From: a virus
Lineage: Duplodnaviria > Heunggongvirae > Uroviricota > Caudoviricetes
IMG/VR virus record: IMGVR_UViG_3300033074_000580
Span: 287,270 to 323,865 of that record
Direction: 5' to 3' (one strand)
Length of the DNA: 36,596 nt
Positions 1 to 36,596 of the stretch are shown piece by piece. The position numbers and the translations under genes are program-made. The notes below the pieces were generated by a model. That model did not search any database. It was not told where the DNA came from and saw only the letters and a list, made by a program, of their open reading frames with translations. Each line of letters begins with the position of its first letter. Position 1 is the stretch's first letter.

Positions 1-3000
1 AATTTCAAATGCATCTGAACCAGTTGCACTTAATACAGGTGAACCTGAAACAAATATATCTTTAAAGTGTGAACCAATTGATATAAACGCAGTACCTGGG
101 TCGGTTTCGTCAACATTTAATCCCGTACTATCATCAAATTGTAATTTTGTAAATGTTTTATCTACAGTTGTACCACTAATGTTTGAACCACTAATATGGA
201 ATGGAACATTTATTAAATTAGTTGCATCACCAATAAATGAACCACTTATTAAAGAACCTGTTATTGTGTTACCACTTATAGATGTTGCACTAATGGTACC
301 CTTAGATTCAATATTGAAATCGGTGTAGATTCCTCCATTTGGTACTTTCAAATTTGATGATTCAATTGTCACATCAACACCACTTACAGGTGAAATTCTA
401 TTTGTTTCTAATAAAGTATGAACTAAAATTGAACCGCTAAATGTATGTGTATCATCTAATGAATTACCAAATTTAGTTGAACCCGATTCGTATAAAACCG
501 ATGATGTTACTAATTCCGTATGTAATTCTCTTGCGGTTAATACGCCACCAATAAAGACATCACTATTAACTCTTAATGCACCATTAGAAATAGATGCACT
601 AACAGAACCATCAACAATTTTATTTAATTCTAATCCGGTTACACCACTTGCAGGTATGTTATATAAACCTGAACCATCACCAATATGTGCACCTGTGAAA
701 TATGACGCACTTACACTTCCACCAACGGATAATTCGTGTAACGTTTTTATGCTACCACTAAATTCGTATTGATAACCATCACTAATTGTTGGTGAATTAA
801 ATCCAATTTGACCTGAACCACTAACAGTAATTTGTGGATTTTGCCAAGAATTACTCGTAAAAAGGTATATATTAGAACTATTACCAAGTAATCCAATTGT
901 ACCTATATATAAATCGTCGGATGCGGCATAAAGGTATGAATCATTTTCATGCCCAACATATCCTGCGTTATATGTGCTTGAATTTATACCTAAATCAACA
1001 TAATATGAATTATCTGTAACATTATCCGCACCAATAATTAAATCGGTACTTGCACCATTTCCGCTATTGGTATTTGCAATGTATGTTTGATAGAATGTAT
1101 CACTATTACCTAAAGCAACAATTCCATTATAACTACCTGAATTATGTATATGAACAACTTCAGGATTTAGTGGGTCACCATATACTGGAATATCACCAAT
1201 ATTTAATGGTCCAGAAATAAACATTGAACCTGTTATTTCAGAATTTGTATTAACTCTAAAACCGTCAGTATTTGAAATAGATGCTGTTGCGGAACCATCT
1301 GCAATTTGGGAAAGATTTAATCCTGTAATACCACTTGCAGGTACATTATATAAACCTGAACCATCACCAATAAATGAACCCGTGAATGAACCTGTGTTAT
1401 ATGACGATGTGAAAGTGTTAAATGAACTGGTGATGTATCCAAGATTATCTGCGATACTATGACCCGTTCCTGTGTTAATCATGGTGGTGTCACCAATGAT
1501 TAGGTCTAAATAACCGTCAGTAACTAAACCATTACCCGCACTTGCAGAACCTTTGTAAACATTACCATCGGCATTAAGAATAATGTCACCACTTGTTGCA
1601 ACAATGTTTACATCTGTATTTGTTATCGTATCGGTTGTAAATGTAAAATCCGCAACAATTTGTTCACTACCTGAAACCAATGTTGGTACATTGGTTAAAT
1701 TACTATAATCAATTGAACCTGTCAATCCTTGGGTTACATTCAGCGAACCGGTAATTGTATATTCACCTGTTAACGATTTACCATGCTCCCATTTTAATGA
1801 ATTTCCATTATATGAAATTAAATCTCCATTTACCGCATTTGCAACATAAACATCCACCAAATCCGCTAAACGGTTTGTTGGTACTATACCTCCACCACCT
1901 GAACCACCAACATTACGGAACACACCACCAGGTAAAACTAAGAATGTACTTGGGTTGGTAAAATCGGCATCTTTTCTAACCGCAATCGCACCTAAATAAA
2001 CCGCATTTTGTTTTGTATTTTCAACTTCAACAAATGGTTCAAATTGAACGTTAGCTGCTGCCTCAGTTGATGAGGTGTACGTTCTATTACCGTAATATGC
2101 AACTATACCTTTTGTTGCCGAATTTGGATACCAAAATATTCTTTGGATTGTCCATTCATAGTTGTTAACATTATTACCAGGAACGGCTGTTAATGTACCG
2201 TTATCATTATAATGTGTAACATCTAATGTTGTGTAACCTGATGCATTATTAGTGTCTTGCACAAATGTAGTTCCCGAAACTTGGTAATATCTAAATATTT
2301 TTGATACCGCTGTTCCAGAATCCGTAATATAACTTGGATTGCTAGGGTCAACTTGGTAATTTCTACCATCCGCCCAAGCGGTACCTGAACCCACATTCAA
2401 ACCTAACGTATCAACTGGAACAATATTTAAACCACTTAATTTTAAAGGTCCAAATGCCTTTATAAAATCATAGGTTCTTTGTTTATAACCATAAGCAACA
2501 TTGGGGTAATTTATAGAAGCGTTTACCGTAGATAAATTTTGGTGAATAACCGTACCTAATGTGATAATGTTATTATATTGACCATCATTAAATGCGCCTG
2601 TTTGTTGTACTATTTGACCACTATCGTCAATACCAATAAATGTTTGAATATTGGTTGTTCTATAAGTTAATGTTTGTCCCGTGAATGATTCCCAATTAAC
2701 GTATTTTACAGTTGGGTATGGGTTATCTGTTAAACTTGCATTAAGATTAACAACTATACCACTACCAGCTGACACATTAAAAGTTGTACCACCGACTGTT
2801 GCGGTTATATTACCACCATTTAATAAACCCGTATATAAATTACCTTCTAACCAACGTAAACGAGTAACGTTATTATAACCTTTACCATTTTGTGCAAAAT
2901 ATAAATCGTCGGTGGAACCACTAACAAAAATATATGAACCCGATATAGTTGTGTTTAAATTTGTGTTTACAGGGAGATATCTAGTGTATCCATCCTGTTC

Positions 3001-3423
3001 AACGTCACCATATATTTTTACGGTTGGAATTCCGACACTTTTTGACCCTGATATTGTGATTGAACCTGATAATAATGTTGTTCCAAATAAAGTATTATTA
3101 CCAATTTGTATTGTGGAACCTGAAACTGTTAATGAACCAGTTAATTGAGTATTACCTATTAACTTATTTGAACCTGTGGTAATTATACTACCAGTAATGA
3201 TTTGATTACCTATAAGGTCCATACTACCACTTATTGAAACTGAACCTGTATTAACCGTGTTTGTTGAGATTAGTTCTTCTACTGTAGGACCATTTGAACC
3301 TGATTTGGCAAAAAATACTTTACCATCGGTGGTGTTTAATGCTAATTCTCCTAATTGTAAATTTGAGTTAGTGGGTTTTTGACCTGATACACTACTCCTA
3401 CGCAGTTTTACTATTTGTGCCAT
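1..3423 (-). CDS. Large tail fibre / virion structural protein (3'-truncated by window edge, >1141 aa)
   Basis: Missing from the ORF track, consistent with no stop before the window edge. ATG at 3423 gives MAQIVKLRRSSVSGQKPTNSNLQLGELALNTTDGKVFFAK, which resembles the N-terminal anchor domain of phage fibres (Mtd_N-like). Spot checks near 600, 1300 and position 1 (...DIFVSGSPVLSATGSDAFEI) are in the same open frame. Rich in G/S/T with SGS/TGS beta-repeats. Confidence 0.85.
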   Translation of the reverse strand, partial: MAQIVKLRRSSVSGQKPTNSNLQLGELALNTTDGKVFFAKSGSNGPTVEELISTNTVNTGSVSISGSMDLIGNQIITGSIITTGSNKLIGNTQLTGSLTVSGSTIQIGNNTLFGTTLLSGSITISGSKSVGIPTVKIYGDVEQDGYTRYLPVNTNLNTTISGSYIFVSGSTDDLYFAQNGKGYNNVTRLRWLEGNLYTGLLNGGNITATVGGTTFNVSAGSGIVVNLNASLTDNPYPTVKYVNWESFTGQTLTYRTTNIQTFIGIDDSGQIVQQTGAFNDGQYNNIITLGTVIHQNLSTVNASINYPNVAYGYKQRTYDFIKAFGPLKLSGLNIVPVDTLGLNVGSGTAWADGRNYQVDPSNPSYITDSGTAVSKIFRYYQVSGTTFVQDTNNASGYTTLDVTHYNDNGTLTAVPGNNVNNYEWTIQRIFWYPNSATKGIVAYYGNRTYTSSTEAAANVQFEPFVEVENTKQNAVYLGAIAVRKDADFTNPSTFLVLPGGVFRNVGGSGGGGIVPTNRLADLVDVYVANAVNGDLISYNGNSLKWEHGKSLTGEYTITGSLNVTQGLTGSIDYSNLTNVPTLVSGSEQIVADFTFTTDTITNTDVNIVATSGDIILNADGNVYKGSASAGNGLVTDGYLDLIIGDTTMINTGTGHSIADNLGYITSSFNTFTSSYNTGSFTGSFIGDGSGLYNVPASGITGLNLSQIADGSATASISNTDGFRVNTNSEITGSMFISGPLNIGDIPVYGDPLNPEVVHIHNSGSYNGIVALGNSDTFYQTYIANTNSGNGASTDLIIGADNVTDNSYYVDLGINSSTYNAGYVGHENDSYLYAASDDLYIGTIGLLGNSSNIYLFTSNSWQNPQITVSGSGQIGFNSPTISDGYQYEFSGSIKTLHELSVGGSVSASYFTGAHIGDGSGLYNIPASGVTGLELNKIVDGSVSASISNGALRVNSDVFIGGVLTARELHTELVTSSVLYESGSTKFGNSLDDTHTFSGSILVHTLLETNRISPVSGVDVTIESSNLKVPNGGIYTDFNIESKGTISATSISGNTITGSLISGSFIGDATNLINVPFHISGSNISGTTVDKTFTKLQFDDSTGLNVDETDPGTAFISIGSHFKDIFVSGSPVLSATGSDAFEI

Positions 3424-3485
3424 ATATATGGTTTCCTCAATCTAAAATGTGGTATATACCACGGTTAATTCGACCTATGTAGGTC
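3420..3485 (-). promoter_or_regulatory. Three tandem hairpins/palindromes in the 5' leader, the last covering the start codon
   Basis: Plus-strand CCATATATATGG (3420-3431), GTGGTATATACCAC (3449-3462) and GACCTATGTAGGTC (3472-3485). Confidence 0.55.
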
Positions 3486-3490
3486 TTTCT

Positions 3491-3497
3491 ATAAATA
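3491..3497 (-). promoter_or_regulatory. TATTTAT putative late-promoter motif
   Basis: Recurrent motif upstream of structural genes (see findings). Confidence 0.55.
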
Positions 3498-3536
3498 CAT
3501 AAAAATTCGGATTAGATAAATAGAATATCAGAAAAA

Positions 3537-5471
3537 TTATAATCCGTATCTACTTTTTGTTCCGTTATATTCCGCTAAAATATCGGCACCACTTCTTAGT
3601 GATTTATAAATTCTAAATTGACCCATATTTGCATTCATATTATAAAATCCACCACCAATTCCACCAATCCACCAACTTTGGTTTGTTCCAATATTTGCAA
3701 CCGGTGTTACTCCATTGCTTGTTGCAATTTCAGTTCCATTTCTATAAAATTTAATGGTTTGATTTGTTTTATCAAAAACATACGCAATATGTTGCCATTG
3801 ACTCATAACCATCGTACTATTTGCAGTTGTTGCAGTTCCACCCGAACTACCATTACCCGCCTCAAAATTCATATTAAGATTTGTGGTGTTCCATCCATTC
3901 CAACACATTTTAAAACCATTGGTGTTCGTATTTGCAGAAGCATTTGACATTAAACAGTTAATACTATATTCCGTTCTTGGGTAAACCCAAGCGGTTGTTG
4001 TAATTGTACTTCCAAGATTATGTGTTAGAAATGAAATATAATCAGTACCACCATCAAAATTAAACACACCACTTGCAGTTGCACCATCATATACAACACC
4101 ATTTAATGTTCCATTTGTTCCTGACACATTTCCTATAGTCCCTATATTAGTTAATGCAGTTCCACTACCGGGATATGATGATGAATTACCTGGGTCAAAG
4201 TAAATTTCCGCAGTATTAGAATATCCACCAACTGAAGGAGATTTAGTTACTGTAGGTGTAATTGTGGGTGTTACAGTTATTGTTGGTGTAACTGTTATGG
4301 TGGGTGTAATTGACGCGGTTGGTGTAATAGTTGGCGTCACACTATTAGTTGGTGTTATACTAGGTGTAATTGTGTTTGTTGGTGTTACACTATTAGTAGG
4401 TGTAATTGTGTTTGTTGGTGTAATAGTTGGGGTAACTGTTGCTGTAGATGTTACTGTTACAGAAGGTGTAGGTGTTGGGTCAATAAATCTTGTATAGTTA
4501 TCATTGTAATTTTGTAAAACTTCGGTTCCGGAAATGGCTCTATTATATATTTTAACAATTGCCAAATCACCATTAGTAAAATTACTTGCAGTTAAAGTTT
4601 CATCCCATCTTCTCATTAAACGAATATCACCTCCTGAAGTTGGTGTTCCTGTATAGTTTAATGTTCCTCCCGATAAACTACCATTAACATATTGTCTAAT
4701 TGTTGACCCATCATATGTACCGACCACTTGATACCACACATTTGTTGCAGGTACAAATCCCGTATTTGTTCTCCACGCACCATCAAAAAATCCAACAGCT
4801 AAATTTGCATTAAATGGTTGATTATTTGTACCAATACTAAAATTTAAAACGGAACCATTATATACGTTAGATACTATTGAGGTGACTTTACCTGTTAATG
4901 AAGTGGTTAACCTAAACCATACTTCAACAGTCCAATTAGATAAATTACCTATATTATTTATCACACCATATTCTAACGATGAATCATTAAAATTTAATAT
5001 ACCATTATAATTTGATGAATAAGTTGGTGTATTAGTTAGTGTTGCACTATTGTTTACACCAATTAAATCCGACCAAGTACTTCCTGAAGTTGGATATGAT
5101 AATAAATTACCACTATCTAAATTAACCAATAAACCATTACTATTAGTCGTTGTTGGCGTTACTGTTACCGTAGGGGTTATAGTTGGTGTGATACTTACAG
5201 TTGGGGTAATAGTATTTGTTGGGGTAATAGTATTAGTAGGTGTAATAGTTGGAGTGCTAGTAATAGTTGTTGTTGGTGTTACGGTTGAAGTCGATGTAAA
5301 CGCTACGTCTGTAGGTGTAGGCGTAACAGTAACAGTTACACTTGGTGTAATTGTAATTGTAGGAGTAATTGTTGGTGTTATAGTTGGTGTGGGAGTCATC
5401 GTCCTTGTTGGGGACGGTGTCGGTCTCACAAAATAACTCGCATTAAAACCATTACTAAATTCTATAGCCAT
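3537..5471 (-). CDS. Virion adhesin-like protein with two LamG/ConA-like lectin domains and Thr-Pro repeat linkers
   Basis: TPT(I/V/N) repeat tracts flank two domains with LamG hallmarks (WTVEVWF...WYQVVGTYDGSTIRQYVNG...KIYNRAIS; TAWVYP...WQHIAYVFD...FYRNG...RIYKS). Confidence 0.8.
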   Translation of the reverse strand: MAIEFSNGFNASYFVRPTPSPTRTMTPTPTITPTITPTITITPSVTVTVTPTPTDVAFTSTSTVTPTTTITSTPTITPTNTITPTNTITPTVSITPTITPTVTVTPTTTNSNGLLVNLDSGNLLSYPTSGSTWSDLIGVNNSATLTNTPTYSSNYNGILNFNDSSLEYGVINNIGNLSNWTVEVWFRLTTSLTGKVTSIVSNVYNGSVLNFSIGTNNQPFNANLAVGFFDGAWRTNTGFVPATNVWYQVVGTYDGSTIRQYVNGSLSGGTLNYTGTPTSGGDIRLMRRWDETLTASNFTNGDLAIVKIYNRAISGTEVLQNYNDNYTRFIDPTPTPSVTVTSTATVTPTITPTNTITPTNSVTPTNTITPSITPTNSVTPTITPTASITPTITVTPTITVTPTITPTVTKSPSVGGYSNTAEIYFDPGNSSSYPGSGTALTNIGTIGNVSGTNGTLNGVVYDGATASGVFNFDGGTDYISFLTHNLGSTITTTAWVYPRTEYSINCLMSNASANTNTNGFKMCWNGWNTTNLNMNFEAGNGSSGGTATTANSTMVMSQWQHIAYVFDKTNQTIKFYRNGTEIATSNGVTPVANIGTNQSWWIGGIGGGFYNMNANMGQFRIYKSLRSGADILAEYNGTKSRYGL

Positions 5472-5476
5472 TGTAT

Positions 5477-5483
5477 ATAAATA
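5477..5483 (-). promoter_or_regulatory. TATTTAT putative late-promoter motif
   Basis: Lies 5 nt upstream of the ATG at 5471. Confidence 0.5.
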
Positions 5484-5501
5484 GGTAATTTTTCAGATAT
5501 A

Positions 5502-5547
5502 ATAAATAAAAAAGGGAGGTTTTTTAGTTCCTCCCTTTTTTATTTAT
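5502..5547. terminator. Intrinsic terminator (potentially bidirectional)
   Basis: Perfect 18-bp inverted repeat ATAAATAAAAAAGGGAGG / CCTCCCTTTTTTATTTAT with a 10-nt loop, just downstream of the 5560 stop. Confidence 0.85.
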
Positions 5548-5559
5548 GAAAAAATATAA

Positions 5560-7671
5560 TTAGTATGTACCTCCGTCGATTACTGTTGAGAAAACCAAAC
5601 CTCCGTTAGAATTTTTATAACCTAATATACCATCAAGAACATCTGTTGTTTCCGTTGTTGAAACGTAACCTAAAACATTTGATGAATTTTTAAATACGAT
5701 TGCCGATGTTTTACTATTGGCGTCCGAACCACCTGCAGAACTTAATGTTACATTACCTGCTATCAATGTTGCACCATCATTAGAAGCAACTGTAAATTTA
5801 TTTGTATTATAAGTTAATGTTGTGGCATCATCTGCAAGTAAACTATTACCAATTGTGTCGGCACTTGTAGCCTTTGGTATTGTATTTGTTGTTAAGCTAA
5901 CCTCAGAACCCATTGAACCTGCGGTTGTACCTATAACTTTACTTGTGTTACCATCAGATTTTTGAGTTAGCCAGTAATCATTTAATGAATCCCATAACAT
6001 TGAACCCGAAGCACCACTTGAACCTGAATCATACGCCGCTAAACCCGCATATTGTTCAAACGGTGAATAAGCATTAACCAAAATAATATTATCGTTAATG
6101 TTTACCGTGTTTGATTGAATATTAACATTGGTTGATGAACCTAAAACTTCTAAGTTACCTGAAACATATAAGTTACCACCTAATTGTGTGTCACCTGTCA
6201 CACTCAATATTCCGTTTACAACCGCATCATTATTGATTGTTGTTAATCCGTTAATTGTAGTTGCTCCTGTAACATTTAAAGTATCTTTTAATGTAACTGA
6301 ACCGGTTACATCTAATGTTGAATTTAATCCTGTAGCACCTTTAACTTCTAATGTTGATTTTAAAGTGGCAGAACCAGTTACATCTAATGTTGAATTAAGT
6401 CCAGTTGCACCTTTAACTTCTAATGTAGATTTTAAAGTAGCTGAGCCGGTTACATCTAATGTTGAATTTAACCCTGTAGCTCCTTTAACTTCTAAAGCAT
6501 CGTTTAATGTTGTTACACCATCTACCGTTGTTGTACCACTAACAGATAAATTATCTTTTAAAATTGCTGAACCTGTAACAGTTAATGTACTCTCCAATGT
6601 TGTTGCACCACCAACATTTAATGTACCAGCCGTGTCAACGTTTCCACTTCCTTGTTGTACTGTGAAATTACCTTGGCCAACATTTAATTCTGTACCATCA
6701 AAAGTAAAGTTTGCATCATCTTCAATTAAACCATCAACACCTACAATTACTACTCTATTGTTTGTTAATTGGTCACTATATATTGAACCACTAAGTACAA
6801 TTACGTCACCACCATTACCCAAATAAGTGCTACCACTTACACTTAAATCTTGTAAGATACCTAAGTCAGAGAAATTTACTTGACGAGCTTGTAATGTGTC
6901 AACAAATGCGGTACCGCTAACGTGGATATTTTTCCAGTTTAAACTTGGTGAACCTAAATCAAACGCATTATGTGTTTGTGGAAGTATTGATGAACTAACC
7001 TCACCACCAAAAGTAATTAAATCAGTTGTTTGATTACCAATATTGATATTTCCTTTTAATACAATATCACCATCGATTGTTGCATTACCAGTTAAATTTA
7101 AATCGGAACCCGAAATATCACCTGTCACATAAACCGCCCCTTCTACATTTAAATCACCTGTAACTCTAACATTTGAACCAGTAATTGTTGTTCCTGTTAT
7201 ATTAGTTACATTTACATGACTACCTGTTAAAGCGGTTATGTTACTATTTGTACTTGTGAAGGTTAGTCCCGTTAAATTTGTAAAATTACCGTTACTACCT
7301 GTAATATTTGTGTTTGATAATGATGTAATTGTTACACTTGTGATGGTATTACCTTCGATGTTACCCGAAAGGTCCATTCTTGTGTTACCAGCATTATTTA
7401 AAATATTTAAACTTTTATTACCTGAAGAATAGAACGGAGTACCATTCATTGTTGTACCCCAGTTATTACTTGTTAAATCAGGTGCAGTTGTACCTTGGTA
7501 AATTTTAGATACGGGTTTATAACCACCCGCAACCGCAGAATCACCAATGAAAATAACGGGTGCCGTTAAGTCTCCAATAGAACCGGTTGCCATTACCAAT
7601 TCACCAACATTCGCCGTAACACTTGCTAATGAACTTATCGAACCACGTCTGTGTTTAATTATTTGTGCCAT
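5560..7671 (-). CDS. Tail fibre-like protein with beta-helical repeats
   Basis: N-terminus MAQIIKHRRGS...GEL is paralogous to the 1-3423 ORF. Contains 12/24-aa LxVxG repeats and ends in IDGGTY. Confidence 0.8.
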   Translation of the reverse strand: MAQIIKHRRGSISSLASVTANVGELVMATGSIGDLTAPVIFIGDSAVAGGYKPVSKIYQGTTAPDLTSNNWGTTMNGTPFYSSGNKSLNILNNAGNTRMDLSGNIEGNTITSVTITSLSNTNITGSNGNFTNLTGLTFTSTNSNITALTGSHVNVTNITGTTITGSNVRVTGDLNVEGAVYVTGDISGSDLNLTGNATIDGDIVLKGNINIGNQTTDLITFGGEVSSSILPQTHNAFDLGSPSLNWKNIHVSGTAFVDTLQARQVNFSDLGILQDLSVSGSTYLGNGGDVIVLSGSIYSDQLTNNRVVIVGVDGLIEDDANFTFDGTELNVGQGNFTVQQGSGNVDTAGTLNVGGATTLESTLTVTGSAILKDNLSVSGTTTVDGVTTLNDALEVKGATGLNSTLDVTGSATLKSTLEVKGATGLNSTLDVTGSATLKSTLEVKGATGLNSTLDVTGSVTLKDTLNVTGATTINGLTTINNDAVVNGILSVTGDTQLGGNLYVSGNLEVLGSSTNVNIQSNTVNINDNIILVNAYSPFEQYAGLAAYDSGSSGASGSMLWDSLNDYWLTQKSDGNTSKVIGTTAGSMGSEVSLTTNTIPKATSADTIGNSLLADDATTLTYNTNKFTVASNDGATLIAGNVTLSSAGGSDANSKTSAIVFKNSSNVLGYVSTTETTDVLDGILGYKNSNGGLVFSTVIDGGTY
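6280..6495 (-). repeat. Three 72-bp (24-aa) tandem coding repeats
   Basis: GTTACATCTAATGTTGAATT recurs at 6305, 6377 and 6449. The protein unit is LEVKGATGLNSTLDVTGSATLKST. Confidence 0.9.
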
Positions 7672-7697
7672 GTTTTGTGTATATTTCTTTTATTTAT

Positions 7698-7704
7698 ATA
7701 AATA
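7698..7704 (-). promoter_or_regulatory. TATTTAT putative late-promoter motif
   Basis: Upstream of the ATG at 7671, within the palindrome TATTTATATAAATA. Confidence 0.5.
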
Positions 7705-7716
7705 CTTTACTTTTAA

Positions 7717-8910
7717 TTAGAAAAAGCCATCACCACAATCAATTATTGAATTATTTGACCTATCGGCCAAAGTTCCTAAATTTTGTATAGTTAACGATGC
7801 TTTTACCACTTGTGCGTTTATTTGGTTTTCAACAATATTCATTGCTCCTGATACAATTAAAGATTCTACATTTGAGTCAACGGTTTGAACCAATGTGGTT
7901 GTACCTTCAACTTTTAAATCCCCTTTAATGACAACAGAACCTGTAATTTCAACCCTAGCGTCGTCTTTAATATATAATCCACTACCACTTGTTAATATTA
8001 AATCACTATTTTCCGCAGTAACCGCAGAATTGAATATTGCCGAACCTGAACTTACAATTAAAGAACCCGTAATTTCGGTGTTTCTATTAACTCTTAAACC
8101 TAAAGTATCTGAAATTGACGCGGTAGCCGTACCATCAGCAATTTGTGAAAGATTCAATCCTGTCACTCCAGATGCGGGAACGTTATATAAACCCGTACCA
8201 TCACCCGTAAATGAACCACTTACACCATCAGTAACAACCAATGAACCCGTAATTTGAATATCGTTTGTTGTTGCAAAATATGAACCGGTTGGTTTTAACG
8301 TGTCATAGATTGTAACTCCACCACCAAGTTGGGATGATAATTTTCTACCTACATATTGATAAACTGAAATTGTTACAACTTGACCATTTGTTGGTGCAAC
8401 AGCCGATGTTGCAAATTGTAAAACACCCGTTTTATAATCAAACGCATAATTGTTAACAGATTGTTGAACTCCGTCAACCAATACCTTAACTCCATAACCT
8501 GGAGTCGCATCTTCAGTATTTGCATTTGCTAATGACGGTATTGAATATTTTGGTGATATAAAATCAGTTTCTTGTCCCGCATCAATCAATTGTGCACCAA
8601 TTCCCGATGTTGAACCTGTTGGATTTGTAAAAAACCAAACCTCATTATTCAAATCGGATTTAGTCATTCTATAACGGTAGTAATATTTCATTACGTCCTG
8701 ACCATTAGTTGAATAAACTAAACCATTATCACCTGAACTATTATAAGGTAAACCACTACTTGGGATTAAGTCTTGGTCAATATAAATTTCATTCGCATTT
8801 AAATCTAATACCGATGTGAACGCTTCTTGTGCGTCGGTATACGTGTCGTGTGTATATCTTCTACTTTGGAGAAATCTAGCCGATTTTTTTGTACTATCTA
8901 TTGCTGCCAT
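7717..8910 (-). CDS. Virion structural / tail-associated protein
   Basis: Contains a YAFDYKTGVLQF...VYQYVG baseplate/fibre-like motif and shares the GDGxGLYNVPASGVTGLNLSQIADG cassette with ORF 1-3423. Confidence 0.7.
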   Translation of the reverse strand: MAAIDSTKKSARFLQSRRYTHDTYTDAQEAFTSVLDLNANEIYIDQDLIPSSGLPYNSSGDNGLVYSTNGQDVMKYYYRYRMTKSDLNNEVWFFTNPTGSTSGIGAQLIDAGQETDFISPKYSIPSLANANTEDATPGYGVKVLVDGVQQSVNNYAFDYKTGVLQFATSAVAPTNGQVVTISVYQYVGRKLSSQLGGGVTIYDTLKPTGSYFATTNDIQITGSLVVTDGVSGSFTGDGTGLYNVPASGVTGLNLSQIADGTATASISDTLGLRVNRNTEITGSLIVSSGSAIFNSAVTAENSDLILTSGSGLYIKDDARVEITGSVVIKGDLKVEGTTTLVQTVDSNVESLIVSGAMNIVENQINAQVVKASLTIQNLGTLADRSNNSIIDCGDGFF

Positions 8911-8924
8911 CTACTATATAATTA

Positions 8925-11900
8925 TTAACTAAATGCGACTGTTATTCCTGTTATTGGTGTTGGGTCTCCTTTATATTTTACAATCACATAAATTTCATCA
9001 TATGTTGCGTTAATATACATACCATCAGCATTTCTGATTGGTAACGTATATGTGGTACTTGATAATGAACCACCAGAATTACCATATAAATCTATACTAC
9101 TTCCAAATGGATTTTGTCCATCCGTATTTGCTGAAATTGTCGATACAAAGTTAGCCAACGTTTTTGATGGGTCATAAATTCTCGCTCTACTTGAAGTCAC
9201 ATATGGTGATGTTGATTTTGAAGATTCAAATAATATAACAGCACTTACAGAATTATTTGTTGTTGCATCCCAACCAACTAAAGCTTGACCCAAATTTATT
9301 GTCATCGATGTTTTAGTTCCTGATGTTTGGAATCTTCTAATATAATATTTGTAATCACTTGCAGCCGATGGATTGGTTAACCAATATCCATATGTACCGC
9401 CAGGTTTTACCAAATAACCAGGTTTAACTTGTAAATCAGTTGCACCTAAATTATATAGTCCAAATGACGTTGTCCAAGATGTACCTGCAAATGATAAGAT
9501 GTTATCGTTTACAACTAAACGATAGTTTTCACCCGTAAAAGGTTCAACCAACGCAGTTGCTGTGTCTGCACCTTGGGTTCTACCGTAGTATGCTAAACTA
9601 CCACTAACAGATGGTTGTCCAAAAGTTCCTGCGGTATGATATGATACTGTAGATGTGTTTGTTGTAACCGTACCCGCTTTATTATAACCATTTATATAAA
9701 GTGAGAAAGAAGTTGTACCTAAACCAGTTTGATTTATGTTCTCATCTGTTGCAGTTGGGGAGAATGTAGATACCGCATTTACTTTAACAATATCAGTTTC
9801 ATATGGTATTGTTGAAGTACTTCTTAATGTTGTACCTGAAGAATCGTAAACCGCATTTGCCGTGTTAATTAAACCTCCACTCATTCCAACCGAAGTTAAA
9901 CCGGTTTCGGTAACTAACGAATCTGAATCTGTTATGGTTGCAATTGTACCATTATAATATAAAGGATTAAATAAACCTAAAATAGAACCAGATATATTAT
10001 ATGTTGCACTTGACAAATAAGGTGCACCACTTAATGAACGAGAAACCGCAGTTAATGCAGTCACCGAAACGCCACTAAATGTTGGTGTTTGTGCGGGAAT
10101 GTTTGTTGATATCGTTGTTAACGGTGCGTAGAATATTTCCGTGTAATGTGTTTGTGGTGTTGTAAATACACTTGAACCACTTGCAATCGATATCGATGAT
10201 GAAATATGATAATATCCACTACTACTTACCGCAGAGGCACCACCATTGTAAATTGCCGGTGAAAATACAGTTGCAAATTTACCGTCTTGATATGCCGCAG
10301 GTATAACCGCAGGATTTGCAGTATTGATTTTTGCCAAACTAACTCCACTTGTTGTGCCTGCACCTGTTTGTGTTATTAAGTGTTGTGAACCAGATGTAAC
10401 GGTATCCGTTTTAGAACTATTATCTTTAAACTTATATGTAAATGAACCACTTACTTTAAATAATGTTGGTACACCGTTACTTAATAAACCCAATCCAAAT
10501 AGTTGTGAATCAACTGATGAAGATACAATTGTACTTCCAGCCGCAACACTTGTGTATGTTTCGTAATAACTTGAATTTGTATATATTGGACTAATACCCG
10601 CAAAAATTGTAGAACCTGGAGTAGCAAAACCTTTAGAGTTCAAGTACGTAATCGTCGTATTTGTTGAACTTTGTGGTATTGAACCGACAGTTACAGTTCC
10701 TGTTGTCGTGTTATTTGCGTTAGTTGTAAATGAACTATATGTTTTTGTGTTTGGTGAAGCATCAGGCGCTGATGATGATAATAAACCAGCCACAAATCTT
10801 AATATTTCTGACACATCTGTATTCTTATCAAAATTATTAAAATAAGAACCTTCTAAACTTGTTTTCCAATCATTAGATGTTGGGGTTCCCACGTTGATAT
10901 TTGCAGCATGTATTGATTGAGAAACCGCCATTGCATATTTTGCGGTGGTTGCTCCATCTGGTGATGTCATTAACTGACTACCTGTAACTTGTAACGTTTC
11001 GTTGGTTGCATAAAATGAACCAGTTTCTTGCCAAATGTTACTTGCATTTAAAGATATTGTTAGATTATCTATTCTTGTATCAACTGAACTTGATAATTCT
11101 GAAATTGATGTAGAAATTGATGAAGAGACGTTATCTAAATCACTTTGTAATATAATTTTCTCTTCGGAACCTAATGGTCCTCCTATCCAATAATCATTTG
11201 TTGCATCCCATAGTAAACTACCTGAAATTTGGTCGGGATTAGTGGCATCTTTTATCAATAATCCACCAAATGCAGCCTCACTACCATTTAATTCAATAAC
11301 ATTGTCACCAATCGATATGGTGTTTGATTCAACTGCAGTTGTTGTACCTTTAACTAAAAGATTACCCTTTATGGTAACGTTACTACCCGTAATTTCAATC
11401 GCACCACTAACAGAACTTGAAAATTGATTTAATGCATCAATTCTTGTAGAAAGTGAACCAGATAAAGTACTAATTGATGAACTAAATGAACTTGAAACAT
11501 TCGTAATGCTATTATCTATTGATGATGAGATTTCACCGAGTGAACTAGATACATTATCAATTCTATTATCAATTGATGCTGATAAAATATCGATTGATGC
11601 AGATAATGAACTTGATAAATTTGTTATTCTTGTATCAATAGACGATGAAATATCACCTAAAGAACTTGATACGTTATCTATTCTATTGTCAATTGACCCT
11701 GAAACCGTATCTATCGTTTGATATAAATCATCGATTGATACTGAAACTGACCCCGATAATGTATTTATCGATGCAGATAATGAACTTGATAATTGACTTA
11801 TTGAGCCAGATAAAGAACCTGATAATATGTTAATTGATGAGGATAATGATGACGTAGCACTATTAAGTTCACTAATTAAGATAATTTTCTCCTCACTACC

Positions 11901-12332
11901 CAATTGACCTGCCTTCCAATAGTCATTTGTCGAGTCCCAAAGTAATGAACCTGAAATGGTATTAGGTGCGGTTGGGTCTTTTATTAAGAGACCTCCATTT
12001 GTTGCCGCACTACCATTTAATTCTATAATATTATCACCAATAGCAACTGTTGTTGAATTAACTGCCGTGGTTGTTCCTTTAACTAAAAGATTACCTTTAA
12101 CGGTTAAATTCGAACCTGTTAATTCTATTGCTTGATTTAATGAAGCCGTATATAAGTTTAACGCATCTGTACCCGAACCAGCAATAACATCCCCAAGAGT
12201 TTGTCCGGAAAGATATATATTATCCGCATAAACCGCATGTAATGCACCTGAAATAGCACCTAAATCAACAACCGAACCCGATGGAACGTTTGCGGTATCA
12301 ATTTGGAGCCAGTTAATCTGTTGTAATGCCAT
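8925..12332 (-). CDS. Large tail fibre / structural protein (1135 aa) with duplicated domain and Ser-rich coiled coil
   Basis: Two copies of GNLLVKGTTTAV..IGDN.IELNGS...SGSLLWD.TNDYW separated by Ser-rich ~11-residue repeats, followed by a T/S/G-rich C-terminal beta region. Confidence 0.75.
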   Translation of the reverse strand: MALQQINWLQIDTANVPSGSVVDLGAISGALHAVYADNIYLSGQTLGDVIAGSGTDALNLYTASLNQAIELTGSNLTVKGNLLVKGTTTAVNSTTVAIGDNIIELNGSAATNGGLLIKDPTAPNTISGSLLWDSTNDYWKAGQLGSEEKIILISELNSATSSLSSSINILSGSLSGSISQLSSSLSASINTLSGSVSVSIDDLYQTIDTVSGSIDNRIDNVSSSLGDISSSIDTRITNLSSSLSASIDILSASIDNRIDNVSSSLGEISSSIDNSITNVSSSFSSSISTLSGSLSTRIDALNQFSSSVSGAIEITGSNVTIKGNLLVKGTTTAVESNTISIGDNVIELNGSEAAFGGLLIKDATNPDQISGSLLWDATNDYWIGGPLGSEEKIILQSDLDNVSSSISTSISELSSSVDTRIDNLTISLNASNIWQETGSFYATNETLQVTGSQLMTSPDGATTAKYAMAVSQSIHAANINVGTPTSNDWKTSLEGSYFNNFDKNTDVSEILRFVAGLLSSSAPDASPNTKTYSSFTTNANNTTTGTVTVGSIPQSSTNTTITYLNSKGFATPGSTIFAGISPIYTNSSYYETYTSVAAGSTIVSSSVDSQLFGLGLLSNGVPTLFKVSGSFTYKFKDNSSKTDTVTSGSQHLITQTGAGTTSGVSLAKINTANPAVIPAAYQDGKFATVFSPAIYNGGASAVSSSGYYHISSSISIASGSSVFTTPQTHYTEIFYAPLTTISTNIPAQTPTFSGVSVTALTAVSRSLSGAPYLSSATYNISGSILGLFNPLYYNGTIATITDSDSLVTETGLTSVGMSGGLINTANAVYDSSGTTLRSTSTIPYETDIVKVNAVSTFSPTATDENINQTGLGTTSFSLYINGYNKAGTVTTNTSTVSYHTAGTFGQPSVSGSLAYYGRTQGADTATALVEPFTGENYRLVVNDNILSFAGTSWTTSFGLYNLGATDLQVKPGYLVKPGGTYGYWLTNPSAASDYKYYIRRFQTSGTKTSMTINLGQALVGWDATTNNSVSAVILFESSKSTSPYVTSSRARIYDPSKTLANFVSTISANTDGQNPFGSSIDLYGNSGGSLSSTTYTLPIRNADGMYINATYDEIYVIVKYKGDPTPITGITVAFS

Positions 12333-12352
12333 GTAAAAGTAGAGTCTTTTAC

Positions 12353-12359
12353 ATAAATA
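12353..12359 (-). promoter_or_regulatory. TATTTAT putative late-promoter motif
   Basis: Lies between the terminator at 12385 and the ATG at 12332. Confidence 0.55.
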
Positions 12360-12380
12360 CTTTTATCTTGTTTCTGCGCA

Positions 12381-12407
12381 TAAAAAAAGGGATTTTTAAT
12401 CCCTTTT
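12381..12407 (-). terminator. Intrinsic terminator after glutaredoxin
   Basis: Stem AAAAGGGATT-ttt-AATCCCTTTT, ending in a U7 tract on the minus strand. Confidence 0.75.
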
Positions 12408-12410
12408 ATT

Positions 12411-12683
12411 TTAAAGATATGTTTTAATCTTTTCGATAACCTCACTTTTATCCGTATAATCCCTACCAGGAATGTAAACAGGACCATCATCTTGCCCGTC
12501 AATACTAATAAAAACGGTGGGTAATGAGTTATGTCCAGTTTGCGAAACCACTTGATTCCACACTTCCTGATTCTTTTCTATGGGAATTTCGGTATATGGG
12601 ATATTTTGTTCATTTAAATCGTTTTTCAAATGAACACAATGGCTACACCCGTTTAAGGTAAAAACGTACACTATATTTGACAT
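12411..12683 (-). CDS. Glutaredoxin-family protein
   Basis: CSHC active site, SLPTVFI cis-Pro motif, 90 aa. Confidence 0.85.
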   Translation of the reverse strand: MSNIVYVFTLNGCSHCVHLKNDLNEQNIPYTEIPIEKNQEVWNQVVSQTGHNSLPTVFISIDGQDDGPVYIPGRDYTDKSEVIEKIKTYL

Positions 12684-12988
12684 TATAATCTGTTCAATAT
12701 ATCTTTATAGAAATTATCGGGTTGTGCCCCTTGTGAACGATTCACGATTTTATCCCCATCATAAATTATAACGGTGGGTACTGAACGAATATTCAACTCC
12801 ATTGCTGCATCCACATTTTGGTCAACATCTACTTTTGAAAAAATTACCCCTTGATATTCATTTTCAAAATTTTCCAATCTCGGTGATAATGCTTTACATG
12901 GTCCACACCAACTAGCTGTGTATTGTACCAATAATTTATTCCCTTTTGATTGTAGTTCTTTTAATTTCTCTGCTGTTACGTTTTCCAT
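12683..12988 (-). CDS. trxA: Thioredoxin
   Basis: WCGPC active site, KVDVD, IRSVPT. Confidence 0.93.
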   Translation of the reverse strand: MENVTAEKLKELQSKGNKLLVQYTASWCGPCKALSPRLENFENEYQGVIFSKVDVDQNVDAAMELNIRSVPTVIIYDGDKIVNRSQGAQPDNFYKDILNRL

Positions 12989-12994
12989 ATTTTT

Positions 12995-14065
12995 TTAACT
13001 ATTAAATCCTATTTTATTTTTATTCGTTGTTTTAATTAACTCAACGTCTATATTATATATATCCGCTAAACTCATTGATTCTGAAACTTCGTGGCCTTTT
13101 TCTAAATGTTTTAAAAGTTTATTTGAATCTTCTATTGAAAGTTTTTCAAATTTATGTTCAGCAATTAAACGACCTTTACGAAGTAAGGCTTGGTCTATTT
13201 TTTCTTTCTTCATGTTGAATGTTGCAACAATCTGAATACTCAAACAATCCCCTAAAATACCGTCTGTTAGGTTCAAAATGTTCGAAACTCCCGCCGGTGA
13301 ACCATTACCTTCTCTGTCTGAAATAACTCTCTCAGCATCCTCTATTATGAGAATTGAGTTTCTGTGGTCCATTAAAAACGGTATGATTGATGGTTCGGAC
13401 AACATTTCCGCCATTGATGGTGGGATAAACAAGATATCTTTTTCTTTTATTAAAGATGTAAGATATTTTATATATGATGTTTTTCCCGTACCAGGGTCTC
13501 CGTGTAAAAGAATAATTCCCTTACCGTTATTTTCATTCAATTTTTCAACGATTGTTTTATGAATTTTACCAAATGACTTACCGTAATTTAATTCCAATTC
13601 CATTGGTGGTACAAATAAGTCATATTCTTCGGTATCTAAATGACCCATTTCACTTTTTACCAATTGTATATTACATTTCTTTTTGGTTCTTTCGAATGTT
13701 TTTAATTTAGAAAAATCTAATTGTTTTTCAATTTCTCCCTTTTCTAAATTATATGCAATATCTAACTGCACTAAATTATCTTTATCTTTTTGAACGTTCC
13801 CATATACCCTAATCATTATTTCATTTTCATTATGAACATAAAGAGATTGTGACGCCAAATCAAATCTTCTGTTCGATGAAAATACATGATTAGTCTTTTT
13901 AAAACCTATTTCATTTAAATAATTGTATATTGTTGGGTCATAACTTAAATTGTTAACATATTTTGACGGTAATGTATCAAATAATACCACATAATATTGT
14001 TCTGATGGTATTTCACTACCATATACCGTATCATATAAGGGATAACCCGTTTGAAGTTTTTTCAT
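12995..14065 (-). CDS. AAA+ family ATPase
   Basis: Walker A GDPGTGKT, Walker B ILIIEDAE, and a second region of homology IDQALLRKGR. Confidence 0.9.
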   Translation of the reverse strand: MKKLQTGYPLYDTVYGSEIPSEQYYVVLFDTLPSKYVNNLSYDPTIYNYLNEIGFKKTNHVFSSNRRFDLASQSLYVHNENEIMIRVYGNVQKDKDNLVQLDIAYNLEKGEIEKQLDFSKLKTFERTKKKCNIQLVKSEMGHLDTEEYDLFVPPMELELNYGKSFGKIHKTIVEKLNENNGKGIILLHGDPGTGKTSYIKYLTSLIKEKDILFIPPSMAEMLSEPSIIPFLMDHRNSILIIEDAERVISDREGNGSPAGVSNILNLTDGILGDCLSIQIVATFNMKKEKIDQALLRKGRLIAEHKFEKLSIEDSNKLLKHLEKGHEVSESMSLADIYNIDVELIKTTNKNKIGFNS

Positions 14066-14101
14066 AAAACAATAATAAAATAAAAAGATTAAAAAATAAA
14101 G

Positions 14102-14404
14102 TTAGTTAAGACATATTTTACCGAAACCTCTTGTGTCCACAAAAATTAAATCTTCTTGTGTTGTTGTTTCATCATCTTTAACCACTTCAATTGCACGAAT
14201 AGTTTTACGAAGTAACTCAAACTGTTCTTTATTTAACATTACTTCACCGTTACTATTAAAATTTTTTTGTGAAATTTCACTAAGATGTTTAAAAAACATT
14301 TCACTATCTAAATCACCGATGAAGTATTCTCTTGCCTGTTCGTTTTTTTCAAAATAATTTTTTACGGTCTGTACGTATATTAAAACTTCAGGAGATAAGT
14401 CCAT
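14102..14404 (-). CDS. Hypothetical protein
   Basis: 100-aa ORF whose start overlaps the nusG stop codon. Confidence 0.7.
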   Translation of the reverse strand: MDLSPEVLIYVQTVKNYFEKNEQAREYFIGDLDSEMFFKHLSEISQKNFNSNGEVMLNKEQFELLRKTIRAIEVVKDDETTTQEDLIFVDTRGFGKICLN

Positions 14405-14928
14405 TATAATTTTTGAATTTGATTTAGTGTTAATTCAACTGCAGTGTTTCTACCAAATATTTTTATTTCGATATCCACTTTCTCACCTTTTACTTCAGAT
14501 ATTACTCCTTCAAAAGTATTAAATGGACCCTCAATAACTGTTACTCGTTCACCAACAACATATTTTAATCTTTTTGCATCCACATGTTGTTCTAAGTTAT
14601 CGTCCACCAAAATTCTTTTAACATCAGCTTCTCTTAAAAGTACCGGTATTCTATTTCCACCCATACCCATAACATTTGGTAACAACGATAATGTTTTTAA
14701 TTCATCTTCATTTAAACGCTTAGGTGTTTCGAAATAAAGATAACCACTATATAAAACTTTTTCTCGTATAGCTTTTTTATTACGAACAACAACCACTTGT
14801 TTTTCAGTTGGACAAACAAATCTTTTAATGTTATTCATTTTACCCAAAGATATGTATTTGTTGAATTCGTCAGCCAATGACCTTTCTTTTCCTGGTAGAA
14901 CTTTTACCAAGTACCAATTTGTATCCAT
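14404..14928 (-). CDS. nusG: Transcription termination/antitermination factor NusG family
   Basis: NGN domain (WYLVKVLPGKE...PTEK...LYSGYLY) plus KOW domain (GERVTVIEGPFNTFEG...IFGRNTAVEL). Confidence 0.92.
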   Translation of the reverse strand: MDTNWYLVKVLPGKERSLADEFNKYISLGKMNNIKRFVCPTEKQVVVVRNKKAIREKVLYSGYLYFETPKRLNEDELKTLSLLPNVMGMGGNRIPVLLREADVKRILVDDNLEQHVDAKRLKYVVGERVTVIEGPFNTFEGVISEVKGEKVDIEIKIFGRNTAVELTLNQIQKL

Positions 14929-14933
14929 AAATG

Positions 14934-14940
14934 ATAAATA
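14934..14940 (-). promoter_or_regulatory. TATTTAT putative late-promoter motif
   Basis: Lies 5 nt upstream of the nusG ATG. Confidence 0.45.
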
Positions 14941-14943
14941 TTT

Positions 14944-15780
14944 TTAGTAATTCATTATTAAAATCTCAGTACCAACGTTCTTTTCTTTTTTAGTTGATGC
15001 CGCTTTACTGAAACCTTTTTGTTCCCAATGATATTGGTCTTTTGGAAACCATTCTGATAATTGTGGAAAATCGTAATAAGATAAACTGAATTTTCCTTTT
15101 ACATTCTGTAAACAAGTTGCTAATCTCTCATGTGTTTCGATTGTGAAAATATGATTTGAATAGTAATCTTCAGTTTTGTAATATGGTGGGTCCATATAGA
15201 AATACGTTGTTGGTGAATCATATTTTTCAACAACCTCTTGGAAATCCATATTTTCAACAAAAGTAATTTTGTCGAAGTGTTCTCTGTATTTTGGATTTTT
15301 CAATTTATCCATGAATACCAAAATCTTACAACGATATTTTCCTTTATAGTCCATGTAAGTTGCTGTTTCAGGTTTAGACCCCGAGAATACTTGACACAAA
15401 ACATAAAGATACTTACAGGCAATTTCTAAACCATTATCTTCAGTTATAACTAAGTTATCATCAAATACTTCTTTTTGATATTGTTTAAACATCTGAGCAT
15501 ATTCCGGAGGAGTATCAACAACACCCAATTGTTGGCAAGGATATTGTAACAATGCGTCATGTAAAACATCATATTGTTTAGCCCATTTCATTAAGTTGTG
15601 ATTCAACTTATTGTAATCATTGTAAACAACTGTTTTTAAATTGGGGTAATTTTCTAAGTCCATATTAAAAAATACCCAAAACATACCTGAAAATCCTTCC
15701 ACATATGTTTCAATGTCCTGTGGAATATATTCTTTAATCCACTTACCGATTCGAGCTTTACCTCCGATGTAACTTATCAT
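14944..15780 (-). CDS. DNA adenine methyltransferase (D12/Dam-like family)
   Basis: N-terminal YIGGK, motif I variant YVEGFSG, VYNDYN, catalytic YMDPPY, and C-terminal EILIMNY. Confidence 0.9.
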   Translation of the reverse strand: MISYIGGKARIGKWIKEYIPQDIETYVEGFSGMFWVFFNMDLENYPNLKTVVYNDYNKLNHNLMKWAKQYDVLHDALLQYPCQQLGVVDTPPEYAQMFKQYQKEVFDDNLVITEDNGLEIACKYLYVLCQVFSGSKPETATYMDYKGKYRCKILVFMDKLKNPKYREHFDKITFVENMDFQEVVEKYDSPTTYFYMDPPYYKTEDYYSNHIFTIETHERLATCLQNVKGKFSLSYYDFPQLSEWFPKDQYHWEQKGFSKAASTKKEKNVGTEILIMNY

Positions 15781-15841
15781 GTTTACTTATTATGTTTAGT
15801 TTATACTAAAATATAAGTAAAAAAACCCGTAAAAAAAAATC

Positions 15842-16267
15842 TTAATCGAAACGTCTTGTTTTTGGGTTGTATTTTTCTTTGTAGACTTTGTTTTCTACTT
15901 CCCACGGACCTTTATTTCCATGGATAGAAATCATTTTACGAAATTCTTCGTTATCGTAATATTTCCCTTGATATTCATTTATATTACCTATTCCATAATA
16001 TAACATCTTTAGTATTTTAACCGTTTTACCGTTTGAGTAGTCATATACATTATCCTCATCCTCACACCACGCATGTGTAAATCTATACCCATTTAATTTA
16101 CCTTGTCCTGATACAAAACCGTGTACCAACTTAAGATTAGGTATTTCGTTTGAAATTGTGTTCTCATACATAAAATCGAACGCAGCATCGAAACAATCTC
16201 CACCATCTGGTAATTTTTCTTTGGCCATTTCAATAACAACCTCCTCAACCAATTTAATAAATTTCAT
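15842..16267 (-). CDS. Transglutaminase/papain-like Cys-His-Asp protein, putative head-internal
   Basis: Start re-assigned to the ATG at 16267 (MKFIKLVEE), 4 nt after TATTTAT. Triad-like motifs GDCF...HAWCE...VYD. Confidence 0.65.
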   Translation of the reverse strand: MKFIKLVEEVVIEMAKEKLPDGGDCFDAAFDFMYENTISNEIPNLKLVHGFVSGQGKLNGYRFTHAWCEDEDNVYDYSNGKTVKILKMLYYGIGNINEYQGKYYDNEEFRKMISIHGNKGPWEVENKVYKEKYNPKTRRFD

Positions 16268-16302
16268 ATTGATAAATATAAAAAAAAGGTATATATTGTA
16301 GT

Positions 16303-16455
16303 ATGGGATGTAAAAATTGTAAAAACAAAGACACATTAAAAGAAGAAATGTTGAATTCCACTAAGTTGGTGGATAATTGGGTTGTATGGTTTGCCATCAT
16401 ATGGTCAGGTTTGGCGATATATGGTCTTGTGACTCTTATAGGTAAATTTTTATGA
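16303..16455 (+). CDS. Small membrane protein with N-terminal CxxC (50 aa)
   Basis: MGCKNCKNKDTLKEEMLNSTKLVDNWVVWFAIIWSGLAIYGLVTLIGKFL. ATGA overlap with the next gene, and a TATATTGT motif just upstream. Below the ORF-track size cutoff. Confidence 0.7.
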   Translation: MGCKNCKNKDTLKEEMLNSTKLVDNWVVWFAIIWSGLAIYGLVTLIGKFL

Positions 16456-17090
16456 AAAAGGGGAAATATTTCATAGTACTATTTTGCAACAAAAAAAGAA
16501 TAAAAGTATTCTATCGTTGTATGCGAAGAAGTACCGTATATGATTATTGGAGAGAATATAAGACCGAAAGAAAACCTCCATTTGTTAAACAACAAGGAGG
16601 TAAAAGAAAACAGGAATTATTATTCGAACTGGCACTGATATTCCCAAACAACCGATGGGCAACAACCGCTTGGGTTAAAGACAGTTTAGGTAGAAATCAA
16701 GAAGCAAACATTGAAGATGACAAGTATAGGATAAAAGAAATTATACCTTATTGGCAAGAAGAGTTGATATATGATTTTGAAACTAAAAAAAGAATTAGAT
16801 ACCATCAAATGATGGAAAAGATTTTACCGATTTCAGATATTGCACAAATATTCACATTGAATAAAAACTTATTTGTTCAAGTTGAAAATGATGTAAAAAT
16901 GTTTGGTAATAAGAATTTAGATGATTCTCAAAGATTATTTGAGATTGTCAGAGAGGATTTGTTAAAAAGAAAAAGAGGTAATTTTATATTTGTGAAAGAT
17001 ATCACAACACATCAACGTACTTTACTTTATAATCTTTTAGAGAGTAAGGGATTTAAGAGAAGGGAATTATTTAGACATTACTCGTATTAA
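16452..17090 (+). CDS. Hypothetical basic protein
   Basis: 212-aa K/R-rich ORF with no recognisable motif. Confidence 0.7.
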   Translation: MKKGKYFIVLFCNKKRIKVFYRCMRRSTVYDYWREYKTERKPPFVKQQGGKRKQELLFELALIFPNNRWATTAWVKDSLGRNQEANIEDDKYRIKEIIPYWQEELIYDFETKKRIRYHQMMEKILPISDIAQIFTLNKNLFVQVENDVKMFGNKNLDDSQRLFEIVREDLLKRKRGNFIFVKDITTHQRTLLYNLLESKGFKRRELFRHYSY

Positions 17091-17304
17091 ATACGATATC
17101 AACTAACCCAATAGTAATGGTAAACGTATCATTAGGTTTATCCATCTTTCTTCCGTATTTCTTTTGTATTATTTCGAAAACTTTTTCAAATTCTGTTTTT
17201 GATAATTCAAAAATCATGGTTGCAGATTTTGTATCTGCATTTATTTTTTCCATTAAATCTGATATAATGGCCAATTGATTTAATAAATCACCTTTTTTTT
17301 CCAT
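17071..17304 (-). CDS. Hypothetical protein
   Basis: 77-aa ORF in an overlapping gene chain. Confidence 0.65.
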   Translation of the reverse strand: MEKKGDLLNQLAIISDLMEKINADTKSATMIFELSKTEFEKVFEIIQKKYGRKMDKPNDTFTITIGLVDIVFNTSNV

Positions 17305-17491
17305 ATCCTAATATCTTTAATAACTTATCTATTATAGATATTTTATTTTTTGGTTTTGGTTTGAACATTTCTTCTTTGTTCAATTTTTTTATTTCTTCAA
17401 TCATCTGTTTCTTCTGTATCTCCGTCTCCTTCTTGTCCTTCTCCATCTCCTTGTTCAACCATTCCATCCCCTGTTGTAATCTCTTGTCCAT
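17288..17491 (-). CDS. Hypothetical small coiled-coil protein
   Basis: 67-aa K/E-rich ORF overlapping both neighbours. Confidence 0.6.
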   Translation of the reverse strand: MDKRLQQGMEWLNKEMEKDKKETEIQKKQMIEEIKKLNKEEMFKPKPKNKISIIDKLLKILGYGKKR

Positions 17492-17852
17492 AATCGTGTA
17501 TAAGATTTATATCTTTTAATTTATCTAACGATTCTTTCTTAAATAACTCTTGAAGTTCTTTTACTTTTTGTTGGAATAACTTTTGTTTTTCCTCTTCTTC
17601 TCTATTGATTGTTAATATCTCTAAGGCACACGCAAAAACAATATCATAACCATCTTGAGTTCCATTTGAAATTAAAGACAATAGTGTAAATTTTTCATTT
17701 TTATCTTGTACTTTAACTTTAATTGCTCTATACGGTTTTACGATTTCCTCGTATTTCCAAGTCAATGGTAATTTGACATCTAAACTCACATTCCCTTCGA
17801 TTTCTCTTAAAGAATGAAAATGTGGTCTTAATGATTTAATAGTTTCAAACAC
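17397..17852 (-). CDS. Hypothetical protein
   Basis: 151 aa, GTG start, with a C-terminal coiled coil and acidic tail. Confidence 0.7.
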   Translation of the reverse strand: MFETIKSLRPHFHSLREIEGNVSLDVKLPLTWKYEEIVKPYRAIKVKVQDKNEKFTLLSLISNGTQDGYDIVFACALEILTINREEEEKQKLFQQKVKELQELFKKESLDKLKDINLIHDYGQEITTGDGMVEQGDGEGQEGDGDTEETDD

Positions 17853-17856
17853 GTTG

Positions 17857-18033
17857 TTAAATTAAAATGTATGTTATTATGTATGATAGTGAAATAATTT
17901 GAACGGTTTGTTCAATTTTTGACATTACCATTGGCTCCGGATTTTCTTGTGTCAATCTAATTACAAACTCAACAAGAAAACGTAATGTGTATATAATACT
18001 CAATACGAATAAGAATAATTTAATTTCCGTCAT
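17857..18033 (-). CDS. Small two-helix membrane protein (58 aa)
   Basis: MTEIKLFLFVLSIIYTLRFLVEFVIRLTQENPEPMVMSKIEQTVQIISLSYIITYILI fills the gap and overlaps the Hc1 stop. Below the ORF-track cutoff. Confidence 0.65.
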   Translation of the reverse strand: MTEIKLFLFVLSIIYTLRFLVEFVIRLTQENPEPMVMSKIEQTVQIISLSYIITYILI

Positions 18034-18205
18034 GTTTTTTCATTTCGTCTAAAATCTCCTTACGATATGTTGCAATAAGGAGTTTTATTTCTTGTGCATA
18101 TTTTCTAGCTCTGATAGAAGCACTTCGATTTCCCTTGTCATATACCTTCTGAGTGTCTACTGACATCTTCTCAACGAGGTCTTTAATTCTTTTTAGGGTT
18201 TCCAT
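18020..18205 (-). CDS. Histone H1-like (Hc1-family) small DNA-binding protein
   Basis: KGNRSASIRARKYAQEIK..IATYRKE resembles the GNKAAGTRARK signature of Bacteroidota Hc1-like proteins. Confidence 0.75.
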   Translation of the reverse strand: METLKRIKDLVEKMSVDTQKVYDKGNRSASIRARKYAQEIKLLIATYRKEILDEMKKHDGN

Positions 18206-18243
18206 ATTATTCCAGTTTTTGATACGAATATACGGAAAAAAAT

Positions 18244-18699
18244 CTACTTTTTCAAGTTTTGGTCAAATAATTTATAAATTTCTGTTAACATATCTAATTC
18301 TGACCTTGTTTTACGATATTTGAAATTGAATAACTTTGTGAAATATTCATTGATTCTCACGGTCTTATCTTCTAATTTTTGAAAATAATAAGCTTCTAAA
18401 AAGAAATTCCAAAAATACTCATAATATGACCCTCTATCTTTAAAATAGATTTTTTCTTTTGAGAAATTGTCAATAGTCTTATCCCAACACCAAGTAAAGT
18501 GATTCTTTTGGTCCTCTTCTAACTCAACAACATCGGAACCCAAATATGTTTCGTCAACTAAGTTATATAGGGAAATAAGAAAGTCGTGAAAAAGTTCAAT
18601 TTTCTCACGACTTATATTGTAAGCTTTGTACCAAATATCAATTTGGTGTTTATAATTTTCAGATGAAATAAACTCTAAATAACTTTCTCTATTTTCCAT
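18244..18699 (-). CDS. Hypothetical protein
   Basis: 151-aa aromatic-rich helical ORF. Confidence 0.7.
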   Translation of the reverse strand: MENRESYLEFISSENYKHQIDIWYKAYNISREKIELFHDFLISLYNLVDETYLGSDVVELEEDQKNHFTWCWDKTIDNFSKEKIYFKDRGSYYEYFWNFFLEAYYFQKLEDKTVRINEYFTKLFNFKYRKTRSELDMLTEIYKLFDQNLKK

Positions 18700-18749
18700 A
18701 ACCCTTTCTATCCAATAATATAAGGATAAAAGAAAATAAAAAGAAGAAA

Positions 18750-19988
18750 TTACTGAGTTTTTTCGTTATAACTTGTAAGTTTTTTCATTTTCTTAATTTC
18801 TTCTTCAAGAATTGATGATTTACTTACTTCAGACTCATTCATTGCTTTTGTTGGTTGAGCCTCTTTGTTATATCTTGGTTCCTCTTTTTTATCTTCAGAT
18901 TTTCTTTCGATTTCCTTTTCTAATTTTTTAGGTAAGTCAGTCTTTACTACATTAGCATAATCTTGACTATTACCCATTGAAGCGTGTCCTTCGATTGCTT
19001 TCTTTAATCTTTCTTTAAATTGCTTTGATGGTTCGTGGTCATATTCTAAATTTTCTAAACCTCTTCCTCTTTCATCTGCAATTGTTTCGTCTTCCTCATT
19101 TGTTGGGTTAACTTTAACACTATCTCCCTTTTTATTTTGTTCAGGGAATTCATTGTTATTGTTACCAGGTATTGATAAGTAATCTTTCATTTTCTTATCA
19201 ACATCACTTAAATGTTGGTTGTTTTCTTTACCACTATCTGTGTGTGATTTTTTAGTAACTGTTAAACCTGGTACTGATTCATTAACCATTTTACCAATTA
19301 AAGCAACTAATTCAGATTCAGTTAAACGTAATGTTTTCTTTTTCTTAGATTCATTCATCATAGAACCACACTCACAGATTTCTTTACCACATTTTTCACA
19401 TGTACCTTCTTTTACTTCTTTTTTGTTTTTCAAAATTTTAAAGTCTTCGGCGTCTATTTTACCATTGTGGTTTGCGTCAATTTTATCTTGATTACCATGT
19501 AATTCTTCTTCCATGTAACCTCCACCACATTCATTACATTCTTCTTCCTCTTCACTCATTTCTTCCTCCTCCATTTGACTCCAACATTCTTCAACATTAT
19601 GTGTTTTACCGTCAAATTCGAAAGTATCTTTACCTTCTTCTTTAGCTTTTAATACGGCTGCCGTGAAGGCATTACCTTCTGTAGTTTCTTGATTTTGCAT
19701 ATTGTTATCTTCTTCTTCTAATTGGTCATTCATTTCGTCAAGTTTGTCTAACATATCATCTTGTGATTCGTAAACACCCTTTTCAATAATAAGTTCACCT
19801 TTATGTTTTGATTTATATTTTGGTAACGCCTCTTTGGCATCATCTTCTGATTCAAATGTTGCCAAAGGAATTCCCTCACATTTAATGTGATAAACCTCTT
19901 TTTTACTTGTTGATTGTTCTATTATCGTTTTTCTAACCTCATCGGCTACGATATTTTCAATAATTTGATTCAATTCTGATACTTTCAT
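18750..19988 (-). CDS. Putative prohead core / head-internal protein
   Basis: Highly charged. Contains an EF-hand-like DANHNGKIDAED, CxxC segments, KTLRLTESELVALIGKMVNE and repeated xNE motifs. TATTTAT lies 5 nt upstream. Confidence 0.55.
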   Translation of the reverse strand: MKVSELNQIIENIVADEVRKTIIEQSTSKKEVYHIKCEGIPLATFESEDDAKEALPKYKSKHKGELIIEKGVYESQDDMLDKLDEMNDQLEEEDNNMQNQETTEGNAFTAAVLKAKEEGKDTFEFDGKTHNVEECWSQMEEEEMSEEEEECNECGGGYMEEELHGNQDKIDANHNGKIDAEDFKILKNKKEVKEGTCEKCGKEICECGSMMNESKKKKTLRLTESELVALIGKMVNESVPGLTVTKKSHTDSGKENNQHLSDVDKKMKDYLSIPGNNNNEFPEQNKKGDSVKVNPTNEEDETIADERGRGLENLEYDHEPSKQFKERLKKAIEGHASMGNSQDYANVVKTDLPKKLEKEIERKSEDKKEEPRYNKEAQPTKAMNESEVSKSSILEEEIKKMKKLTSYNEKTQ

Positions 19989-19989
19989 A

Positions 19990-21444
19990 CTAAATAAATA
20001 TCTTACTTATCTCATTTAATACAATTTTTTCCAGTTCTTCATATGGAATACCGTATTTTTTTGAGGTTTCGGTTATTGCTGTTTTAATTTCTTCGTCTTC
20101 TTTAACTAATTCTATTGCACCTGTATTCCCCTGATTACAATATGGGAACTTTTTACATTTTTCTTTTACTTTAACAAACACACTATCAGGACCTCCCCAT
20201 TTTGGAAATTTCTTGTCTTTAACCGCTCTACCCTTATAAATGGTGTCAGGACCTCCGATACTCAAAGGATTTTTACGACCCTTTGTTCCTCCAAATAATG
20301 GAACATCGTATTGACCAGATGAACTTGCATCTGTAATTTCGTCAATTTCTTGTTCTTCATTTAATTTAGAATTATGTATTTTACGTATTTCTCTTTTAAT
20401 CATAGGTCCAAACGCATTTCCTTCATATGAACCTGAAGATGATGCCATTGTTTGTTCTTTAGTTTCAATTTCATCGACACATCCACACATATTTAAAAAT
20501 TCATCATAGTCAAATTTAATGTTTTCTTCTTTGAATTTTTTAATCATGTCTTTCGCCACGGACTTTCTATTGTCAATATTTTTAATTTTTTTAACAATAT
20601 CCACAATTCCGTAAACCATTTCTTGTTGATTATTCGTTAGATTTTTATCTATTTTTTTATTACCCTTTACCTCTTTTTCGTCAATTTCCATTTTTTTCAA
20701 TTTACTATAATAACTTGGGTCTTCCCATAAATGGTCTAAAGCAATTTCCATAGCAACACTTTCATCTTTTGTGTGTTCCATTTCAATTCCAACACCCATG
20801 TCTAATTCTTTTTTAAGGGATTTCACCATATCAAGTATATGATAATAACCTTTAGCATCATGTTTTTTTGCAAGTTTCACTAAGGTCATATTATCAGCAT
20901 TTCCACCCGCCAAAGATTCATCCTCGTTAACTTTCTTTTTTCCTTGACAATGAGCTCTTTGACTAAAACCTTTAGGATTGTTACAATCTATTGAATTTTT
21001 ATATTTTTGTGACCACTTTTCGTTTAACTCTTTATCAACATTGATATTTGCAATGAAGACTTTGGGATTTACTCCCATAGCGGCAGCAGTACATAATCTT
21101 GTGTTTCCTGCAACTAAAATATATCTATCACCGATTTTAACAATAAGTGGTCTACTATAATCACCATCCCTAATTGATTTCTTTAGTTTTATCGGATTTG
21201 TTTTTTTATAGGTTTTGGCAATACCCATAACTGTGTCCCAATCACCTTTCTCTACTTCGTTTGATTCGGTATTTTCTAAATTCACCCAAATATCGTCTGT
21301 TAACGTCTCTTCTTTTGAATTGTTAAATGCATTGACTATTTCATCCACCGAAACATCGATATCCTCATCACGTTTTAAATCTTGTGACAATCTTTGAAAT
21401 TCATCCATTTCACCTTCGATATTTGGTTTAACGATTTTTTCCAT
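19990..21444 (-). CDS. Multi-module protein: ParB/Srx-like N-domain + DUF5661-like domain + Cys-containing modules
   Basis: RPLIVK...ILVAGNTRL is ParB-like. GVGIEMEHT...EIALDHLWEDPSYYSKL is DUF5661-like. Additional modules KWSQKYKNSIDCNNPKGFSQRAHC and KCKKFPYCNQG. Confidence 0.65.
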   Translation of the reverse strand: MEKIVKPNIEGEMDEFQRLSQDLKRDEDIDVSVDEIVNAFNNSKEETLTDDIWVNLENTESNEVEKGDWDTVMGIAKTYKKTNPIKLKKSIRDGDYSRPLIVKIGDRYILVAGNTRLCTAAAMGVNPKVFIANINVDKELNEKWSQKYKNSIDCNNPKGFSQRAHCQGKKKVNEDESLAGGNADNMTLVKLAKKHDAKGYYHILDMVKSLKKELDMGVGIEMEHTKDESVAMEIALDHLWEDPSYYSKLKKMEIDEKEVKGNKKIDKNLTNNQQEMVYGIVDIVKKIKNIDNRKSVAKDMIKKFKEENIKFDYDEFLNMCGCVDEIETKEQTMASSSGSYEGNAFGPMIKREIRKIHNSKLNEEQEIDEITDASSSGQYDVPLFGGTKGRKNPLSIGGPDTIYKGRAVKDKKFPKWGGPDSVFVKVKEKCKKFPYCNQGNTGAIELVKEDEEIKTAITETSKKYGIPYEELEKIVLNEISKIFI

Positions 21445-21683
21445 TACTTAACGTTCTTTAAAGAGGATTCCCAAAATGACTTTCTTTGCCATAAGGTTTT
21501 AAATAATTCAACAACCACCTTGGTAGATAGGTCAACTATTTTATCATCAATTTTCTTAGTTCCTAATTCATCTTGTATAGTTTTTACCACAATACGATGA
21601 GCCTGTGTAGAATCCATGAAATCTCTGATTTCCTTTCTTATAATTTTCTCAATCTCTCTCTTATCTTGATTATCGAGTGCCAT
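21444..21683 (-). CDS. Hypothetical protein
   Basis: 79 aa, stop/start-coupled to both neighbours. Confidence 0.7.
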   Translation of the reverse strand: MALDNQDKREIEKIIRKEIRDFMDSTQAHRIVVKTIQDELGTKKIDDKIVDLSTKVVVELFKTLWQRKSFWESSLKNVK

Positions 21684-22195
21684 TATATGTTATTATCTCT
21701 TTGTGTTATCATTGGTTCTAATGATGTTTTAAATGTTTCACCAAATTTTACCAATTTATCTAATATTATTATTGTTTCAGATTCAACCTTTAACATATCT
21801 GCGTTTATATAAACACCAGATTCTTCACCCGCAATAAGAACAAAACTAACGTCATCATCAGTTAATGTTCCGTCCAATCTTATTTGATTTTGATTTATGG
21901 TCATACCTGGGTCAAATTCAACAATTTGTGAAACTTCTTGTCTAAAACTATCAATAAGATTAGAAATTGAGTTTTGTTGTTCCTCAGATAATTTCATATC
22001 TGCCTCATCAGATGATAATAATTTAACATCAACATCGTTGATTACTGTGATATCATCTTTTACTTCTTGAGTTGTTTCAGGATTTACCGGTTCAACTTGT
22101 TCACTTAATGTTTTAATGGATGTTCTTGATTCATTTAAACTTCTAAGTTTGTTTAACATCCCCTTAGTGAAGTCATATTGATTTTTCATTTTCAT
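21683..22195 (-). CDS. Hypothetical acidic protein, possibly virion-associated
   Basis: The start is more likely one of the ATGs at 22189-22201 than the track's 22219. N-terminal KGMLNKLRSLNE, with TATTTAT at 22245-22251. Confidence 0.65.
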   Translation of the reverse strand: MKMKNQYDFTKGMLNKLRSLNESRTSIKTLSEQVEPVNPETTQEVKDDITVINDVDVKLLSSDEADMKLSEEQQNSISNLIDSFRQEVSQIVEFDPGMTINQNQIRLDGTLTDDDVSFVLIAGEESGVYINADMLKVESETIIILDKLVKFGETFKTSLEPMITQRDNNI

Positions 22196-22802
22196 TTGCA
22201 TTGTTAAAAAATACCCCAAAATTAAAAGAAGGGTTTATATCTGTATAAATACTTGAAAAGTTCGATTTACATACAATCCCCCTGAAATTTGATACATTTT
22301 CTAGGTATCCTTGGGATGGTACGATTTGTTTTAAAATCCCATGTTCGTCACATAGTTTGGAACATAGTTCTGACAATGATTTTAATTGGTCCTCGTTGTA
22401 TTTGTCCCAAAAGTAATAGTTTCTCCAATTACGAATATGAGGTTCCGACCTATATGGGTCTCCAACCCAATTATTAAGGACACCAGTGATGGTATTTTTA
22501 TTTAACCAACCCAAGTTCTCAATCGCAATTTTAATCATCTTATTGTCAACTTTTGGGTCGTCAAACGTTTTAGATGACCTTTCTACATCCATAACTTGGT
22601 AAACCATACCCAATTTAGATACAACAAAATGTGGAATATCTTCATACTTCCCGTTTTTACGATATTTTATTTTATTTACAAAATCGTCGATTCTTCTTTG
22701 GGTGTCGTATAAAAATATTTGGGTTTTTTTATATTTCTTCTTACCTACATTTAATTTACCAACGTCAATGGTCTCTACATTATGAATTGTTAACATTGTC
22801 AT
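22173..22802 (-). CDS. N-acetylmuramoyl-L-alanine amidase (Amidase_2)-like protein, apparently degenerate
   Basis: PHFVVSKLGMVYQ, IAIENLG, YNEDQLKSLSELCSKLC and TDINP match the amidase fold, but the expected Zn-binding His positions read YD and CK. Confidence 0.65.
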   Translation of the reverse strand: MTMLTIHNVETIDVGKLNVGKKKYKKTQIFLYDTQRRIDDFVNKIKYRKNGKYEDIPHFVVSKLGMVYQVMDVERSSKTFDDPKVDNKMIKIAIENLGWLNKNTITGVLNNWVGDPYRSEPHIRNWRNYYFWDKYNEDQLKSLSELCSKLCDEHGILKQIVPSQGYLENVSNFRGIVCKSNFSSIYTDINPSFNFGVFFNNANENEKSI

Positions 22803-23073
22803 TTTTTATTGTTGGTGTTACCATAATCTCATCTTCTGAGTTAGGTATTATTATTTTATCATTTTCCAAATCATAAATTACTTGATTTGGGTTTATGTCA
22901 TCCTTTTCCCAATATAACTCTTCTGTTGGTTGAGGTGGGGTGGGGTTAATTATTCTTTTTGGTCCGTATTTGTAAAATAAAGGAATATGTGTTCCAACAT
23001 TAGAAAATGTCGGATTACTTAAATCTTGAATACTTGTAGTTTGGTTCTGGGGACTTTTTGTATTTTCCTCTAG
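22780..23073 (-). other. 97-codon start-less open frame reachable by -1 frameshift from the upstream gene
   Basis: LEENTKSPQNQTTS...EELYWEKDDINPNQVIYDLENDKIIIPNSEDEIMVTPTIKNDNVNNS* begins immediately after the A10 run. Confidence 0.7.
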
Positions 23074-24644
23074 TTTTTTTTTTCGTCTTCAGAAGACGTC
23101 TCACTATCAATTTCATCATTTACCTCATTTAATGTGTCGTTCAATATTTGAACATCAACATCAAGTTCTTCGGGTAATTGAACATACGGTTCTGTAGATT
23201 CATTCATCTCAGGGATTGGTAATGAATTATCTATTTCATATTTCTCCACTTCTTCAGGTGTTGCAAACGGTTCTATCGGTTGTTCAGCCCAAAATTGTGC
23301 TTCCAATTCTGGTGTCCATTCATTTCCCGTTGGGACGTATTCATTACCCTCATTTTCCCAATATTGATTTTCCAATTCTTCGTCCCAATCTTCATGTAAA
23401 TTATGTTCAGCAATTGCCTCATCAATTACATTATCTTGGAAAATAATTTCCTCGTTTGGGATTATATTGGAAAAATTTTCATTCTCTTCCTCTTCTGTTG
23501 GTTCTATAGTGGAAGATTCTTCATCTTCAACCATGTTAAATTTTCTTTCCCATTCATCCATAAACATTTCTCTAACCTCTTCGTCAGATAATGCAGGTAC
23601 TACCTCTTCCTTAATCATTGGGTTGTCAAATGGTTCGTCATATAAACCTAACTCTTGGTCATTTTTCATCATTTCAGAAAGTATTTCTTCCGTTCTATTT
23701 TTTTCCTCGTCGTTTTTAAATCCTTTGATTGGTATATGTTTTTCTCTTACCTCATCACTATATCTTTTTGCTGCTTCCTTTAATTTTTCATTAGGAAATG
23801 GTGGATTTAATAAAACCTCCTCCAATTTTTTTATATCGTTTTCACTTAATTTTAATTTTGCAGATTCTTCCACCACATCTTTTACATCCACTTCTTCTTC
23901 ATCACCCTTTTTTGTTAACATAATTAACTGATTAAATGCAATGACCAACGCAATCGCCAATGGGTCAAACACAATAACGATTAAAATGATAAAAAACTTA
24001 ACTACCGAATTTAATTCAACACCAAAAGCTTCTGCAACAAATCTAAATCCTCCAACTTCTTTTTCTAAATCTAAGTTGGATGTTTTTATTTTGTTAATTT
24101 CTTCATTTTCTTTTGCATTCTCTTCTTGGAGTTTAGATATCTTATCATTTAGTTTAGCAATTTGTTTATCTCTATTATCAATAGAACGTAATAAACGTGA
24201 ATTTACTTTACCGTTATCTAATATCTTACCTTGATTATTGTTTGACTCGGTTATTTGTGTTGATAATTGTGAAATTTGGGAATTGTTTTGTTCAATTTTT
24301 GCAGTATGTATTGATATTTCTCTATCAACTTGTTGTAATTTAAGATTTTGTTGTTGGAACGCGTTTGACAAATATCCGAAGATACCTGCAGATGTGATTA
24401 ACATTAAAATTGTAACCGCAAATGATAAATACCATTTGTTAAATCCTTTAATTTCATCCCATCTTTGTTTTAAATAAGTTGCAGTAACAAGTTTAGCAAA
24501 TTCCAAAGAACCCGCCATTACCATAACCGCAACCGCAGCTCCACTAAACAAAACCCCCAATCCTGTTACAGAAAAATAAGCAGCACTACCGGCAATTAGT
24601 ATTGCCGATAATGCCACCAAATATTTTAACCAATTGTTATTCAT
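23070..24644 (-). CDS. Multi-pass membrane protein with coiled coil and acidic tail
   Basis: Three N-terminal TM helices (AAYFSVTGL, LEFAKLV, TSAGIFGYLS), a coiled coil, a further TM (IVIVFDPLAIAL) and a Glu-rich C-terminus ending EDEKKN*. Confidence 0.85.
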   Translation of the reverse strand: MNNNWLKYLVALSAILIAGSAAYFSVTGLGVLFSGAAVAVMVMAGSLEFAKLVTATYLKQRWDEIKGFNKWYLSFAVTILMLITSAGIFGYLSNAFQQQNLKLQQVDREISIHTAKIEQNNSQISQLSTQITESNNNQGKILDNGKVNSRLLRSIDNRDKQIAKLNDKISKLQEENAKENEEINKIKTSNLDLEKEVGGFRFVAEAFGVELNSVVKFFIILIVIVFDPLAIALVIAFNQLIMLTKKGDEEEVDVKDVVEESAKLKLSENDIKKLEEVLLNPPFPNEKLKEAAKRYSDEVREKHIPIKGFKNDEEKNRTEEILSEMMKNDQELGLYDEPFDNPMIKEEVVPALSDEEVREMFMDEWERKFNMVEDEESSTIEPTEEEENENFSNIIPNEEIIFQDNVIDEAIAEHNLHEDWDEELENQYWENEGNEYVPTGNEWTPELEAQFWAEQPIEPFATPEEVEKYEIDNSLPIPEMNESTEPYVQLPEELDVDVQILNDTLNEVNDEIDSETSSEDEKKN

Positions 24645-24650
24645 TCGATA

Positions 24651-25463
24651 CTATAAATAGTTTAGGAGACCGAAACTCTCGTTTCTTAGTTTCTTTATTG
24701 CCTTGTCTCGTAATTGTCTAATACGTTCTTTTGTACATCCAAATTCTTCACCCAAGTCCTCTAAATTAGATTCAACACCCGTTAAACCGTAATATCTTTC
24801 AATGATTGTTTTTTCTCTATCATCTAAAACATTTAACATCAACGCAACCTTTTTCTTAATTTCTTCGGGTGTGTTTAATGAATCTTCAGGGTTAGGTGAA
24901 TCTCTATTTGGTATCACATCAATCAATTGGTCACCATCTTCGTTAATTTGTCTATAAAGACCAACACAATATGGTAAAGTTGAACCAATTGGTTCCTCTC
25001 CGTTTTCAATAAAGAATTTATCTTCGGAACTAACACTTTCTTCTTTCTTTAATTTCTGTGCCTCTTGAATTAAATTAGAAGGAATTCTAATTGTTCTAGC
25101 GTTTTCATTTAAAGATGCGATAATTGATTGTTTTACCCACCACACCGCGTATGAAATAAATCGTAGACCGCTTGACGGGTCAAATCTTTCCGCCGCCTTA
25201 ATCAAACCAATGTTACCTTCTGAAATTAAATCCATTAAATCCATTCCTTGATTTTGGTACATTTTTGCCGCGGAAATTACGAAACGTAAATTACCTACAA
25301 CTAACTCATCTAATAATTTAGACCTCTCTTCTTTTGTGATGTCTTTCTTTTGTAATGAGTTGAAAATTTCATCTTGTCTTTCGTGTGTGATTACCGGAAT
25401 CTTACGAATATCTTTTACATAGATTTGGATTTCATCCGGATTTAAGATAATAGATTTTTTCAT
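24651..25463 (-). CDS. rpoD: RNA polymerase sigma70 factor, RpoD/SigA-like (Bacteroidota type, no region 1.1)
   Basis: Region 2 NLRFVISAAKMYQNQG..DLISEGNIGLIKAAERFD...FISYAVWW, and region 4 LEDLGEEFGCTKERIRQL. Confidence 0.92.
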   Translation of the reverse strand: MKKSIILNPDEIQIYVKDIRKIPVITHERQDEIFNSLQKKDITKEERSKLLDELVVGNLRFVISAAKMYQNQGMDLMDLISEGNIGLIKAAERFDPSSGLRFISYAVWWVKQSIIASLNENARTIRIPSNLIQEAQKLKKEESVSSEDKFFIENGEEPIGSTLPYCVGLYRQINEDGDQLIDVIPNRDSPNPEDSLNTPEEIKKKVALMLNVLDDREKTIIERYYGLTGVESNLEDLGEEFGCTKERIRQLRDKAIKKLRNESFGLLNYL

Positions 25464-25519
25464 GTGTAATGAAGTTTAGGGTGAATAATGTTGGTGAGTA
25501 TAAAAATAGAGAAAATTAT

Positions 25520-25984
25520 TTAATTCTCAAAATTATCTAAGAAATTTTTTTCCTCGGGTGTTAGACTATCGATTCCCATTTTATCGATTTTATCTAAAAG
25601 TTCATCCAAATCCATGGACGAATCGTTTTTTTGACTTTTGTCATATTCAATACGTATTATTACATCCTCTTCAGATTGAGGTTTGAATATGAAATCTTTT
25701 ACTTGTTGTGGTAGGTGTGCTGTCACTAAACTATCCCTATCAAATATAAAATAAAATTTAATATGTTCGTTAGTTAATACTGAGAACATTTCATTAGATA
25801 TAGTTTTATAGTCACTATCTGAATCAAATATAACAATAATGTTTTGTGAATTCTCAATGACATATCTGACTTTCTTTATTACCGATACATCACTTAGTAT
25901 TTCGGTACAAAAAAATTCAATGTCATCGTGGTCCTCAAACATTCCAAAAATAAATAATATGAAAGTTTTCGAGTTATCGTCCAT
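25520..25984 (-). CDS. Hypothetical protein with C-terminal DUF6576-like motif
   Basis: LDELLDKIDKMGIDSLTPEEKNFLD. Confidence 0.65.
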   Translation of the reverse strand: MDDNSKTFILFIFGMFEDHDDIEFFCTEILSDVSVIKKVRYVIENSQNIIVIFDSDSDYKTISNEMFSVLTNEHIKFYFIFDRDSLVTAHLPQQVKDFIFKPQSEEDVIIRIEYDKSQKNDSSMDLDELLDKIDKMGIDSLTPEEKNFLDNFEN

Positions 25985-25995
25985 ACTTTTTCTAT

Positions 25996-26640
25996 TTATC
26001 TAAATTTTTTAATTGGCCAGTAAACACCGCCACCTATATATGGGTCTAAACGACCAGTTAGACCATCTGGATTTGTTTTGTTAGAAACACCAACACCCAA
26101 TTTATATAGTTTGTCAGATTTATCTTTTAATAAAACACTTACACCGAGTAATTGCATAACGTCGGGTTGGTTAAATTTGGCATCAACTCCTAAAAATAAT
26201 TGACTTACTTTTGGTTCCTTGGTATAGATTGTGTCTTTAACAATCATCTTTTTAATATCGCTAACAAATTTACGGTTTACCACCATATTTTTAGATATTG
26301 TATCCGTAATGGTAACCGTTCCTTGATTATTTGGTAACATTAGTACGTCTTTATGTGGAACTCTTGCAAAATATACTTTCATAATTTCCATAGTATCCAC
26401 TGGTTGAATAACGGGTACCTCGACTCTTTTTTCAACTTCCACAGGAACTTCAACCTCCACTTCAACTTCAACTAACGAATCCACGGGAATCGTGTCGTGA
26501 ACCGCATATGGTATTGAATCAATTTGTGGTACCAATTTAACTCTATTCGGTATTATTCCCTTAGGATTAACAATTACGAATATAGTTGTTATTGTTAAGA
26601 ATGCAATAATAAAACCTTTAATATCAAAAAATTTTTTCAT
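25996..26640 (-). CDS. Membrane-anchored envelope protein with beta-rich C-terminus
   Basis: N-terminal TM, VEVEVPV linker, and amphipathic beta strands ending YIGGGVYWPIKKFR. Confidence 0.7.
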   Translation of the reverse strand: MKKFFDIKGFIIAFLTITTIFVIVNPKGIIPNRVKLVPQIDSIPYAVHDTIPVDSLVEVEVEVEVPVEVEKRVEVPVIQPVDTMEIMKVYFARVPHKDVLMLPNNQGTVTITDTISKNMVVNRKFVSDIKKMIVKDTIYTKEPKVSQLFLGVDAKFNQPDVMQLLGVSVLLKDKSDKLYKLGVGVSNKTNPDGLTGRLDPYIGGGVYWPIKKFR

Positions 26641-27062
26641 TATTTAACAATGTATAATGTGGTAGTTATTACAGCAACCGCAATACCAACAAACGAACTT
26701 GCCTTATAGAATTTAGTTTTCATTTGTTGAACTTTAAGTTCCTTTTGTAAATCTTTAGTCATATTATCATAAAGACTTATTTGTTGGTCTTTCTTTTCTA
26801 TAATAGTATTCAAATTACCAATCTTTTGTTCCTTTAGTGAGTCCTTTTGTATATATAGACCTATTTGACCTTTCTGTAAATCAATAACTTTATTTGCCTC
26901 AGATAACTCAGCCTTTGCTCCATCTCCTTGTAATAAATCCTTAATGACTAACTTTGCTGTCGGTACTTTTAAGGGTACTATCGAGTCCGTTTTCGTAACG
27001 GTCTGAGAAAAACTTGATAAGGTCGTGAATAGTATAATCGTTAACAGCGCTAACTTTTTCAT
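26640..27062 (-). CDS. Signal-peptide + coiled-coil + C-terminal TM protein (spanin-like)
   Basis: Signal peptide MKKLALLTIILFTTLSSFS-Q and C-terminal FVGIAVAVITTTLYIVK. Confidence 0.7.
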   Translation of the reverse strand: MKKLALLTIILFTTLSSFSQTVTKTDSIVPLKVPTAKLVIKDLLQGDGAKAELSEANKVIDLQKGQIGLYIQKDSLKEQKIGNLNTIIEKKDQQISLYDNMTKDLQKELKVQQMKTKFYKASSFVGIAVAVITTTLYIVK

Positions 27063-27324
27063 GTGTTTGATTTTTAATAATTGTTATATTTTTATTTACA
27101 TTTACAATGTCTCCTTCTACTTTGTTAATTTCATTATCAACATTTGCAATGTGATTATCAATTTGTTTATTAACATTTTCTACCGAATCGATTTCATTTT
27201 GTAGAGAATCAATCTTTTGGTAATATCCAGCAACATCTGTTTTAATTGAATTGGCTTCAAATAATGCGTATAATGCAATTGCACCAATAATTAACACCAG
27301 AATTAAAGTCTTATTTATCTTCAT
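26941..27324 (-). CDS. N-terminal TM + coiled-coil protein (i-spanin-like)
   Basis: TLILVLIIGAIALYALF followed by a heptad coiled coil. Overlaps the next gene by 122 bp, with TATTTAT at 27339-27345. Confidence 0.7.
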   Translation of the reverse strand: MKINKTLILVLIIGAIALYALFEANSIKTDVAGYYQKIDSLQNEIDSVENVNKQIDNHIANVDNEINKVEGDIVNVNKNITIIKNQTHEKVSAVNDYTIHDLIKFFSDRYENGLDSTLKSTDSKVSH

Positions 27325-27360
27325 ATTAGTCTTTTATTATAAATATGAAGTAACCCCGTT

Positions 27361-27840
27361 TTATCTTAATCGTATGAATTTACCAGGTAGTGGACAATTG
27401 ATTAGTGAATCTACATTATTTTGTCCGTAGGCAATTAAAACTGAAGGAGCACCCGCAGCGTCTCCTTGTGTACCGTCCACATGATGAAATTTTAATCTAC
27501 CTTTTATAAAATATAATCCATCGGCTTTGTCCCATATATAATCAAAAAACATTTTAGTTTCAGTTCTTGCAAATACCAAAGATATAGCATTACCATATTC
27601 TGAACATTTTTTTAACCATAGATTTGTTTGATTTCCATATGGGGGATTACACCACACTCTACCAAACCAATCTTTTGTATATCCATCATCTTCGATTGTA
27701 AAATGATGTTTTGCGGTATCCCACGGACGGTTTATTGGACTGCAGGGGTCTAAGTCAAACTCCCCCAGACTTCTTATGACTTCTGGAGGAGTTAACCATT
27801 CATCTTTTCCGTTAGAAACTCTATCGAAAGAGGTGTTCAT
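27361..27840 (-). CDS. Phage DNA N6-adenine methyltransferase
   Basis: DEWLTP, FDLDPC, WCNPPY, ARTET, GRLKF. Confidence 0.9.
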   Translation of the reverse strand: MNTSFDRVSNGKDEWLTPPEVIRSLGEFDLDPCSPINRPWDTAKHHFTIEDDGYTKDWFGRVWCNPPYGNQTNLWLKKCSEYGNAISLVFARTETKMFFDYIWDKADGLYFIKGRLKFHHVDGTQGDAAGAPSVLIAYGQNNVDSLINCPLPGKFIRLR

Positions 27841-28514
27841 TATTTTTTCTTTTTAACGATTTCATCAATGATACCGTAATCTAACGCCTCTTGTGCACCT
27901 AACCATAAATCACGAGTCGCATCCTTCTTAACGGTCTCACGGTCTTTTCCACAATATGAACCTAATAAGTCGAATAGTGTGTCGTTAATTTTTTCCCATT
28001 CTATCATGGTAATACGGGCGTCTTGAATATTACCTCCTGCACCACCTGATGATTGGTGTAACATAGTACGAGAAAATGTCAATGATGACCTTTTACCTTT
28101 AGTACCTGCACCTAACAAAACAGAACCCATAGATGCCGCCATACCAGTGTTAATTGTTCTAATATCTGAATTGATATAATCCATAACATCAACCATAGAT
28201 AAACCCGATTTCACCGAACCACCAGGGCTATCAATATGCATTGTAATGTCATTATTATCCAAACTATCTAAGAACATTAACTGAGCCTGTACAACGGTGG
28301 ACATACTGTCATTTACTTCACCCGCAACCCATATAATACGTTCCATCATTAAACGTGAAAATACGTCCATAACTGTTACATTCATACTTCTTTCTTCTAA
28401 GATGTATGGTGTTAAACTATCTTCGATTCTTCTATTATAGTTGTGTAGGTTTAAGGAACCAATCCCAAGGTCTTTAGCGTAAAGACCAAAATCTCTGTAA
28501 TCTTTTGGTGTCAT
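27840..28514 (-). CDS. clpP: ATP-dependent Clp protease proteolytic subunit
   Basis: DVFSRLMMERII, IDSPGGSV, catalytic GMAASMG (Ser), MLHQ (His) and RDLWL (Asp). Bacteroidota-like N-terminal extension. Confidence 0.95.
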   Translation of the reverse strand: MTPKDYRDFGLYAKDLGIGSLNLHNYNRRIEDSLTPYILEERSMNVTVMDVFSRLMMERIIWVAGEVNDSMSTVVQAQLMFLDSLDNNDITMHIDSPGGSVKSGLSMVDVMDYINSDIRTINTGMAASMGSVLLGAGTKGKRSSLTFSRTMLHQSSGGAGGNIQDARITMIEWEKINDTLFDLLGSYCGKDRETVKKDATRDLWLGAQEALDYGIIDEIVKKKK

Positions 28515-28537
28515 ATGAGTTTATATTTTGTATAGAA

Positions 28538-28545
28538 CAAATATA
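28538..28545 (-). promoter_or_regulatory. Bacteroidota-type -7 promoter element TATATTTG
   Basis: Exact match to the TAnnTTTG consensus, 23 nt upstream of clpP. Confidence 0.55.
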
Positions 28546-28584
28546 AGTAAAAATGTTCGAAATAAAAAAACGTCATTTAGGAAA

Positions 28585-28591
28585 TATTTAT
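28585..28591 (+). promoter_or_regulatory. TATTTAT putative late-promoter motif
   Basis: Lies 4 nt upstream of the exonuclease ATG. The motif switches strand together with the gene. Confidence 0.55.
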
Positions 28592-28595
28592 TAAC

Positions 28596-29450
28596 ATGAT
28601 TAAATTATTAGATATATTACGTGAATCGGAGGTTTCCAAATTATCAGGGCAACCCTTACTTAAGTGGTTTTTAGACCGTATAAACAACACCTTCGTATTT
28701 TTTGACACCGAAACAACAGGTTTATTAACGAGAGACCCTGAAACAGGTAAAGAATATCGTGCCGAAACTGAACAAATTACTCAAATTGGTGCCATAGCAA
28801 CCGAACTTAATGGTCAAACATTGAGATTTATGGCATATGATAAATTTAATCAAAAAATTAGATTGAATGATATCACTAAAAGTATTATGCAAAACGAACC
28901 TGATGAACCGTTAAGTGATAGTCCTGAAGATATGAAACAATTTAATCGTGATAAAAAAAGAGTATTAAAGTTTAATCATTATGATTTAGCTAATAGTGAT
29001 TCCTTTGAAGAGGAAAGAAAAGTATTAGAAAATTTTGACAATTTCTTAAAGAAACAAGGTGGGAATATTACTTTGATTGCACATAACGCACCGTTTGATT
29101 TGACTATGATTCAATTTCATGAAATTTTTAAAGAGAGCACATATGAGGTAATTGATAGCATTGAGTTCTTTAAAAAATTCTTCTTCCCTACATTGGAAAG
29201 AATGTCAAATGAAAATGAAAAATACAAGTCAGATTATGATAAATTTGAATTTGGTAAAGACTATAAGACTGGTTTACCTACTGATAAAAAATCAAACTCA
29301 TTAAGTAATATTGCATCGGGTCTTGATAATGATACGAATCAATTAAAGAAAAAACTCCAAGGTGCTCACGATGCAATTGTTGATTGTGAAATCACCATGG
29401 AGGTTTTAGGTATTGGTTTAAATAAAATTTACAACCAACTAAATCATTAA
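28596..29450 (+). CDS. DEDDh 3'-5' exonuclease (DnaQ-like)
   Basis: ExoI FFDTETTG, ExoII IAHNAPFD and ExoIII GAHDAIVD. Confidence 0.9.
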   Translation: MIKLLDILRESEVSKLSGQPLLKWFLDRINNTFVFFDTETTGLLTRDPETGKEYRAETEQITQIGAIATELNGQTLRFMAYDKFNQKIRLNDITKSIMQNEPDEPLSDSPEDMKQFNRDKKRVLKFNHYDLANSDSFEEERKVLENFDNFLKKQGGNITLIAHNAPFDLTMIQFHEIFKESTYEVIDSIEFFKKFFFPTLERMSNENEKYKSDYDKFEFGKDYKTGLPTDKKSNSLSNIASGLDNDTNQLKKKLQGAHDAIVDCEITMEVLGIGLNKIYNQLNH

Positions 29451-31789
29451 GAAATTTTAGTTGTAATAAAATCTATGGAGGACACATTGTCCTCCTTTTT
29501 TATCATTATAATATTGTCAGACCAGTTACGAATCAAAGAATTGTGAGATATCACAAAAATGTGTTCAAAATAATCCTTAATTTTCTTAAAGAATTCTCCC
29601 ACCATCTCAAGATTTTCATCGGCTATTTTACCAAACACTTCATCCATTACAACTATATTAGGTTTTGGTAATGAAGATATCTTAGTTAATACACTACGAA
29701 GTGCTAACGATGAAATTGTTCTTTCATAACCTGAACCCGCATTAAGTGGTTTAACCACACGAGTTTCAGTATCAATCATAATGAACTCAACTTCGTTTTT
29801 ATCGTTCACATTTAATTCTAAAATGAAATGACAACTATCCACTAATAAACGATATAACTCTTGGTTAATCAATGGAATCATATTTTTCATGATAATTTTT
29901 GATATACCATTCTTACCGTATATTGTAAGATAAATTTTAAACACAGCAAGTAATTCTTCTTCCGATTTAATCTTTGTAATTAAATCTTGATTAACCGTAA
30001 TCTTATCCTTCATGTTCGTAATGTTATTACGATGTTTTTCTATAGATGTATTGGTTACTCTAATATTTGCCGTTGCAGTTTCAATTTGAGTTCTCAATTT
30101 AATAACTAAGGCATCGATTCTTTGATTCTCTTCCAACTTCTTTTTGTTATTTTCATAGTTGTCAAGTTTCATTTGTTTAGAATCGATTTCAAGTTGTTTC
30201 TGTTCAACTTCTAATTCATATCTTTCTTTACGAAGTTTATTTCTTTCGTAAGTTTCAAACTCAGTTTTTAATGTTTCGAAGGCATCAGATTGCTCTTTTA
30301 AAGAATCAAAAGCGATTTTATTTGATTCGATTCCATTTTCAATTTCCTCGATTTCTTTTTTAATCTTTTCAATTTCATCCGTATGGTCAACCTCGTCTAA
30401 TGGTCTATTACATGTTGGACACACAGTACCTTCTTCAAACTTCTTAATGAGTTTTTCTCTATCACTTTTTTCATACTTGTATGCAACATCAATACCTTGA
30501 AGTTCGGCCATTTGTCCTTTTAACTCTTTATGTTGTTCTTCAAGATAATATTGTGATGGTTCTACAACATTAACACTATTTGCGTTACTTTGACTGTTAT
30601 TTCTTTGTCCAATTAAATCGTTAATTTCTCTTTGTAATAATGTTGGGTTGGTGTTAATTAAATCCCTATCAACATCATTATTTTTAGATTCTAAAGATGT
30701 GTCTCTTTCACTTTCAAGTCTTTTCAATTCATCTTCGAAGTCGCCTAAATCTTTGGTAAGGTCAATAATTTTTTGTTCTGAATCTTGAATACTTTCAGTA
30801 TAACCCGATATGTCATTTTGTAATTGGACAATATTATAGGTGTTAGAAACTAACTTCTTACTCCAATCATTGTAAATCTCCTTTGCAATTTCTTCTTTAG
30901 CCTTTAGACTTTCTAAACCCATAAACTTAGTTAAGATTTGTCCTCGAGCCGTTGGTTTGGATTCGATAAGTTCCTCTAAATTGTAACCTGTTGTTAAGAT
31001 GGTGGATAAGAAATCTTCCTCTGAACCAATTGCCGAAGCAATAAACGCCTCAGTTTCTCTTCTTTGTTCACCAGATAAATTCTCTACGGTACCATCATCT
31101 TTTCTTTTATAGAATTCAAGTTTATTAGTAACGGTATATTCACCTGATTTAGATTTCTTTCTAGATGTTTTTCTTTCAATTACATAATCATCTCCATCGA
31201 TGGTAATTTCTCCTTTAACCATTACTTCATCTTTATCTGTAAATCTATTAAAGATTTCTGCGTTGGTTTTTGTTTTTGTTGTTGTATTAAAAAACAAGAA
31301 CATCAATAAGTCTACGGAAGAAGTTGATTTACCTCCAAAGTTTTTTGGTGTGGATTCAATTACCGTAATGCCGTCCAGACTTGTAAAATCAATAGAATTA
31401 TTGTCCCCAAAAGAAAGAAAATTGGAAAACTCAACTCTTTTAATGAACCACTTGTTGTATCTAACTTTGTTTTCATTTAATTTATCTATTTGAGTGTTTA
31501 CTTTATTATCTAATCTATCAACTAATTCCCATTTAACTTGGATGTTATTGTCTTTAATAAAATCCTTCATCAATTTCTTTTGATATTGATGGTCTAAAAT
31601 GTTGTCGGTAACTTCCAATGATTCTAACCTTGTGTTATTAACATTGGTTAAACTCTTTGTGATTACTTGTACAGTCTTTGATTTATATTTTTCTTGGAAA
31701 TATGATTTTACTCTTCTGATTTTTTCAGGAGTAAAATTTTCAGGAACATCTTCCCAAGTTACTTTAATGAATGGGTTATTATAACTCAT
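29447..31789 (-). CDS. sbcC: SbcC/Rad50/gp46-like recombination ATPase with ~110-aa N-terminal extension
   Basis: FSNFLSFG, Walker A NFGGKST, zinc hook CPTC within a coiled coil, signature GSGYE, Walker B VVMDEVFG and H-loop VISH. Confidence 0.92.
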   Translation of the reverse strand: MSYNNPFIKVTWEDVPENFTPEKIRRVKSYFQEKYKSKTVQVITKSLTNVNNTRLESLEVTDNILDHQYQKKLMKDFIKDNNIQVKWELVDRLDNKVNTQIDKLNENKVRYNKWFIKRVEFSNFLSFGDNNSIDFTSLDGITVIESTPKNFGGKSTSSVDLLMFLFFNTTTKTKTNAEIFNRFTDKDEVMVKGEITIDGDDYVIERKTSRKKSKSGEYTVTNKLEFYKRKDDGTVENLSGEQRRETEAFIASAIGSEEDFLSTILTTGYNLEELIESKPTARGQILTKFMGLESLKAKEEIAKEIYNDWSKKLVSNTYNIVQLQNDISGYTESIQDSEQKIIDLTKDLGDFEDELKRLESERDTSLESKNNDVDRDLINTNPTLLQREINDLIGQRNNSQSNANSVNVVEPSQYYLEEQHKELKGQMAELQGIDVAYKYEKSDREKLIKKFEEGTVCPTCNRPLDEVDHTDEIEKIKKEIEEIENGIESNKIAFDSLKEQSDAFETLKTEFETYERNKLRKERYELEVEQKQLEIDSKQMKLDNYENNKKKLEENQRIDALVIKLRTQIETATANIRVTNTSIEKHRNNITNMKDKITVNQDLITKIKSEEELLAVFKIYLTIYGKNGISKIIMKNMIPLINQELYRLLVDSCHFILELNVNDKNEVEFIMIDTETRVVKPLNAGSGYERTISSLALRSVLTKISSLPKPNIVVMDEVFGKIADENLEMVGEFFKKIKDYFEHIFVISHNSLIRNWSDNIIMIKKEDNVSSIDFITTKIS

Positions 31790-32372
31790 TTTTTAATAGT
31801 TTATATAGTTCTTTATAGGTTAATTCACCTAATAAATAATTTTTTAAATGGTGTTCAATTTTATCTTTTTTAATATGAAATTGACCTTCCCCCTCATTAC
31901 CTCTGTGTTGTTTATCGTTGTAACCTAATACTTTATCTTCCAACATTTGGTCTCTTGAAACTTTAAAAATCAACACCTTATCCCAAAAATACAAAGAATA
32001 ATATAAATCCTCAAATAATTCTGGTTTTATTTGTTGAATGTTGCAATCAAAATTCGATTCATCTCTTTTATCGAATGGTGCTAATTCATGAATACCGTAT
32101 TTAATTGCCGTCTCATAAATTATTGATTCATCGATGAAATCCATTGTGGGTAGTTTCTCGTAGGCTCTTGCCCCTTTTATCTCATCTTTAGATTTGTCTA
32201 TTTTTCTATCATAAGAAGAATCATCTGACGATTCGACAATTAACCCATAATATCTTAAAAATAACTCAACAAATTTTTCATTAAAAATACCAAAGTGAGC
32301 ACTTTTAAAGTTTAGGATTGCATCTCTTAATAGCAAACCATCTTCAATATATTCTTGTGTATGTCCAGTCAT
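31779..32372 (-). CDS. Putative PD-(D/E)xK restriction-endonuclease-like protein
   Basis: FGIFNE...SYD...DEIKG pattern, plus NIQQIK and QHRGNEGEGQFHI. Confidence 0.5.
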   Translation of the reverse strand: MTGHTQEYIEDGLLLRDAILNFKSAHFGIFNEKFVELFLRYYGLIVESSDDSSYDRKIDKSKDEIKGARAYEKLPTMDFIDESIIYETAIKYGIHELAPFDKRDESNFDCNIQQIKPELFEDLYYSLYFWDKVLIFKVSRDQMLEDKVLGYNDKQHRGNEGEGQFHIKKDKIEHHLKNYLLGELTYKELYKLLKNEL

Positions 32373-32681
32373 TTACTTAATTCTACTTTCCTCGAAGAAC
32401 TCGATTATGGCGTTTAATGCCCATACCGAACCCGCAGTAAACATACCGTCAAAGAAAAGACATGTGTACCATGAACAAGGTAAAATTTGGTTGGTTAATC
32501 CACCAAACACAAATGACATGAAGAATCCAACCCATGTTGATGTGCATAACATACATCCAATTAAATCTCCAAAAAATTTAGAATTGCGTTTAATCCACGC
32601 TCTTTGTTTATCGAATATGGAACCATAAACTAAAATTGTTGTCATTCCATAAGCCATTAAAATCCAAAATGCTAATATCAT
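32373..32681 (-). CDS. Membrane protein, DUF1360-like
   Basis: Hydrophobic helices with LIGCMLCTSTWVGF. Confidence 0.65.
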   Translation of the reverse strand: MILAFWILMAYGMTTILVYGSIFDKQRAWIKRNSKFFGDLIGCMLCTSTWVGFFMSFVFGGLTNQILPCSWYTCLFFDGMFTAGSVWALNAIIEFFEESRIK

Positions 32682-32746
32682 ATAATTTTATTTTTTTCTA
32701 TAATATACTCAATACATTTAATAAAAAGAAATATATTGCCGGAAAC

Positions 32747-33502
32747 TTATTCATCGTATAAATCACTCAAATCACTTTTTTTCAAAAATTTGGCTCGATT
32801 CATTCCATCTAACGCTTTGGTTATCCTTTCCATTTCCAATCTAAGGTCATTATTTTCTTTGGTTAATTTTTCAATTTCTTTCGTGTTCTTTACCTCTCTA
32901 ACCACTTCTTTTTCAACGATTCTTTCTACGGGTACCTCTTTAACTACCTCAACAATTTTTTCCACAGGTACTTCTTTTATAACTTCTTTTACTACCTGAA
33001 TGGGTACTTCCTTTACAACTTCCTTAATTACTTGTACGGGGACCTCTTTGATTATCTCTTTTATTACAGTTTTTGTTTCTCCTTCCACCTCTTTGATAAT
33101 TTCAACAGGAACCTCAACTTTAATTTCTTTTATAACCTCAACTGGTATTTCAACTTTTACTTCTTTAATTACTTCCTTTATAACTTCGACAGGTACTTCT
33201 TTTATTACTTCTTTTATTACCTCAACTTCGTATGGTACTTTGATTTCTTTTTCAACAATCTTTTCTTTTACTACAATTTTTTCAACGGGTACTTCTTTGG
33301 TAATTTCTTTCTCAACAATGACTTCAACAGGGATTTCTTTGATTATTTCCTTTATCGAACCTGCGGGAACTTCACCGTATTTTAACAAAGAAAACCCTCG
33401 ATTAAAGGTTTCCGTTGCTAATTTTTCTATGTCTTTTATTTCGTTTAACTCGCAATAAAGAATAAATTCATTATCCAAGGTTAAGGTGCTCTTCTGTTTC
33501 AT
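32747..33502 (-). CDS. VPVE/KEVIKE low-complexity repeat protein with C-terminal coiled coil
   Basis: Many (V/I)PVE(V/K)I(K/V)E repeats spanning roughly 150 aa. Confidence 0.8.
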   Translation of the reverse strand: MKQKSTLTLDNEFILYCELNEIKDIEKLATETFNRGFSLLKYGEVPAGSIKEIIKEIPVEVIVEKEITKEVPVEKIVVKEKIVEKEIKVPYEVEVIKEVIKEVPVEVIKEVIKEVKVEIPVEVIKEIKVEVPVEIIKEVEGETKTVIKEIIKEVPVQVIKEVVKEVPIQVVKEVIKEVPVEKIVEVVKEVPVERIVEKEVVREVKNTKEIEKLTKENNDLRLEMERITKALDGMNRAKFLKKSDLSDLYDE

Positions 33503-34295
33503 TTTCGATATCTTTAATATCTTTTATAGAGAAATGTAGGAATGGTTGTTCATTTGGTAAATCATGAAAAGTATATTCATCTGTCTCTACATTATATATA
33601 CCATAACCGTGATGTTTAACTGTTTCACCAAAATTTTGTTGTATTAAACTACCGACCATAATTGCATGTCCACCATTAGGCAATGTAAATTGTTGTCTTT
33701 TATGAATGTCACCACATAACAATAAATCTAAATCGACGAAATTTAATCGGTCATATGCATCTTCAAATTCATACCCCAAATCGGTTGATAATCCTTGTAT
33801 TGGTCCGTGAAATAATCCAACAGTTAATAAACCTTCCTGTTTAGTAAATTCGGGTCTAACATTATGTTGGTATAATGAATATACAATCCATTGGATATTA
33901 CCGTCTGTATCAACATAATCACCACTATCTTTTAAATAGGTGATATTCTTATTATTTAATAATTCAACTACCGGTGTGATACTATCCAATCGTTGTGTAT
34001 TATTCTCTAAGAAATCATGATTACCCGGTATAATGATAACTTTACCATAACCAGACAATTGATTTAGAAACCAAGCGGTTAATAATAACTGTTCGTTAGA
34101 TATATTGATTTTTTGGTGTGCAATATCACCTGCAATTACAATACGTATCTCTTCCCATTCAACACCTTCTGATGTCCATTGTATTGCGTGTTCACGAATC
34201 TCCCCAATTAGTCTCTCAAATTGTGTTTTATACAATTCGTGCATTTGTATTGTTCTGATATGTAAATCAGCAATATGTACAATTCTTTTTACCAT
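33471..34295 (-). CDS. sbcD: SbcD/Mre11/gp47-like metallophosphoesterase nuclease
   Basis: ADLH, AGDI, PGNHD, FHG, GDIHKRQ and GSLIQQNFGE. Confidence 0.92.
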   Translation of the reverse strand: MVKRIVHIADLHIRTIQMHELYKTQFERLIGEIREHAIQWTSEGVEWEEIRIVIAGDIAHQKINISNEQLLLTAWFLNQLSGYGKVIIIPGNHDFLENNTQRLDSITPVVELLNNKNITYLKDSGDYVDTDGNIQWIVYSLYQHNVRPEFTKQEGLLTVGLFHGPIQGLSTDLGYEFEDAYDRLNFVDLDLLLCGDIHKRQQFTLPNGGHAIMVGSLIQQNFGETVKHHGYGIYNVETDEYTFHDLPNEQPFLHFSIKDIKDIENETEEHLNLG

Positions 34296-35149
34296 CTTTT
34301 AATATATTTTGATAAGTCCATTGTTAAAATCGTGTTATTGATTTGTGGTGGAACTTTATATTCTGTAAAGGTTCCGTCATCTTTTAATAAAACAACAACG
34401 TTACCTAATAATTTAGTATCTTCAAATTTAGTACCCTTTAACATCTTCAACAATAATCTTCCATATAATGGTAATTGTAAAAAATAATGACCCAACGCAT
34501 TATCGTGATATTGATTAAATGGTGGATATAATTTACCAGTATAGTGATGAACTTCGAAGTTTTTTGGTTGGTTTGTTTTCCAATCAGTAGTTACAAATCC
34601 AAATCCATTCTTTTCTTTGTTCATCATTAACCAAACCTTATCAGGTTGACCTGTATATTGTTCTTCAGGGTCTCCTAATACAATTTCAGTATCTAATAAA
34701 ACTGCACCTCTTTCTAACATTAAATCAAGAAAGTTTTTACCCGCAGCAATCATATTATCACTCTTACGTTGTTGTTCTTCGTTTATTGTGAATATTGGTT
34801 GTCTAACTTCTTTATAGTTATTAAAACGACCAATTAAATCGGTTTCTAATTCAAAGTGAACTCGGCTACCCATGTTAGTTGATAAGTCACCGGCTTGTTT
34901 CCATTGTTCTTGTAATTGTTTAGCACCTTCAGGGTCACCATTCGACATCTTTAATGCCATACCCTCAGCATCAAATGGTTTATGGAACTTCTTTATAATT
35001 TTAGAAACTGATGGAAAATTCTTTTTAATTTTACCATCCAAATCTTTCATATAATAGATGTGTTCTTCCTCGATGAAAGTCAACTCTAACTCCTGTCTTC
35101 TTTTTTCTAATAAGTCTTTTATCTCTAATGAGATGTCGTTTAAATTCAT
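34289..35149 (-). CDS. PD-(D/E)xK exonuclease (RecB/Cas4-like)
   Basis: PSVS, GSRVH..LE, TE, GQPD, DWKT and LQLPLY. Confidence 0.85.
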   Translation of the reverse strand: MNLNDISLEIKDLLEKRRQELELTFIEEEHIYYMKDLDGKIKKNFPSVSKIIKKFHKPFDAEGMALKMSNGDPEGAKQLQEQWKQAGDLSTNMGSRVHFELETDLIGRFNNYKEVRQPIFTINEEQQRKSDNMIAAGKNFLDLMLERGAVLLDTEIVLGDPEEQYTGQPDKVWLMMNKEKNGFGFVTTDWKTNQPKNFEVHHYTGKLYPPFNQYHDNALGHYFLQLPLYGRLLLKMLKGTKFEDTKLLGNVVVLLKDDGTFTEYKVPPQINNTILTMDLSKYIKRW

Positions 35150-36094
35150 TTAATCTAATTGTTTTATTATTAAATCATCCAATTTACCTTGTAAATCGGC
35201 GATATCTTTATTCCCTTCTAATTTAACAATCCAAACCTTACCCATTAACTTACCACAATTTAATTTATGATATAATCTTTCCGCATCATTCCACGCATCT
35301 GGGTCAAGTACTATTGTTATTTTTTTTGCGTTGTCGTATAGTTTATTGAATAGATGGTCACTCATAAATTTACCTAACATTGGAATTGCATTAGGTAAAA
35401 ATATACTATCGAACGCACCTTCCACAATGTATATCGGTTCATCCCAATTTATCAAATATTCGTTGAATATTATGATTTCTTTTTGTGCTTCCGGATTCTT
35501 ATATTTTAATTTTGTTTTTTGTAAATAAGAACGTGCAACAAAATAGTTCACCTCATGATATTCATTATATGATGGAATAATTATTCTATTTTCATATTCA
35601 CCGCTATAACAAAAACCAATATTATACATTTGCAACATCATATCGGTAACATTTCTACTTTTGATATAATTGTATGCTTGTTTATATTGTGGGGTCATTT
35701 TAAGACCGATACTAGCGTCTTTAAATGGTATAAACTCTTTAGGGAGTTTTACTTTTTTATAAACTCTATTTGCTCTGTCTTCCGTTTCGTCTGGTCTTAG
35801 TAATTCATATTTTTTTAATTGTCTCGGATTACCAAAACGTTTAATCAATTTATGAATTGAACCGTGTGTTTCATGTGATTCCGCACATACCCAACATTTA
35901 AACACACCGTATTTGTAATTGATTTCTAAATTACCTTTACCGTCACCATGGTCAAGACCTTTGATTTCTTGTGAACATACCGGACAATCAAAAGATATTT
36001 GTCCTTTGTAATCATTGTGCAACTTATAATCTCCCAAAATATCTTCGAGAATTTCAATAACCGCACTGTAATCTATTTCGCGTTCTTCAACCAT
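35150..36094 (-). CDS. DNA primase
   Basis: Zn-binding CPVC...CWVC, RIIIP, KYKNP, and TOPRIM IVEGAFD...LDPD. Confidence 0.9.
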   Translation of the reverse strand: MVEEREIDYSAVIEILEDILGDYKLHNDYKGQISFDCPVCSQEIKGLDHGDGKGNLEINYKYGVFKCWVCAESHETHGSIHKLIKRFGNPRQLKKYELLRPDETEDRANRVYKKVKLPKEFIPFKDASIGLKMTPQYKQAYNYIKSRNVTDMMLQMYNIGFCYSGEYENRIIIPSYNEYHEVNYFVARSYLQKTKLKYKNPEAQKEIIIFNEYLINWDEPIYIVEGAFDSIFLPNAIPMLGKFMSDHLFNKLYDNAKKITIVLDPDAWNDAERLYHKLNCGKLMGKVWIVKLEGNKDIADLQGKLDDLIIKQLD

Positions 36095-36141
36095 GATTAC
36101 AGAAATATAATAAAAAATGAGGATAAAAAAAAATGTGTTGC

Positions 36142-36173
36142 AAAAAAATGGGGGAGAACACCACCTCTCCCCC
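36142..36173 (-). terminator. Intrinsic terminator
   Basis: Minus strand GGGGGAGA-GGTGGTGT-TCTCCCCC-ATTTTTTT. Confidence 0.8.
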
Positions 36174-36212
36174 TCACCAACTAAACGTTTATTTCTAAAC
36201 GTCCCGTCTATT
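36142..36212 (-). ncRNA. Candidate ~70-nt small RNA
   Basis: TATTTAT motif (36217-36223), then a GAAA-tetraloop hairpin, then a terminator, with no ORF in between. Confidence 0.4.
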
Positions 36213-36251
36213 TTTTATAAATATAACACAAAACACATCTATTAAAAAATA

Positions 36252-36596
36252 CTAGTTGCCGGATTTTTCTAACTTAGTCATATTAACGTATCCAATAACA
36301 CAAGTTGCAGCATCGGCCATATCGTAATTTTCCTTTTTAAGGTTACCTGTTTTACCATATAACCAATTAACTTCAGGACATACAGCATTTACGTGCTCCC
36401 AAATTACATGTTTCTTATCAATATCTTTTGGATATCCACCAAATAATACATTACGACCTTTGTCGTTTGGTCCAACTAAATCCGGAAACGCAAATTTTCT
36501 TGAATTATATGTTGATATGAATGTTGGCAAAATACCTAACACATCATAACAAGCCTTGAGAATCAATGTGTTGTAACGTAATAACGTTCCTATAGT
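36252..36596 (-). CDS. RuvC-like Holliday junction resolvase (5'-truncated by window edge)
   Basis: The frame is open to the window end (TIGTLLRYNTLILKAC...). C-terminal DKKHVIW...YDMADA pattern, next to the primase. Confidence 0.65.
   Translation of the reverse strand, partial: TIGTLLRYNTLILKACYDVLGILPTFISTYNSRKFAFPDLVGPNDKGRNVLFGGYPKDIDKKHVIWEHVNAVCPEVNWLYGKTGNLKKENYDMADAATCVIGYVNMTKLEKSGN

Follow-up and report, generated by a model that had tools for sequence, protein, structure and literature searches.

A jumbo-phage gene for a predicted inner-membrane protein, ending one codon past an uninterrupted A10 run, appears from comparison with its relatives to carry a conserved programmed recoding site and not an error. 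We consider it probable that RNA polymerase, assisted by a hairpin of the nascent RNA, slips on this run and adds one A, so that the gene would give two C-terminal isoforms; a −1 ribosomal shift may contribute besides slippage.

The A10 run and the −1 frame

The window, i.e. the whole stretch of 36,596 nucleotides that was analysed, presents the following features around the site.

24651..25463, minus strand: sigma-70-like gene, upstream on the same strand, with conserved synteny
23070..24644, minus strand: main ORF, 524 aa, the predicted short isoform, ending EDEKKN-TAG
23089..23091, minus strand: TGA closing the −1 frame ahead of the run
23074..23083, minus strand: A10 run, the putative shift site, holding the in-phase heptamers A_AAA_AAA and A_AAA_AAC
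23070..23072, minus strand: zero-frame stop TAG, 1 nt past the A10 run
22780..23073, minus strand: −1 frame extension, 97 codons plus TAA (22782..22780), the predicted C-terminal part of a long isoform of ~621 aa
22173..22802, minus strand: downstream Amidase_2-like gene, its start overlapped over 23 nt by the end of the extension

Read from the sequence, the 3′ end of the main ORF is GAA GAC GAA AAA AAA AAC TAG, in agreement with the first-pass annotation, which had placed an A10 run with A_AAA_AAC just before the TAG. The −1 frame that it had described as open for 97 codons, filling the gap and running into the next gene, was found at the same coordinates; the extension occupies an intergenic gap of 267 nt and overlaps the ATG of the next gene (22802) by 23 nt. 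Entry into this frame had been claimed to be possible at the run alone. The TGA (23091..23089) indeed lies just before the run, so that the −1 frame can be entered only within it, and the extension frame has no ATG, GTG or TTG ahead of its conserved motif. Read-through of the TAG, as had also been stated, reaches a stop after 16 codons. In the genome of 323,865 bp the A10 run is the only homopolymer of at least 10 nt, long homopolymers being depleted (9 runs of at least 9 nt for about 27 expected).

The 524-aa protein exhibits about three N-terminal transmembrane helices, a coiled coil, a fourth transmembrane helix and an acidic tail. Its N-terminal 240 residues are conserved in many large phages, with 30–38% identity to the cultured ones. 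Against GenBank phages, neither a blastn search with the whole locus nor a tblastn search with the extension gave a match; as cultured phages match the N-terminal 240 residues only, isolates are uninformative on the junction. Searches of Pfam and PHROGs assigned no function and returned weak coiled-coil matches together with a TacA1-like peptide, while the ESM Atlas returned viral hypothetical clusters only. An identity as Rz-like spanin, to which the weak coiled-coil matches pointed, was rejected as compositional.

The census of relatives comprised 148 related phage or metagenome loci, corresponding to 81 unique junctions. An uninterrupted run of A9 to A11 is present in all 81 and is never shorter than nine. 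Of the 81 extensions, 71 are in the −1 frame, 8 are in frame and 2 are in the +1 frame, counts that overstate independence since the junctions share phylogeny. The −1 state is held in four configurations (A10 from codon position 2, A11, A10 from codon position 3, and A9); its persistence despite differing run lengths implies that changes of the run have been compensated downstream. This arrangement spans dozens of diverged lineages, contigs of 200–334 kb included. The zero-frame stop lies 0–13 nt past the run in the relatives, and an in-phase A-rich heptamer (A_AAA_AAN) is found in every junction, trivially so for runs of nine or more. Lysine codons are AAA in 82% of cases, yet other lysine runs of these genes are all-AAA in just 26 of 69. 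The homologues L009, L014–L042 and L046, which have neither run nor extension, end in a different C-terminal domain and are uninformative about the site. The first-pass annotation had held that homologues without slippery site and extension would speak against recoding; in the 71 junctions above, the run occurs together with both the −1 arrangement and the extension peptide. The amidase-like gene follows directly in all relatives but two (54–80% identity), and those two loci end too early. Its overlap with the extension, across which the first-pass annotation had seen a possible translational coupling to this gene, is common (23–38 nt) but not universal, some relatives having a gap of 4–21 nt instead.

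The adjacent hairpin and the probable level of the frame change

We then considered the sequence immediately preceding the run.

23084..23098, minus strand: hairpin directly 5′ of the run, CGUCUU-CUG-AAGACG, 6 bp, −4.6 kcal/mol

The inverted repeat previously noted at 23084–23098 is real. A 1-nt loop is impossible for its mRNA sequence CGUCUUC-U-GAAGACG, which therefore folds as 6 bp with a 3-nt loop. Taken alone, the hairpin of the window does not reach significance (z = −1.1, with 33 of 200 shuffles folding equally well), so that its significance comes from the comparison with relatives only. There, a hairpin ending 0–3 nt ahead of the run is present in 69 of 78 unique junctions, as against 9.4% of control windows of the same genes; nine junctions are without an adjacent hairpin by this 0–3 nt criterion. 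Compensatory changes are observed at 4 of 7 pairs in a MAFFT alignment and at 7 of 7 in a model-fitted alignment, which leans towards structure. In the hairpin alignment 89% of the cells are paired, and the observed covariation score was reached by 0 of 500 shuffles. Some of the changes are paired synonymous third-position swaps (ACG/GAC versus ACA/GAT), and since both arms lie within coding sequence (T-S ... D-E) the conservation is partly at the protein level. A model of hairpin plus run, searched through the genome, gave no other match. A reading of the structure as a terminator was rejected, the hairpin of the mRNA strand preceding A's and not U's and the T-run of the other strand coming before the hairpin.

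On the 3′ side, no consistent structure past the run was found among the relatives (median folding percentile 0.35). The downstream region of the window folds at −1.2 kcal/mol, its nearest hairpin being about 60 nt downstream. The phage genome also makes no use of Shine-Dalgarno-like motifs, which occur upstream of 3.8% of genes compared with 8.7% inside genes.

The covarying 5′ hairpin, the run that is never below nine and the lack of a 3′ stimulator together favour slippage over a ribosomal shift. We infer that the frame would be changed at transcription and not at translation, with the hairpin in an assisting role. Standard decoding of the A10 message would give the 524-aa form, which ends one codon past the run. 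In some transcripts the multi-subunit RNA polymerase of the host, directed by the phage sigma factor, would slip on the A10 and insert one A; the A11 mRNA, read normally, would continue as EDEKKK-LEENTK... into the ~621-aa form with its conserved beta-hairpin motif. The product would thus be a phage inner-membrane protein in two C-terminal isoforms. When the RNA:DNA hybrid is all rA:dT, the nascent-RNA hairpin behind the run would shorten or destabilise its upstream part and promote realignment; intrinsic terminators and the slippage signal of Roseiflexus IS630 have the same hairpin-run geometry. Bacterial RNA polymerase slips efficiently on runs of nine A or T (PMC5009743). For the E. coli enzyme A runs must be longer than T runs (PMC6260861), which gives a rationale for a helper hairpin. 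The search of the phage for a multi-subunit RNA polymerase of its own gave no beta-like match. A search for a T7-like RNA polymerase likewise gave no match, and the control of that search gave no signal either.

In an unlikely alternative to slippage, ribosomes would read a faithful A10 mRNA and undergo a programmed −1 frameshift on A_AAA_AAC or A_AAA_AAA, possibly helped by the nearby zero-frame stop. Every junction offers a heptamer of the type X_XXY_YYZ in phase, so that a ribosomal shift could explain some of the long form or even all of it. In bacteria, A-rich heptamers are classic sites of such shifts (PMC3711429); the extension is mostly in the −1 frame, and the zero-frame stop follows the run by 0–13 nt. 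Neither the relatives nor the window, however, exhibit a 3′ stimulatory structure, and Shine-Dalgarno-like motifs are unused in this genome. The structure that is conserved is 5′-adjacent and would be unwound by any translating ribosome, the runs are never shorter than nine although seven would do, and the +1-frame extension of locus L004 is not decodable by a −1 shift. Polymerase slippage gives insertions as well as deletions, and both this +1 allele and the in-frame clade, which retains the A10 as well as the hairpin, therefore fit slippage better.

Run-length variants and coding character of the extension

Heritable phase variation at the DNA level, in which replication slippage would alter the run and switch the extension on or off in subpopulations, is improbable. 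Alleles that differ in run length alone do exist: L004 and L079 carry A10 and L164 carries A11 between the same flanks, the one A fewer putting the L004 extension in the +1 frame, and L125 carries A11 inside the A10 in-frame clade. The relative L103, on a scaffold of 1.2 kb, is in frame with A11, and the same CTAGAG comes after its run. To judge from the run-length alleles of L004, L125 and L103, the DNA or the assemblies vary to some extent. Against switching, however, a single out-of-frame state is common to 71 of the 81 unique junctions and was regained where the run changed in length, A9, A10 and A11 all being found in the −1 state. Moreover, most in-frame cases arise through an extra T and not through a change of the run, two of the in-frame representatives are on short contigs (one with coverage under 1x), and three further assemblies of the phage all read A10.

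These assemblies, one from JGI and two from Logan, all from other runs, contain an identical 524-aa product and hence A10. The first-pass annotation had named a misread A11 as the finding that would make the two parts one continuous ORF. This reading, in which the A10 would be a sequencing or assembly error, is together with that of a decaying pseudogene very improbable and already close to refuted. Homopolymers are error-prone and the in-frame A11 of L103 precedes the same CTAGAG; nevertheless, four assemblies from different samples and pipelines agree on A10, and the −1 state recurs across dozens of diverged lineages, in the long contigs mentioned above as well. Against the pseudogene stands the purifying selection on the extension, whose conserved core is the following.

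22843..22917, minus strand: conserved core of the extension, LYWEKDDINPNQVIYDLENDKIIIP, from alignments and AlphaFold2

The consensus among relatives is LYWEKDDxNPNQVIYDLENNKVIIP (also written LYWEKDD..NPNQVIYDLENxKxIIP). This core is predicted by AlphaFold2 to form a short beta-hairpin with disorder around it (pLDDT of about 90 in the core only, mean of 67 over the extension). In a profile search the extension gave matches down to E = 1e-31, and a search of 1.84 billion representative proteins gave 58 clusters of homologues at 50% identity. Differences between extensions at codon positions 1, 2 and 3 number 3214, 2149 and 11623, respectively, with 9049 synonymous versus 3910 non-synonymous codon differences. 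This periodicity indicates a translated sequence under purifying selection.

Hardly credible, finally, is the reading that the extension is an independent small gene that initiates by itself or arises through termination-reinitiation: gene callers do list the extension as a short stand-alone ORF of 30–124 aa in 52 of the 58 clusters, and a GTG or TTG lies somewhere ahead of the motif in 44 of the 71 −1 junctions, but the positions of these codons are not conserved, an ATG occurs there in 2 only, 25 junctions (the window included) have no ATG, GTG or TTG ahead of the motif, the frame opens in most junctions a few nucleotides from the run (at most 63 nt before it) with a stop just upstream closing it, and naturally fused forms are known (P0011, of 557 aa, and L070).

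The conservation of run, frame and extension, the coding periodicity and the absence of an own start strongly support the earlier proposal of a programmed shift giving forms of 524 and ~621 aa.

Known systems and possible meaning

The mechanism proposed is of a known kind, with tssM1, Thermus dnaX and Roseiflexus IS630 as its closest examples, and is new for this phage family. In tssM1 of Citrobacter rodentium, an A11 precedes the stop, and RNA polymerase adds A's to give 20–25% of the long form (Gueguen et al. 2014, PMC4256274). Like tssM1, the phage gene encodes an inner-membrane protein and has its stop directly after the poly-A run, with a short and a long form, which here are predicted. 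That paper describes the tssM3 gene of Yersinia pseudotuberculosis as in frame, slippage giving the short form; this matches the in-frame clade, which keeps its A10. There is no sequence relationship between the two systems, TssM being a component of the bacterial type VI secretion system (T6SS) and the present protein a jumbo-phage product predicted from the sequence. For the tssM genes, unlike the phage site, the paper does not use the word 'hairpin'.

In Roseiflexus IS630, a 5′-adjacent nascent stem-loop enables slippage (Penno et al. 2015, as reviewed in PMC5009743). The phage site resembles IS630 in having an inverted repeat directly 5′ of the slippage motif, in a terminator-like geometry. 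The IS630 motif is a heteropolymeric T5C5 on which the hairpin-dependent event is a specific 1-nt deletion, whereas the phage run is an A9–A11 homopolymer with an expected 1-nt insertion. Unlike the IS630 motif, the phage run could slip unaided, and the phage gene is not a transposase. The phage cassette would thus work like the IS630 type but is not a member of it, having no T5C5 motif and an expected insertion instead of a deletion.

As in Thermus thermophilus dnaX, and in dnaX genes with A10, a homopolymer of 9–10 would lead to mixed mRNAs and to two products with a shared N-terminus in a set ratio (PMC5009743, PMC3711429). In Thermus dnaX, on the other hand, it is the short form that arises by slippage, the long one being encoded in frame; the gene belongs to another protein family, and no adjacent hairpin is described. 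The −1 ribosomal shifts of the lambda G/GT tail chaperone and its relatives also concern a phage gene with a minor, C-terminally extended −1 form made near the end of the ORF, and there the ratio of the forms matters (PMC5009743, PMC4256274). Sites of the lambda type are short heptamers, decoded by the ribosome, in tail-assembly genes. The phage site, by contrast, combines an A9–A11 run and a hairpin on its 5′ side, and the membrane-protein gene to which it belongs sits between sigma factor and amidase-like genes.

We infer, beyond the slippage itself, a ratio of the two isoforms and a function for each of them, and here our proposal is speculative. The locus could be a tunable, ratio-setting cassette, fixed throughout a clade of freshwater jumbo phages, whose long isoform docks the amidase-like protein or the sigma factor, the membrane protein acting, under control of its dosage, on phage transcription or lysis as a tether or regulator, although we regard this reading as doubtful. 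If it were true, the proportion of long isoform would depend on the strength of the hairpin and the length of the run, and the cytoplasmic beta-hairpin motif and the basic tail of that isoform would bind the product of a neighbouring gene. The candidate partners are the conserved zinc-less amidase-like protein, of T7-lysozyme fold, and the phage sigma factor. The site would then be the first natural nascent-RNA hairpin selected to boost homopolymer slippage in a virus of bacteria.

Under polymerase slippage, a natural family of about 80 distinct sequences would join the small number of programmed polymerase slippage sites known so far; where those concern IS elements, dnaX or secretion systems, this one concerns a membrane-protein gene of a bacteriophage. 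Its varied stems, loops, spacings and runs (A9, A10 and A11) would constitute a comparative series on how RNA structure tunes slippage. As the extension is missed or called as an orphan ORF in most relatives (the 52 clusters above), the predicted long protein is missing from protein databases. The sigma factor, the membrane protein with its two predicted isoforms and the zinc-less amidase-fold protein form a conserved module in large freshwater phages.

The recoding site and its setting in the genome

The window covers the final 36.6 kb of a 323,865-bp IMG/VR phage record (GC 32%, completeness estimate 97%). The main open reading frame, encoding a 524-aa membrane protein, runs into ten A residues, from which the -1 frame continues as an extension. 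The elements read from the sequence, and the predicted fold, are the following.

24644..23070, minus strand: main open reading frame, 524 aa, 3' end GAA GAC GAA AAA AAA AAC TAG
23084-23098, minus strand: inverted repeat, predicted fold of 6 bp with a 3-nt loop, -4.6 kcal/mol
23091..23089, minus strand: TGA closing the -1 frame before the run
23083..23074, minus strand: A10 run
22782..22780, minus strand: TAA of the extension, whose -1 frame is open across the run and then for 97 codons

Filling a 267-nt gap, the extension runs 23 nt into the next, Amidase_2-like gene and takes in its ATG; read-through of the TAG stops 16 codons on. The -1 frame at the site holds no open reading frame of at least 40 aa starting with ATG, GTG or TTG. 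The A10 ending, the open -1 frame, the TGA, the short read-through and the filling of the gap, all described in the first-pass annotation, hold. The inverted repeat that it had also noted is present and folds, but is the sole weak element, its fold taken alone being no better than that of shuffled sequence (z = -1.1).

The A10 run is the sole A or T run of at least 10 in the whole genome, and just eight runs of 9 were found, none of them preceded by a long open frame. These 9 runs of at least 9 compare with about 27 expected under an independent-base model (about 7 of A and about 20 of T), a strong depletion of long homopolymers, so that long runs are avoided in this genome. In the main open reading frames of the gene family, lysine is encoded by AAA in 82% of cases, and just 26 of 69 other stretches of at least two lysines consist of AAA throughout. 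A covariance model of the hairpin and run matched the 324-kb genome at this site only.

Conservation of the junction among relatives

Loci L001-L183 were collected by scans of IMG/VR and metagenomes with the main protein and the extension as queries. The extension profile matched in 150 loci, with the junction on the contig in 148, giving 81 unique junction sequences. All 81 carry an uninterrupted A9-A11 run, with the zero-frame stop 0-13 nt from it. The extension lies in the -1 frame in 71 (56 A10, 13 A11, 2 A9), including contigs of 200-334 kb; in frame in eight, six from one clade ('A10 TTTA') plus the loci L102 and L103, the latter with A11 on a 1.2-kb scaffold; and in the +1 frame in two, L004 (A10 allele in an A11 lineage) and L125 (A11 allele in the in-frame clade). 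The -1 relation is held in four configurations (GAA AAA AAA AAN; GAA AAA AAA AAA NNN; NNA AAA AAA AAA; A9), and was thus restored after changes in run length, which we read as the mark of a recoding site under selection rather than of error or decay. With run and extension so conserved in homologues, the frameshift or slippage proposed in the first-pass annotation is supported and, judged from sequence comparison, the site is a real, conserved recoding site.

Near-identical loci one A apart in the run (L004/L079 versus L164; L125 versus the L070 clade) indicate run-length polymorphism within lineages, either real or at the level of assembly. A second group of homologues (L009, L014-L042, L046) shares the N-terminal 300-340 aa, without A-run or extension. 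Most of them carry another conserved C-terminal domain (DGDG-repeat, ...WINDQNAVNYWIKxIKPSQYP), of which L009 retains just the final WINNPKAVQYW part. Similarity to cultured phages is limited to the N-terminal region with its membrane and coiled-coil segments (30-38% identity).

The hairpin and the mode of recoding

For 69 of the 78 unique junctions, the 30 nt preceding the run fold, at minimum energy, into a structure of -3 kcal/mol or lower with a helix that stops 0-3 nt short of the run; the control rate, from other windows of these genes, is 9.4%. The median energy percentile is 0.014. The arms vary widely by lineage (CAUCUUC/GAAGAUG, CAUCACC/GGUGAUG, CAUCAUU/AAUGAUG, CAACAUUAG/CUGAUGUUG, CAACUAA/UUAGUUG, GCUC..GAGC, AGCC..GGCU). 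With 19 sequences aligned by MAFFT, 89.5% of cells are paired and both sides change in 4 of 7 pairs, with a covariation score reached by none of 500 shuffles; slid registers lower the pairing to 14-64%. The model-fitted alignment, which leans towards structure, gave compensatory changes in 7 of 7 pairs (79 hits). In some cases the two compensating changes are both synonymous and at third positions (Thr ACG with Asp GAC versus ACA with GAT), which protein conservation cannot account for.

The -1 frame would be the target of polymerase and ribosome alike. A purely ribosomal -1 shift, compatible with slippage since the two are not exclusive, has in its favour an in-phase A-rich heptamer, which is inevitable in runs this long, and we consider it unlikely. 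A ribosome needs only a 7-nt slippery site, and -1 stimulators are 3' or Shine-Dalgarno-like, whereas the run is never below 9, the conserved structure adjoins it on the 5' side and relatives have no consistent structure downstream. Moreover, the phage makes no use of Shine-Dalgarno-like motifs (3.8% upstream of genes versus 8.7% inside genes, whole genome), and the +1 extension of L004 would be decodable only through insertions or deletions in RNA. In the window, no structure was found within range downstream of the run. The closest, a 9-bp hairpin (UCCGACAUU-UUCU-AAUGUUGGA; 22993-23014, minus strand), lies about 60 nt past the run, too distant for a classic frameshift stimulator, inside a second peptide motif, FSNVGTHIP..GP, common only to some relatives (L043 and the database protein P0002).

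Transcriptional slippage at the run is the probable route, most likely assisted by the hairpin. Bacterial RNAP slips efficiently at a run length of about 9 (PMC5009743; PMC3711429), and a run never shorter than this favours polymerase slippage. As A runs are less slippery than T runs for E. coli RNAP (PMC6260861), a helper hairpin has a rationale. The in-frame clade keeps run and hairpin alike, which is counted in favour of polymerase slippage by its parallel with Yersinia tssM3 (PMC4256274) and Thermus dnaX (PMC5009743), in which the short form is the slippage product. The slipping enzyme would be the host multi-subunit RNAP, given two sigma-70-like genes in the genome, one directly upstream of the main open reading frame, and no phage RNA polymerase detected there by a multi-subunit beta-like search. 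The second sigma-70 match is region-2-like and weak (22.6 bits, below the cut-off; G000:C1:70736-70921, plus strand of the whole genome). Homopolymer depletion together with the Shine-Dalgarno pattern points to a host, such as one of the Bacteroidota, in which initiation is not led by Shine-Dalgarno motifs.

This kind of mechanism is already known. The closest functional parallel is C. rodentium tssM1, an inner-membrane protein gene with an A11 run ahead of the stop and 20-25% long form, in which the two forms, and the ratio between them, are required (PMC4256274). For the hairpin, the closest mechanistic parallel is Roseiflexus IS630, where the structure is also 5'-adjacent to the slippage motif, a placement likened as well to intrinsic terminators (PMC5009743). 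As described there, IS630 differs in its heteropolymeric motif and in deletion as the outcome; the phage site would thus act in the manner of IS630 while falling outside that type. New here are the gene family and the phage setting; compared with IS630 as so described, the conserved hairpin beside a homopolymer would be new too.

DNA-level phase variation of run length has some support, as rare run-length alleles exist, but leaves unexplained the dominance of one out-of-frame state and its restoration after length changes. A sequencing error at A10 is close to excluded: relatives conserve the run and the -1 state, and the exact 524-aa product with the identical A10 junction, not A11, recurs in one JGI and two Logan assemblies of the same phage from other sequencing runs. 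One of these assemblies differs at 4 of 620 nt and is therefore a distinct strain.

The extension and its neighbours

A lack of start codons excludes the reading of the extension as a small gene in its own right: an ATG precedes the motif in only 2 of the 71 -1 junctions, and ATG, GTG and TTG are all missing in 25. The conserved peptide of the extension is LYWEKDDxNPNQVIYDLENNKVIIP, and a basic tail, RNVSxxRRRxFR, often comes after it. Among 61 unique 51-nt motif segments, differences at codon positions 1, 2 and 3 number 3214, 2149 and 11623, and synonymous versus non-synonymous codon differences 9049 versus 3910; by this pattern the extension is evidently translated. Fused proteins occur in nature (database protein P0011, 557 aa; loci L067/L070). 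The domain forms 58 clusters among 1.84 billion representative proteins, 52 of them short stand-alone calls (30-124 aa), so annotation commonly splits or misses it. AlphaFold2 is confident only for a predicted short beta-hairpin (VIYDL...IIIP), the remainder looking disordered. In the database proteins P0040 (124 aa) and P0045 (163 aa), unrelated sequence replaces the usual tail after the motif, which suggests that it occurs in other arrangements.

Gene order is conserved: sigma-70-like, membrane protein, extension, amidase-like. The Amidase_2-like gene (22173-22802, minus strand), the best conserved of the module (54-80% identity), directly follows the extension in all relatives but two, whose loci end too soon. 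In most relatives, 32-38 nt of the extension's basic tail lie over the start of the amidase-like gene, whereas some have a gap of 4-21 nt, so translational coupling of the two, although possible, would not be general. By the positive-inside rule, the acidic tail and extension would be cytoplasmic; the idea that the extension docks the product of a neighbouring gene is speculative. In the main protein, residues 255-296 (23757-23882, minus strand) match Pfam TacA1 (E = 4.6e-6, 27 bits versus a 21-bit curated cut-off) over the C-terminal part with which TacA antitoxins contact the toxin, and the cytoplasmic tail could thus carry an anti-toxin-like peptide in this segment. In the nearest ESM Atlas cluster, 73% of members carry the TacA1 family.
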